From the IMG/VR virus record IMGVR_UViG_2740892258_000013: a DNA stretch of 28,905 bases; one strand, given 5' to 3'. Both the position numbers and the translations under genes were made by a program. Positions 1 through 28,905 of this stretch are shown one piece after another (within the stretch, counting starts at the first letter, position 1; the number at the start of each line of letters is the position of its first letter). A model generated the notes under the pieces. The model was not told where the DNA came from, ran no database searches, and saw only the letters and a program-made list of their open reading frames with translations. Source of the DNA: a virus. Lineage: Duplodnaviria > Heunggongvirae > Uroviricota > Caudoviricetes.

Positions 1-1158
1 ATGCTCACCGTTAAGCAGATTGAAGCAGCAAAGCCGAAAGAAAAACCATACCGCCTACTCGATGGTAATGGCCTGTACCTTTATGTCCCTGTATCAGGGA
101 AAAAGGTATGGCAGCTTCGCTACAAGATTGACGGTAAGGAGAAAATCCTGACCGTCGGAAAATATCCACTTATGACTTTGCAGGAGGCAAGAGATAAAGC
201 ATGGACCGCGAGGAAAGACATCTCGGTTGGCATCGATCCGGTAAAAGCGAAAAAGGCTTCGTCTAACAACAATTCCTTTAGTGCGATTTACAAGGAATGG
301 TACGAGCACAAGAAGCAAGTCTGGTCAGTAGGCTATGCAACTGAACTTGCAAAAATGTTTGATGACGACATTTTACCTATCATCGGCGGCCTTGAAATTC
401 AGGATATTGAGCCGATGCAACTGCTGGAAGTAATCCGCAGATTTGAAGATCGCGGTGCAATGGAGCGAGCCAACAAAGCCCGCAGAAGATGCGGCGAGGT
501 TTTCCGTTACGCTATTGTCACTGGTAGGGCTAAATATAACCCGGCACCTGACCTTGCTGACGCCATGAAGGGATACCGCAAGAAGAACTTCCCGTTTCTT
601 CCTGCAGACCAGATCCCTGCATTCAACAAAGCACTGGCAACATTTTCAGGAAGTATCGTATCGCTCATTGCGACCAAAGTTTTACGCTACACAGCCCTAA
701 GAACGAAAGAGCTTCGTTCCATGCTATGGAAGAACGTCGATTTTGAAAACAGGATTATCACCATCGACGCCAGTGTGATGAAGGGACGCAAAATTCATGT
801 GGTCCCGATGTCAGACCAGGTGGTTGAACTTCTCACTACGCTAAGCTCCATCACCAAACCAGTATCAGAGTTTGTTTTTGCCGGGCGCAACGATAAGAAG
901 AAGCCAATCTGCGAGAACGCGGTTCTACTTGTGATCAAACAAATCGGCTATGAGGGTCTAGAAAGCGGTCACGGATTCAGGCATGAATTCAGCACGATTA
1001 TGAACGAGCACGAATGGCCTGCTGACGCTATTGAAGTGCAACTGGCACATGCCAACGGCGGATCTGTGCGCGGTATTTACAACCATGCTCAGTATCTCGA
1101 TAAGCGCAGAGAAATGATGCAGTGGTGGGCGGATTGGCTTGATGAGAAGGTAGAGTGA
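1..1158 (+). CDS. int: Phage integrase, tyrosine recombinase family
   Basis: 385-aa ORF starting at base 1. N-terminal arm-type motif AAKPKEKPYRLLDGNGLYLYV, catalytic-domain motif HGFRH and a C-terminal Tyr region (VRGIYNHAQY). The true start could lie at or just upstream of the window edge. Confidence 0.9.
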   Translation: MLTVKQIEAAKPKEKPYRLLDGNGLYLYVPVSGKKVWQLRYKIDGKEKILTVGKYPLMTLQEARDKAWTARKDISVGIDPVKAKKASSNNNSFSAIYKEWYEHKKQVWSVGYATELAKMFDDDILPIIGGLEIQDIEPMQLLEVIRRFEDRGAMERANKARRRCGEVFRYAIVTGRAKYNPAPDLADAMKGYRKKNFPFLPADQIPAFNKALATFSGSIVSLIATKVLRYTALRTKELRSMLWKNVDFENRIITIDASVMKGRKIHVVPMSDQVVELLTTLSSITKPVSEFVFAGRNDKKKPICENAVLLVIKQIGYEGLESGHGFRHEFSTIMNEHEWPADAIEVQLAHANGGSVRGIYNHAQYLDKRREMMQWWADWLDEKVE

Positions 1159-1397
1159 TCCGCCTTAACAACTATCGAAGAGCACAAAGCCTTGTGTGTC
1201 TCATAGGCTATGAAACAATCATTTTACATGGTTACTTCACTACTTCCGCACAATATGATATCGTTCACAATCTAAAAACATTAATAATTTATCCATTACC
1301 GCGGTTAATGCCCGTCGCTTCCAACGGGCTTTTTTGTAAATTATATTTTTATTACCTTATATTAATATTGGTAATATGTCTGCATGATGTTTTATAT
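1159..1397. other. AT-rich int/neuO intergenic region, candidate attP
   Basis: Lies between the convergent 3' ends of int and neuO, where P22/Sf6-type phages carry attP between the O-antigen-modification moron and int. No tRNA-derived core could be recognised by eye, so the position is inferred from gene order only. Confidence 0.25.
1310..1337 (+). terminator. Rho-independent terminator downstream of int
   Basis: Perfect 6-bp stem GCCCGT/ACGGGC with an 8-nt loop, followed by TTTTTTGT on the plus strand. Confidence 0.55.
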
Positions 1398-2111
1398 TTA
1401 TTGCGTGAGCTTCGCATGATAGCTGGAGCATCTCTTGTCATCACTAATTAGCTCCGCTTTATCCGTTCTTGCCCATATTATATTTCTTTTTATTATTTTT
1501 GCTGGATTACCGGCTGCTGCACACATAGATGGCACATCTTTAGTTACAATACTCCCATACCCAATGACAGATCCGCTTCCAACAGATACTCCTTTCATTA
1601 TAGAGACATTTCTCCCTACCCATACGTAACTAGATATAATGATATCTTTTGCCCAATTAATCCTTTTTTTGCTATGAATATCAAATATAGGATGCCCATC
1701 TGATGCACGCAAAATAACATCTCTTGCTATCATGCAGTCATGGCCAATTGTAACATTGCACTTATCAGTGACGACTTCAAAACCTGCACCTATTGTCGTT
1801 CTTCTACCGATAATAACTTTTGAACCTTTTGTTGCGACAATATCACCTTTAATCTTACTGTTTTTATGTATTCTTACGTAATTATTATCACCCCTAAATA
1901 TTACGGTAAGCCATCGACACTCAACATCATCTTCTATAATAAGTTTGTTATTGTTTCCATTGAACTGAACTTTATTCTCTTTGCTATTTACAAGATCTCC
2001 ACATACAAAAACATTACCTGACCCATTATCATCAACGGAAAACGAGTCTTGAGTCTTGAGTCTTGAGTCTTGAGTCTTGAGTCTTGAGTCTTGAGTCTTG
2101 AGTCTTAACAT
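1398..2111 (-). CDS. neuO: Hexapeptide-repeat O-acetyltransferase (polysialic acid O-acetyltransferase NeuO-like), phase-variable
   Basis: 237-aa ORF with left-handed beta-helix acetyltransferase signatures (IGRRTTIGAGFEV, GVSVGSGSVIGYGSIV). The N-terminus is (RLKTQDS)x3, encoded by 9 tandem AAGACTC heptads right after ATGTT. AGGA Shine-Dalgarno 7 nt upstream of the ATG. Sits in the moron position next to the tailspike, as described for CUS-3 (recalled). Confidence 0.85.
   Translation of the reverse strand: MLRLKTQDSRLKTQDSRLKTQDSFSVDDNGSGNVFVCGDLVNSKENKVQFNGNNNKLIIEDDVECRWLTVIFRGDNNYVRIHKNSKIKGDIVATKGSKVIIGRRTTIGAGFEVVTDKCNVTIGHDCMIARDVILRASDGHPIFDIHSKKRINWAKDIIISSYVWVGRNVSIMKGVSVGSGSVIGYGSIVTKDVPSMCAAAGNPAKIIKRNIIWARTDKAELISDDKRCSSYHAKLTQ
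2044..2106 (-). repeat. Heptanucleotide VNTR, 9 perfect copies of GAGTCTT (AAGACTC on the coding strand)
   Basis: Counted directly: 9 x 7 = 63 nt inside the neuO 5' coding region, keeping the ORF in frame. Confidence 0.95.
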
Positions 2112-2308
2112 ATTAGTATCCTACGTTATTTTACCACTAGTTACTTTTCTTGTCATTAAAAAGCATTTAAATTTTTATATTTAATTTCGTTGACGTCAAT
2201 GTTTTTTGCCAATGTACTTACTTCTTTATGTGATCAGTTCATATTTTTGACGCCAACGAAACATTTAGTGCTTCCCTTCTATTAAGTCTAACCTAGCTTT
2301 TATTCTTT

Positions 2309-3307
2309 CTATTTCTCTGCGCTGCCATGCTGCCTCGATATAGAATAAGAGATCAGGTCTGACCCCATTTCTCTGCGCTGCCATGCTGCCTCGATATAGA
2401 ATAAGAGATCAGGTCTGACCCCCCATCTAGATCCTGCTGGCGTTATTTCAACGCGCTCAATGATGTCTTCTATTACCATCACTGGATTATCATCCTCATC
2501 AACAATGATGCTCCCGTCATTATCAGTCAGCGGCATTTCCCTTTGGCCAGTAATGACGTCATCATATACTGCGGGATAATCGTCATAGCAAAGAAAGGCA
2601 TAGCGGCATGTTGTGCTTTCTTCTTCCATGAGTCCGTGAGAAATAAGAACATCACGAAGTTGCTGCGCGATTACACCATGATGTATCCTCGCCCCTTCTT
2701 CCCCCTTTATAGCGACAGCGTTCAGCCATTTATAAGCGATATACCTGACGTCACCCCAGGCATCCAGCAATGTTTCGTCAGGAGAGACCGGCTCTGTCTT
2801 TAATGTTCCGTCACTGGTAACCACAGGATTGGAGCCAAGATAAACTATCGAGAACCTGTTTCCCGGACCACCAAGAGCATTTACATTATCAAGATAAGGT
2901 TTAACATCTCCGTTCTCAAAAAGATGTTCGAGTGCGTTATATACCGCGCGACGTGGAGTACTGCTTCCGGAACCATGCAACGTTATCATTGCACCATCTG
3001 CTGAAGACGTTGTTTCACCGCCGCTAACGATTAATCTCTGAGCGGTAACATCATCAGACGGTACTTTCTTCGCAATAATGGCGTAATTACCCTCAAGTTT
3101 GACTTCCGCGCGAACTTGTCCTGATGTACCTGCATGGACAGTCAGTGACTGGACGGCAACATCATCTGTGAAATCAACGGGTACAGGAACCGTCCTCACG
3201 CCTGACGTCGACATAAAAGTAGGAAGCGTTCTGTTAGGAGTGGCTCCGTAGACAAAATCCCTTGAAACAAATTCTTCCTGTTTAATTTTCACCCTGAAAC
3301 AATACAA
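2309..3307 (-). CDS. Tailspike fragment: C-terminal stalk and chaperone-like region
   Basis: 332-aa ORF. Its C-terminus is altered by the 56-bp duplication at 2311-2422. Confidence 0.7.
   Translation of the reverse strand: MYCFRVKIKQEEFVSRDFVYGATPNRTLPTFMSTSGVRTVPVPVDFTDDVAVQSLTVHAGTSGQVRAEVKLEGNYAIIAKKVPSDDVTAQRLIVSGGETTSSADGAMITLHGSGSSTPRRAVYNALEHLFENGDVKPYLDNVNALGGPGNRFSIVYLGSNPVVTSDGTLKTEPVSPDETLLDAWGDVRYIAYKWLNAVAIKGEEGARIHHGVIAQQLRDVLISHGLMEEESTTCRYAFLCYDDYPAVYDDVITGQREMPLTDNDGSIIVDEDDNPVMVIEDIIERVEITPAGSRWGVRPDLLFYIEAAWQRREMGSDLISYSISRQHGSAEK
2311..2422. repeat. Exact tandem duplication, 2 x 56 bp (tailspike 3' end)
   Basis: Copy 1 is 2311-2366 and copy 2 is 2367-2422, identical by direct reading. 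56 is not a multiple of 3, so it shifts the frame. Confidence 0.95.
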
Positions 3308-3443
3308 ATCAGCCGGGTGACCATCGTGAACATAAGGATATTTTCTGTTGTTATCCCCTATGCTCCATGGGTTTAGAAAGTCTTCCCCACCGAAAATGTA
3401 GTACAGCCAGTTGTCTTTGATACAAACTGAACCAACACCAACC

Positions 3444-3555
3444 GCAGAGTTAACTATTCCGCCCTGATAAATCTGATCAGTAACATTAACCCACTCTACG
3501 CAGAGTTAACTATTCCGCCCTGATAAATCTGATCAGTAACATTAACCCACTCTAC
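3444..3555. repeat. Exact tandem duplication, 2 x 56 bp (tailspike)
   Basis: Copy 1 is 3444-3499 and copy 2 is 3500-3555, identical by direct reading. Confidence 0.95.
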
Positions 3556-3590
3556 ATTATCCAGACTCCACTCATTGACGTTAACTCTGG

Positions 3591-4766
3591 TCATAAATGT
3601 TCTTGGATAATTTCCTGCATAACGGTTATCAGGTTCTCCTCCTTCCCACTCACCAAATGCGCGCTCTTTCCTGCATAACGGTTATCAGGTTCTCCTCCTT
3701 CCCACTCACCAAATGCGCGCTCACTGCCAAAAATAATCAGCTCATCGCCAACTTTGGCAAAAGGAAGGTTTGAGTGATGAACATTATTTGGGAAGCGAAG
3801 AGAATTCCATGATGTACCTAAATCAGAGCTTCTGTGCAATGAACTACCGGGTTGAGTACTTAATGTCCCCCTGGTCGTCAGATACAGAATGCCATCATAA
3901 TATTTTACACATGGCTCAGATGCATTCGCCTCATATTCTGCAGGTATGCGTCTGCGAACAAAGCTACCAGGAGAACCGAAAGCATCAGAGAAATAGAGTA
4001 TCCCAAGCTCGCGTGGACCAATATCACCATTATGGTAGCCAACAGCAAAACTGTTATCGCTAATCGTCGCAAAACTGTGAATCTCAGTAACAGGAGTGCT
4101 TCCGTCAACAAAAGAAGGAATAGTTCCAAGACTGGTTTTTCTCCATGGTGACGAGTGAAATGATGTACCAAAACTCCAGTATCTACCCTCGTTATTCTGA
4201 TCCACATCCTGGGTATTTTGCGTCGTAACTGTAAAAGTATTTTTATCAATAACAGTAGTCACCGTCATATTCCCGGTAACACCTGTAACACCAGAGTTTG
4301 AGAAGTTGACAAAATCACCAGCAAATAATCCGTGATCAGTAATGCGAATATAAGCGACTTGCTGATTTGCTGCTTTCGTTATACCACCATAAACGCGAAG
4401 GCTGCGACTCATTGGGCGATCCCACAACTCTGCAACCTGCAGTTTATTTCCGCTCACGGTCCGCGTCTCAATTACAGCAAAAAGGCGATTTCTGACAACC
4501 CCCATACTCATGCAGTGATAGTTAACTGTGGGATAGTTTTCATGTAAATCTGTAAGCCATTCCGGCGTTGTCCAGGTCTTCCCGTCATCTCCTGAGCGAA
4601 CCCATGCAACATGGAGGTTATTTACACCATGGCGGTCTCCAGCCATAAAAGGCGCATAGATGACATTGTCATATACAAACGTTTTATCCTGCGTCCAGGC
4701 GTTGTACCACGGTGTATCTGTAATTTTAAATAACTCTCCCTGGATAAAATCTTCAGAATGTACCAC
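3591..4766 (-). CDS. Tailspike fragment: endosialidase catalytic (sialidase beta-propeller-like) region
   Basis: 391-aa ORF. Its first 19 residues duplicate the end of the upstream fragment (4622-4921) because of the 56-bp duplication at 4703-4814. Confidence 0.75.
   Translation of the reverse strand: MVHSEDFIQGELFKITDTPWYNAWTQDKTFVYDNVIYAPFMAGDRHGVNNLHVAWVRSGDDGKTWTTPEWLTDLHENYPTVNYHCMSMGVVRNRLFAVIETRTVSGNKLQVAELWDRPMSRSLRVYGGITKAANQQVAYIRITDHGLFAGDFVNFSNSGVTGVTGNMTVTTVIDKNTFTVTTQNTQDVDQNNEGRYWSFGTSFHSSPWRKTSLGTIPSFVDGSTPVTEIHSFATISDNSFAVGYHNGDIGPRELGILYFSDAFGSPGSFVRRRIPAEYEANASEPCVKYYDGILYLTTRGTLSTQPGSSLHRSSDLGTSWNSLRFPNNVHHSNLPFAKVGDELIIFGSERAFGEWEGGEPDNRYAGKSAHLVSGKEENLITVMQEIIQEHL
3611..3722. 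repeat. Exact tandem duplication, 2 x 56 bp (tailspike)
   Basis: Copy 1 is 3611-3666 and copy 2 is 3667-3722, identical by direct reading. Confidence 0.95.
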
Positions 4767-4814
4767 GGTGTATCTGTAATTTTAAATAACTCTCCCTGGA
4801 TAAAATCTTCAGAA
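4703..4814. repeat. Exact tandem duplication, 2 x 56 bp (tailspike)
   Basis: Copy 1 is 4703-4758 and copy 2 is 4759-4814, identical by direct reading. Confidence 0.95.
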
Positions 4815-4865
4815 ACATAAAAAAGAGGCTGACCCGGTATTCTCTCAAATAAAAAACGAGCATTT

Positions 4866-5435
4866 TTAAATCGACTGACATCTGGAAGATGTTGATACTT
4901 TAAAAGTAAGCCCTCGCCCATCTATCTTTTCACCACCTGTTGCAACAGAAAGTAATTCTGATAGAGCTGATGTATCATCATGAACACCATCACCAATAGC
5001 CCCCCAACCTCTTACATCATAACTGTCTCTCCATCTTGCTATCTGAAGTTTTGGGTATTTATTCGCTCCATCTGTGTCTTCTAATTGCTGCCGTAACTGA
5101 TCAGGATCATACTTCAGCACATTAGGAAAATAGAACTGCTGCGCACCATACGCATCATAAACAGCCATAGAATGGCCTTGCACGGTAACGAATTTGGCAA
5201 TCTGTCCGTTATATACCGGATATCCAGCAGCGTTAATGATTATTGGTTGCGAAACAGGAACGTGAGAACCGTCTTCATTCTCCACATAGACCTGAATCTG
5301 GTTTTCTGTATTTACAGGATCAGTGTCAATTTTACCGATATAAATTTTGCCATTGGCTACGGCTTTAAAAGAACGCGCCATAGTGAAGAGTTGCGAAGGC
5401 ATCGATACGATCACATTGGCTGTAATGTCTGTCAT
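4866..5435 (-). CDS. Tailspike fragment 1: P22 gp9-like head-binding domain plus start of the receptor-binding part
   Basis: 189-aa ORF, GGAG Shine-Dalgarno upstream; ends at a frameshift-induced stop. Confidence 0.8.
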
Positions 5436-5492
5436 TTAATTTGCTCCAGATACAAGGAATCGCCGAAGCATGGCTACGGTGAATTTTGGGCA

Positions 5493-5517
5493 TAAAAAAA
5501 CCCAGCCGAAGCTGGGT
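5493..5517 (-). terminator. Rho-independent terminator after ant, upstream of the tailspike gene
   Basis: On the minus strand: stem ACCCAGC/GCTGGGT with a 4-nt loop, followed by TTTTTTTATG. Confidence 0.65.
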
Positions 5518-5535
5518 CGTTGCGTTGGTTATCTA

Positions 5536-6459
5536 TCAGTAGTTATGTACTGAAGGAGGTAATTCTTTATTCTTAAGTCTCATCCATGCGGAAAGATTCG
5601 TTGGTCCGTCTGGCTCATTAATATCAACATCTCGTGTATGGTTGATTAAAACATCTCTCGCCATTCCGATAACATACGAGAATTCATGACCGTAGTCGTA
5701 GCATCTGCCGGAATAGTTCGATTGAATTTGTTTTAGCGCCTGATACAGTTCGCGGAATAATGCCTGTGAGCGGTTGGCATAATCCCATAGCCATACAAGG
5801 CTGTTTACTTCTTTTGCAGAAAGCTCGTTGGTTTTCTTCTCTTGTTTGCCAATGAACTCACCTTCAAGTGGAACTCGAGCTGCAAGTGATAGTGCTTCGG
5901 TAAACTGCTCCTCACTGATTTCTTTGTACGAACATCCAAAATGGGATTTCAGTGACGACCACATGGTGATCATCGCCTTAGCCTGTTTTTCTTTTGGCAG
6001 AGACTGACCGCGACTCATGACGAGTTGTTTAATGGCTTCCTGCTGTTCAGTGGTGATTTTACCCTGCAACGCCTTTTTAGCTTTGCGTGGGTTAACTACA
6101 TGGCCTTTAGTCCAGTACTCGTAGAGCACATCGTCACACTCTTCCTGATACTGGATTACCTTGTCGCGGATTTCAGGGCGGACTTTGTTAGGACTGATGC
6201 TGTTCAACCAAGCTGCCAATTTTCGTAAAGCCATACAAATCATGGCTTGCACCCCACCGGCAGAAGGTATGGTGATTTCCACCATACCATTCGAGAATCG
6301 TTGAGAAATCTTCTTATGTTGAGATTTCCAGTCTAGCCCCATTCCCTCAACGATAGGTTTCATTGGGGTATACGGTTCGCCGTTGTGATTGACAACATAA
6401 AGCTCTGCGCCGTGGAATGGTACATTGATAGTAGATACTGCTGTTGCTATACTTTTCAT
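5536..6459 (-). CDS. ant: Antirepressor (Ant-like)
   Basis: 307-aa ORF immediately downstream of arc in the immI-like region. The N-terminal motif VPFHGAELYVVNHNGEPYTP resembles the P22 antirepressor N-terminal domain family (recalled). Confidence 0.65.
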   Translation of the reverse strand: MKSIATAVSTINVPFHGAELYVVNHNGEPYTPMKPIVEGMGLDWKSQHKKISQRFSNGMVEITIPSAGGVQAMICMALRKLAAWLNSISPNKVRPEIRDKVIQYQEECDDVLYEYWTKGHVVNPRKAKKALQGKITTEQQEAIKQLVMSRGQSLPKEKQAKAMITMWSSLKSHFGCSYKEISEEQFTEALSLAARVPLEGEFIGKQEKKTNELSAKEVNSLVWLWDYANRSQALFRELYQALKQIQSNYSGRCYDYGHEFSYVIGMARDVLINHTRDVDINEPDGPTNLSAWMRLKNKELPPSVHNY

Positions 6460-6522
6460 GTCGTTAATTCCTATGCGTGGTTTTACGATACCGAAGCCCT
6501 GACTGTTCCCGCAGTTGGGGCT

Positions 6523-6726
6523 TCAACTTTCTGCTCTATCAGTTATATCTTTCCCTTCGTATACTTCACCTATATTGCTAATGCTGGCAGAACATCCAAG
6601 ATGCTTGTATCTTATGATGTCCAACACGCAGTCACTACACAGCATCCGACCTGTTTCTTTAGAGTAAATGTATGTTTGATCAGCGTCTGATTCGCTAATG
6701 CCGCAGAAACAACATTCTTTACTCAT
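6523..6726 (-). CDS. Small Cys-rich (zinc-ribbon-like) protein of unknown function
   Basis: 67-aa ORF with CCFC and CSDC motifs. Its ATG overlaps the arc stop (ATGA), suggesting translational coupling in an arc-orf-ant operon. Confidence 0.5.
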   Translation of the reverse strand: MSKECCFCGISESDADQTYIYSKETGRMLCSDCVLDIIRYKHLGCSASISNIGEVYEGKDITDRAES

Positions 6727-6863
6727 ACCATCACCCCCTCTCTCTTCAAGCTGTCCAGCACCCGTTTAATTACTTCTGCGCTAAACGATCGACACTCTTC
6801 CTTTGCTTTCTCTTCAAGGATTTTTTCTAACTTCTCTGGCATACGCAGTGTTTTTACCTTCAT
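6723..6863 (-). CDS. arc: Arc-like ribbon-helix-helix repressor
   Basis: The internal Met of ORF 6723-6929 (MKVKTLRMPEKLEKILEEKAKEECRSFSAEV...) is preceded by a GGAGG Shine-Dalgarno. RHH-like N-terminus in the P22 arc position. Confidence 0.6.
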   Translation of the reverse strand: MKVKTLRMPEKLEKILEEKAKEECRSFSAEVIKRVLDSLKREGVMV

Positions 6864-6968
6864 TGCATCCTCCGCTGTATGTGGTACGCATACATAGTAT
6901 TTAGGTACGCATTGATAGTCAATAGACACCTACATATCCTGTGGTAAAAAATTATTCAGGGTGTGCCG
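6864..6968. promoter_or_regulatory. Divergent promoter/operator region between arc and the plus-strand RHH-mnt genes
   Basis: 105-bp intergenic gap between divergent RHH genes. Direct repeat GGTACGCAT at 6883-6891 and 6904-6912 (21-bp spacing). Exact promoters and operators are not defined. Confidence 0.35.
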
Positions 6969-7226
6969 ATGTCTGATCGTAAGTACAAAAACCCTCAAGT
7001 GAATCTGAGGCTTCCTGTAGAGATAAAGGAACGTCTTATTGAACTGGCTGAGGCTAATTCTCGTTCATTAAATGCTGAGATGGTCGCTGCACTTGAAGCA
7101 TGGACCGAAAAAAATAAACACATTCAAGCACTAGACCTTGCAACTATAGCATCACGATTGATAGATCTTGAACATGATGTTGAGAAGTTGAAATGCATGT
7201 ATGGCAACAATAAAGACGAAAGTTAG
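6969..7226 (+). CDS. Ribbon-helix-helix (Arc/Mnt-like) DNA-binding protein, extra paralog
   Basis: N-terminus NPQVNLRLPVEIKERLIELAEANSRSLNAEMVAALEAW fits the RHH fold and has a C-terminal extension. ATG at 6969 is preceded by AGGG; the ORF track starts at a GTG at 6963. Confidence 0.6.
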   Translation: MSDRKYKNPQVNLRLPVEIKERLIELAEANSRSLNAEMVAALEAWTEKNKHIQALDLATIASRLIDLEHDVEKLKCMYGNNKDES

Positions 7227-7249
7227 AGATACTAACTTGGAGTGATGGC

Positions 7250-7498
7250 ATGGCTAGAGATGATCCGCACTTTAACTTCCGTATGCCTTTGGAAGTAAGA
7301 GAAAAATTGAAATTAAGAGCCGAGGCTAACGGAAGGTCAATGAACTCTGAGTTATTACAAATCGTTCAGGATGCGCTATCAAAACCATCACCGATTGCAG
7401 GTTACCGTGACGAAGCAGAACGTATGGCTGATCAGCAAGCAGAAATTGTTAAGAAGATGGTGTTTGAAACCCTGAAAAAAATGTACGAGACCAGATAG
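7250..7498 (+). CDS. mnt: Mnt repressor
   Basis: 82-aa ORF, near-identical to my recollection of P22 Mnt (MARDDPHFNFRMP.EVREKLK.RAEANGRSMNSELLQIVQDALSKPSP...). GGAG Shine-Dalgarno upstream. Confidence 0.9.
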   Translation: MARDDPHFNFRMPLEVREKLKLRAEANGRSMNSELLQIVQDALSKPSPIAGYRDEAERMADQQAEIVKKMVFETLKKMYETR

Positions 7499-7540
7499 GT
7501 CAATGTTTGTTCGTTGATATAAAATAACAAGGTATACATT

Positions 7541-8140
7541 GTGATTGAGATAGGCGTTATGGCCATCCTGAATCAAGAGCCAGGAAAAATTGAAAACGTT
7601 TTTTCTGACATATCAACATCTATCGAGCGTTCAATTTCAGACTTTGATCGCAGTCATAGCGGCTCTTTGTCTAAAAAACAGGCTTCTGAAGCTCTTAGCA
7701 AGATCTACTGCGTTATGTCACCTGTAGAGGAAGTTTGCAAAAAGTACATTACATTCATTGACATATTAAGTAATGGTACAGAAGAAGATATTTCCTCACT
7801 TAATATTCAACATGACGATGTAGATATGTTGAACGATCAGATATCTAAGCTTGATTATGGTATCGCGAAACTGTTGTATACCTTCTTCATCGCTGAGAAC
7901 AGCGATGCGTGGAAGCCCCATATGTCAACTCTTACAACAATGAAAAACCACTCAATCAATACTTTTATAGAATACAAAAGGCTAACAATGGGGCTTGTGA
8001 CGCTAGCAATGCAGCACATACCACTATCATATGCTGAACCTGAAGAGTTCACTGAAGAAGAGTTGGCTTCCTTCAAGAAATCAGTTGAAGATTCACATAA
8101 AAGATTTGGCATGGAAGCACCAAAATGGAAAACCGCATAA
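7541..8140 (+). CDS. Hypothetical acidic protein, first gene of the AT-rich cassette
   Basis: 199-aa ORF with a GTG start (alternative ATG at 7559). No recognisable motifs. Overlaps the next gene by 16 nt. Confidence 0.5.
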   Translation: MIEIGVMAILNQEPGKIENVFSDISTSIERSISDFDRSHSGSLSKKQASEALSKIYCVMSPVEEVCKKYITFIDILSNGTEEDISSLNIQHDDVDMLNDQISKLDYGIAKLLYTFFIAENSDAWKPHMSTLTTMKNHSINTFIEYKRLTMGLVTLAMQHIPLSYAEPEEFTEEELASFKKSVEDSHKRFGMEAPKWKTA

Positions 8141-8544
8141 GCATTGTTGTAGATGCAGCGGCTGGACCATTAGAACAATACTTTGCGAAGGCTCTTGCAA
8201 ACTACAAAAACAGAGGCACCGTTTCAGCTTATCTTGGTAAGATTGGTGGGTTTGAGAGAAACCATCACGCCGTCTTATCGGGAATTTACAAGTCGCACAT
8301 CAGGATCCCTGGAGTAGATGATCCTTGGTTAAGAACAACGCCAATACATCGTAGAGTTAGCGATAACTTTTTGATATTTGCGGTACACAACACATATCCA
8401 ATTCATATCCAGATCATTGCTATCATTAAACCTGATGGTCATGAGAAGGTAAAAAAACTATTGCCAGCCATCATTGATATAACTGAAAAAAGATTCCAAT
8501 CTCTAAATGAGAGGGAGCTTAACTCGTTGATTTCATACAAATAA
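8125..8544 (+). CDS. YafO-family toxin-like protein (putative ribosome-dependent mRNA interferase)
   Basis: 139-aa ORF. Motifs FERNHHAVL and IIAIIKPDGHEK resemble E. coli YafO (FERVAHIHL, LLIAILKPEPHK) as recalled from memory. The function is a hypothesis. Confidence 0.5.
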   Translation: MENRISIVVDAAAGPLEQYFAKALANYKNRGTVSAYLGKIGGFERNHHAVLSGIYKSHIRIPGVDDPWLRTTPIHRRVSDNFLIFAVHNTYPIHIQIIAIIKPDGHEKVKKLLPAIIDITEKRFQSLNERELNSLISYK

Positions 8545-8566
8545 AATATCAACTAAGGGGGTTGGT

Positions 8567-8890
8567 GTGTATACAACAGTTATCGCGATAGCTATCGCAC
8601 TCATTGTGGTTCAGTACCAACTGGCATCTTTAAAACAAAAGATATCTGACCTCAAGACTGAGAACGAAGCACTTAAAAACTCAATAAAAGATGAGAAGAA
8701 CAAACTATCATTCACTATATCTGATATTGAGCAATCCATTGAAATTATTGAGAATAATATTAACAGATTAAAAAAAGAAGATATTCATGAAATCAATGAC
8801 AATATCAAGGATTTGAAATCTTGGCTTAGGAATGTAGGACAAATCGCCACATCAACACGAGATAAGCTCAATACATCCATGGATGATTAA
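8567..8890 (+). CDS. Small membrane protein with N-terminal transmembrane helix and coiled coil
   Basis: 107-aa ORF with a GTG start preceded by a strong AAGGGGG Shine-Dalgarno. Hydrophobic N-terminus (YTTVIAIAIALIVVQY) followed by heptad-like charged sequence. Its stop abuts the convergent gp16 stop. Confidence 0.6.
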   Translation: MYTTVIAIAIALIVVQYQLASLKQKISDLKTENEALKNSIKDEKNKLSFTISDIEQSIEIIENNINRLKKEDIHEINDNIKDLKSWLRNVGQIATSTRDKLNTSMDD

Positions 8891-11050
8891 TTACTCCTGT
8901 GCCATTCCGCTTAGCGACGCTACAATGCCAGCCCTCGCTAAGCGATTGAACTCTTCGTTTCCAACTGCATCGCGTATTGCTTTTACGGCGGCTTTATTTG
9001 CCATAAATCTGCGTTCCGCCGCCGCTAATGCTTCTTTACTTCCGCCAGCTCTTACTGCTTTCGTGGCTTCCTGAACTGCTTTCTCTATCGCATACCGACC
9101 ACTACGTGTGGTGGCAATTTTAGATACAGCACCTTTTAGCCCGGCGCCAACTAAAGCACCTGCGGCAGCGCCTGCAATGCCCCCTCCTGCTCCACCAACA
9201 ATGGCACCTGATGTTGAATTGGCAATTGCATTTAACACTGTTGATGTGACGTTGGATAAACCGGCATCCAGATCGCGTAGTACATTGGCAGTTCTCCCTG
9301 TTCTTTCAATATACTGCTGAGGTTTCACTGCTGCTCTTGCAAGAGTGCCATATGCATCTGCAATTCTTCCAAGCTCTGAGGAATATCGGCTAATGGCTTT
9401 TACATTTTGTGGAGTGAGTATCTCTGCGATATGGTTAATTCCTGCTGCATCAGCTTTACCACCACGTACACCATGCGAGATAGCATCTTGCAACATTGAT
9501 GATATAGCAGGAACACGCTCTGATTCTGGCAGCGCGCGGATCATAGAATGGAATCCAGCAGGACCATTAAGACCTTTAGCTGACGATGATTGAAGGGATT
9601 TTACTCCATTCGTAATCAGTGCATCTGTTGCCAAATCACGCCCGAAAACAGACTCTGCACTCTCTTGTGCTGATAACCTCGCTTTAGACAGATCATTAGC
9701 TTTTTGCCAGTCATCAAGAAATCCGCCGTTTTCCGCCATTGTGCGCATATCATCAGTAATTGCCCGGCGTATTTCCCCTGCTCTCCTTGCCGCATTTGCC
9801 TCTCCGCTACGCTTATATTTTTGCTCCGCATCAGCAAATTTCGCTCTCCATGCTTTCATGCCGTCAAATGTTACTCCACCTTGATTGTTTGCCTGAACAA
9901 ACTGTTTCATTTCAGGAGTAAGCGGTATGCCGGCAGATCGCTCTGCCTGAATAACGGCATTACCATTTAGCATTCTTGCTTTTTGATTTGGCATTGTTGA
10001 CCGCACGTCATCCCATGCCGCGCGCTCGGCATCCTTCATCTGATCAAGATTTTGAAGAATCCTTTGTTTTATAGCCGCACTTTTTTCTGATGCCGTTCCA
10101 GATGCGGCCCCAAATTCATCAAGGTTTCGACTTAACTTTGATGATATTTCGTTAAATGCTGCCTGATGGGCGTCCTGAACAATTCCTGGTGTTGATGCCA
10201 ATGCGCCTTCGGCTTGTGCAATTCCACGACTTCCAGATCGCATTCCTGGTGTTAATGCGTTTATATCAATTCCAGCAGACTCAGCCGCTTTTGCTACATC
10301 TTCGGACACATTAGCGGCCTGACTGGCAATTGACTGACGCCCAGCACCTGACTTTGCCATCCTAGAAACATCATTAGCAGAATTCAGTGCTGCACCACCA
10401 AGAGCCTGTGAAACCCTTGGCGCAATAACGCGCCCGACACCTGAAAGAACGCCTTGAGCACCAATATTGATACCACCGTTAATGGCAGCATTTTGTGCAA
10501 AGTCGCCCTCCTGATTTGCAGCATCAGCAAGAGAACCTGCAATCATGTTTCCGGCGGAACCGATATCTCCAGCGAGCTTTGCTGTCGCTCCAGCAGCTTT
10601 TGCCGCTGTGCCAATTGGCAGGAGATACCCACCAATTGTTTCACCGGCTTGCGCGTAAGGGTCTGTCGGTCGCTCGGCAGGGCGATAAACATCATCCAAA
10701 ACCTTGGGGCCGCCAAGCCCCTGGCTGATTGCATTAATCAGACTTGCGCCACCCTGCAATACGTCAAATGGTATGTTTACCAGACCACGACCAGCCTGTT
10801 CTGCAATTTGCCCTGCACTTTGACCACCTGTGAGCCAATCACCAGCTTGTTGCATCAATGATGGTTCTTCTTTCTGCTGCTGAGGCGGAGGGTATGCTGC
10901 ATAAAACTGATCTCTTGCTTCAGCCCATTTGTCACCAGCCTTAGGGGCAACAACCTCATCAAAATATTGCGCTTGAGCCTGTGCTTTCTGTTCTTCAGTT
11001 AACGCCTGATACTGTGGAGAAGCGATAACATCTTTCCATGCTTTAGCCAT
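8891..11050 (-). CDS. Ejection (internal virion) protein, P22 gp16-like
   Basis: 719-aa Ala/Gly-rich ORF in the gp16 position at the end of the late operon. Overlaps the gp20 stop (TAATG). Confidence 0.8.
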
Positions 11051-12399
11051 TAATCACCCCATAAAGACGAGAAACCGGACTTATTGCTGTCGCTTCCTGA
11101 TTTTCGCTCACTAACATATGTGTCATAACCTGATGAACTATATCCCATTGATTCAGCCTCCCTTGCTGCAACCTTTTGAAATACAGAATATTGCGATCGG
11201 ATTTCAGATAACTGTTTTCTGACGACCTCTTCAGGCTGTGTTATATCGAGTTTCGCGATCAGGTTTTCCAGTTTTTGGCCTTCAGCATTGGAGAGGCTCC
11301 CCATACCTCGCATAATCTGCACGTTCTGGACAAACGCACCCGACTTTAATTCTTCTATCGCATTACGGTTTGCAAGCCCTTCAGCACTTGTGAAGCCATC
11401 TATATTTCTTCCTTCGAAGCGACCGATACCTTCAAGCTCCTTCTTACCAAGCAAAGAATCTATTTTCTCTATCCCTCGCTCACCAGTAATCAACGCATTG
11501 TTGTAATTATTGTTGCCATCAAGCCATCTCTTAGCCTGAGACATTCTGGCTGACGTTGCAGCTTTACCGGTTAGAGGATCAATTCCCGTCGCTGCTATCT
11601 GTGAGTTAAGAGACAAAACATCCATATCCTGAAGTTGTCCTGCTCTTTCAAGGGCCGCCTGTGACTGCTTAAACACATACTTGTCGTGATTCAGTCTTGC
11701 CATTTGAGCCTTATAGGAAAGATCCTGCCCCCTAATAGCCCTCGCATTCGTCATGTCATTATTGCGAATGGTTTCGTTAATTCTTTGCTGCTCCTGCTGG
11801 CGACCAACCATCTTGTCCTGAACAGCAAACGCCTTTTCTGGTCCAAGCGCACCGAGAGACATAGTAGTCAGCATGTGTGATAGCTGCTCTGGATTCTGGA
11901 TACCTGTCTGAATCATCCAATCAGCATTCGCCCCCACGCGATTTAACCTGTCCTTGTTGTCAGTAATGAATTTACTGTAGGCTTCCGGTCCCTGAGAAAG
12001 AGCGACGTTAGCCCTCATGGCTAAATCGCCCATATCGTTGCGTTGCTGCTCATTAAGACCGGAAAATGCCTGTTGTGCCTGCGCAACAAACGCTGGATTT
12101 TCCTTGGCAAACTTAAATAGTCCCGATGGATCACCAGAAGCCCATGCATCAGCATGAACCTTATTGAACGCATTAATCGCTTTCTGTTGCTGGTCCTGCT
12201 TATAAATATCAGCAACTCCAGCCAGACCACGTAACGCGGTCAGACCAACGTTATTTGCACCTGATTGAGCCAGTTCATTGTTTTCGCGGATCAGACCAAG
12301 CGTTGCGTTAATGTCGCTTGCCTTTGGCGCATTCTCATTTTGCGCACCAATTCCAGCCAGAAAACCACCAGAATTAATACCCTGTTGCCACGTAGCCAT
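11050..12399 (-). CDS. Ejection protein, P22 gp20-like
   Basis: 449-aa ORF placed between gp7 and gp16, assigned by synteny. Confidence 0.75.
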
Positions 12400-12409
12400 T
12401 GATTACCCC

Positions 12410-13102
12410 TTAAAACAACGAGCCAAGCAGACCAAGACCAGCACCGATACCAGCACCCCACGGAGTTGATAGCTCGAGAGCACTGGCTATGCCACCACCC
12501 AAAAGCGCACCGGATGCAGCACCACTAACACCCTGCCGCAATGCTGACGGTCGGTTGGCGTTTGCCGCTGCAAGAGCCGCGCTTTGCTGTGAAATCTGAC
12601 TCATGTTGTTGGCATATGTTTGCCCGGCGTTTGCCTGCCCCTGAAGAGCGCCAAGACCGATATTTGCCAGGTTGTTGTAATTGTTCATTTGTCCAGATAG
12701 CCATTGCTGACCAAGCGTTGGTGCGATTGTTGCTAACTGATTACTGGTTGCGGTGGAACCCAATCCACCTGTTGCTTCCGCTGCCGCCAGACTCTGATAG
12801 CGAGCCTGACCTGCAAGGTCTTTATACTGCTGAGAGTTGTAATACTGGTTAAGTGCCTGACCTTGCCCTTCCAGAGACGATAAGTTCTCAAGGCTGCCGA
12901 CATACTTCCCAGCCAGAGGAGTAAACAGCTTCAGGTTGTTCATGATGGTGTTGAACTGCTGATTTTGCAGGTCTGCGGCATACTTCTGAGCTTCTGCTGC
13001 ATACTTTGCGCTTTTATCAGAACTGCCACCTTTCCCGCCTTTTTCAGGGTAATAAGGTTCCTCGCCGCGCAGTTTTCTGCCCAGCGTAAATGCATATAAC
13101 AT
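12410..13102 (-). CDS. Ejection protein, P22 gp7-like
   Basis: 230-aa ORF. N-terminus MLYAFTLGRKLRGEEPYYPEKGGKGG and C-terminus ...LGLLGSLF match recalled P22 gp7. Confidence 0.85.
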   Translation of the reverse strand: MLYAFTLGRKLRGEEPYYPEKGGKGGSSDKSAKYAAEAQKYAADLQNQQFNTIMNNLKLFTPLAGKYVGSLENLSSLEGQGQALNQYYNSQQYKDLAGQARYQSLAAAEATGGLGSTATSNQLATIAPTLGQQWLSGQMNNYNNLANIGLGALQGQANAGQTYANNMSQISQQSAALAAANANRPSALRQGVSGAASGALLGGGIASALELSTPWGAGIGAGLGLLGSLF

Positions 13103-13104
13103 GG

Positions 13105-13560
13105 CTATCTCCCGTGATTCAGGAAGTCGATTAGTTCTTCGCGTGTGGCGCTGTAAAACGTCACGTCATCCACGCCTTTGAAGTATTTCTTGATGGTTCC
13201 TACACGCTTAAGGCCAATCATTGCGCAGTACATCTGCCCGTGGCGGAATTTGCGTGCAGCAAATGATGTGACGCACTGAACGGTGGTGTTGGTCAGAATG
13301 TATCGCCAGAACGCCAGCCCTATTTCCTTGCTGAAGCCGCGAATCTCTGGCAGGTACATGGCGTGGCAATCGAATGTAAGCGGCTGAATCTCCTGATAGT
13401 AAACAATGCCGCCAAACTGACCGTGCACGTTCACCTCAAAGTAACGGCAATCAGGTTTGTAGTCGTATCCATCACCGTTGTTGCTCCCGGCGATGATGTC
13501 AGGGTGATTTCCTACTGCTTCGATCAGGTCGATGTTTCGCGTTGGTTTGAATGTAATCAT
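13105..13560 (-). CDS. P22 gp14-like virion assembly protein
   Basis: 151-aa ORF between gp26 and gp7, assigned by synteny. Confidence 0.6.
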   Translation of the reverse strand: MITFKPTRNIDLIEAVGNHPDIIAGSNNGDGYDYKPDCRYFEVNVHGQFGGIVYYQEIQPLTFDCHAMYLPEIRGFSKEIGLAFWRYILTNTTVQCVTSFAARKFRHGQMYCAMIGLKRVGTIKKYFKGVDDVTFYSATREELIDFLNHGR

Positions 13561-14261
13561 CAGTCAATCAGCCCATGTAATCTAAGTGCTGTTTCAAGCG
13601 CCAGAATACGCTGCCGCGCCTGCTCCAAACCTGTAGCGATAGCTGCGACTTCGGATTGTGTGTACGTAGTGCCGACCGTGTATGACTGGTTAGCGTTGAA
13701 TGAGCCAAGAAGTGGTGTGCCTGTGGCCGCTGTCCATCCGGTCTGCCTTGCTCCAACGACCTGAATTCCATCAACTGAATATGATGTTTTTACATCCAGC
13801 GGTGACGCAAGAGACTGCGATTCTGTTACGGTTTTCGATACGTAATCACTCTTAATGTCAGATATATCGCTTTCTACGCCATCCAGTCTTTGGTCAACAG
13901 TGACCAGATGCGCCTGAATATCGATAACCTCATCCAGCAAGTAATCAACATCGCTACGCAGTACAACTATCTTCCCTTCGGCGGTTGTTAACCTGACCTC
14001 AAGGAGATTTATCGCTTTTGTGTTTGCGGTGATTCTTGCATCGTGGTCAGCCAGTTCGACATCCTGTTCATCGTTTTTCACCTGAGCATCGTAAGCGCCC
14101 TGACCAGCCTGATTTGCTTTCCCGGCAATTGCGCCGACATCAGCCCCCTGATTAATGACATACAGCAGGTAAGACTGGCTGAATATATTGCGTGGAAGGA
14201 TTGATGTATCGAGCCGCGTCGCCTGCACAATAACAGGGGTGTTGAGATTCGAATCAGCCAT
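13560..14261 (-). CDS. Tail needle protein, P22 gp26-like
   Basis: The internal start [36 protein letters not shown]... and the C-terminus ...ALRLHGLID match recalled P22 gp26. The ORF-track N-terminal extension overlaps gp10 and is rejected. Confidence 0.85.
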
Positions 14262-15679
14262 TACTCGATCCTTATCTGGCAGCCAGACAGAGTGACAGGT
14301 GACTTCGTGATAACGCGCAATTTGAAGCCGACATTTTTCCTGATGCGCCCGACTCGCTTCCACAAAACGCGTTTGTCGTAAACAAACGGTTCATTCTGCT
14401 CAATCATCTGCTCACGACCGTAATTGATGCCGTCAGTGGTTGCAGAGAGAAAAAGGCGGTCGGCGTACTGCGCAACGCCAGTTGAAGATTCAACTTCAAG
14501 GTCGAAAACTCTGGCGTTATCCGCTTTGAACAGAGGAGTAAACAGCAGATGCTCCTGTTGCTTGTCGTACTGGCTGCTGATGTCGAATTGCAATTTCCCG
14601 GTCACGGACTCCAGCTTATCGCCGCACGTTATCTGATTGCCTTCGTAAATGAAGTCGATAGCGCGGTACACATCGTCATACAGACCTGTTTTCAGTACAC
14701 ACCATTGCGGAGCATTGGCGCTTGAAGATGCGTCGTATACGAGGACATGGCGCGGAAGATGGATAATCAGCAGCTCATGCGCATCAAATCGCAGAGACTC
14801 CATCACACCATCAGCCAGTTCATCAGCAGTGTAGGAGCGAAGAATTTTCTCAATGCTCGCGCTGGCGATTGGTGACACCTGCCCGGAACCGATGATGTAT
14901 ACAGACGGCGCACCTGTTGCCGGATTGCTGATGAACGCATAGGAATCAGCGAATGGCGTTTTGCAATAGGTTCCGGCGATGCCTTTTTGCACCATCAGTG
15001 ATGGCTGTGCGACATACAAAGCAGCACCAACGGTGGTTGCGCCAGTCAGGGAGAAATATTCAATAGTCGATGAACCAAAGCAGACGATGAAGTCTCGCCA
15101 TGTCCCGATACCGATGATGCCGTCCGGCTGCGATTCTGCGCGATATTGTGCACTGTATCGGTCAGGGTGCGATTCGTCTTCAAGGTCAGTGATAAACCAT
15201 GAATCAGTTCCGTCTTTTGACCACGCATAACGCCCACGTAAGCGAGTAATGTCGCGAACTGAACCTAACTCATACTGCGTGAATCCACTGTCTGTAGGCC
15301 AGTTTGAGACGGTTTTAACCGTGCCATCATAACGATACTCGACCAGTTGACCATTAACGCCTACAGCCTGTGATGTTCGACCATGCGCCATTGATACGCG
15401 ACCACTTCCGGCGACGTCACCGACTTCGCTTTCTCCTTTGTACAGCTTGCCGCCACACACGCGATAAACAGCACTCTGCGCCATGTTGTACTCGACGCCG
15501 CGCGATATACCATTCACATCAGAACGTTTGGCAATGCCCGGGAATGAGCGAAGATATCCGCTGCTGTTCAGGATTTCTTTGGGCGTAGCCAACATATTCA
15601 CTGGCAGATAGTCGATATAGTCGGCGTTTCGAAAGTCTTTGCCGACACCTTTCATAAGCGGAAGTTGCTGAATCGGCAT
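14261..15679 (-). CDS. Tail accessory factor, P22 gp10-like
   Basis: 472-aa ORF ([49 protein letters not shown]...), near-identical to recalled P22 gp10. Confidence 0.9.
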
Positions 15680-15688
15680 TTATTCACC

Positions 15689-16150
15689 TCACGTACTCGG
15701 ATCATCTTTCTCGATGTAAAACCGATTCCACGTAAACGCGCTTTTGTTACCACTACCGCGAGGCATGTCATTTCGCCGCTCAAGTGGTGGTATTTTGGTT
15801 AAAGCGATACAGATTGTCTGATATGCACTGTCAGCAGCGGTAAGGAGAGCGTCTGACGGCTGAATGACGTTATCCATGCACACTTGCACAGCGAGTTTCA
15901 AAGCGACGCCATCATTTGCCCATGCAGGGATACCTGAATCATCGTCAGGTAACGGCATGATGCCGTTTTCTGTATCAGCAAACTGATATCCAAGCTCGAT
16001 ACCTTTAGCCTGCCATGCTGCCATCATGTCTTCGAGGTCATTAATGGCATCTTCAATTGCCTGAGGGTCAGCATCTGTCAACGTGGCATTGGAATACAGC
16101 CCGGCTTTTCGTAAAGCCTTTAGAACGAGATCACCCTTCGTTTTCGCCAT
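15689..16150 (-). CDS. Tail accessory factor, P22 gp4-like
   Basis: 153-aa ORF (MAKTKGDLVLKALRKAG...TLTDADPQAIEDAINDLEDMMAAW...) resembles recalled P22 gp4. Confidence 0.85.
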   Translation of the reverse strand: MAKTKGDLVLKALRKAGLYSNATLTDADPQAIEDAINDLEDMMAAWQAKGIELGYQFADTENGIMPLPDDDSGIPAWANDGVALKLAVQVCMDNVIQPSDALLTAADSAYQTICIALTKIPPLERRNDMPRGSGNKSAFTWNRFYIEKDDPST

Positions 16151-16319
16151 CTTCTTCCGCCTTAGCCACTTTTTGCTTCGTTGCGGTTTCTTCAGGAGTT
16201 TTTACCCAACCTTTTTTCAGGTGAGATTTAACTTCTTCGTCATCAACAATGACGTAATCGACAGCAAACTGACCACAGGTGATCATGTTGCCAGGCTTAT
16301 AGAGCATTGTTCGTGCCAT
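16131..16319 (-). CDS. Small hypothetical protein between coat and gp4
   Basis: Internal start MARTMLYKPG... with a GGGAGAAG Shine-Dalgarno. Overlaps the gp4 start by 20 nt. Function unknown. Confidence 0.4.
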   Translation of the reverse strand: MARTMLYKPGNMITCGQFAVDYVIVDDEEVKSHLKKGWVKTPEETATKQKVAKAEEDGENEG

Positions 16320-16360
16320 TGTCTTCTCCCAATAAAAATGGGGCCGAAGCCCCACCAAAA

Positions 16361-17614
16361 TTACTGCCCGGCAATAACGATGCCCGTATATTCAGGAACA
16401 AGTACAGAGCAACCGTACAGAGTGGTGAAACGAGCAGTGGTTACGCCTTTGATGTGGTCGAAGGCATAAGACATGATCAGCGTAGCGCCCTGCTCGGTGG
16501 TTGCTGTCATTACCTGTGGACCCTGACCTGTCGGGAATGCCAGTTTGCCGTACATCAGCTCAACAGAACCATCAGCCCAGAAGAGGTTAGCAGGTGCTGC
16601 GTTCTTGTTGAGAATGGTGATTGCTGCTGATTCTGCCGGTTTGGCATCGACGTTTGCATATGGACGACTCGCAACATCAGTATTTTCAACAGGGAGAATC
16701 TTTGGAGAAATTGTTACGGTAGTTCCGCTAACAGCCAGAACACGGAATACCTGCGGTTGACCGGTGGTATCTTTTGTGATCTGGTGTACGGAATTCACAC
16801 CGGCAATGGTGAACGCATCACCAACCTGCAAGCCAGATGCAGATACCGTAATAGTCCCCTGTCGGTTATCAACTGGCATACCATTTGAATCTTTCGCTTC
16901 AACCTTGTGTTCAGGTTGGCCTGATACTGTCAAGGATTCAGTGCTTCCTTTCGGTAATCGACCAGAAATATCGGTCTTGTAGCTATCGAAGGACGCAACC
17001 GGAGGGATTTGCGCTTTTTCGTATGCTGTCAGGGTTGCGCCCTGAGCATAGGCACGGTGACCAAGCTCGCCAGCAAGGTCTTTGTAGTTGAAGGGGTTCC
17101 AGAAAGAGCGACGGTTGATACCCTGAGGTACACCAATCGCCGTCATGGTGGCATCAATACCTGCCGCACAGTTCCACAAATCACGGCCCTGTGTACCTGC
17201 GGTTGAGTCAGCCATCGTGATCACGTTAGTAGCACGCTGCGTGACCATGGAAATCAGGTCAGAGTCAATCTGTGCAGCAAGGCGCATACCTGCGGCGCGA
17301 CCAGCTTCAGTTTTATGTTCCGGATCACGCATTTCACGCGCATCCAGAGTGTACAGAATGTTTTTCGGCTCCTTGAACACTGAAGGAACAAGGCGCTGAA
17401 CCAGTGCTGTTGGCGTTTTGCTGCTGAGGTCGAGGCCTTCCTCAATATTCATGTGGTAATGCTGCGGACGATACAGAACATCACCTGCTCGCTGCATTGC
17501 TGTATCACCGGGACGGAATTTTTTAGCGTTACGGGAAACTACGCAGGCGGCCTCAAAGCCTTCAACGTAGTTTTCGAACATGATTTCAAGGTCTTTTGCT
17601 AATTGGTTAGCCAT
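16361..17614 (-). CDS. Major coat protein, P22 gp5-like
   Basis: 417-aa ORF following the scaffold gene, with overall similarity to recalled P22 coat protein. Confidence 0.9.
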   Translation of the reverse strand: MANQLAKDLEIMFENYVEGFEAACVVSRNAKKFRPGDTAMQRAGDVLYRPQHYHMNIEEGLDLSSKTPTALVQRLVPSVFKEPKNILYTLDAREMRDPEHKTEAGRAAGMRLAAQIDSDLISMVTQRATNVITMADSTAGTQGRDLWNCAAGIDATMTAIGVPQGINRRSFWNPFNYKDLAGELGHRAYAQGATLTAYEKAQIPPVASFDSYKTDISGRLPKGSTESLTVSGQPEHKVEAKDSNGMPVDNRQGTITVSASGLQVGDAFTIAGVNSVHQITKDTTGQPQVFRVLAVSGTTVTISPKILPVENTDVASRPYANVDAKPAESAAITILNKNAAPANLFWADGSVELMYGKLAFPTGQGPQVMTATTEQGATLIMSYAFDHIKGVTTARFTTLYGCSVLVPEYTGIVIAGQ

Positions 17615-17632
17615 GCTTAATGCTCCAATAGG

Positions 17633-18526
17633 TTATTTTTTTGCCTTTTTAGCGGCGAAATACGGCGTCCAGTCACCAGTTTCCAGCGCCTTGGCTTTCA
17701 ATTTGTCGAGGTTGTTGATTACTGCGCCGTTGCTCCCCTTAACCGTCGGGGTTGTGGCTGCCGTGGTTTTTGCTTTTGGCATGATTCTGGCCTTCGATTC
17801 GATACGTTCCAGCAGACGACCAATTGCTACGGGGTTGGTAGCTTCTGCCAGTTGCTTGCGCAGTTCAGCGTTGCGACCAAGCGCCAGAACAACGATTTCC
17901 GGCTTCTCTGACTCAAACAGGATCGCGTTTTGTGTCTCGATGGGGATTTCCTCGAGTACGGCCTGCTCAGCTTCCTGATAGCCAGGAACTTTGAGAGCCT
18001 TAACACGTTGCTGATATTTGGATAATCGCTCTTGATAGGCAGCCTGAAGCTCCTGCTCCTTCTGCTTGCGAGCCATCTCCTGTTGCTGGTACTTGCCATT
18101 ATCCTCTGCCCACTTAGCCATGCGTTGCTGGTAGATTTCTTCATCGAAACCGATGTCCTCATCATCCAGTTTTGGCATTCGCGGTGGTTGAGTGATTACC
18201 GGCTGCTGCTCGACGGGTTTCTGAGACTGACGCATCAGCTCTTTCAGCTCGCGGTCTTTCTCTTTAATCGTCTTGCGCAGGTGTTTTACCAGTCCATGCT
18301 CAGCGCCATCTTCGCTGGTTGGCGAATCCAGCTTTTCGTCACCAAAGTAGAATTCCTGTTCTGATTCGTCGTCATCAGTTTCAGTAGCCTCCTCTGCATC
18401 ATTGCCTGAGGACTCACTGCCATCTTCTGTTTCGACTTTTTCAGCCAGTTCGACATCATCAGGAATCTGCTCTGACGCGTCGGTTTCGATTTCAACTTCT
18501 GGTGTGTTTTCTGCCATCTGGTCCAT
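17633..18526 (-). CDS. Scaffolding protein, P22 gp8-like
   Basis: 297-aa ORF with a highly acidic N-terminus, coiled-coil-like middle and a basic C-terminal helix (…KAKALETGDWTPYFAAKKAKK), located between portal and coat. Confidence 0.85.
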   Translation of the reverse strand: MDQMAENTPEVEIETDASEQIPDDVELAEKVETEDGSESSGNDAEEATETDDDESEQEFYFGDEKLDSPTSEDGAEHGLVKHLRKTIKEKDRELKELMRQSQKPVEQQPVITQPPRMPKLDDEDIGFDEEIYQQRMAKWAEDNGKYQQQEMARKQKEQELQAAYQERLSKYQQRVKALKVPGYQEAEQAVLEEIPIETQNAILFESEKPEIVVLALGRNAELRKQLAEATNPVAIGRLLERIESKARIMPKAKTTAATTPTVKGSNGAVINNLDKLKAKALETGDWTPYFAAKKAKK

Positions 18527-18616
18527 TTGTTACCCCTGTTTACTCGATGTTCAGCCCATCGGAAGGCAATAGGGTGCCAGGCCTCATAAAGACAGCCATT
18601 GCACGTTATGGGTTAA

Positions 18617-20815
18617 TTACTGCTGTGGTTGTTGCTGAGTTGATTTTTGCAGGATGCTGCTGATGTCCATGCGCTGCGCATGGCCCTGTGCCTGACTTTT
18701 CAGGACAAGCTCTGCATCAGCACGGGCATTGTCTCCTTGCTGTTGCTGGAACTGTCCGAGCAGTTTCAGAGCCTCGCGGATATCAGATTTCTGCTGGCTA
18801 TCGGCAGATGCGAGGATTTTCACAACATTTGCCGCTGCAACCTGAGCATCAGTCTGTGCCTGGAATGCTTTAACCTGAATGGCTGCCTGCTCGTTCTGCG
18901 CTTTCTGCAATTCAGCCTGACCAGCAAGAAGCTGACCTTGCGCAGCAACCATAGCCGGATCTGGCTGACTGGCCTGTTGTTGTTTCGCCTGCTCAACCAT
19001 CTGCTGTTCTTCTGGCGTTCTCGGCTTGATAACTCCAGACAGAAGCAACTGATTGCGGTTGTATTCTTTAAGGTCGTCCATCCCTTCGCCGTCCATATTG
19101 TCGAGGATCATCGACGATACAAGGTCGTGTTTCGGCGTTCCGGGCGGGATAAGTGCCAGCATGGAAAGTAACGACTTAACCGTTGCGTCACGGCGAGTAG
19201 CGAACGACTGACCGACATCGACAGTCACTTCATAGTTACCCTGCGAAAGGTCGTTAAGCGCGATAACCTGCCCTGTCTGACGGTCAACCACTTCACCAGT
19301 CATCAGCGCCACGTCATCGCTGCCGTCCTCATTAACGATACGCATCGGCGTATCGCTGCCATAGACTTCACGAGCCATAGAAAGCCACACAACGCCAGCG
19401 CGACGCATGGATTTAGCCATGTTGTCCATGTAGATATAGGACTGCGTATCCATCCGGTTAAAGATGCTATCAACGGTATCGGTAGCAACGTTGCTCGGCA
19501 TGTTCTCAAGCTGCGACGCACCTGTAATTTGCTGAATAGCCGTTCCGGTGTACTGCAATAGCCCGGCAAGAGCTGGAGGCATTTGTGTCGGAGGCGTATA
19601 ACTGCTGACCTGAGCCTGCGCAGTAATATCTCCGTTTTTGTTTTTCAGACTGACCATCGGCAGGAACGCCGGGCGCTTTTTGTTGCGCTCCGCCCAATGA
19701 GTAGCGAGAGGACCAGGAATCATGTCAACATCAACTACAGGAATGCCATCACCGCCAGCCTGAGTAGCGTTATCTGCAATCATGGAAACCATCAGGTTCT
19801 CAAGACGCTGTGCATCCATCGCTTTTGCTGCGTGGCCTTCGATTCGTTCCTGATTATCAACAAATGAGCGACGTCCATATACCGGGATGAGAGGAATATG
19901 TTCGCCCGGAATACGCTTCGGTTCTTCCAGCCATTCAGCGCCAGACAGAAGGCCGCAATAAACGCGGCGTTTCTTCACCGTTCGCTCGCCAATCAGTTCG
20001 AATGCACCATCGGTCAGCTCGTCGACAATATCTTTGATTTGCTCTTCATCATAGATTGCCGTTTCTCCGCTAACAGGGTTGCGCCATGCCGTGAGCTTCA
20101 CCTTCTCTATGCGAACTTCGTAGTAGCGCCCAACATAGATGGCATCTGGCGTTGACCAGTCATATTGAGTGCCAGTCTCATCACGAGAAAGGCCTGCCGC
20201 GATGGAATCAGGGTATTCAGCCTCGAACGCTTTAGGCGTCATGGAGAACATTTCCATAGCCCACATAGCATCAGAACGGTCATATTGCTTGCTGTCCTGA
20301 TCGAAGAAGACGCATGTCGCTGGGTCGTAAACAGGAAGAAGGCTGATGCGTCGCTGCTCGTTACTTGGGTCCATTTCATCTTCGTAATCGGCACACATGC
20401 GGAAACAACCGAATCCGCCCGTTACAGCATCATCAAATGCGTTATCACACGCTTCGCCACCTGATGTTTCCTGATAGTCAGCGCGGAATTTGCCGTTCAT
20501 CTTTTTGGCTAACGCTTCCGATGCCTTGTCATCCTTCGGCCTGAATTTAACGCTGATGCGATTCTGTCGATACTCGCCAATGATGCGATCACATTCACGG
20601 GCAATCTTATTCAGTTCAAAGCGCGGGTAATGCTCAAACCTGCCTTCATCAAATGAGTAACCAGCGTTTGTGCTGCCTTCCCACTGTGCGCCGGATACCC
20701 GGACGAAACGTTGAGCCTCAATAATCTGCTCACGCATATCCTGCGTTGCTGACCAGGCATTATCAAAGTTGCACAGCACCTTGCGATGCCAGTCAGTCAT
20801 CTTTTTTTCTGCCAT
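18617..20815 (-). CDS. Portal protein, P22 gp1-like
   Basis: 732-aa ORF. Motifs AGEHIPLIPVYG and PAMVAAQGQLLAGQAELQKAQNEQ match recalled P22 portal. Confidence 0.9.
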   Translation of the reverse strand: MAEKKMTDWHRKVLCNFDNAWSATQDMREQIIEAQRFVRVSGAQWEGSTNAGYSFDEGRFEHYPRFELNKIARECDRIIGEYRQNRISVKFRPKDDKASEALAKKMNGKFRADYQETSGGEACDNAFDDAVTGGFGCFRMCADYEDEMDPSNEQRRISLLPVYDPATCVFFDQDSKQYDRSDAMWAMEMFSMTPKAFEAEYPDSIAAGLSRDETGTQYDWSTPDAIYVGRYYEVRIEKVKLTAWRNPVSGETAIYDEEQIKDIVDELTDGAFELIGERTVKKRRVYCGLLSGAEWLEEPKRIPGEHIPLIPVYGRRSFVDNQERIEGHAAKAMDAQRLENLMVSMIADNATQAGGDGIPVVDVDMIPGPLATHWAERNKKRPAFLPMVSLKNKNGDITAQAQVSSYTPPTQMPPALAGLLQYTGTAIQQITGASQLENMPSNVATDTVDSIFNRMDTQSYIYMDNMAKSMRRAGVVWLSMAREVYGSDTPMRIVNEDGSDDVALMTGEVVDRQTGQVIALNDLSQGNYEVTVDVGQSFATRRDATVKSLLSMLALIPPGTPKHDLVSSMILDNMDGEGMDDLKEYNRNQLLLSGVIKPRTPEEQQMVEQAKQQQASQPDPAMVAAQGQLLAGQAELQKAQNEQAAIQVKAFQAQTDAQVAAANVVKILASADSQQKSDIREALKLLGQFQQQQGDNARADAELVLKSQAQGHAQRMDISSILQKSTQQQPQQ

Positions 20816-20816
20816 A

Positions 20817-22232
20817 TCAACCTACACCACAAGGAATTGAGTAACTGGAATAGTCGGGTTGCGCAGCCGACTCCGGGCAATGCATACACATCATCAGCGC
20901 ATCAGCCAGGTTAGGAGATGGGATACCGAGCTTCTGCTTCATTTCGACCTTAGTCATAAGCTCCAGTTTCCCGTTATTATTGAATTTGCGCTGAATCTGC
21001 GTCAGTTCTGCAAACAGTTTCTCCAGCATCTTCTCGCCTATCGCTTCTTTGTCGAAGCTCAGCATGTCGTCGGGGTCTGCATACTCACCGTGGACAACCG
21101 CCCGATATGTCAGATACAGCCTGTCAGCCAGCGCGTAATAGAATTGCGCTCGCTTATTGCGGAATACATCGCCAATAGTGCGAACGTTGTCACCCTGTAC
21201 GACTTCATCAGCCCATGCTCCGGCCTGATACGGAGCATCTTCATCGAATGGCGATTCGCTGCCCTTGAACATCGTGGCGGTAATTTTCTTGCCGGAGAAT
21301 GCTTCCGTTGTCTGTCTGCGTAGCCCTGCACCGACACCATCGCCATCCCACAGGTAATGGTCAGCGCCGTCTTCAATCGCCAGCGAAGTAGCCCAGTCAG
21401 CACCCTCGTTGATGTCCATCAGCAGACCTTCGGCAATGCGCTTAACTACCGAACCGTGACGCGATGCATAACCTTTAGCATCTGGCCCTGTATCTGATGG
21501 GTCATGCGCAGAGACAACAGCGCCTTTCGCTTTCCATCCGAGTTTCTTGTGCGCATCGGTTGCGGCTTCAAGCCATTCACGTTTGATGATTGCCATATCA
21601 CTTGCGCTTACTGGCTCACCAAGCCAGATGTGACGATACAGTGTCGGGTTTCTGCGTTTACACTCTTCCATCTCCAGACGGAGAACTTCAGGAAAGTGCG
21701 GGTTGTCGGTGTAGTTCACCGTCAGCAGACAAATATCATCGGGAGGGTTTACTACGAATCGCTGATAGGTATCGTCGAGGATGTTTTTCGGGTTGAAGCT
21801 CACCCATATTTCGGAAAATGGCTTGCGGATGGTTGGTATCAGGATATCCCATGATTCCTTCGTTACCGCTTCCGCTTCCTCCACCCAGCAGATATCAATG
21901 CCTTCGAGCGATTTAATCTTCGTCGGGTTGTTTTTGATGCCGTAGAACATGAACTCAGCATTCGTCCCGAGATGACGAATCATGGAACGCTGAATTTCAA
22001 ACTCAGCCGTATACCCTTCACGCTCTATGGTGTCTTCAAGCAGCCGGATTACCGAATCGCTGATACTGTTTTGCAGTTCACGAGCGCAGAGAATACGCAC
22101 TGGCTGCCGACGCGCCGCTTCAACAAGCAGTCTCGCAATTGCCCATGATTTACCGCTACCTCGACCGCCTTTGGCGACTTTGTAGCGATGCGCCTCAATG
22201 AACGGTTCAAAGATAGGATTAATCGAGGTCAT
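20817..22232 (-). CDS. Terminase large subunit
   Basis: 471-aa ORF with a Walker A-like motif (VAKGGRGSGKSWAIA). Overlaps the small terminase stop (ATGA). Confidence 0.9.
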   Translation of the reverse strand: MTSINPIFEPFIEAHRYKVAKGGRGSGKSWAIARLLVEAARRQPVRILCARELQNSISDSVIRLLEDTIEREGYTAEFEIQRSMIRHLGTNAEFMFYGIKNNPTKIKSLEGIDICWVEEAEAVTKESWDILIPTIRKPFSEIWVSFNPKNILDDTYQRFVVNPPDDICLLTVNYTDNPHFPEVLRLEMEECKRRNPTLYRHIWLGEPVSASDMAIIKREWLEAATDAHKKLGWKAKGAVVSAHDPSDTGPDAKGYASRHGSVVKRIAEGLLMDINEGADWATSLAIEDGADHYLWDGDGVGAGLRRQTTEAFSGKKITATMFKGSESPFDEDAPYQAGAWADEVVQGDNVRTIGDVFRNKRAQFYYALADRLYLTYRAVVHGEYADPDDMLSFDKEAIGEKMLEKLFAELTQIQRKFNNNGKLELMTKVEMKQKLGIPSPNLADALMMCMHCPESAAQPDYSSYSIPCGVG

Positions 22233-22669
22233 TTTCCGAATAGAGTACTCATCGGTGATGTTTCAATCTGGATTGCGCCGCCGTCTTTGCCTGTTAGCTC
22301 GTGATCAACCTTGTCGCGCCATTTATCCTTCTGTCGGTTCTTAAGCCAGAAGATGGCAGCTGTTGTATCAGGCGGGTAATACTTCTCAAGAGGAGTTTCG
22401 ACAATTCTGTTTTCAATAACACGAATATCGATGTCTGGAGCCACGAAGCCCATAGCGCGTTGATAAAGACGGTCACTAACTTCTGCATCAGCGACGGCCT
22501 TACCCTTTTTTATGGACTCCGAAAACTCAGGATAATCAAGCTTCCACTTGTTAATAGTTGACTCACTGACTTCGAAGAAATCAGCAAGCTCTGCATCGGT
22601 GTAGCCCAGCAAGCACAGTTTGCGTGCCTGTTCGGCATACGCCTCTTGATACTTTGTTGGGCGCGCCAT
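22229..22669 (-). CDS. Terminase small subunit (Sf6 gp1-like)
   Basis: 146-aa ORF. The C-terminus ...TGKDGGAIQIETSPMSTLFGK matches my recollection of the Sf6 small terminase. Confidence 0.8.
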   Translation of the reverse strand: MARPTKYQEAYAEQARKLCLLGYTDAELADFFEVSESTINKWKLDYPEFSESIKKGKAVADAEVSDRLYQRAMGFVAPDIDIRVIENRIVETPLEKYYPPDTTAAIFWLKNRQKDKWRDKVDHELTGKDGGAIQIETSPMSTLFGK

Positions 22670-22671
22670 GT

Positions 22672-22914
22672 TTATGCTCCGGTGGTGAACAGGTCTAACG
22701 CTTCCTTCGATTTACGCACCGCTTCGATAGTGCGGGTCGTGATATCTGAATTAGCGCCGCCTGACTGGAAGTGAATTTTGAATAGCTCAAGCTTCAGTTC
22801 GTCAGTGCCAATGAACTGAAATGCTTCCTCTGCGGCTGCGTTCTGGTTCATGACCAGCTTGTAAATCTCTAACTGGAATTTCTGTTCTTCAGTCATGGGA
22901 ATAATCTCTGCCAT
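22672..22914 (-). CDS. Hypothetical protein upstream of the terminase genes
   Basis: 80-aa ORF ending 2 nt before the small terminase start. No recognisable motifs. Confidence 0.5.
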   Translation of the reverse strand: MAEIIPMTEEQKFQLEIYKLVMNQNAAAEEAFQFIGTDELKLELFKIHFQSGGANSDITTRTIEAVRKSKEALDLFTTGA

Positions 22915-23141
22915 TGTTGGCTCCGTTTATCCGTTAAAAGGGATATCAGTTAAGTTATCCCGTGTAGGGTATAAGCCATTGTCGAGACCACTCATTGAAT
23001 GGTCTCTGCAATAACCGATGTCTTTCCATCAGTCCGCCACCACAAAGAATCTTTTTTGCCATAAGGCAGGAGGTTCATCTTTCAGTGGCTGCCAGTGTTA
23101 TTTCCCCACTTTCTGGCTTGGGTTGTTTCGCTGTACTGCCG

Positions 23142-23684
23142 TTAATTGGTGAGTCCGGGGATTACGGTTTGCCCGTGCTGTTCAAGGCGTTCAATTCTCG
23201 CCAGTAGCTGAGGCTTCTTAATTTTTCCCCAGCGATTAAGCAGGCGGCCTGACATGCTGGCAACATCCTTCTCTTTCATGTACTCCAGCATTACGGCATT
23301 TCTCTCTTCTTCAAATTGACGATGACCAACCTGAAGCATGGCGTACATCCAGTTGAATGCGTTGATGTAAGCAATTTTGATACGCATTGCTTCTTTTTTG
23401 GTGTAGGACATAACCAAAAGCATCAACCCATCCTTGCGGAGACGGTAGAATTTTTGCGGCTTACCATTCTGTAACTCATTGTTTTTATAGCAAAGCTCAA
23501 AGTTGAGCTTTGTATCAAACTCAGGAGGGCAAGCTTCTATGGTTCGTTCAATGTCACGAACCACGTTCTTCGGCAGCTTTCCAAATGCTTTTGCCACCAT
23601 AAAAGAATCTGTAACCGGATCGTTGTTTGCTACAAAAATTAGGTCTCTGAAATCTATATCGTTAACAACGGTTGGGTAGTTCAT
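23142..23684 (-). CDS. Rha-family phage regulatory protein
   Basis: Internal start MNYPTVVNDIDF...VTDSFMVAKAFGKLPKNVVRDIERTIEA resembles the Rha domain. The ORF-track N-terminal extension is rejected. Confidence 0.55.
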   Translation of the reverse strand: MNYPTVVNDIDFRDLIFVANNDPVTDSFMVAKAFGKLPKNVVRDIERTIEACPPEFDTKLNFELCYKNNELQNGKPQKFYRLRKDGLMLLVMSYTKKEAMRIKIAYINAFNWMYAMLQVGHRQFEEERNAVMLEYMKEKDVASMSGRLLNRWGKIKKPQLLARIERLEQHGQTVIPGLTN

Positions 23685-24029
23685 TGCGTCTTTACCTTTT
23701 AGAAAGATGAGCCTGTTCGCACAGAAAAGCCGCCCCGAGATGGTCGCCACCATATACGGCAGTTCTCAGGCTCAGCTTTCTGAAAGACTCGGGATTGTTA
23801 CGCGCTGCGATGCGCGGTTTACTGCAGATATAAAAAAGCCCCGCGAATGCGAGGCTAAATCCTGGTATTTGTAATGACTGGCTCTTATCTCAACGCAGCC
23901 CCTTACCGCGCGCCAGATGCTCAATATCAAGCATCAGCAATGAGATGTTTAATCTGGATTCACTCCAGAAGTGATCACCACCCTGTCTACAGAGCCAGAT
24001 GTGAAGGATGATGAGTAAAATTATCGCTA

Positions 24030-24467
24030 TCATCGAAGGCATTGCGTCCTGATGTACTCCTGCAGGTAGTTAACCTGCGCGGTTATCCTGTCGATTCCAC
24101 TTCGGAGACGGTAATAATTGAGTTCAGCATCTGCTGTAAGTCTTGGGTTTTCTCCATCGCCCATGCTGCTGGCTCCGGTCGTTGACTTTGCACAGGTGGC
24201 GGCGACTTGCAGGCGCTTACGCCCAGCAGAAACATCAGCACGGAGACTTTCGATAGTCGCGTTAGCATCAGCAAGCTCCTTTGTGTATCTTGCGTCGAGT
24301 TCTGCTACATCACGTTGACGCTTCCGCATATCAGCGATGATGGATGTGGCTTTATCGCGCTGCTCTTTGTAGGCGATTGCATTATCACGGTAATGATTAA
24401 CAGCCCATGACAGGCAGACGATGATGCAAATAATCAGAGCGGAGATAATCGCGGTGACTCTGCTCAT
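24030..24467 (-). CDS. Rz: Spanin inner-membrane subunit Rz
   Basis: 145-aa ORF ([31 protein letters not shown]...) similar to lambda Rz. Overlaps the R stop (ATGA). Confidence 0.85.
24083..24274 (-). CDS. Rz1: Spanin outer-membrane lipoprotein Rz1 (embedded in Rz, +1 frame)
   Basis: 63-aa ORF inside Rz with a lipobox-like LLGVSAC and proline-rich mature part, as in lambda Rz1. Confidence 0.7.
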
Positions 24468-24940
24468 ACCTCAATCTCTCTGACCGTTCCGCCAGCCTCT
24501 TTGAATTTTGCAATCAGGTTGTCAGCCTTATGCTCGAACTGACCATAACCAGCGCCCGGCAGTGAAGCCCAGATATTGCTGCAACGGTCGATTGCCTGAC
24601 GAATATCACCGCGGTCAATCATCGGTAAAGCGCCACGCTCTTTAATCTGCTGCAATGCCACAGCGTCCTGACTTTTCGGAGAGAAGTCTTTCAGACCAAG
24701 CTGCTTACGGTAGGCATCCCACCAACGGGAAAGAAGCTGGTAGCGTCCGGCGGCTGTTGATTTGAGTTTTGGGTTTAGCGTGACAAGCTTGCGAGGGTGA
24801 TCGGAGTAATCAGTAAATAGCTCTCCGCCTACAATGACGTCATAACCATGATTTCTGGTTTTCTGCCGTCCGTTATCAGTTCCCTCTGACCACGCCAGCA
24901 TATCGAGGAACGCCTTACGTTGATTATTGATTTCCACCAT
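24464..24940 (-). CDS. R: Endolysin, lambda R-type lytic transglycosylase
   Basis: 158-aa ORF ([51 protein letters not shown]...), essentially identical to recalled lambda R. Confidence 0.95.
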
Positions 24941-25247
24941 CTTCTACTCCGGCTTTTTTAGCAGCGAAGCGTTTGATAAGCGAACCAATCGAGTCAGTAC
25001 CGATGTAGCCGATGAACACGCTCGTTATATAAGCGAGATTGCTACTTAGTCCGGCGAAGTCGAGAAGGTCACGAATGAACCAGGCGATAATGGCGCACAT
25101 CGTTGCGTCGATTACTGTTTTTGTAAACGCACCGCCATTATATCTGCCGCGAAGGTACGCCATTGCAAACGCAAGGATTGCCCCGATGCCTTGTTCCTTT
25201 GCCGCGAGAATGGCGGCTAACAGGTCATGTTTTTCTGGCATCTTCAT
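24924..25247 (-). CDS. S: Class I holin, lambda S-type with dual-start motif
   Basis: 107-aa ORF ([43 protein letters not shown]...), essentially identical to recalled lambda S. Met1-Lys2-Met3 dual start. Overlaps R by 17 nt as in lambda. Confidence 0.95.
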
Positions 25248-25360
25248 GTCTTACCCCCAATAAGGGGATTTGCTCTATTTAATTAGGAATAAGGTCGATT
25301 ACTGATAGAACAAATCCAGGCTACTGTGTTTAGTAATCAGATTTGTTCGTGACCGATATG

Positions 25361-25402
25361 CACGGGCAAAACGGCATGAGGTTGTTAGCGCAACCTCATG
25401 CC
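25361..25402 (-). terminator. Candidate late-leader terminator (tR'-like hairpin) upstream of the holin gene
   Basis: On the minus strand: 12-bp perfect stem GGCATGAGGTTG/CAACCTCATGCC with a 6-nt loop, followed by GTTTTG. The U-tract is weak. Confidence 0.35.
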
Positions 25403-25843
25403 ACCCGCTTTCACGAAGGTCATGTGTAGAAGGCCGCAGCATAACTATCACTGATGAATTCAGGATAGCCAGTGGCTACGGCTCAGGTTGGGTTGTGGCG
25501 GTCGGTGCTGAACTCCGACTTAATGACGATAGGCGTGTACCGACGCCTCGTTTTACTTCCTCCGCTTTCACGGCTTCACCCTAGACCAGCTTTACGAAAT
25601 CCTCGTAAACCTAACCGCGGCAGATATGACCGGCACGGTGTGCCATATCACGGACCGGCGGGTGTCTCGTTCACCTGATTAACGCATCAGCCTGCGTATT
25701 CACCACAACGATAAGAGTACTGCGCGGCACCTTTCACCAATTCCGCGAGGTCTGCGGGTTCAATGCTCTTACCTGTTGTGCAAACAAAAAAGCCACCGTT
25801 GCAACTTAAGAGTCACTAACGGCAGCTTACCTTCTAATTATGG

Positions 25844-26362
25844 CTAAATGGATAATTGCATGTCAAGGTTTTTAACAGCAACATGCTTAACTTTCTCAAC
25901 ACGTTTACGCATTTTGAAAGCATTTTGCATTGGCTGGTATAAAACAAATAATGACGCTTTCAGGATGTCGTCAATTTCGTTTCTACAGGTTGCCAGTGAA
26001 GGTTTTCTCCATCCCTCGCCACCACGTCCACACATCTTGCGTGGCTTTGCAGTCGCGTGATAGTAGGATGCAATTGCTCGCTTAGATGAACCATGAGCGT
26101 AGTAGCTGAGGAGGATGCCAAAGGCTTTCTTGTCAATGTACATGACGGAATCAACGACCTGAGAAATCAACATTCCATCATCATCATTACACATTGGCCT
26201 TGTCATAATTCTTCCCGGCTCTACGCTCTCCATGAACTTCGCTATTACGCTGCTCATGCGCTTTTCCAGACGACCTGAATAAACCCATGCGCCCCACAGT
26301 TCAAGCCAGCCATTCAGCCACTCGTGCTGCTCTTTGGTGAGGTTTAGTTCTCTTATGCTCAT
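25844..26362 (-). CDS. Q: Late-gene antiterminator Q (QuuD/phage-21 type)
   Basis: 172-aa ORF between ninH and the lysis genes. Motifs ELWGAW, RPMCNDDDGMLIS and LLSYYAHGSS resemble the QuuD-type Q family (recalled); it is unlike lambda Q. Confidence 0.7.
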   Translation of the reverse strand: MSIRELNLTKEQHEWLNGWLELWGAWVYSGRLEKRMSSVIAKFMESVEPGRIMTRPMCNDDDGMLISQVVDSVMYIDKKAFGILLSYYAHGSSKRAIASYYHATAKPRKMCGRGGEGWRKPSLATCRNEIDDILKASLFVLYQPMQNAFKMRKRVEKVKHVAVKNLDMQLSI

Positions 26363-26547
26363 CGTCTTCCCCTCTTGCCTTGTTTGACCATCAGGACGCC
26401 GTTAACTATTACGTGACGCTCGCCTTTGCTGTCTCGGTTGTACTTGAGCACTGTTCCTCTTGCGCAGGAAAGCATCCTCGCCACTTCGGTCTGATTGCCT
26501 CGTGTCTGGATAAGAAGCTCTGGTATCGTTTGAATTGTGGCGTTCAT
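26359..26547 (-). CDS. ninH: NinH
   Basis: 62-aa ORF. Motif GNQTEVARMLSCARGTVLKY...HVIVNGVLMV resembles recalled lambda NinH. Confidence 0.75.
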   Translation of the reverse strand: MNATIQTIPELLIQTRGNQTEVARMLSCARGTVLKYNRDSKGERHVIVNGVLMVKQGKRGRR

Positions 26548-26906
26548 GCGTTCTCCAGTTCGGTGATTTTTATTCCAAGCCGTCCGCCTGGTACTTTCAC
26601 ACCACGAATTACGCGAATGTCATCGAATTGCTCGTCGTCTTCCGCAAATCCGGCGTGGATAAGGGAGTCGAGTAAACCTTTCAGGATGTTGTCGAGGTCG
26701 CGGCGGCGGGAGTCTGGAACGTCTGCGATGACTTTGATACGGAGTCGTGATTTGGTGAAAATGTCTAACTTGAGTTGGCGGATGATTTGCTGAACGTCTT
26801 TTCGGTATTTCTGGCCTTTATCGCTTATGTAATATTGGCTTCCCCGTCTTCGCCAGTAGGTATTCACCGACGGCGGGTATGGAAGCACAAACTGATATTC
26901 GTTCAT
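26544..26906 (-). CDS. rusA: Holliday junction resolvase RusA
   Basis: 120-aa ORF with LPYPPSVNTYWRRRG...RRRDLDNILKGLLDSL...GGRLGIKITE, the RusA family pattern (recalled). Confidence 0.85.
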   Translation of the reverse strand: MNEYQFVLPYPPSVNTYWRRRGSQYYISDKGQKYRKDVQQIIRQLKLDIFTKSRLRIKVIADVPDSRRRDLDNILKGLLDSLIHAGFAEDDEQFDDIRVIRGVKVPGGRLGIKITELENA

Positions 26907-27193
26907 GACTTAATCTTCCCCTCCCTCAGCAGTATCGCCTGCGTTCTGATCACGCCTTCGAGGTGGTAAAGTCTGGCGTCTTTGTTGTCGAGATTATGGG
27001 TGCGTCGGTCGATTTCATCGTGACACGCACTACAAGCCCATGCACCGATCAGGTCGTCAGGCTTCATTCCCGTTCCGCAAATTCCAGCCATCCGGTAATG
27101 TGCCAGAACTGTAGTTTCAGGGTTGCCATTGCATACGCCGTAAATACGTACCTGACATTCTCTTCCGCGCGCTTCTTTGCGTAGGTTAGCCAT
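26903..27193 (-). CDS. ybcO: YbcO-like protein (DUF1364)
   Basis: 96-aa ORF (MANLRKEARGRECQVRIYGVCNGNPETTVLAHYRMAGICGTGMKPDDLIGAWACSACHDEIDRR...) resembles DLP12 YbcO (recalled). Confidence 0.7.
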   Translation of the reverse strand: MANLRKEARGRECQVRIYGVCNGNPETTVLAHYRMAGICGTGMKPDDLIGAWACSACHDEIDRRTHNLDNKDARLYHLEGVIRTQAILLREGKIKS

Positions 27194-27915
27194 TAAGCAG
27201 CCTCCCCTGTTACTTTCAGCATTCCGTTATCGAGCAGCTTTCTGGTCAGCCACTGTTGACCACGCCCGGTGATTTTTGTGGTGAACGATATCTGTATTCC
27301 GTGATTTGTGTTGACCGCTGTTTCTTTCACTGTGAAATAGCCGCGATCCATATATTCCTGCATTGGCACATTGCGCCGGGAACCTGAAGCAATAAGGATT
27401 TTGTGATCACGCATCCACGCAAACAGTTTGTTTTGACCAATACCAACAACCTTTGCAAAGTTTCCAATCAAAATTCCGCTGGCCTCGCCAACGCGATCGG
27501 CAAACTCAACTTTAGGTGCGACAATTGCGAGCTGGTTTTCCAGTTGCATTTTCTGCTCAGCAAGATCGGCAGCAAGGCGCAACGCTTCCGGTAGCGTTTT
27601 GGGGATATTAACCGCAGCTTCTTCAAGCTCTCGCCAGCGGTCAACAAGGCGAGCGGTGAACTCTGGCGACAACTGGGCAACAACGACAATACTGTCTCGC
27701 TTACCTTGTTCGCCCTCGAAGACGTAATGCTCGTACTGAACATTGAACCCTAAGTTATTGATTCTTTCGGAAACCTCAATTTGAGGAAGCCGGATAACAC
27801 CATTTTTAGCCAGCGTTTCGATGGTACGTTTCACATTGTCATGACGCTTACCAACCAACTCAGCAATTTCAATGCTTGTCATTTTGATGGCATTGCCATT
27901 CATTAACTCATTCAT
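27193..27915 (-). CDS. Rha-family regulatory protein with C-terminal KilAC/ANT-like antirepressor domain
   Basis: 240-aa ORF. N-terminal MTSIEIAELVGKRHDNVKRTIETL is a Rha-like motif; the C-terminal region (NVPMQEYMDRGYFTVKETAVNTNHGIQISFTTKITGRGQQWL) is KilAC-like. Confidence 0.55.
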   Translation of the reverse strand: MNELMNGNAIKMTSIEIAELVGKRHDNVKRTIETLAKNGVIRLPQIEVSERINNLGFNVQYEHYVFEGEQGKRDSIVVVAQLSPEFTARLVDRWRELEEAAVNIPKTLPEALRLAADLAEQKMQLENQLAIVAPKVEFADRVGEASGILIGNFAKVVGIGQNKLFAWMRDHKILIASGSRRNVPMQEYMDRGYFTVKETAVNTNHGIQISFTTKITGRGQQWLTRKLLDNGMLKVTGEAA

Positions 27916-28084
27916 CGTCTTCTTCCTCGTACATTGAGCTATTCGGATCGCTCATCAGTTCTGCGCAGCAGTGCTCACACATGTGAACTTCCAGCACATG
28001 CAGCTTCTGACCGCAGTTAGCGCACGTTAAAGCTCGCTCGACGCTTTCTTTCTGGCATTGAAGGGATTGGGATGGGCTAAGCAT
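27908..28084 (-). CDS. ninF: NinF
   Basis: 58-aa ORF, too short for the ORF track, found by manual translation: [58 protein letters not shown]. Near-identical to recalled lambda NinF. Confidence 0.7.
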   Translation of the reverse strand: MLSPSQSLQCQKESVERALTCANCGQKLHVLEVHMCEHCCAELMSDPNSSMYEEEDDE

Positions 28085-28430
28085 TATTGGCGTCCTGCAT
28101 CATGAGAAAGACAATCATGGCGGCGCGGAGTTGGTTTTCATCTTGAGTCATATGATATGGGGTGCTATCACTGCCAACTTTTCTATGCGCTGCCTTCCAT
28201 AATCCATTTTCTGGCGCTGGAATAATGCCAATTCTGTTCTCTACGATAATCGGCTCTGCGTCTTCAGGATTATTGCAGTAGTCGTACCATCGATAATTAC
28301 CATTTGATTCATTGCCGACAGACCGTCCATCTGCGTTGTGCGGATAACCTAATGGTATTGCCCCCACTATCGCTTTAAATACTCGCTTGTTAATTTCAAA
28401 ATCACTTAACTGTGAATAATCCATTGTCAT
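28077..28430 (-). CDS. NinX-like protein (P22 nin region)
   Basis: ATG at 28430 overlaps the ninE stop (ATGA). Assigned by position between ninE and ninF; the family call is tentative. Confidence 0.45.
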
Positions 28431-28603
28431 TTCCTCGCGCGATGTCTTAGCCACCGGATATCCCACAGGTGAGCCGTGTAGTTGAAGGTTTTTACGTCAG
28501 ATTCTTTTGGGATTGGCTTGCGTTTATTTCTGGAGCGTTTCGTTGGAAGGTATTTGCAGTTTTCGCAGATGATGTCGGTGATACTTCGTCGCTGTCGTCT
28601 CAT
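28427..28603 (-). CDS. ninE: NinE
   Basis: Internal start [52 protein letters not shown]... matches recalled lambda NinE. The ATG overlaps the ninB stop (ATGA). Confidence 0.7.
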
Positions 28604-28905
28604 GCCGCCCTGTCTCCCCATCGCGCTTTCCATTCGAGAGCCAGTCGCGCTTCGTCTGACCACTTAACGCCACGCTCTGTACCGAATGCCTGTATAAGCT
28701 CTAATAGCTCCGCAAATTCGTTTACACGCATCCTGCTGGTTGACTGGCCTATTACCACAAAGCCATTCCCGGCAAGGTTAGGAACAACATCCTGCTGCTT
28801 TAATGCTGCGGTAAACACACACTTCCAGCTTTCTGCATCCAGCCAGCGACCATGCCATTCAACCTGACGAGAGACGTCACCAAGGCAAGCCCAAAGCTTT
28901 CGATT
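28600..28905 (-). CDS. ninB: NinB recombination protein, 5'-truncated by the window end
   Basis: The reading frame is open to the window edge: ...[97 protein letters not shown], matching recalled lambda NinB. Confidence 0.8.

Follow-up and report, generated by a model that had tools for sequence, protein, structure and literature searches.

The window, by which we mean the whole stretch of 28,905 nucleotides that was analyzed, begins with an integrase gene. It is followed on the opposite strand by an acetyltransferase gene with a heptanucleotide repeat close to its start codon, and by an endosialidase tailspike gene. The features in this part of the window are as follows.

1-1158 (+): integrase gene (int) of CUS-3, from the ORF and the comparison with CUS-3; the window begins at its ATG.
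1310-1329 (unstranded): terminator-like GC-rich hairpin with a T-run, between the convergent int and neuO genes; a consensus match, with 2 such sites found versus 0.4 expected.
1398-2111 (-): neuO ORF as assembled, 237 aa, comprising ML, three RLKTQDS heptads and a 214-aa left-handed beta-helix O-acetyltransferase core.
2044-2106 (-): heptanucleotide VNTR (poly-psi motif) of nine perfect AAGACTC units, 63 nt, annotated at the same place in CP000711.
2119-2122 (-): putative Shine-Dalgarno-like AGGA, 7 nt upstream of the neuO ATG, a consensus match read from the sequence (...cgtAGGAtactaatATG on the minus strand).
2128-2156 (-): sigma-70 promoter-like site 17 nt upstream of the neuO ATG, with the hexamers ATGACA and TAAAAT 17 nt apart (10/12) and a TG in front of the -10 hexamer; a consensus match, in a region where the number of promoter-like sites is not above the shuffle expectation.
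2265-5435 (-): endosialidase tailspike gene, broken in contig CVOH01000123.1 by four 56-bp duplications and a T insertion at 4890.
2311-2422, 3443-3554, 3611-3722 and 4703-4814 (unstranded): exact 56-bp x2 tandem duplications, detected with Tandem Repeats Finder (TRF), all inside the tailspike gene.

The repeat tract reads as nine GAGTCTT units on the plus strand, corresponding to AAGACTC on the minus strand, both by direct reading and with TRF (period 7, 9.0 copies, 100% matches, score 126). It is exactly 63 nt long, and the periodicity is ended by a c at 2043 and an a at 2107. A search of the whole window with a three-unit pattern yielded 7 overlapping matches, all within the tract, versus 0.00 expected from 100 dinucleotide-preserving shuffles. 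The neuO ORF has its ATG at 2111-2109, starts with MLRLKTQDSRLKTQDSRLKTQDSFSVDDNG and is open as far as the stop codon. Its first repeat unit begins at nt 6, which is 5 nt past the A of the ATG and 2 nt past the start codon, the same placing as reported for neuO (PMC3046976). The tract occupies nt 6-68 of the ORF. Its first base completes the Leu2 codon, (RLKTQDS)x3 follows, and the final Ser codon is finished by the first flanking base.

Judged by its sequence, this gene is neuO, the polysialic acid O-acetyltransferase cargo gene of the P22-like prophage CUS-3 of E. coli K1. The assignment is based on the flanks, the protein match, the hexapeptide domain and the catalytic residues. The 1-kb region around the repeat, the repeat itself aside, is 100% identical to Enterobacteria phage CUS-3 (CP000711). 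The window protein is 100% identical to crystallized NeuO (PDB 3JQY) over query residues 3-237 (E=3.1e-155), and it matches the Hexapep family PF00132 (E=6.9e-11, 41.8 bits versus a cut-off of 27). Among the NCBIfam models none matched at the equivalog cut-off; the best were sugar O-acetyltransferases, all below it. The NeuO catalytic residues are His119 and Trp143 in a numbering without heptads (PMC3046976), and they are present in the 237-aa protein as His140 and Trp164, an offset of +21.

The surroundings agree with this assignment. As in CUS-3, neuO is flanked by int on one side and the endosialidase tailspike gene on the other. A tRNA-Arg gene adjoins int in the E. coli genomes N21 (NZ_CM165899.1), N54 (NZ_CM165885.1) and ZJ3920 (NZ_CP020545.1), and the source contig has the same chromosomal flank; the integration site of CUS-3 is beside the tRNA-Arg gene argW (PMC9659370). 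At the sequence level, then, the window gene has every testable defining feature of NeuO, while acetyl-CoA-dependent O-acetylation of polysialic acid by the identical protein is taken from the literature (PMC3046976, PMC13001214).

The established mechanism, with which everything seen here is consistent, is slipped-strand mispairing in replication, by which 7-nt units are gained or lost. Only copy numbers divisible by three place the acetyltransferase in frame (ON), and other numbers lead to a stop after 21-45 codons (OFF). Alleles constructed in silico with 6, 9 or 12 units encode full-length NeuO; those with 7 and 10 units stop after 21 and 28 aa, and those with 8 and 11 units after 38 and 45 aa. 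The locus has the make-up of a contingency locus: a perfect tandem repeat in the 5' coding region with a 7-nt unit that is not divisible by three, a full-length product in one of the three frame classes only, and a copy number that differs between strains with identical flanks.

Published work describes a natural range of 2-93 copies, the multiple-of-three rule, and a disordered N-terminal extension in which three units make up one RLKTQDS heptad and catalytic efficiency rises linearly with heptad number (PMC3046976). The locus is accordingly both switch and dimmer for K1 capsule O-acetylation, and nine copies as read would mean ON with three heptads, hence low activity. Variation has been recorded among strains, with 3-53 copies and 65.6% OFF in 64 complete genomes, and within a single culture of MS7163, where fragment analysis found 21 copies in 93%, 20 copies in 1.9% and 22 copies in 5.4% (PMC13001214). 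A 38-copy OFF strain gave rise to 39-copy ON colonies after four passages (PMC8653822). Transcriptional control of neuO is added by DsdC (PMC9659370).

A sequence-only reading of this DNA had described nine AAGACTC units 5 nt after the neuO ATG, coding for (RLKTQDS)x3 with the frame open, and TRF and the ORF show this to be accurate in every detail. Its identification of the gene as neuO of CUS-3 is borne out by the CP000711 flanks and PDB 3JQY, at 100% identity. Its multiple-of-three rule agrees with the in-silico alleles and is stated in PMC3046976 and PMC13001214. We found nothing that speaks against the identity of neuO or against the slipped-strand mechanism.

The origin of the window matters for the copy number. 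The window forms part of draft contig CVOH01000123.1 (GCA_001245225.1), to which it was matched via a 189-aa tailspike fragment that results from the T insertion, and its first 6 kb are found there verbatim. Its left end is exactly the int ATG. By coordinates, its right end (28905) is position 89352 of the 89,353-bp contig, in the nin region at CUS-3 position 28941. The window has the appearance of a predicted provirus segment bounded by a gene start on the left and by the contig end on the right, with ~11 kb of prophage missing. Over its entire 28.9 kb it equals CUS-3 positions 192-28941, apart from 3 SNPs, 1 inserted T, the four duplications and the repeat number.

The four 56-bp duplications all lie within 2.8 kb of the neuO repeat, the nearest ~200 nt away. 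They are confined to CVOH01000123.1 and absent from all sister loci, and of the whole collection searched a single contig encodes a tailspike fragment that depends on the duplications. A 36-nt pattern across the duplication junction had no match in viral, metagenome or GTDB genome contigs. Once the duplications are removed, the window matches CUS-3, N21 and N54 again. The duplications bear the signature of untrimmed k-1 overlaps between de Bruijn graph nodes. Since all four are 56 bp long, k would be 57, a value that comes solely from the duplications. We also considered the duplications as real biology and rejected this explanation, as it would take four events of the same length within 2.5 kb, in one contig only, with sister assemblies lacking them.

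The tailspike gene also carries markers of lineage. In the window it is split into ORFs of 189, 391 and 301/332 aa. The T insertion at 4890 shifts the frame of the CUS-3 endosialidase tailspike after 180-odd codons and is also present in N21 and N54 (annotated as 'frameshifted' there), in an ENA metagenome scaffold and in several Logan contigs. As it is found in independent assemblies, we take it for a real lineage marker. The prophage of this T-insertion lineage is probably without a functional tailspike, though neuO was kept.

Three SNPs, at 2471, 2968 and 3610, set the window apart from CUS-3, N21, N54 and ZJ3920 alike. When a paralogous tailspike copy was considered as the source of two of them, the combination of 2471T and 2968C was present in no complete genome searched, with 99.9% for the best match. 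The AT at 3556-3557 is missing in N21 and N54. At k=57, the ends of a 168-bp piece (3499-3666) predict variant sites that fall on positions 3555/3556 and 3610. This points to a bubble formed by two tailspike-like copies or alleles within the sample. In N21 and N54, a 121-nt query from the tailspike N-terminal region (4830-4950) matches two places each.

The neuO locus is present in ~158 RefSeq complete E. coli genomes, in which 5 to 60 copies lie between identical flanks. The mod-3 classes were roughly equal (20/16/21 in the first 57 complete genomes). Exactly nine copies were present in two of the ~158 genomes, ZJ3920 and APEC E18006 (NZ_CP126942.1), with a query that had been built to rank exact 9-copy loci first. 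Among the other short alleles, 8 copies occurred in 10 and 10 copies in 6 complete genomes, versus the 2 with the in-frame 9 copies; the difference could be due to clonal sampling or to counter-selection of weak ON alleles, in numbers that are too small to tell.

We then asked what a de Bruijn assembler would make of a long tract. Graphs were simulated from the 28-copy N54 locus with read-supported edges, and the shortest flank-to-flank path was followed. The resulting number of units was 8 at k=51-55, 9 at k=57-63, 11 at k=71-77, 15 at k=99-105 and 19 at k=127. Any true tract of at least nine units, walked once at k=57, would therefore assemble as nine.

On balance, we lean towards the view that the nine copies are a collapsed lower bound, with a true number of at least nine, produced by a minimal traversal of the repeat loop at k=57. 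We prefer this explanation because the prior for exactly nine copies is low (~1%), because relatives have long tracts, and because the observed number coincides with the collapse value. The closest complete relatives with the T insertion, N21 and N54, carry 44 and 28 copies, respectively, and another assembly of the T-insertion lineage has a 100-N gap inside the repeat tract.

Several observations count against a collapse. Genuine 9-copy alleles exist, not only in ZJ3920 and APEC E18006: the exact 237-aa protein is encoded on 72 contigs, including chromosome-size ones without duplication artefacts. Moreover, the in-frame allele counts in public assemblies are smooth. Exact-sequence look-ups found 18 contigs with 3 copies, 41 with 6, 72 with 9, 66 with 12, 54 with 15 and 44 with 18, and for the longer tracts 13 with 21, 8 with 24, 14 with 27 and 9 with 30. 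These counts form a smooth hump and show no peak at the numbers to which common k would reduce the tract (8, 11, 15, 19). Assemblers therefore usually break at the neuO repeat rather than collapse it, and the best explanation for the surplus of short alleles in public assemblies is that contigs break at long tracts. The many 'partial' NeuO proteins of 214-216 aa at contig ends fit such breakage. A general collapse artefact behind the frequency of 9-copy alleles in public assemblies was rejected in view of the smooth distribution. Finally, the tract in the window lacks the untrimmed-junction signature; the same faulty joining there would give 16 or 25 copies.

Further details concern allele structure and annotation. 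In GCA_964045955.1 (locus L008, 10001-10080), a 9-unit allele has AAGACTT as its first unit, ahead of 8 perfect ones; the change is synonymous and leaves the 237-aa protein unaltered. This interruption shortens the perfect tract and might stabilize the ON state. In genomes with out-of-frame tracts, PGAP annotates just a 111-aa C-terminal 'acyltransferase' fragment (WP_011478229.1), and no neuO pseudogene; in N21 and N54 this fragment lies at 2550-2885 (locus L019) and 2662-2997 (locus L020), respectively. In records annotated as 'none', the 5' part of the out-of-frame neuO is without annotation. Annotation-based surveys of gene presence will therefore misreport neuO.

A considerable, if minority, chance remains with the alternative that the source strain genuinely has a 9-copy, in-frame (ON) allele with three heptads, low activity and slower switching than the usual tracts of 14-50 copies. 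From the graph code it can be reasoned that a true 63-nt tract would be just resolvable at k=57: with read-supported edges it would be linear in the graph and would assemble unambiguously. The tract shows no duplication of the kind present at the four unresolved junctions close by, 9-copy alleles are real in other genomes, and the number falls into the published natural range (PMC3046976). However, exactly nine copies are rare (2/~158 complete genomes), the nearest relatives have 44 and 28 copies, and it would be a coincidence for the observed number to equal the collapse value for an independently inferred k. Genuine or not, the chance that the source strain was ON at all is about even, or a shade better; behind a collapsed tract, the true number would be in frame in roughly a third of cases.

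The sequence-only reading had placed the locus in the ON state in the sequenced molecule. This stands insofar as the deposited string is in frame, but that string is a short-read draft consensus and not a single molecule. For the source strain the statement does not carry over, given the k=57 artefacts ~200 nt away, the coincidence of 9 with the collapse value, and the 44 and 28 copies of the relatives. The 9-copy count says nothing reliable about the phase of the strain, and the ON reading cannot be trusted. If the nine copies were genuine, they would mark a meningitis-type K1 lineage in which a tailspike-less CUS-3 had its neuO contracted to a short, slower-switching ON allele of low activity, a scenario that we consider unlikely. 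Were it true, such a genuine short ON allele would move a phage contingency gene closer to domestication, in the role of a weak and nearly constitutive modifier of the capsule.

That the repeat might be a fixed N-terminal repeat domain of the protein and not a device for phase variation, or the ORF not neuO, has next to no probability left and is already refuted by the data: the sole point in favor is that the repeat translates into RLKTQDS heptads in this frame, whereas complete genomes show 5-60 copies in all three mod-3 classes between 100% identical flanks, out-of-frame alleles truncate the protein, the reference CUS-3 record is itself an out-of-frame 19-copy allele with no CDS annotated, and switching has been measured directly (PMC13001214, PMC8653822).

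Phase variation of neuO has been described since 2005 and is still studied in the context of phage resistance, neutrophil killing and Siglec evasion. The biology of the repeat (slipped-strand phase variation, the divisible-by-three rule, and activity that rises with the number of heptads) is already published, and the biology seen here is not new. What is new is the origin of the window in a draft contig, the k=57 artefacts, and the fact that nine is the collapse value at k=57-63. The useful point is thus a methodological one. Short-read draft contigs do not reveal the ON/OFF state of long simple-sequence contingency loci. The k-mer of the assembler can set the assembled copy number deterministically, and in one case out of three this number will look 'in frame' by accident. 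For surveys of phase state, complete long-read genomes, spanning reads or fragment analysis are preferable to draft assemblies.

Outside E. coli, the next-best solved structure by sequence is OatWY, the sialate O-acetyltransferase of Neisseria meningitidis W-135/Y (PDB 2WLC and related, E=3.7e-31), which has a left-handed beta-helix fold and a conserved active site as in NeuO (PMC3046976). The alignment with OatWY begins at query residue 46 and does not cover the heptad region of NeuO.

The CUS-3 neuO of RS218 (CP000711) is the same gene. Its repeat has the same unit and likewise begins 2 nt after the start codon, between flanks with 100% identity over 2.1 kb. The record annotates the site as 'poly(psi) domain; contains 19 copies of heptanucleotide repeat AAGACTC' of neuO, and the poly-psi VNTR of RS218 goes back to Deszo et al. 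(2005) and King et al. (2007), as cited in PMC3046976 and PMC9659370. With 19 copies the RS218 gene is out of frame (OFF) and has no CDS annotated, whereas the window contig has 9 copies and is in frame.

ZJ3920 and APEC E18006 share with the window the copy number of exactly 9, the 237-aa protein (annotated as acyltransferase) and the order int / neuO / tailspike beside tRNA-Arg. ZJ3920 represents a different CUS-3 lineage, as it is without the T insertion at 4890 and its tailspike N-terminal region diverges from 5075 onward. The closest relatives found are N21 and N54, both CSF isolates, which have the tailspike frameshift in common with the window. Over 6.9 kb they differ from the de-duplicated window by no more than 3 SNPs and a 2-nt indel. 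The neuO flanks of N21 and N54 are identical to each other, yet their tracts differ by copy number (44 versus 28), and both are out of frame.

Follow-up and report, generated by a model that had tools for sequence, protein, structure and literature searches.

Four 56-bp tandem duplications in the tailspike gene of a CUS-3 prophage are very probably an artefact of draft genome assembly

We found that four perfect 56-bp tandem duplications recorded in the endosialidase tailspike gene siaK1 of a CUS-3 prophage are almost certainly a node-overlap artefact of de Bruijn graph assembly at k=57, introduced into the draft genome GCA_001245225.1 with a paralogous endosialidase gene as the second haplotype. 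The duplications are not biological and say nothing about the bacterium, and the comparison of sequences suggests that the four sites would be single-copy in the sequenced strain. The window analysed here is the whole stretch of 28,905 nucleotides of IMG/VR virus record IMGVR_UViG_2740892258_000013 (Caudoviricetes).

Results

Tandem Repeats Finder identified four arrays in the window, each with a period of 56, 2.0 copies, 100% matches and no indels, at the positions given in Table 1 (with the start of the second placed at 3443/3444), and direct comparison showed both halves to be identical at all four sites. All four arrays are within the minus-strand gene siaK1, as a sequence-only reading of this DNA had described, and in each case the copies are directly adjacent, with no mobile element or residual scar between the direct repeats. 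That reading had also noticed no obvious microhomology at the junctions. The period-56 run continues for 0, 1, 0 and 0 bases past 112 bp at sites 1-4, and therefore junction microhomology is absent. The same reading had proposed to look for further exact tandem duplications of 56 bp; a search of the whole window with periods of 15-300 returned only these four and the heptanucleotide array of neuO.

Table 1. Positions in the window of the features discussed in the text.
Feature	Position	Strand	Description
neuO heptad array	2044..2106	-	AAGACTC on the gene strand; 9 copies, exactly 63 bp
siaK1, CUS-3 prophage endosialidase tailspike, as recorded	about 2265..5435	-	near-identity to siaK1 of CP000711 and the UTI89 tailspike; Pfam domains
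Duplication 1	2311..2422	.	unit 2311-2366, second copy 2367-2422; first 56 bases common with the paralogue
T allele	2471..2471	.	C in CUS-3 copies; T in the IHE3034 paralogue (L022) and CE10
C allele	2968..2968	.	T in UTI89 and CUS-3; C in the paralogue and also in the CUS-3 copy of strain N1
Duplication 2	3444..3555	.	unit 3444-3499 repeated at 3500-3555; end directly precedes the AT deletion site
Bubble arm	3500..3666	.	167 bp, one graph node; paralogue allele with AT present and A at 3610
Duplication 3	3611..3722	.	unit 3611-3666 repeated at 3667-3722; start directly follows the A/G site 3610
Duplication 4	4703..4814	.	unit 4703-4758, second copy 4759-4814; last 56 bases common with the paralogue
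Single-base insertion	4890..4890	.	T on the + strand; absent from UTI89 and CUS-3; frameshift after about codon 182

Where positions are given after removal of one copy of each duplication (de-duplicated positions), 2415, 2717, 2791, 2912, 3275, 3444-5, 3498 and 4591 correspond to window positions 2471, 2773, 2847, 2968, 3331, 3556-7, 3610 and 4815, respectively.

The duplications occur in one draft assembly only. Contig CVOH01000123.1 of GCA_001245225.1 is 100% identical to window positions 1-8000 with all four duplications included. None of them was found in phage CUS-3 or in any of 194 complete E. coli genomes, where the best matches align in five pieces over 2776 bases. In an index of 153 billion gene positions, the 391-aa and 301-aa ORF products that the duplications create were found on exactly one contig, which is the source, and a junction 30-mer was absent from IMG/VR. 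An example of a 30-mer across a junction is CACCAAATGCGCGCTCTTTCCTGCATAACG, for junction 3. Comparison with the tailspike alleles of related prophages, a check that the sequence-only reading had put forward, found the duplications in none of them, and four relatives that carry the lineage-specific 1-bp insertion (L005, L006, L009 and L010) are single-copy at all four sites. Other assemblies break at the same branch points with offsets that fit their own k: one contig (L007) ends at 4591-55, and two Logan contigs (L008 and L011) end at 4659-30. The literature searched contained no paper documenting the assembly GCA_001245225.1 or the prefix CVOH01, and no paper on duplication artefacts of SSPACE, GapFiller or Velvet.

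ST95 K1 strains, IHE3034 among them, also have a second endosialidase gene, which is located in a prophage adjoining yfgI. The only 57-mers common to this paralogue and the CUS-3 copy fall within de-duplicated positions 2311-4590, a span whose limits are exactly the first base of duplication 1 and the last base of duplication 4. On the left the two genes differ at de-duplicated positions 2304, 2305, 2307 and 2310, and common 57-mers begin at 2311; on the right they differ at 4591, 4608, 4659 and 4666, and homology stops at 4690. The duplicated units adjoin 2310, 3444-5, 3498 and 4591, and at all of these sites CUS-3 copies differ from the paralogue in the yfgI prophage or from related alleles. 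The bubble arm, whose two ends are duplications 2 and 3, matches the second endosialidase gene of IHE3034, APEC O1, FDAARGOS_1303 and MS15052 at 100% identity, whereas the CUS-3 copies of close relatives carry G at 3610. The 2-bp AT deletion at window 3556-3557 is present in a close relative (L005) and in strain N1. The edges of the arm lie 56 bp outside the two differing sites (the AT deletion and the A/G site), that is, at [3444-56, 3498+56], which is the expected shape of an arm. The T at 2471 is a paralogue allele and was probably fixed when a SNP bubble was resolved. These matches identify the three "private" SNPs of the recorded gene as alleles of the second gene, and the recorded siaK1 is thus chimeric, with sequence from two paralogous endosialidase genes.

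A k=57 de Bruijn graph was simulated from both copies, and its unitigs were concatenated without trimming the k-1 overlap. The product reproduced window 1-9224 base for base, although only the break positions and the overlap length are independent predictions, the simulated haplotypes being the window itself together with alleles and flanks from other strains. The same simulation at k=55, 56 and 58 did not reproduce the window. The recorded duplications thus have the features of a node-overlap artefact: they are perfect and of one length, k-1 (four 56 bp x 2 arrays at 100%), every unit stops precisely where the graph branches, and independent assemblies of closely related genomes do not contain them. 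A simple single-SNP bubble model was rejected for duplications 1 and 4, since every SNP bubble would have to close with a further duplication at a distance of 57 bp, which is not seen; the two lack partner duplications because the paralogue flanks diverge completely beyond 2310 and 4591. The second neuO-tailspike module, near torT in strain 19AR1321 (L012), was also rejected as the second haplotype, since its 57-mers are common well outside 2311-4590 and throughout neuO, which would lead to many extra breaks.

As recorded, siaK1 is 225 nt longer than the reference gene, which corresponds to the four 56-bp duplications and one inserted base. Without the duplications it is 99.9% identical both to siaK1 of CP000711 and to the UTI89 tailspike, and it differs from CP000711 by three SNPs and one indel. 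Pfam searches of the fragments identified Head_binding, End_N_terminal, End_beta_propel, End_beta_barrel, End_tail_spike and Peptidase_S74 domains, and the gene thus belongs with the CUS-3 siaK1 tailspikes, which have a P22-type head-binding N-terminus, an endosialidase beta-propeller, a beta-barrel, a stalk and a Peptidase_S74 C-terminal chaperone. Domain order and location, between neuO and ant and adjoining argW, are those of siaK1 in phage CUS-3 (E. coli RS218, CP000711), whereas the recorded copy is disrupted.

According to the sequence-only reading, removal of one copy of each duplication restores a continuous frame with its C-terminus. By itself this removal leaves a gene of 2947 nt (1 mod 3) that is still frameshifted and contains an N-terminal ORF of 189 codons and, in a different frame, an open stretch of 810 codons; once the T at 4890 is also removed, a 981-aa ORF results, which ends ...EAAWQRREIERIKARLDLIEGKH and has 2 substitutions compared with UTI89. 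The 189-aa product of the frameshift corresponds to the minus-strand ORF at 4866-5435, and exactly this product was found on 17 contigs from several independent assemblies and metagenomes. The inserted T is located in CUS-3-specific sequence, beyond the collapsed repeat. A homopolymer-type sequencing error was rejected as its source, given the context AGA[T]GTT, which is no homopolymer, and the recurrence of the variant in 17 contigs. The insertion is real and truncates siaK1 independently of the duplications: even in the de-duplicated gene the product stops at 189 aa, and the intact frame needed for a functional enzyme is lacking. The CUS-3 tailspike of the present lineage is a natural pseudogene caused by this +1 frameshift. 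The earlier view that the prophage makes no functional tailspike therefore probably holds, with the cause being the real frameshift at 4890 and not the duplications. The true CUS-3 copy of the strain probably carries the +1 frameshift, and it may also carry the AT deletion, as in its closest relative (L005).

Decay of siaK1 is common, through IS3 and IS1 insertions or deletions, and frameshifts were seen in N1, CE10, A33 and L005. Partial matches (H148-H150) that might have represented the C-terminal chaperone module of other tail-fibre genes proved to be CUS-3 tailspikes cut by IS3-family elements. Likewise, the two siaK1 features of FN394xxx "CUS-3" records do not represent split genes; the records are partial typing sequences that have been concatenated.

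The heptad array of neuO appears to have been affected by the same assembly. There are 19 copies of the heptad in CUS-3 and about 20 in UTI89. In a graph simulation the recorded array gave loops at k=55 and 56 and none at k=57, and at 63 bp it is the longest array without a cycle in a 57-mer graph, which fits k=57-63 independently of the duplications. The array is at the loop-free maximum for a 57-mer graph and therefore has probably been collapsed in the recorded sequence.

Discussion

In de Bruijn assemblers, adjacent nodes share k or k-1 bases, and when joins or circular contigs are left untrimmed, a terminal repeat of this length remains. Two endosialidase genes are most likely present in the sequenced strain, the CUS-3 tailspike at argW and a roughly 99.5% identical paralogue whose prophage adjoins yfgI, as it does in IHE3034. 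Both copies would collapse in a k=57 graph into shared nodes over de-duplicated 2311-4590 and would split at both ends of this span and at one unresolved bubble, which would arise from the 2-bp indel at 3444-5 and the SNP at 3498, 54 bp apart. The overlap between neighbouring nodes would be k-1 = 56 bases. Five nodes would then have been placed end to end in a later joining step, with their overlaps kept, and therefore each of the four joins would appear as a perfect 56-bp tandem duplication. Duplication 1 would be the overlap of the CUS-3-specific left node with the collapsed-repeat node, duplication 2 that of a shared node with the left end of the bubble arm, duplication 3 that of the right end of the arm with the next shared node, and duplication 4 that of a shared node with the CUS-3-specific right node. 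The path through the graph would have taken the bubble arm of the paralogue, and single-SNP bubbles would have been popped by the assembler to either allele, which would also make the recorded gene a chimera. This model assumes that five single-SNP bubbles were resolved and that the bubble with the indel and SNP was left, which is plausible.

Like other k-mer-overlap artefacts, the present duplications are perfect, have a fixed length of k-1, are found at branch points, are independent of the local sequence and are absent from related assemblies. However, such artefacts are usually found at contig ends, whereas here one gene contains four of them, inside a finished contig. There is also a resemblance to the chimeric assembly of collapsed repeats, in that two copies about 99.5% identical have been merged and the consensus alternates between CUS-3 alleles (de-duplicated 2717, 2791 and 3275) and paralogue alleles (2415, 2912, 3444-5 and 3498), but a chimeric consensus alone makes no duplications and untrimmed joining would also be needed.

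The same artefact could in principle have drawn its second haplotype from a mixed culture or a contaminating K1 strain instead of from a paralogue of the same genome. From the sequence by itself it follows only that the read set contained two haplotypes, and CUS-3 alleles of the CE10 type have T2415 and likewise differ at 2304-2310 and 4591. However, a second CUS-3-type allele (L021) or a torT-type copy has common 57-mers outside 2311-4590 (e.g. at 4592-4665, 4667-4850 and 2113-2303) and would give extra break points, and none was seen; the yfgI-type paralogue of ST95 strains, on the other hand, predicts the exact limits and has all three unusual alleles. The other 24 kb of the prophage contain no sign of heterogeneity. 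We consider contamination improbable, and the second haplotype would rather be a paralogue within the same genome. Real gene conversion between endosialidase genes in two prophages of one K1 strain, which might explain the alternation of alleles in place of bubble resolution by the assembler, is also improbable, and an unknown process of 56-nt staggered cuts as the source of the duplications is even less likely.

Real mutation could mean, for example, that staggered nicks 56 nt apart were filled and religated or that repeated replication slippage inactivated the tailspike. Natural decay of siaK1 is common, and staggered cleavage characteristically leaves duplications of one fixed length. The duplications resemble the target-site duplications and excision footprints of mobile elements, which are also direct, of fixed length and free of microhomology. 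However, nothing separates the copies here, the positions are set by differences from the paralogue, and 56 bp is far above known bacterial lengths; target duplications of 56 bp are, to our knowledge, not known from any bacterial element. Four identical lengths without microhomology would not arise by slippage, and the marks of natural tandem duplication, namely presence in related isolates, variable lengths and microhomology at the junctions, were all absent from these four sites, which are known from a single draft short-read assembly. The chance that all boundaries fall next to paralogue-specific variant sites was estimated roughly as (2 x 15/2947)^4, or about 1e-8, and real mutations would not reproduce the k=57 unitig geometry exactly. 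We therefore regard real mutation as very unlikely, in agreement with the sequence-only reading, which had judged four natural duplications of the same length in one gene to be very unlikely. Among the explanations it offered, an assembly artefact, the first that it named, is strongly supported by the restriction to one assembly, by the comparison with the paralogue and by the k=57 simulation, and a systematic biological process and deliberate inactivation are not supported. Four frameshifting insertions of the same length in one gene do look designed, but the same sequence is publicly available in GenBank as a draft contig from a bacterial isolate, the graph geometry fully accounts for the positions, and siaK1 is already inactivated by a natural frameshift common to other isolates; a deliberate gene edit or an in-silico alteration of the window is thus extremely improbable.

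With assembly at k=57 as the preferred origin, the biological importance of the duplications is small, and they represent neither a new mutational process nor a deliberate inactivation. Nevertheless, the tailspike gene in a public GenBank draft is mis-joined and chimeric, and the neuO repeat of this draft is probably collapsed. Gene calling on the draft yields three spurious tailspike fragments, and the "phase-ON" repeat count that it shows for neuO should not be relied upon. The signature of the error, perfect tandem duplications of one fixed length that each lie beside a site differing between paralogues, could be screened for across draft assemblies. The underlying real biology is modest and consists of a pseudogene tailspike and of multiple endosialidase genes in many ST95 K1 strains, which carry two or more of them in different prophages.

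Architecture of the recorded locus

The window covers the left part of the P22-like prophage CUS-3, which in K1 E. coli is integrated at argW, a tRNA-Arg gene. Apart from the tailspike gene and the repeat in neuO, the window has 100% identity to UTI89 over about 24 kb. Tandem Repeats Finder identified four period-56 arrays in the window, each of two copies with 100% matches and no indels, and direct comparison showed identical halves at each of the four sites. The sequence-only reading was thus correct in describing four perfect 56-bp tandem duplications, which are beyond the reach of chance. Its statement that the junctions lack microhomology was also borne out, since the period-56 match exceeds 112 bp by only 0, 1, 0 and 0 bases at duplications 1-4. 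When all 28.9 kb were searched exhaustively for exact tandem duplications with periods of 15-300, the only other one to emerge was a heptanucleotide array (2044-2106). With one copy of each duplication removed (de-duplicated coordinates), only four positions separate the tailspike gene from those of UTI89 and CUS-3, namely three transitions and one inserted T.

Features of the tailspike region, in window coordinates
Feature	Position	Strand	Detail
Integrase	1-1158
neuO O-acetyltransferase	1398-2111	minus	AAGACTC repeat
Endosialidase tailspike siaK1	about 2265-5435	minus
ant, mnt/arc, then virion genes	beyond siaK1
Duplication 1	2311-2422		56 bp x 2
Duplication 2	3443/3444-3555		56 bp x 2
Duplication 3	3611-3722		56 bp x 2
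Duplication 4	4703-4814		56 bp x 2
Transition	2471		T for C
Transition	2968		C for T
Transition	3610		A for G
Insertion	4890		one T

Occurrence of the duplications

The source of the window sequence is an 89-kb draft contig (GCA_001245225.1 CVOH01000123.1), which has 100% identity to window 1-8000, the four duplications included. Window position 28905 corresponds to record position 89352 of 89353, at the end of this contig. The draft assembly therefore has a further break within the prophage, about 29 kb in, which presumably falls at a different repeat common to lambdoid prophages. The duplications were absent from phage CUS-3 and from the best matches among 194 complete E. coli genomes, all of which align as five pieces over 2776 bases. 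The 391-aa and 301-aa ORF products, which exist only through the duplications, were found on CVOH01000123.1 alone in an index of 153 billion genes, and the junction 30-mer was not found in IMG/VR. Four relatives that have the +1 frameshift of the window (L005, a 5.06-Mb single contig, with L006, L009 and L010) are single-copy at 4/4 sites.

Second endosialidase copies and the duplication boundaries

Multiple endosialidase genes are frequent in K1 strains. A 1039-aa endosialidase adjoining yfgI, in a different prophage, is present in IHE3034, APEC O1, FDAARGOS_1303, MS15052, EC67 and A33. This yfgI-side gene (IHE3034 2884245-2887364; also L023, L019 and L020) occurs in many ST95/K1 genomes, with neighbouring genes for a holin, a GH19 endolysin and a DUF2514 protein; its N-terminal adaptor differs, and over 2.3 kb (window 2367-4758) it is about 99.5% identical to the tailspike of CUS-3. 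In some genomes there are as many as four matching places. In 19AR1321 a second complete neuO-tailspike module lies near torT (2944911-2949039) in another P22-like prophage, so that neuO contingency loci and tailspikes are each present twice in this strain.

Endosialidase copies were aligned to the de-duplicated window, and the positions that follow are de-duplicated unless marked otherwise. Homology with the yfgI-type paralogue ends at 2297 and 4690. Towards the first of these limits the paralogue differs at 2304, 2305, 2307 and 2310, and towards the second at 4591, 4608, 4659 and 4666. Because these flanking differences are less than 57 bp apart, 57-mers are shared with the paralogue only within 2311-4590, an interval whose first 56 bases are the duplication 1 unit (2311-2366) and whose last 56 are the duplication 4 unit (4535-4590). 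A G-to-T change at 4536 (window 4704 and 4760) in L006, L009 and L010 lies two bases inside the latter unit and has no bearing on the artefact boundary, whose position depends on the variant at 4591. The unit of duplication 2 (3388-3443) is the 56 bases immediately left of 3444, and that of duplication 3 (3499-3554) the 56 bases immediately right of 3498. At 3444-5 the CUS-3 copies of L005 and strain N1 have a 2-bp AT deletion, while 3498 is G in UTI89, CP000711, L005, L006, L009, L010 and N1 and A in the window and the paralogue. Since the units of duplications 2 and 3 flank these variant sites, the 167-bp piece at window 3500-3666 corresponds exactly in shape to a bubble arm in a k=57 de Bruijn graph. 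This piece has 100% identity to the paralogue of IHE3034 and other ST95 genomes. The IHE3034 paralogue also has T at 2415 and C at 2912, so that, with A at 3498, all three apparently private SNPs of the window are paralogue alleles. The CUS-3 allele is kept at 2717, 2791 and 3275, and the tailspike gene as recorded is a mosaic of two copies.

Reproduction of the record from a 57-mer graph

We built a 57-mer graph from two haplotypes, a CUS-3 copy with the L005/N1 alleles (AT deletion, G3498) and a paralogue with IHE3034 flanks, cut the path into unitigs and joined them end to end without trimming. The unitigs (1-2366, 2311-3443, 3388-3554, 3499-4590 and 4535 onward) concatenate to window 1-9224 exactly; the interior sequence came from the window, and what the graph predicts independently is where the four overlaps fall and how long they are. 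The same construction at k=55, 56 and 58 did not reproduce the window. In agreement with this model, a SPAdes-like contig (GCA_963590765.1) stops at 4536, or 4591-55, and two Logan (k=31) contigs stop at 4629, or 4659-30; other short-read assemblies thus break at the same paralogue-specific sites, with offsets set by their own k.

Each duplication equals a k-1 overlap between graph nodes, located at a border either of a collapsed two-copy repeat or of one unresolved bubble. The assembler may have resolved the single-SNP bubbles and left the indel-plus-SNP bubble, and a scaffolding, gap-closing or finishing step would then have joined the nodes end to end. The second haplotype is probably a same-genome paralogue, since the yfgI-type copy alone entails no additional breaks; a contaminant in its place still stands as a minor variant of the same artefact. 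Real duplications, arising by staggered-cut fill-in or slippage, would have to occur in one draft assembly only and to place all four boundaries beside paralogue-specific sites; we put the chance of that placement at roughly (2 x 15/2947)^4, or about 1e-8. The public record and the graph geometry exclude engineering or planting of the changes. The duplications are not a real feature of the organism, and the k=57 node-overlap geometry and the restriction to one assembly uphold the earlier leading suspicion of an artefact. Their use is confined to marking a class of error and a public record that is faulty.

The neuO repeat

The neuO array (2044-2106) holds nine in-frame AAGACTC copies within a 237-aa ORF, and the gene is apparently phase ON in the record. 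At exactly 63 bp, the array is the longest that is cycle-free in a 57-mer graph and forms loops at k=55 and 56; this agrees with the k=57 model and is the length to which an array would collapse at k=57-63. The relatives have 19 (CUS-3) or about 20 (UTI89) copies. Neither the copy number nor the phase state given in this record is likely to be reliable.

True state of the tailspike gene

The de-duplicated gene has 2947 nt, which is not divisible by three; removing one copy of each duplication does not by itself restore the endosialidase frame, as had been proposed. The expected native C-terminus is recovered once the T at window 4890 is also removed, giving 981 aa with two substitutions relative to UTI89, both stemming from paralogue alleles. 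The inserted T, which sits in CUS-3-specific sequence, leaves a 189-aa N-terminal head-binding fragment (ORF at window 4866-5435, minus strand). An exact-protein look-up found this product on 17 contigs from several independent assemblies (isolates, a metagenome and Logan), and this recurrence identifies the +1 frameshift as a real, recurrent allele marking a lineage with a naturally inactivated tailspike. The CUS-3 tailspike of this strain is most likely a pseudogene regardless of the duplications, and the true copy probably also has the L005-type AT deletion.

In K1 genomes siaK1 has often decayed, by IS3 or IS1 insertions and deletions and by other frameshifts. This pattern suggests that selection on the prophage tailspike is relaxed or negative, with neuO retained. 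IS3-family and IS1 elements have repeatedly cut or interrupted CUS-3 tailspikes in independent K1 genomes (L016, L017, L018 and hits H24 and H30), and frameshifted tailspikes occur in N1, CE10, A33 and L005.

Follow-up and report, generated by a model that had tools for sequence, protein, structure and literature searches.

A single-base insertion in the endosialidase tailspike gene siaK1 of a CUS-3-type prophage of Escherichia coli K1, set among assembly artefacts

Results and Discussion

The endosialidase tailspike gene siaK1 carries one extra A at position 4890 of the window, which is the whole 28,905-nt stretch of DNA that was analysed. The probability that this A is a genuine and vertically inherited insertion, and that the four duplications and three SNPs found in the same gene are artefacts of an assembly at k=57, is put at about 0.9. 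The lesion is of an ordinary and already annotated kind, a lineage-specific +1 insertion which makes a pseudogene of the CUS-3 tailspike.

The window covers the part of a CUS-3-type, P22-like E. coli K1 prophage that lies next to argW. It starts with the integrase gene (1-1158, plus strand), which is followed on the minus strand by the neuO ORF (1398-2111). The neuO gene encodes the phase-variable capsule O-acetyltransferase and contains a GAGTCTT heptamer tract at 2044-2106. The siaK1 pseudogene, a CUS-3-type endosialidase tailspike gene, occupies 5435..2265 on the minus strand as assembled, and its 3171 nt are the sum of 2946 + 1 + 4x56. Beyond it lie ant, the Arc/Mnt regulators and genes for injection proteins, head and lysis. 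The siaK1 gene of CUS-3 (ABQ88383, 981 aa) and the tailspike gene of UTI89 (WP_000129909) are likewise flanked by ant and neuO, next to int and argW, and have the same five-domain architecture. The window copy differs from them by the extra A, the duplications and alleles derived from a paralogue. Positions 1-11,435 of the window are 100% identical to contig CVOH01000123.1 of the draft GCA_001245225.1, which is the window's own source. The match to the RefSeq genome of N21, a CSF isolate, is 100.000% on both sides of the tailspike region, for 24,147 nt on the upstream side and 2,106 nt on the downstream side. There is also a YafO-family toxin gene in the window (8125-8544, plus strand), annotated as such in N21 and UTI89. 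A 199-aa ORF without a known function (7541-8140, plus strand) lies upstream of it and overlaps it, and both are located between the Arc/Mnt regulators and the genes for injection proteins.

The inserted base

Alignment with CUS-3 (CP000711) and UTI89 places the extra A between gene nt 545 and 546 of siaK1; since the gene is on the minus strand, the base reads as T on the plus strand. Codon 182 is changed from ACT to ACA T. The intact genes read AAA GTA TCA ACT CTT CCA GAT (K V S T L P D) at this point, and the window reads AAA GTA TCA ACA TCT TCC AGA. The original prediction had expected a small net +1 indel within about 4870-4900 and had left its exact position to an alignment with intact CUS-3-type tailspike genes, which now narrows it to exactly one A. 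The base falls within ACATCTTCC, the sequence that had been named as the site, and its placement is unambiguous because the flanking bases are C and T and form no repeat. The gene is otherwise 99.9% identical at the DNA level to siaK1 of CP000711 and to the UTI89 tailspike gene. Without the four 56-bp duplications its length is 2947 nt compared with 2946 nt for the intact gene, which agrees with the predicted length of one nucleotide more than a multiple of 3. The further proposal of a single-base insertion is borne out as well: among 158 complete genomes with the site, 156 are without the A.

The first ORF runs from 5435 to 4866 on the minus strand and ends with TAA at 4868-4866, exactly where it had been predicted to stop. 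It encodes 189 aa, of which 182 are native and the last 7 (SSRCQSI) are out of frame. The continuation was correctly placed in the +1 frame with a stop just upstream. This stop is a TAG at 4924-4922, directly followed by a +1-frame ATG at 4921-4919, and both frames are open for 53 nt (4869..4921, minus strand). The +1-frame ORF (4622..4921, minus strand) continues the endosialidase reading (LPDVSRF...) through positions 28-67 of the End_N_terminal profile; in the assembled sequence, the first artefactual duplication truncates it.

Occurrence of the insertion

The same insertion is present in the RefSeq genomes of N21 (ACYX5F_RS07920) and N54 (ACYX5E_RS07740), where the NCBI pipeline labels the gene as 'frameshifted'. 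The exact 189-aa product was called on 17 contigs. Those from NCBI are GCA_001245225 (the source of the window), GCA_964041655.1 (a 5.06-Mb contig) and GCA_963590765.1; others come from the ENA metagenome ERZ28603331 and from the Logan assemblies ERR10101547, ERR11508991, ERR11509614 and SRR30348695. All of the carrier contigs that were compared show the insertion in the same place (ins1@545:A), so that it is common to N21, N54 and loci L006-L013. It is absent from CUS-3, from UTI89 and from a 1039-aa paralogue of siaK1 that is described below. The allele is rare, with only two carriers among the 158 complete E. coli genomes that have the 61-nt site, and the exact frameshift sequence had no match in a scan of IMG/VR viral contigs. 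The flanks are 100% identical among carriers, and by this measure the carriers are consistent with one clone. N21, N54 and other assemblies have the insertion without any of the duplications, which upholds the claim that the two are independent.

It is very unlikely that the extra A arose as an error of sequencing or assembly in the GCA_001245225 draft alone. The same gene in this draft does contain assembly artefacts, in the form of four untrimmed overlaps and a chimeric consensus, and the site lies within the region that is homologous to the paralogue (nt 522-2914). However, both RefSeq chromosomes have the identical insertion, and so do two more NCBI assemblies, one metagenome scaffold and four Logan assemblies, which differ in assembler and in k (k=31). 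The site is no homopolymer. The paralogue does not have the A, therefore mixing of the two copies cannot create it. In addition, the k-mers over the site are unique owing to differences from the paralogue at nt 552, which is 6 nt downstream, and at a position 24 nt upstream.

The genuine insertion also does not have the appearance of a phase-variable locus, since the indel falls in no homopolymer or short tandem repeat (flanks CAAC[A]TCTT). In this respect the site differs from neuO with its heptamer tract at 2044-2106.

The paralogue and the assembly artefacts

Many K1 strains, including N21 (WP_000218919), N54, IHE3034 (ADE90020) and APEC O18, have a second endosialidase gene, which is intact and encodes 1039 aa. 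In N21 this gene is at chromosome positions 1406710-1409829 (4102-7221 of locus L016), and it is also present in loci L014 and L015. It resembles siaK1 in having 99.5% DNA identity over nt 522-2914 and the same catalytic, stalk and chaperone domains. Unlike siaK1 of the window, it has a non-P22 N-terminal part of about 200 aa, is intact and is without the extra A. The two genes differ at nt 552, 603, 620, 1713, 1936, 2299, 2420, 2494, 2796 and from 2901 onwards. The paralogue belongs to a prophage other than the CUS-3 type, in which it lies beside holin and GH19 lysis genes. A YafO-family toxin gene is found just upstream of the endosialidase gene in this other prophage as well. Gene conversion from the paralogue could in principle repair the CUS-3 copy; no sign of it was seen.

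Four exact 56-bp tandem duplications were detected with TRF, all of them inside siaK1 and none elsewhere in the window. The original prediction had set them aside as a separate biological event, a view which does not hold, since they abut differences from the paralogue and coincide with k=57 nodes. Duplication 1 (4703..4814, minus strand; unit nt 621-676) starts right after T620C at an in-branch node, where the assembly enters the two-copy repeat. Duplication 2 (3611..3722, minus strand; unit nt 1657-1712) abuts C1713T (window 3610) at an out-branch node just before a bubble. Duplication 3 (3443..3555, minus strand; unit nt 1768-1823) comes right after the AT of nt 1766-1767 (window 3557-3556) at an in-branch node just after the bubble. 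Duplication 4 (2311..2422, minus strand; unit nt 2845-2900) ends before A2901G at an out-branch node, where the assembly leaves the two-copy repeat.

The bubble arm itself spans 167 nt (56+55+56; 3500..3666, minus strand) and carries the paralogue alleles T1713 (3610) and AT1766-7 (3557-3556), which are mis-placed in the CUS-3 copy. Two further paralogue alleles, A2299G at 2968 and G2796A at 2471 (2471..2968, minus strand), lie within a collapsed mosaic segment. Thus all three SNPs that seem to be private to the window (C1713T, A2299G and G2796A) are alleles of the 1039-aa paralogue. The siaK1 genes of N21 and N54 are without the AT at nt 1766-7, whereas the window has it, on the mis-placed paralogue arm.

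A de Bruijn simulation at k=57 was run on the two endosialidase loci of N21, and its branch nodes include exactly the four duplicated 56-mers. Further nodes of the simulation fall at simple SNP bubbles; there the window has a mixture of alleles, which merging of the bubbles would be expected to produce. Other assemblies likewise break where their k would predict, at nt 582 (552 + 30) for the Logan contigs with k=31 and at nt 675 (620 + 55) for the GCA_963590765 contig, with its 55-nt overlap. The first duplication is in none of the complete E. coli genomes, as all matches listed with full coverage align there in two pieces. None of the four duplications is present in any reference that was aligned over the whole gene. 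The duplications are untrimmed k-1 contig overlaps (56 nt) at repeat branch points, and gene nt 621-2900 of the window is a collapsed chimera. Since this part is chimeric, the real sequence of the CUS-3 copy is not readable there from the window. The position of duplication 3 implies that the real CUS-3 copy of the strain departs from the paralogue at nt 1766/7, most likely by the AT deletion of the N21 type.

Three other readings of these features were considered and rejected. The SNPs at 3610, 2968 and 2471 might be taken together with the duplications as an excess of mutations that marks a hot spot or selection; all three SNPs are paralogue alleles. The sum of the insertion and one duplication (+1 + 56 = 57) would restore the frame after duplication 1, as if by a compensating event; the duplication is artefactual and the stop at 4868-4866 intervenes. 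Finally, the Logan contigs that end at a T6 run (nt 582) could point to an IS insertion or to a homopolymer of varying length; in the k=31 simulation the paralogue accounts for where they end.

The assembly also limits what can be said about neuO. Its AAGACTC/GAGTCTT tract (2044-2106) is 63 nt long, which is 9 copies and equal to 57 + 6, and the number of heptamer copies elsewhere is about 44 in N21, 19 in CUS-3 and about 20 in UTI89. Any longer tract made up of whole copies would come out of a k=57 graph at 63 nt, therefore the in-frame 'ON' state of neuO in the window is unreliable.

Effect on the tailspike protein

The 189-aa fragment contains a Pfam Head_binding domain (PF09008) at aa 1-113 (E = 3.6e-67), which matches head-binding fragments in the PDB. 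Domain mapping with Pfam on the intact UTI89 protein gives End_N_terminal (146-212), the propeller (213-662, including a barrel insert at 324-406), the stalk (663-817) and the S74 chaperone (Peptidase_S74, 818-878). The N-extension, the beta-propeller with its barrel insert, the stalk and the S74 chaperone are all present downstream of the insertion at the DNA level (99.9% identity to CP000711). Precomputed Pfam hits are also recorded on the window's own siaK1 fragments.

Codon 182 corresponds to position 37 of the 67 positions of the End_N_terminal profile. Residue 145/146 of the siaK1 protein is where the crystal structures of endosialidase NF start, which puts the frameshift 37 residues into the crystallised fragment. 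At the DNA level it is 24 nt downstream of the start of homology with other endosialidase genes (nt 522). The site had been described as lying between the head-binding and endosialidase domains; this has to be corrected, since Head_binding already ends at aa 113 and the break falls in the middle of End_N_terminal (146-212) and in no inter-domain linker.

The uninterrupted frame of about 981 codons is absent from the window copy, being broken at codon 182 by the extra A. The insertion shifts the frame at this codon and leads to a stop 7 codons later, leaving the 189-aa stub. The stub has the complete head-binding domain and 37 of the 67 End_N_terminal positions, and is without the catalytic propeller, the stalk and the C-terminal chaperone. 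Judged from its sequence, siaK1 is here a pseudogene of the P22-like endosialidase tailspike family and no functional member of it. The prophage would be unable to make a tailspike that degrades the K1 capsule. In P22, tailspikes are needed for adsorption. By analogy with P22 biology, the prophage is probably also unable to make infectious K1-specific virions. The cargo gene neuO remains.

Improbable readings: a programmed frameshift or two working proteins

A full-length tailspike would be restored if ribosomes underwent a programmed +1 shift within 4921-4869. The original prediction had called this possible but unsupported; that judgement holds, and there is evidence against such a shift: the insertion is not conserved, there is no motif, the RNA folds less stably than shuffled sequence and further lesions follow downstream. 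In its favour, both frames are open over the 53 nt in question, and a rare AGA codon comes shortly after the insertion. However, in 156 of 158 genomes the protein is encoded in a single frame, which means that the shift is not conserved. A manual codon-by-codon reading of 4921-4869 found no X XXY YYZ heptamer in register and no CUU/UUU-stop +1 motif, and neither UCC-AGA nor AUU-UAA allows re-pairing in the P site. A stimulatory RNA structure was not found in 4925-4790, where the predicted fold of -21 kcal/mol is less stable than that of shuffled sequences (-28.0 kcal/mol, z = +2.07). Any restored product would still be destroyed by the nonsense and frameshift lesions that the carriers have downstream. 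Programmed frameshifting is thus extremely improbable.

The gene could also be split into two working proteins, a 189-aa head-binding adaptor and a soluble endosialidase that starts from the ATG at 4921. An arrangement of adaptor plus enzyme occurs in phages K1E and K1-5. The SD-like sequence GGTGGTGA (4937-4930, minus strand) is 8 nt upstream of the in-frame ATG, and together the two might conceivably allow translation to reinitiate there. P22-type head-binding domains are stable alone and have been solved as fragments (1LKT, 2VNL), which would fit a free-standing adaptor. On the other hand, the break is in the middle of End_N_terminal and not at a domain boundary, the enzyme would have no surface by which to bind to the stub, and the downstream ORF is broken again in every carrier that is readable to the gene end. 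Two functional products are accordingly most improbable, and the insertion is best regarded as inactivating.

Further lesions and decay of the prophage

Every carrier that can be read to the gene end has a second lesion downstream of the insertion. N21, N54 and L007 have the deletion of AT at nt 1766-7, and L008, L011 and L012 have the nonsense mutation C675A, which changes TAC to TAA. The downstream ORFs are broken into 421 + 398 aa in the N21 type and into 53 + 737 aa in the C675A type. The 421-aa ORF of the N21 type is without the stalk and the chaperone. The insertion may have been the first hit, followed by further decay in different sub-lineages, the order being one that we infer. C675A is found both with the extra A (L008) and without it (L018), therefore either recombination between alleles or recurrent mutation is needed. 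The flanks of L008, L011 and L012 are identical to those of L018, and the order of the mutations cannot be read from them.

CUS-3-like prophages are prone to decay, and the tail and coat genes are annotated as pseudogenes in many isolates in which neuO is kept (Connolly et al. 2022, PMC9659370). The locus in the window fits this pattern, although that paper describes neither the A insertion nor recurrent IS insertions in siaK1. The neuO gene has been reported in 43.5% of K1 genomes (PMC13001214).

Possible selection for tailspike loss

Other K1 isolates have different disruptions of siaK1. IS insertions were found in L017-L025 at about nt 349-358, 431-433, 485-487, 511-516, 589-595 and 635-640, and a lookup of the 737-aa C-terminal remnant showed that C675A also occurs alone. 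The IS insertions and nonsense changes cluster within the first 700 nt of siaK1 (about nt 349-675), in a sample that was found through the remnant lookup and is biased by it. A sample spread over complete genomes contains CE10 (+1 nt), FY26 (IS3), M15 (IS903B) and truncated remnants, in about 11 informative rows, which are too few for a rate.

The frameshift might on this evidence be one among numerous CUS-3 tailspike knock-outs under positive selection, by which the prophage is grounded or the host's own capsule is spared while neuO is kept. The many independent disruptions (IS elements at six or more sites, C675A, CE10, FY26 and M15) point in this direction, as does the presence of the 737-aa remnant on 109 contigs compared with 406 for the commonest intact protein, counts that carry the bias of how the remnant sample was found. 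However, other CUS-3 genes have also been reported as pseudogenes (PMC9659370), and part of the apparent excess of changes in the window's siaK1 is artefact. Positive selection is unlikely to be the explanation. A more specific form, in which convergent knock-outs are favoured because lysogens keep neuO and release no capsule-stripping virions, and in which the 189-aa stub might even cap tails in a dominant-negative manner, is doubtful indeed. A plain inactivating insertion inherited within a lineage remains the preferred reading.

Conclusions

The tailspike gene of GCA_001245225.1 looks spectacularly broken, yet only the single-base insertion is real and the rest results from the collapse of near-identical endosialidase genes. 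Studies that score the integrity of CUS-3 or the phase of neuO from short-read assemblies must allow for paralogue collapse and for repeat counts that are limited by k-mer length. The insertion itself is biologically minor: it adds one more inactivating mutation to a prophage whose decay has been described before, and two RefSeq genomes already carry a flag for it.

Follow-up and report, generated by a model that had tools for sequence, protein, structure and literature searches.

A mosaic secondary-immunity (immI) region carrying an alternative repressor cassette in an Escherichia coli K1 prophage like CUS-3

Introduction

The immI region of phage P22 is a textbook regulatory circuit, and its two repressors, Arc and Mnt, are model ribbon-helix-helix (RHH) proteins. 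P22 Arc contacts DNA through residues Q9, N11 and R13, and Mnt does so through R2, H6, N8 and R10. In P22 and epsilon34, immI is flanked by the gene-16 homologue and the tailspike gene, with divergent RHH repressor genes placed around overlapping promoters and two different palindromes serving as operators, at the ant-side transcript start and in the promoter spacer. Phages ST64T, ST104 and L each have a lone mnt: a Mnt-type gene sits in the ant moron, and both arc and ant are lacking (PMC2629481, PMC8022706). Antirepressors are able to act on non-cognate repressors (PMC3121763). In a 2008 comparison, CUS-3 was described as apparently without arc and as having to control ant differently (PMC2629481).

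Here we describe the corresponding region in a 28.9-kb window, meaning the whole stretch of DNA that was analysed (28,905 nucleotides). This window is a P22-family prophage resembling CUS-3, and over the region in question its sequence matches the CUS-3 record CP000711 at 100% identity. The region is the secondary-immunity (antirepressor) locus of this CUS-3-like E. coli K1 prophage, and a mosaic immI: a variant of a known system, and no new kind of system. Our literature searches found no paper describing the alternative repressor cassette that it carries, and none on a ClpX-type gene adjoining ant.

Results

The CUS-3 region occupies the same slot as immI of P22 and epsilon34, with the gene-16 homologue on one side and the tailspike gene on the other, and every element listed in a preliminary description was recovered in place. 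The ant gene (5536–6459, minus strand), annotated as such in CP000711, encodes a P22-type antirepressor of 307 aa with both the N- and C-terminal domains (Pfam P22_AR_N, 1.1e-45; P22_AR_C, 5e-29). A promoter scan placed a Psar-like promoter within the 5' end of ant (6425–6453, plus strand; TTGATA, 17-nt spacer, TG-TATACT), with 10/12 matches and an extended -10, at the position where Psar is annotated in epsilon34. The sar antisense RNA (6461–6528, plus strand) matched Rfam RF00262 over its full length, 1–68 (84.6 bits against a cut-off of 43, E 1.3e-17). It lies over the ant ribosome-binding site and spans the entire intercistronic region between ant and the preceding open reading frame, whose stop codon is overlapped by the sar terminator hairpin (arms 6493–6505 and 6512–6524). 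As a block, ant, Psar and sar are 90–93% identical to their P22/epsilon34 counterparts. The preliminary description had not listed the sar RNA, its promoter or the degenerate third repeat unit of the control region.

Homology to epsilon34 and P22 extends over ant together with sar and is picked up again at the mnt leader, giving a recombination junction at 7227–7249 (plus strand; ATAC..TAACTTGGAGTGATGGC-ATG). On this alignment, both ends of the region are evidently P22-like, with ant, Psar and sar at one end and mnt plus the genes beyond it at the other, and in the segment at ~6529–7229 the P22 arc gene and the Pant/Pmnt/Oarc/Omnt block have evidently been replaced by a different cassette of unrelated specificity. 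The intergenic sequence of CUS-3 is unrelated to that of P22/epsilon34. Relative to those phages, CUS-3 has one more RHH gene of the Mnt family on the mnt side and one more open reading frame between arc and ant, which bears out the earlier claim of a rearranged immI.

The second RHH gene ahead of mnt, reported earlier as having a C-terminal extension, was found at 6969–7226 on the same strand (plus; Pfam Arc, 3.3e-10). Its 85-aa product, RHH85, carries an extension of ~35 residues with a C-terminal heptad helix, the heptad pattern at residues 55–78 having been read by eye only. RHH85 falls into PHROG 795, the family of Mnt (E 7e-26, residues 1–82), and aligns with the neighbouring CUS-3 Mnt (BLASTP 5e-11, 32% identity over 77 residues); the Pfam search gave no Repressor_Mnt match. 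On the opposite strand, an Arc-like RHH repressor gene of 46 aa (6723–6863, minus strand; Pfam Arc, 3e-08, 33.8 bits against a cut-off of 20.4) heads the ant operon, with a Shine-Dalgarno sequence GGAGGA at 6873–6868 and the RefSeq label 'Arc family DNA-binding protein'. The contact triad of P22 Arc is absent from this protein, the aligned strand VKTLRMP reading V/T/R; the Q-N-R triad occurs instead in the beta-strand of RHH85 (PQVNLRLP).

RHH85, the 105-bp control region and the 46-aa Arc-like gene form a self-contained alternative cassette, which seven genera carry in divergent orientation to an antirepressor gene. RHH85 homologues with 48–59% identity were found in Arsenophonus, Phlomobacter, Xenorhabdus, Photorhabdus and Chimaeribacter, and in the seven of eight loci where an upstream gene was present, this gene was arc-like and divergent, with an antirepressor-like gene after it. 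The same cassette is carried by Salmonella phage SEN22 (NC_028696), with an RHH85 homologue 82–83% identical, a control core 95% identical, and an Arc-like gene that also begins MKVKTLRMP and is directly followed by an IS-disrupted ant. SEN22 differs from CUS-3 in that the Cys-rich open reading frame and the P22-type mnt are missing and a convergent toxin-like gene follows the RHH85 homologue. The P22-type mnt is likewise missing from the cassette in E. coli AST240, Photorhabdus, Xenorhabdus, Phlomobacter and Chimaeribacter, and from 9 of the 17 type-I contigs in IMG/VR. Arsenophonus also lacks it and has a second, different RHH (Mnt-like) gene behind the RHH85 homologue. Since the cassette is found without the P22-type mnt, it is the P22-type mnt that is the added gene. 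RHH85 would then be the cognate Mnt-family maintenance repressor of the alternative cassette and not an extra gene; the earlier report of a second RHH gene holds, but its designation as the added one does not.

The divergent control region between the Arc-like gene and RHH85 (6864–6968, 105 bp) was predicted by promoter scan to contain two back-to-back overlapping promoters, flanked by divergent RHH repressor genes as in P22. The leftward promoter (minus strand; -35 TTGACT at 6922–6917, -10 TACTAT at 6899–6894) would serve the Arc-like gene, the Cys-rich frame and ant, and the rightward promoter (plus strand; -35 TTGATA at 6912–6917, -10 TATCCT at 6935–6940) would serve RHH85 and mnt; ten loci, drawn from seven genera, conserve the hexamers of both. 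Within the 28.9-kb window, the direct repeat GGTACGCAT noted previously has exact copies at two sites only, 6883 and 6904, with the 21-bp spacing originally given, and extends to 14/16 bases. A third, degenerate core was found at 6925. The cores lie in a putative operator array of three 21-bp units (6876–6896, 6897–6917 and 6918–6938), which overlaps both divergent promoters; in Photorhabdus the third unit is GGTACGCAC. Unit 1 doubles as a 19-bp imperfect palindrome, TGTATGTGGTACGCATACA, over the predicted ant-side transcript start. A terminator-like match at 6876–6894 (plus strand) coincides with this palindrome and was dismissed as a terminator because a proper T-tract is absent.

The self-similarity of the core at lag 21 (23/41) exceeds chance (shuffle P ~0.002, best lag between 5 and 35). 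The 62-bp core is 81–97% identical between genera, compared with 60–67% for the flanking genes, and the GGTACGCAT motif, conserved in the seven genera, is nearly invariant, as is the beta-strand of RHH85. The three Arc-like subtypes vary in their beta-strand, while the control core hardly changes. This cross-genus conservation strongly supports the repeat as a candidate operator, as had been suggested, and the three GGTACGCAT-type units are best read as putative operators; which RHH protein would pair with which unit is indicated only by position and co-conservation. As in P22 and epsilon34, putative operators lie at the ant-side transcript start and in the promoter spacer, but the two different palindromes of those phages have as their counterpart three direct 21-bp units.

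The mnt gene of the preliminary description is a P22-type mnt of 82 aa (7250–7498, plus strand; Pfam Arc, 1e-27, 96 bits; Repressor_Mnt, 2.5e-15, 56 bits) and begins after a 23-nt gap behind RHH85. CUS-3 Mnt has both the RHH and the Mnt C-terminal tetramerisation domains, its 13 N-terminal residues (MARDDPHFNFRMP) are those of epsilon34 Mnt, and its DNA-contact residues match P22 and epsilon34. Promoter and terminator scans found neither element between RHH85 and mnt, and the two genes are therefore probably co-expressed, mnt being probably co-transcribed with RHH85. The 15-base P22 Mnt operator (Omnt), GGTCCACNGTGGACC, searched with up to three mismatches, was absent from the window and from the whole CUS-3 genome, and likewise from every locus with RHH85 and mnt; the positive control, epsilon34, gave a perfect match. 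The P22 Mnt and Arc operators were both absent from the sequence between mnt and arc in CUS-3. P22-type operator regions were present in 173 of 5426 complete E. coli genomes.

The Cys-rich open reading frame placed earlier between the Arc-like gene and ant was likewise found (6523–6726, minus strand; 67 aa; C-x2-C...C-x2-C motif) and is here called ZB67. Its ATG overlaps the TGA of the Arc-like gene as ATGA, in agreement with the preliminary description, and it is predicted to be translationally coupled to that gene through this overlap. ZB67 belongs to PHROG 7150 (E 3e-50), a family of unknown function, and is associated with three different repressor cassettes. Salmonella prophage homologues (P0014 and P0019), ~35% identical to ZB67, stand in the same position with the same 4-nt start/stop overlap. 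An exhaustive HMMER search of 1.84 billion representatives recovered one true homologue, the 68-aa P0014; the other 12 of its 13 matches were long repetitive proteins and were rejected as compositional. ZB67 has no coding-sequence annotation in CP000711, nor was it called by PGAP in any of three RefSeq records that we inspected; 482 bp of CP000711, comprising sar, ZB67, the Arc-like gene and the greater part of the control region, are labelled a non-coding 'boundary sequence'.

Searches of ZB67 against Pfam (E ≤10), NCBIfam and PADLOC were all empty. Aligned with the N-terminus of E. coli ClpX by hhalign (P 1.5e-4), ZB67 showed 36% identity over 33 columns with four Cys aligned, so that its four candidate zinc-ligand Cys are in register with the ClpX profile. 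The Pfam zinc-binding domain PF06689 was unmatched even at E ≤10, short of the gathering threshold; the Salmonella homologues scored 13.2 and 10.2 bits (cut-off 27), and the UniRef name of a Salmonella homologue is 'ClpX-type ZB domain-containing protein'. Like the ClpX domain (PF06689, PDB 2DS5), ZB67 has a C-x2-C...C-x2-C arrangement followed by a helix; unlike ClpX, it is a stand-alone protein of 67 aa with no AAA+ module, and the spacer between its Cys pairs is three residues longer. An AF2 model had a zinc-ribbon-like fold of two hairpins plus a helix (pLDDT ~74, residues 1–40). Foldseek against the PDB returned nothing significant for this model: 2ds5_A (2.2 A, 43 columns, 30% identity, target-normalised TM 0.64) ranked 16 with a non-significant E of 0.72, and RING and ZZ treble clefs scored alike. 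ZB67 resembles the ClpX zinc-binding domain weakly, below every curated threshold. An RNF4 RING match in a PDB sequence search (E 0.005) was rejected as generic treble-clef similarity because just the first two Cys pairs align.

Discussion

We propose that this mosaic immI is governed by RHH85 as the cognate repressor of an alternative cassette, that the P22-type mnt acts in trans, and that ZB67 is a real gene; for this reading as a whole we estimate a probability of roughly 0.6. By analogy with P22, the rightward promoter would yield RHH85 in the lysogen. RHH85 would oligomerise by its C-terminal coiled coil and bind the phased units over the leftward +1 and the promoter spacer, silencing the Arc-like gene, ZB67 and ant. 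Upon infection, or when RHH85 is lost, the leftward promoter would fire; the Arc-like protein would then turn off both promoters, and sar RNA would block translation of ant. ZB67, as a small zinc-ribbon protein, would be produced in a fixed ratio to the Arc-like protein each time the ant operon is active. The P22-type mnt would ride on the RHH85 transcript with no operator in its own phage, and the targets of Mnt would be other phages with a P22-type immI, superinfecting or co-resident, whose Pant it would silence in trans. With the foreign Pant silenced, the foreign antirepressor would be unable to induce this prophage, and the outcome would be a stacked, heterotypic immunity. Like ST64T, ST104 and phage L, CUS-3 would thus hold a Mnt-type gene in the ant moron without its cognate ant (PMC2629481, PMC8022706), with the difference that the orphan mnt of CUS-3 probably sits behind the cognate repressor of an ant.

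Two other roles for mnt have to be weighed. The preliminary description suggested a possible extra layer of antirepressor control, which can be read as RHH85 and Mnt both acting on the phage's own control region, as two maintenance repressors over ant. The two genes, of the same family and separated by 23 nt that contain neither a promoter nor a terminator, are probably co-expressed, which fits this idea, as does an array of three related units, more than one repressor would strictly need. GTGGTAC at 6881–6887 also shares 5/7 bases with the Mnt half-site GTGGACC, a weak likeness, and a P22-type Mnt could tolerate a diverged site missed by the operator search. However, the DNA-contact strand of CUS-3 Mnt is that of P22/epsilon34, and the 15-bp operator is absent genome-wide at up to three mismatches; moreover, the identical control core, with all three units, is kept in loci without the P22-type mnt. 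Because CUS-3 has no Omnt at up to three mismatches, the extra layer is unsupported by the sequence, and we regard it as very doubtful. Alternatively, mnt might have no function and be a passively carried leftover of the recombination event that brought in the cassette, given that it has no operator in cis, that the junction falls exactly at the start of its leader, that about half of the type-I cassettes do without it, and that genetic flux in the region is known to be very high (PMC2629481). Against such decay, mnt is intact with its Shine-Dalgarno sequence kept in all nine copies examined, which represent at least six alleles. In its RHH domain pS reaches 0.57 with pN ~0.01, pN/pS is ~0.02 among alleles from the same context, and the orphan genes show 16–18 synonymous versus 1–2 non-synonymous changes. 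By these counts the orphan mnt appears to be under strong purifying selection, although most of that selection could date from before the recombination, when mnt was not yet an orphan. Lone mnt genes also persist in other P22-like phages (PMC2629481), and Arsenophonus independently stacks a different Mnt-like gene. On balance, a relic seems unlikely, and we favour a Mnt that acts on other phages.

The coding status of ZB67 calls for a similar weighing, as the sequence might be no gene at all but a 'boundary sequence' that encodes no protein and is retained for its use as a recombination patch or RNA element. CP000711 and PGAP, which call no coding sequence there, would agree with this, and the DNA is nearly invariant (6 haplotypes among 31 copies) beside cassettes that differ. 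A block of ~55 bp over the arc stop and the start of the frame is ~90% identical between E. coli and Salmonella, with flanks at ~50%. Substitution ratios are uninformative because the 31 E. coli-type copies have few differences (5 variable sites, 2 synonymous and 3 non-synonymous) and pN/pS between two Salmonella alleles is ~1, a value that counts in favour of the non-coding reading. Yet across the family a frame of 67–68 codons stays open at 32–35% protein identity, with all five N-terminal Cys invariant; its start and the arc stop share an ATGA or GTGA, and its stop abuts the sar terminator. The SD-like GGGGGTGA upstream of the start, the existence of a PHROG family, the alignment of all four Cys with the ClpX profile and the zinc-ribbon-like model likewise speak for a protein, making a non-coding element quite unlikely and ZB67 very probably a real gene. 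In O157-type prophages ZB67 is frameshifted. Most O157:H7 copies carry an arc nonsense mutation as well and look like decaying prophages, and they were set aside as evidence against coding; the frameshifts beside an intact arc (L053 and L055) show only that ZB67 is dispensable there. As a best guess, ZB67 would assist the induction or anti-immunity programme as an accessory factor, and might do so by way of ClpX-dependent recognition. That it is a stand-alone mimic of the ClpX zinc-binding domain, re-routing ClpXP in the lytic switch, is a long shot. Such a mimic would be made only upon firing of the antirepressor operon; it would form heterodimers with the N-domains of ClpX or else sequester the ligands of those domains, one possible effect being a stabilised lambda-O-type replication initiator, which CUS-3 encodes. 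A Clp-centred layer in the lysis–lysogeny decision would be in keeping with the ClpP-like gene that some Salmonella relatives carry in the mnt operon of this immI region.

For CUS-3 itself, the record would be corrected: an Arc-like gene, sar and ZB67 lie within the GenBank 'boundary sequence', and the ant operon gains a small unannotated gene that would be translationally coupled to the Arc-like gene. More broadly, at least five immI operator types were seen, and immI may be viewed as a set of interchangeable specificity cassettes, one of which is maintained from E. coli through to Photorhabdus and is better conserved in its non-coding core than in its own genes. Such cassettes would offer a natural experiment in RHH–operator recognition; RHH85, for example, bears the Q-N-R triad of Arc on a Mnt-like scaffold and faces a different operator. 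An operator-less mnt under apparent purifying selection points to protection from the antirepressors of other phages, and suggests that prophages stack heterotypic Mnt repressors.

Gene organization and mosaic boundaries

Across positions 5400-8600 the window matched the record of Enterobacteria phage CUS-3 (CP000711), a P22-like Lederbergvirus of E. coli RS218, at 100% identity; from ~4891 to the window end, CP000711 coordinates equal window coordinates + 36. This phage is already published, and the mosaic immI described here is a variant of a known system. The region sits in the 'ant moron', flanked by a gene-16 homologue and the tailspike gene, the same slot that immI occupies in P22. All features of the preliminary description were found at 5536-7498 (ORFs, ATGA overlap and repeat), confirming its observation; its interpretation was partly right, as to the operator and not as to which RHH gene is extra.

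On the minus strand lie ant (5536-6459), which encodes P22_AR_N and P22_AR_C domains, the Cys-rich ORF termed ZB67 (6523-6726; 67 aa), whose ATG shares bases with the TGA of the gene before it (GTATGAGT), and an Arc-like gene (6723-6863; 46 aa; Pfam Arc 33.8 bits, cut-off 20.4) with GGAGGA upstream. A 105-bp intergenic control region (6864-6968) separates the latter from the plus-strand gene for RHH85, an 85-aa RHH protein (6969-7226; Pfam Arc 3e-10), and a bona fide mnt starts 23 nt after it (7250-7498, plus strand; Pfam Arc and Repressor_Mnt). Absent from the preliminary description were the sar antisense RNA (6461-6528, plus strand; Rfam 84.6 bits, cut-off 43) and its Psar-like promoter, predicted by promoter scan (6425-6453, plus strand). 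The sar terminator hairpin overlaps the ZB67 stop codon, and sar therefore spans the entire ZB67-ant spacer, as it does the arc-ant spacer of P22 according to the epsilon34 annotation. In CP000711 the name 'mnt' is given to RHH85 and mnt alike, no CDS is annotated between ant and RHH85, and a 'bsq2; boundary sequence' is placed at record 6505-6986 (window 6469-6950); in the RefSeq annotation of strain NU14, three 'Arc family DNA-binding' genes are called and ZB67 is left uncalled.

In epsilon34, which has a P22-type immI, the order is mnt, Omnt (GGTCCACCGTGGACC), Oarc (ATAGTAGAGTGCTTCTATCAT), arc, sar and ant. CUS-3 homology to epsilon34 spans ant and sar, ends at about 6528 and restarts at about 7229, at the mnt leader ATAC..TAACTTGGAGTGATGGC-ATG; the DNA between differs. 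The P22 arc gene and the entire promoter-operator block have been replaced in CUS-3. The region is thus a mosaic immI comprising an alternative repressor-operator cassette, an operator-less mnt and a small putative zinc-ribbon gene.

Several further observations concern the surrounding sequence. Three ORFs downstream of mnt on the same strand (7541-8890), with no terminator predicted, are orf199 (PHROG 18235, function unknown), a 139-aa YafO-family toxin-like ORF (Pfam YafO_toxin 3e-11; 16-nt overlap with orf199) and hkcB; they gave no meaningful PADLOC match and together may form a toxin or defence pair expressed in the lysogen. The window also contains four perfect 56-bp tandem duplications (2311-2422, 3443-3555, 3611-3722 and 4703-4814; 2.0 copies each, 100% match) and, at about 4890, an insertion of 1 bp with respect to CP000711. 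The endosialidase tailspike gene holds three of the duplications and the insertion, and is therefore split into ORFs 3591-4766 and 4866-5435; because all duplications share the period of 56, they suggest an assembly or joining artefact rather than biology. The neuO heptanucleotide tract (2044-2106; GAGTCTT, complement of AAGACTC), a phase-variable repeat, has 9 copies versus 19 in the CUS-3 record, which fits that role.

A conserved alternative repressor-operator cassette

In Salmonella phage SEN22, an Arc-like gene (MKVKTLRMP...) with ant directly behind it faces away from a homologue of RHH85 (82-83% identity); unlike CUS-3, this phage has neither the Cys-rich ORF nor a P22-type mnt. E. coli AST240 has the RHH homologue, Arc-like gene, Cys-rich ORF and ant, again with no mnt. 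RHH85, previously taken as the additional gene, is therefore not the extra one; the P22-type mnt is. A scan of one genome per species revealed RHH85 homologues (48-59% identity) in Arsenophonus, Phlomobacter, Xenorhabdus, Photorhabdus and Chimaeribacter, and at 7 of 8 loci a small Arc-like gene points away from the homologue and an antirepressor-like gene comes next; only Xenorhabdus sp. locus L018 lacks an Arc-like gene upstream. Since RHH85 shares its best match, PHROG 795 (E 7e-26, residues 1-82), with Mnt and is 32% identical to CUS-3 Mnt, it is probably a divergent Mnt-family protein, and judged by position it would be the cassette's own maintenance repressor. The replacing cassette is a self-standing unit, conserved and hitherto uncharacterised.

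The preliminary description had proposed the GGTACGCAT repeat as an operator. It has exactly two copies in the window (6883 and 6904), and when lengthened to 16 bases the repeat still agrees at 14 of them. The intergenic cores of 10 loci from 7 genera aligned gap-free, and the 62-bp core (6876-6937) was 81-97% identical to CUS-3 at the nucleotide level, compared with 60-67% for the flanking arc-like and RHH85 genes, a signature of a dense promoter-operator complex. The core consists of three 21-bp units (TGTATGTGGTACGCATACATA, GTATTTAGGTACGCATTGATA and GTCAATAGACACCTACATATC), and 21 was the best self-match lag in 5 of 6 lineages (23/41 in CUS-3, shuffle P ~0.002); the third repeat core is GGTACGCAC in Photorhabdus and a degenerate GACACCTAC in CUS-3. 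A promoter scan predicted two back-to-back promoters, conserved across the genera, with overlapping -35 boxes, one leftward (TTGACT 6922-6917, TACTAT 6899-6894) and one rightward (TTGATA 6912-6917, TATCCT 6935-6940). The predicted leftward start falls within unit 1, which doubles as an imperfect palindrome of 19 bp; unit 2 occupies the leftward spacer and unit 3 the rightward spacer. The P22 operators follow the same logic with unrelated sequences: Omnt coincides with the start of Pant, and Oarc lies within its spacer. Core conservation, 21-bp periodicity and promoter overlap thus support the putative operator well. The RHH85 strand K-N/H-PQVNLRLP is nearly invariant, as is the repeat motif, and the Arc-like strand is variable (VKTLRMP, PSSVRFP, PVSVRMP); assignment of each repressor to a particular unit is tentative.

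An unannotated, putative zinc-ribbon gene on the ant side

A word-indexed search of 5.8 billion proteins matched ZB67 to near-identical E. coli copies only. Exhaustive HMMER searching yielded a single genuine distant relative, the 68-aa P0014, and with a profile search came P0019, present on hundreds of Salmonella contigs and named 'ClpX-type ZB domain-containing protein' in UniRef. In Salmonella P22-like prophages the homologues lie exactly between arc and ant, with a 4-nt start/stop overlap with arc (ATGA or GTGA) and a stop codon adjacent to the sar terminator; at 32-35% identity to ZB67, frame, length, C5, C6, C8, C30 and C33 are all kept. The family is PHROG 7150, of unknown function. IMG/VR holds 29 intact ZB67 copies joined to three different Arc/Mnt-like cassettes, with the junction inside arc near KAKEECRSF; ZB67 therefore belongs to the constant ant side.

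Alignment of ZB67 with the ClpX zinc-binding domain by hhalign (P 1.5e-4) matched all four ligand Cys, and Pfam zf-C4_ClpX was the only match of the Salmonella homologues (10-13 bits, below the cut-off of 27). The AF2 model has two hairpins and a helix (pLDDT ~74); superposition of PDB 2ds5_A on it gave 2.2 A for 43 columns, but E was 0.72. The likeness is consistent but weak. ZB67 is very probably a real gene, even though several observations count against coding: pN/pS ~1 for the pair of Salmonella alleles, a near-absence of variation in E. coli, the lack of a PGAP call and a frameshift in O157-type prophages. We regard it as a small, previously unannotated, putative zinc-ribbon gene coupled to the Arc-like gene.

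O157:H7-type lambdoid prophages (loci L005 2537-2917; L052-L062) contain the same sar-ZB segment as an insertion within their tail genes, with ZB frameshifted by an extra-T run in the CCFCG codons and, in most copies, a premature arc stop. A ~55-bp block covering the arc-like gene end and the first nine ZB67 codons (window about 6700-6760; Salmonella locus L008 3970-4030) is ~90% identical between E. coli and Salmonella, the remainder of both genes having diverged to ~50%; it may act as a recombination patch, couple translation, or do both. A predicted 112-aa protein from a Logan assembly, P0001, fuses the Arc-like protein in frame to ZB67 (...KRGGDG-MSKECC...), owing to a 1-nt change in the ATGA junction or else to a sequencing error. 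P22-like Salmonella prophages carrying the ZB ORF (L008 2968-3504; also L009-L013) encode a 178-aa ClpP-like protein (Pfam CLP_protease 1.2e-12) whose gene overlaps the mnt stop, with DUF1902 and HicA-toxin genes nearby; a Clp-protease-like and a ClpX-zinc-finger-like gene there flank one immI region, perhaps by chance.

An orphan mnt and the diversity of immI specificities

Mnt residues 1-13, including the DNA-contact strand, are identical to those of epsilon34 Mnt. At up to 3 mismatches, the Mnt operator GGTCCACNGTGGACC was found neither in the window or the whole 40.2-kb CUS-3 genome nor in the immI region of any locus with RHH85 and mnt, and the positive control, epsilon34, gave a perfect match; the sole 3-mismatch match was in locus L049, outside the control region and apparently within ant. 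With neither a promoter nor a terminator predicted in the gap from RHH85 to mnt, mnt is probably transcribed from the RHH85 promoter. The arrangement is common: at least 80% of 6460-7500 is present in 44 of 5426 complete E. coli genomes, and mnt is found in 8 of 17 CUS-3-type cassettes in IMG/VR. In Arsenophonus, a second Mnt-like gene independently follows the RHH85 homologue and resembles the O157-type repressor (50% identity over 46 residues). At the Arsenophonus nasoniae locus (L015 2501-3200) the RHH genes form a tandem array, in which the RHH85 homologue precedes a 79-aa Mnt-like gene of another type and a third RHH start (MTKKYPSQEMDRFNIRMP...), apparently cut off by IS-related sequence.

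Stacked heterotypic immunity is our preferred reading of the orphan mnt: Mnt would silence Pant of incoming P22-type phages, whose Ant could then not induce the CUS-3-type prophage. Potential targets exist in the P22-type operator blocks of 173 of the 5426 E. coli genomes, lone mnt genes occur in ST64T, ST104 and phage L (PMC2629481; PMC8022706), and antirepressors can inactivate non-cognate repressors (PMC3121763). Alternatively, Mnt may bind a cryptic site in its own phage's control region, or the gene may be a relic. The nine mnt copies in the RHH85 context, representing at least six alleles, are all intact, and their RHH domains differ by 16-18 synonymous versus 1-2 non-synonymous changes (pS up to 0.57, pN ~0.01); the gene is not decaying and appears still to be under selection.

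Quite different palindromes were found in other cassettes adjoining the same ant side, so immI exists in several specificity types. At least four further control cassettes adjoin the same ant/ZB segment (intergenic regions of comparison loci L025, L045, L008 and L014), with unrelated palindromic putative operators, e.g. GATAGCAAAGTG...CACTTTGCTATC, GAACCACCGTGGTTC and GTCACCGTGAC. These cassettes point to a family of interchangeable immI specificities.

Follow-up and report, generated by a model that had tools for sequence, protein, structure and literature searches.

Do the three small genes that lie between mnt and gene 16 of this phage form a single defence system, or are they separate modules packed side by side? 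The window is a stretch of viral DNA of 28,905 nucleotides and is 100% identical to Escherichia coli K1 phage CUS-3. A preliminary description of the window placed three plus-strand open reading frames (ORFs) at this locus, here called A, B and C (Table 1). It proposed that they act together in exclusion, abortive infection or toxin immunity, with a YafO-like toxin encoded by B. The three ORFs were found at the coordinates and in the layout that it gave. A and B overlap by 16 nt (8125 to 8140, plus strand). C is preceded by the Shine-Dalgarno sequence AAGGGGG at 8555 to 8561, with a spacing of 5 nt to its GTG. The stop codon of C directly abuts the convergent gene 16 homologue (8891 to 11050). 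Judged by their conservation, all three are real genes, because orthologues of conserved length occur in other genera and synonymous sites are saturated with a dN of 0.16 to 0.51. Purifying selection acts on both A and B, with A the faster-evolving of the two.

The region had also been called AT-richer than its flanks. The GC content was 0.376 for the trio, 0.389 for A-B and 0.330 for C. For comparison, it was 0.471 for the window, 0.487 for gene 16 and 0.40 to 0.42 for the two mnt genes. The AT richness is therefore clear on the late-gene side and only slight on the mnt side.

Table 1. Coordinates of the features discussed, numbered from the first nucleotide of the window
Feature	Position	Strand	Description	Basis
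Variable slot	7480-8551	n/a	Holds A-B	CUS-3 versus epsilon34 alignment
Putative promoter and ribosome-binding site	7515-7532	+	Cassette-borne; function inferred	
Gene A	7541-8140	+	GTG start, 199 aa	ORF list
Linker and C-terminal tail of A	8012-8137	+	Proposed partner-specific neutralising element	
Gene B	8125-8544	+	139 aa	ORF list
Gene C (hkcB)	8567-8890	+	GTG start, 107 aa	ORF list, CUS-3 annotation

The distribution of the genes separates C from the other two. C is annotated as hkcB in CUS-3, and it matches phrog_5962, a PHROG without functional annotation. Its N terminus is hydrophobic, in line with the single transmembrane helix proposed for it (Kyte-Doolittle mean of 1.82 over residues 1 to 19). 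It contains one hydrophobic segment and otherwise had only subthreshold coiled-coil-type matches. Reading A, B and C as one three-component exclusion, abortive-infection or toxin-immunity unit would fit genes that are co-directional and tightly packed, with no terminator predicted between them, and that form a contiguous trio in 36 E. coli genomes. Against it, hkcB occurs without A-B in epsilon34 (97% identical), SEN22 (92%), HK620 (55%) and about 38 E. coli genomes, and A-B occurs without C in every context that is not of the CUS-3 type. The latter contexts include the Pectobacterium and Xenorhabdus chromosomes, a Salmonella P22-like prophage and unrelated phages. Strain SFAD3 carries a 99%-identical A-B next to an hkcB allele of only 50% identity, and the recombination junction separates B precisely from the hkcB Shine-Dalgarno sequence. 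This distribution of A-B and hkcB already contradicts the three-component unit, which we consider highly improbable. The trio of the preliminary description is two modules and not a single cassette. hkcB is a backbone gene that travels with gene 16 and is not part of the A-B module.

A-B itself is a replacement moron, as had been proposed, in the variable "ant moron" slot that carries sieA in P22. CUS-3 and epsilon34 lose homology within the slot and are 97 to 99% identical beyond 8551. The slot's left junction falls within the final codons of mnt (about 7480), and its right junction lies just before the hkcB Shine-Dalgarno sequence (about 8551). The occupant in epsilon34 is gp15, encoded on the opposite strand. 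gp15 was considered as a relative of B; it occupies the same slot and is also 139 aa long, but it is unrelated. E. coli ISHS7 has another two-gene cassette at this position, and related E. coli myophages have an unannotated gene of 170 aa without a family match there. Because of the latter, a "defence hotspot" could not be shown.

The basic protein B (pI of 9.65) belongs to the YafO family, as suspected from its motifs. It matches the Pfam model YafO_toxin (PF13957) with 43.6 bits against a cut-off of 25 (E value of 3.2e-11). The alignment spans profile positions 2 to 98 of 101, and relatives of B reach up to 65.7 bits against the same model. RefSeq PGAP names the protein "type II toxin-antitoxin system YafO family toxin." The score against the NCBIfam YafO equivalog NF007377 was 13.9 bits and did not reach the cut-off of 153. 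B is about 18 to 21% identical to E. coli YafO, and a pairwise BLASTP comparison with K-12 YafO was not significant (E value of 0.027 over 11 residues). By these comparisons, B is not an orthologue of E. coli YafO.

Five residues are invariant between B and E. coli YafO (H58, R77, D80, H106 and E121 of B). The first four are only suggestive of a catalytic face. The AlphaFold model of B had a pLDDT of 41.8, too poor to show a RelE-like (BECR) fold or active-site geometry, and no YafO relative was detectable by sequence in the PDB. Of two motifs that had been likened to E. coli YafO, one stands and one does not: IIAIIKPDGHE aligns with LIAILKPEPHK of that protein, but FERNHHAVL has no counterpart there. 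The motif GGFER is specific to the YafO subfamily that pairs with A. B is a putative mRNA endonuclease toxin of the YafO family.

Protein A is acidic (pI of 5.0) and all-helical. It had no match in Pfam or NCBIfam, and it matches phrog_18235, a PHROG without functional annotation. The family is rare, with 36 clusters among 1.84 billion representatives. The AlphaFold model (pLDDT of 78.7) is an elongated helical bundle, and a fold search with this model returned generic helical bundles only. A had been said to have no recognisable antitoxin features and to be far larger than a canonical YafN. It is not an antitoxin of the YafN/Phd type, in view of the empty Pfam result and an hhalign probability of 0.2% between the A-family profile and YafN. 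The Pfam and NCBIfam scans found no HTH, RHH, AbrB or Phd domain. The Pfam scan and the fold searches found no canonical antitoxin fold and no likeness to any known antitoxin. A DNA-binding autoregulatory domain is common among type II antitoxins and not universal. In the model of A, residues 158 to 171 form a low-confidence nonhelical linker, which is followed by a helix (residues 172 to 188). This helix and the motif SH-x3-G-x3-P-x-W make up the tail, and the motif is the most conserved part of A across the type 1 subfamilies. We propose A as an antitoxin from an uncharacterised protein family. It is large for an antitoxin (199 aa), so its core may have another role.

The loci used to follow the pair were collected through A, with profiles for each subfamily, so that YafO genes of this subfamily were sampled where they accompany A. 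At every locus examined (about 17 distinct flanking contexts), the A-family gene lies directly upstream of a small partner gene. These contexts include bare chromosomal sites between housekeeping genes. In prophages, cassettes of the A-B type occupy several accessory slots: the immI or ant moron, the nin region and the modules for tail and baseplate. The 16-nt overlap of A and B is identical in Salmonella, Pectobacterium and Xenorhabdus. A subfamily with an A of 190 aa has a 1-nt gap (TGAnATG) in its place. The overlap suggests translational coupling. Copies in Leclercia and Klebsiella lie in different phage regions, and their DNA homology begins about 220 nt before A and ends just beyond the stop codon of B. 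The 151-aa genes downstream of these two cassettes were considered as a third component and rejected, since they are related neither to one another nor to C. A and B move as a two-gene unit, and A is obligately linked to its partner.

The tail of A covaries with that partner. Tail type 1 precedes a YafO partner in 42 of 42 loci, and tail type 2 precedes a different partner family, a phrog_5954 protein, in 6 of 6. Tail type and downstream partner thus agree in all 48 loci, a sample with many near-duplicates in which the type 2 class comprises 6 loci in about 5 contexts. The point at which the tail switches coincides with the predicted linker of A. Type 1 and type 2 cassettes are allelic, occupying the same slot in related phages. 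At one locus (L019), a different N-terminal body carries the type 2 tail, and the gene that follows is again the type 2 partner. The type 2 partner had no Pfam match, no relative in the PDB by sequence and no detectable relationship to YafO (probability of 0.3 to 0.4%). By eye, the layout of its H...H motif resembles that of YafO, but this likeness is unsupported. A viral contig (L051) carries an interrupted A beside an intact B. It was rejected as a case of a broken A, because two homopolymer indels that compensate each other make up the interruption, which probably stems from a sequencing error.

Taken together, the pair is best explained, and fairly likely so, as a horizontally mobile type II toxin-antitoxin module in which A founds a new modular antitoxin family. 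An acidic A paired with a basic B, their gene order and their 16-nt overlap all fit type II architecture. The two genes are adjacent, coupled and co-directional, encode a candidate small toxin and its partner, and are inherited as a unit, as the genes of such systems are. The module (7541 to 8544) has entered the variable ant moron slot of CUS-3, which is expressed in the prophage. B would act as an endoribonuclease of the RelE/ParE superfamily and block translation through mRNA cleavage. YafO is an experimentally shown translation-dependent mRNA interferase, and its genes have the order antitoxin then toxin (PMC2814082, PMC11980606). A would be the cognate protein antitoxin, with a constant helical-bundle core (about residues 19 to 157), a flexible linker and an exchangeable C-terminal tail. 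The tail (about residues 158 to 199, linker included) may bind and neutralise the product of the next gene downstream. A precedent is the "linear neutralisation" described for PanA antitoxins, in which the terminal elements are exchangeable (PMC10440598).

Expression in the lysogen would probably depend on a -10 element of the module's own and on read-through from Pmnt, with translation of A and B coupled through their overlap. An extended -10-like sequence, TGATATAAAAT, lies at 7515 to 7525, and AAGG lies at 7529 to 7532, 8 nt before the GTG of A. The arrangement TATAAAAT-n-AAGG is kept upstream of A in CUS-3, Salmonella, Pectobacterium and Xenorhabdus, in flanks that are otherwise unrelated. 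A generic promoter scan made no call for the element at 7515 to 7532. A palindrome at 7523 to 7546 was considered as an operator and rejected, as it is not conserved in orthologous leaders.

A could instead regulate, serve as an adaptor or activate a toxin partner. B would then be an RNase, either nontoxic or under different control, with which phages express their own genes or take over the host. The size of A (about 200 aa), its well-folded model without a canonical antitoxin fold and the divergence of B from characterised YafO would all suit such a role. It has difficulty with the autonomous chromosomal copies between housekeeping genes, which are hard to explain by a function in phage expression. 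The genes are strictly adjacent and overlap, their products have complementary charges, and tail and partner covary, all as predicted for a partner that binds and neutralises directly. We regard a non-antitoxin role for A as improbable.

Under the toxin-antitoxin reading, the pair resembles yafNO in several respects. B is in the same Pfam family as the YafO toxin and has conserved His, Arg and Asp positions. The order of antitoxin then toxin, the close coupling and the acidic upstream and basic downstream proteins are also shared. It differs from yafNO in its partner protein, since A has 199 residues, is all-helical and is unrelated to YafN, a Phd/YefM-type antitoxin. B carries the GGFER motif and a C-terminal extension that are absent from YafO. 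The A-B locus is on a prophage, whereas yafNO is in the dinB SOS operon. In the view of 2011, the YafO family paired only with Phd-type or unknown partners and was absent from phages (PMC3141249).

PanA (Panacea) offers a second comparison. Like A, it combines one conserved core with unrelated toxin families and terminal, exchangeable specificity elements (PMC8832971, PMC10440598). Both are frequent on phages and prophages. Unlike PanA, A had no DUF4065/Panacea match in the Pfam scan, and its core is an elongated helical bundle. The A family is also very rare, with only two partner families found. The main text of the NetFlax paper does not mention YafO.

The pay-off of the module may be stabilisation of the prophage or locus, or it may be anti-phage abortive infection. 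The second would make A-B primarily a prophage defence system. It refines the toxin-antitoxin reading and does not exclude it. The core of A would sense phage, or A would be depleted on infection; the YafO-like RNase would then be freed and translation stopped. Cassettes of the A-B type lie in accessory slots of many different prophages, and in CUS-3 the pair sits where P22 has its exclusion gene sieA. Related phages carry alternative cassettes there, with the type 1 and type 2 forms allelic. The large conserved core of A is without an assigned role, and RelE-superfamily toxin-antitoxin modules can act in defence (PMC11980606, PMC10440598). Set against these points, PADLOC-DB v2 gave no significant match for A or B: B had no match, A had only a marginal match to PtuB (E value of 0.0043, 14.8 bits) and C had coiled-coil-type matches only. 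The relatives scanned and the type 2 proteins also had no match in PADLOC. A literature search returned no paper linking a YafO-family toxin to phage defence, and the same pair stands alone in the Pectobacterium and Xenorhabdus chromosomes, outside a phage context. Abortive infection as the primary role is possible, if unlikely.

The comparison with sieA concerns position more than product. A-B shares the slot of sieA, which is flanked by genes 16 and 9 and lies downstream of mnt, on the prophage-expressed strand. Its cassette turnover is as high as that of P22-like ant moron genes. SieA is a multipass inner-membrane protein that blocks DNA injection (PMC10461980). Unlike SieA, A and B are soluble; hkcB alone is membrane anchored, by its single hydrophobic segment. 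The family scans found no Pfam or PHROG match of A, B or C to SieA or any exclusion protein.

A further and tentative reading, which we hold to be unlikely, makes the A family a modular sensor-antitoxin. Its core would recognise a signal derived from phage or stress, and plug-in tails would restrain different RNase-like toxins. If true, this would describe a hitherto unrecognised prophage abortive-infection family with interchangeable effectors, located at hotspots for accessory genes, the P22-like ant moron among them.

The locus had been put forward as undescribed, which is true only in part. The family of A has no Pfam or NCBIfam model. B already carries its YafO label from RefSeq PGAP, and bulk surveys record YafO toxins with unknown partners (PMC3141249, PMC10790755). 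Searches of the literature by accession and locus tag found no paper on the A, B or C proteins. If the toxin-antitoxin reading is confirmed, A would be a new antitoxin family for the small YafO toxin family. It would also be a compact natural case of specificity switching, in which a terminal tail is swapped on a constant core. Partner shuffling in toxin-antitoxin systems is well established, and given this A-B would not be a new principle. Clinically important K1 strains such as UTI89, RS218, IHE3034 and APEC strains have the A-B module in their CUS-3 prophage, and it could therefore contribute to prophage retention or phage resistance there.

The window segment matches phage CUS-3 (CP000711.1) at 100% identity; this P22-like phage is carried as a prophage by E. 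coli K1 strains. The deposited CUS-3 record has two hypothetical proteins and "hkcB" in the cassette region. ORF calls and the sequence gave three co-directional genes, A, B, and C (hkcB), and the A/B overlap, the AAGGGGG and GTG of C, and the abutting gene 16 stop were all exactly as given in the preliminary description. The region had also been called AT-richer than its flanks. The GC content of the trio is 0.376, against 0.471 for the window, and the claim holds on the gene 16 side (0.487); the mnt side (0.40 to 0.42) differs only slightly. Orthologues in other genera are conserved in length, synonymous sites are saturated, and dN is 0.16 to 0.51; the genes are therefore real and under constraint.

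Coordinates of features in the window and in the loci compared with it (L numbers)
Feature	Sequence	Position	Strand	Remarks
P22-type sar antisense RNA	window	6461-6528	+	start of ant; Rfam RF00262, 84.6 bits (gathering score 43)
Cys-rich ORF	window	6523-6726	-	67 aa; CxxC ... CxxC; arc on one side, ant on the other
Arc-family protein	window	~6723-6863	-	46 aa; RefSeq PGAP UTI89_RS12875
Arc/Mnt-like repressor gene, first	window	6963-7226	+	"mnt" in CUS-3 record
Arc/Mnt-like repressor gene, second	window	7250-7498	+	"mnt" in CUS-3 record
-10-like element and AAGG	window	7515-7532		TGATATAAAAT...AAGG
A	window	7541-8140	+	GTG start; 199 aa
B	window	8125-8544	+	139 aa; 16-nt overlap with A
C (hkcB)	window	8567-8890	+	GTG start; 107 aa; AAGGGGG upstream at 8555-8561
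Gene 16 homologue	window	8891-11050		convergent to C; stop abuts C stop codon
63-aa gene	L014	4902-5093
Interrupted A-like gene	L051	3501-4073
ISHS7 slot cassette	L056	2302-2995		121 aa + 111 aa
phrog_5954 gene	L005	2065-2457
phrog_5954 gene	L015	4034-4408
phrog_5954 gene	L016	4042-4422
phrog_5954 gene	L017	2539-2916
phrog_5954 gene	L018	4034-4411
phrog_5954 gene	L019	3604-3990
Type 2 tail gene	L019	3240-3620		tail RPDWVKTGADFVKWMRIRK...; N-terminal region without A-like core
CI/LexA-like repressor gene	L019	2017-2847

The trio is two modules, A-B and hkcB. hkcB has relatives in epsilon34 (97% identical), SEN22 (92%), and HK620 (55%), and in these phages it lies directly against the gene 16 homologue, with A and B absent. 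CUS-3 and epsilon34 are near-identical through mnt, lose homology at ~7480, and regain it at ~8551, just 5' of the hkcB Shine-Dalgarno; A-B thus exactly fills a variable slot. In this slot epsilon34 carries gp15, on the opposite strand, and E. coli ISHS7 carries a different cassette of two overlapping genes. Contexts with A-B but no hkcB are a Salmonella P22-like prophage (order mnt-A-B against gene 16), a Pectobacterium chromosome (ABC transporter operon on one side, gcvP on the other), and a Xenorhabdus chromosome. Of 5426 complete E. coli genomes, 44 carry A-B, 74 carry hkcB, and 36 carry the contiguous trio. Strain SFAD3 has an A-B that is 99% identical, yet its hkcB allele is only 50% identical. 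Since each part is found without the other and the SFAD3 alleles are mismatched, the three-gene "exclusion module" proposed earlier is not supported. hkcB is a separate gene for a predicted membrane-anchored coiled-coil protein.

The epsilon34 gp15 was compared with B and rejected as a relative. The ISHS7 cassette received no family assignment; its 121-aa product has weak zinc-ribbon-like matches. In every phage examined, zero bases separate the hkcB stop from the convergent gene 16 stop (window, 8890/8891; L002, 3649/3650; L055, 4356/4357; L056, 3340/3341). There is no terminator between these transcription units.

A gene of 124 to 139 aa lies immediately 3' of every A-family gene with readable context. 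Among these contexts are the immI regions of CUS-3 and Salmonella, a bat-gut siphovirus, metagenomic phage baseplate regions, two bare chromosomal sites, the tail module of a Leclercia prophage, and the nin region of a Klebsiella prophage. With 40 further viral contigs included, the downstream gene was classified by script in 48 loci, whose flanks form about 17 distinct clusters upstream and 17 downstream. Although they sit in different phage regions, the Leclercia and Klebsiella copies share DNA homology from ~220 nt 5' of the A-like gene to just beyond the YafO stop, so the mobile unit is the leader with A and B. The third genes after these two cassettes were rejected as counterparts of C; they differ from each other and are unrelated to it. 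Four contexts of the CUS-3-type subfamily, unrelated in other respects, conserve the TGATATAAAAT...AAGG element 5' of A, which suggests that the cassette carries its own putative promoter. Read-through from Pmnt is also plausible, because no terminator-like site was predicted on the plus strand from the mnt genes to gene 16. As A-B is antisense to the late operon (minus strand, gene 16 through ant to tailspike), late transcription after induction might, speculatively, interfere with its expression.

B belongs to the YafO family, as had been proposed. It passed the Pfam YafO_toxin profile HMM (PF13957) with 43.6 bits against a gathering cutoff of 25. In 44 complete E. coli genomes, UTI89 among them, its RefSeq PGAP name is "type II toxin-antitoxin system YafO family toxin." B and E. 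coli YafO are not orthologues: B scored 13.9 bits against the NCBIfam YafO equivalog, below the 153 of that model, and pairwise BLASTP between the two was non-significant. Of the motifs attributed earlier to YafO, IIAIIKPDGHE aligns with LIAILKPEPHK, the only stretch aligned, and FERNHHAVL is absent from E. coli YafO; GGFER marks the YafO subfamily paired with A. With K-12 YafO in the multiple alignment, residues G38, H58, P67, R77, D80, L83, P103, H106, E121, and F124 stay invariant. The AlphaFold model of B (pLDDT 41.8) was unusable for fold, and no relatives in the PDB were detectable by sequence.

A had no match in Pfam or NCBIfam and no significant match in PADLOC. It was assigned to phrog_18235, a PHROG of unknown function. 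When 1.84 billion representative proteins were searched exhaustively with a profile, only 36 clusters were retrieved; about 25 are of 184 to 218 aa, and no cluster has an informative domain fusion. The AlphaFold model (pLDDT 78.7) contains a disordered N-terminus (residues 1 to 18), long helices that form an elongated bundle as far as residue 157, a low-confidence nonhelical linker (158 to 171), and a last helix (172 to 188) followed by a short tail.

The main new result is that the C-terminal tail of A covaries with the downstream partner. The family has a shared core and two tail types. The 48 loci include many near-duplicates, with a small type 2 class, and all were ascertained through A; in 42/42 type 1 loci and the window (SH-x3-G-x3-P-x-W) the gene directly downstream is of the YafO family (E <= 1e-48), and in 6/6 type 2 loci (P-x-WV-x-[ST]-[GS]-x-[DE]-F-x-x-W) it is of the phrog_5954 family (124 to 130 aa). 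No relationship between phrog_5954 and YafO was detectable (hhalign probability, 0.3 to 0.4%). The tails switch at ~155 to 160, at the predicted linker, and the PHROG match of the type 2 protein ends at 155. A type 1 cassette (L013) and type 2 cassettes (L017 and L018) have the same flanks and are therefore allelic, filling one slot in related phages. In L019 the type 2 tail is on a different, shorter N-terminal body, and the type 2 partner is still downstream. Such covariation would be expected if a constant scaffold carried a binding element specific to the partner. The pattern agrees with the "linear neutralisation by exchangeable terminal elements" of PanA antitoxins (PMC10440598).

The phrog_5954 protein is always 3' of A-like proteins with a type 2 tail. 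Its motifs are LPGRNKPSTGVS, WHYHIGY, GDWTS, and HPP. It had no match in Pfam, PADLOC, or, by sequence, the PDB, and is possibly an undescribed toxin family. The L019 tail gene adjoins the CI/LexA-like repressor gene, with the type 2 partner downstream. The only candidate for a broken A beside an intact B is L051, where -1 and +1 homopolymer indels interrupt the A-like gene; the rest is 99% identical to an intact Klebsiella cassette, and the interruption is probably a sequencing artifact.

The best explanation of A-B is a type II toxin-antitoxin module, which we consider fairly probable. YafO has been characterized experimentally as a translation-dependent mRNA interferase and is placed in the RelE/ParE BECR superfamily, with the antitoxin gene ahead of the toxin gene (PMC2814082, PMC11980606). 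On this reading, B would be an mRNA endonuclease toxin like YafO, and A a new modular antitoxin whose C-terminal tail would neutralize it. The module may stabilize the prophage or locus, or it may serve in abortive-infection defense. A-B sits in the "ant moron," a high-genetic-flux region where P22 and a third of P22-like phages carry sieA (PMC2629481, PMC10461980), and so fits an accessory function expressed in the lysogen. A defense role is possible; this site, the slot of sieA in P22, speaks for it, but PADLOC gave no significant match, no literature linking YafO toxins to defense was found, and the pair also occurs alone in bacterial chromosomes.

The toxin kind of B is known and already annotated, and A-B adds no new principle. 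A 2023 E. coli survey gave 13 partner clusters for YafO_toxin, with only 8% known (PMC10790755); with Leplae et al., it had thus already flagged unknown YafO partners in bulk. Our literature search found no published description of the A family. The A partner family, its tail modularity, and the second, unrelated partner family appear to be undescribed.

Upstream of A, the Repressor_Mnt C-terminal domain is only in the second of the two tandem repressor genes. The epsilon34 genome paper describes arc as apparently missing from CUS-3, unlike the PGAP annotation. A Salmonella prophage (L014) has a 63-aa gene at the position of the Cys-rich ORF.
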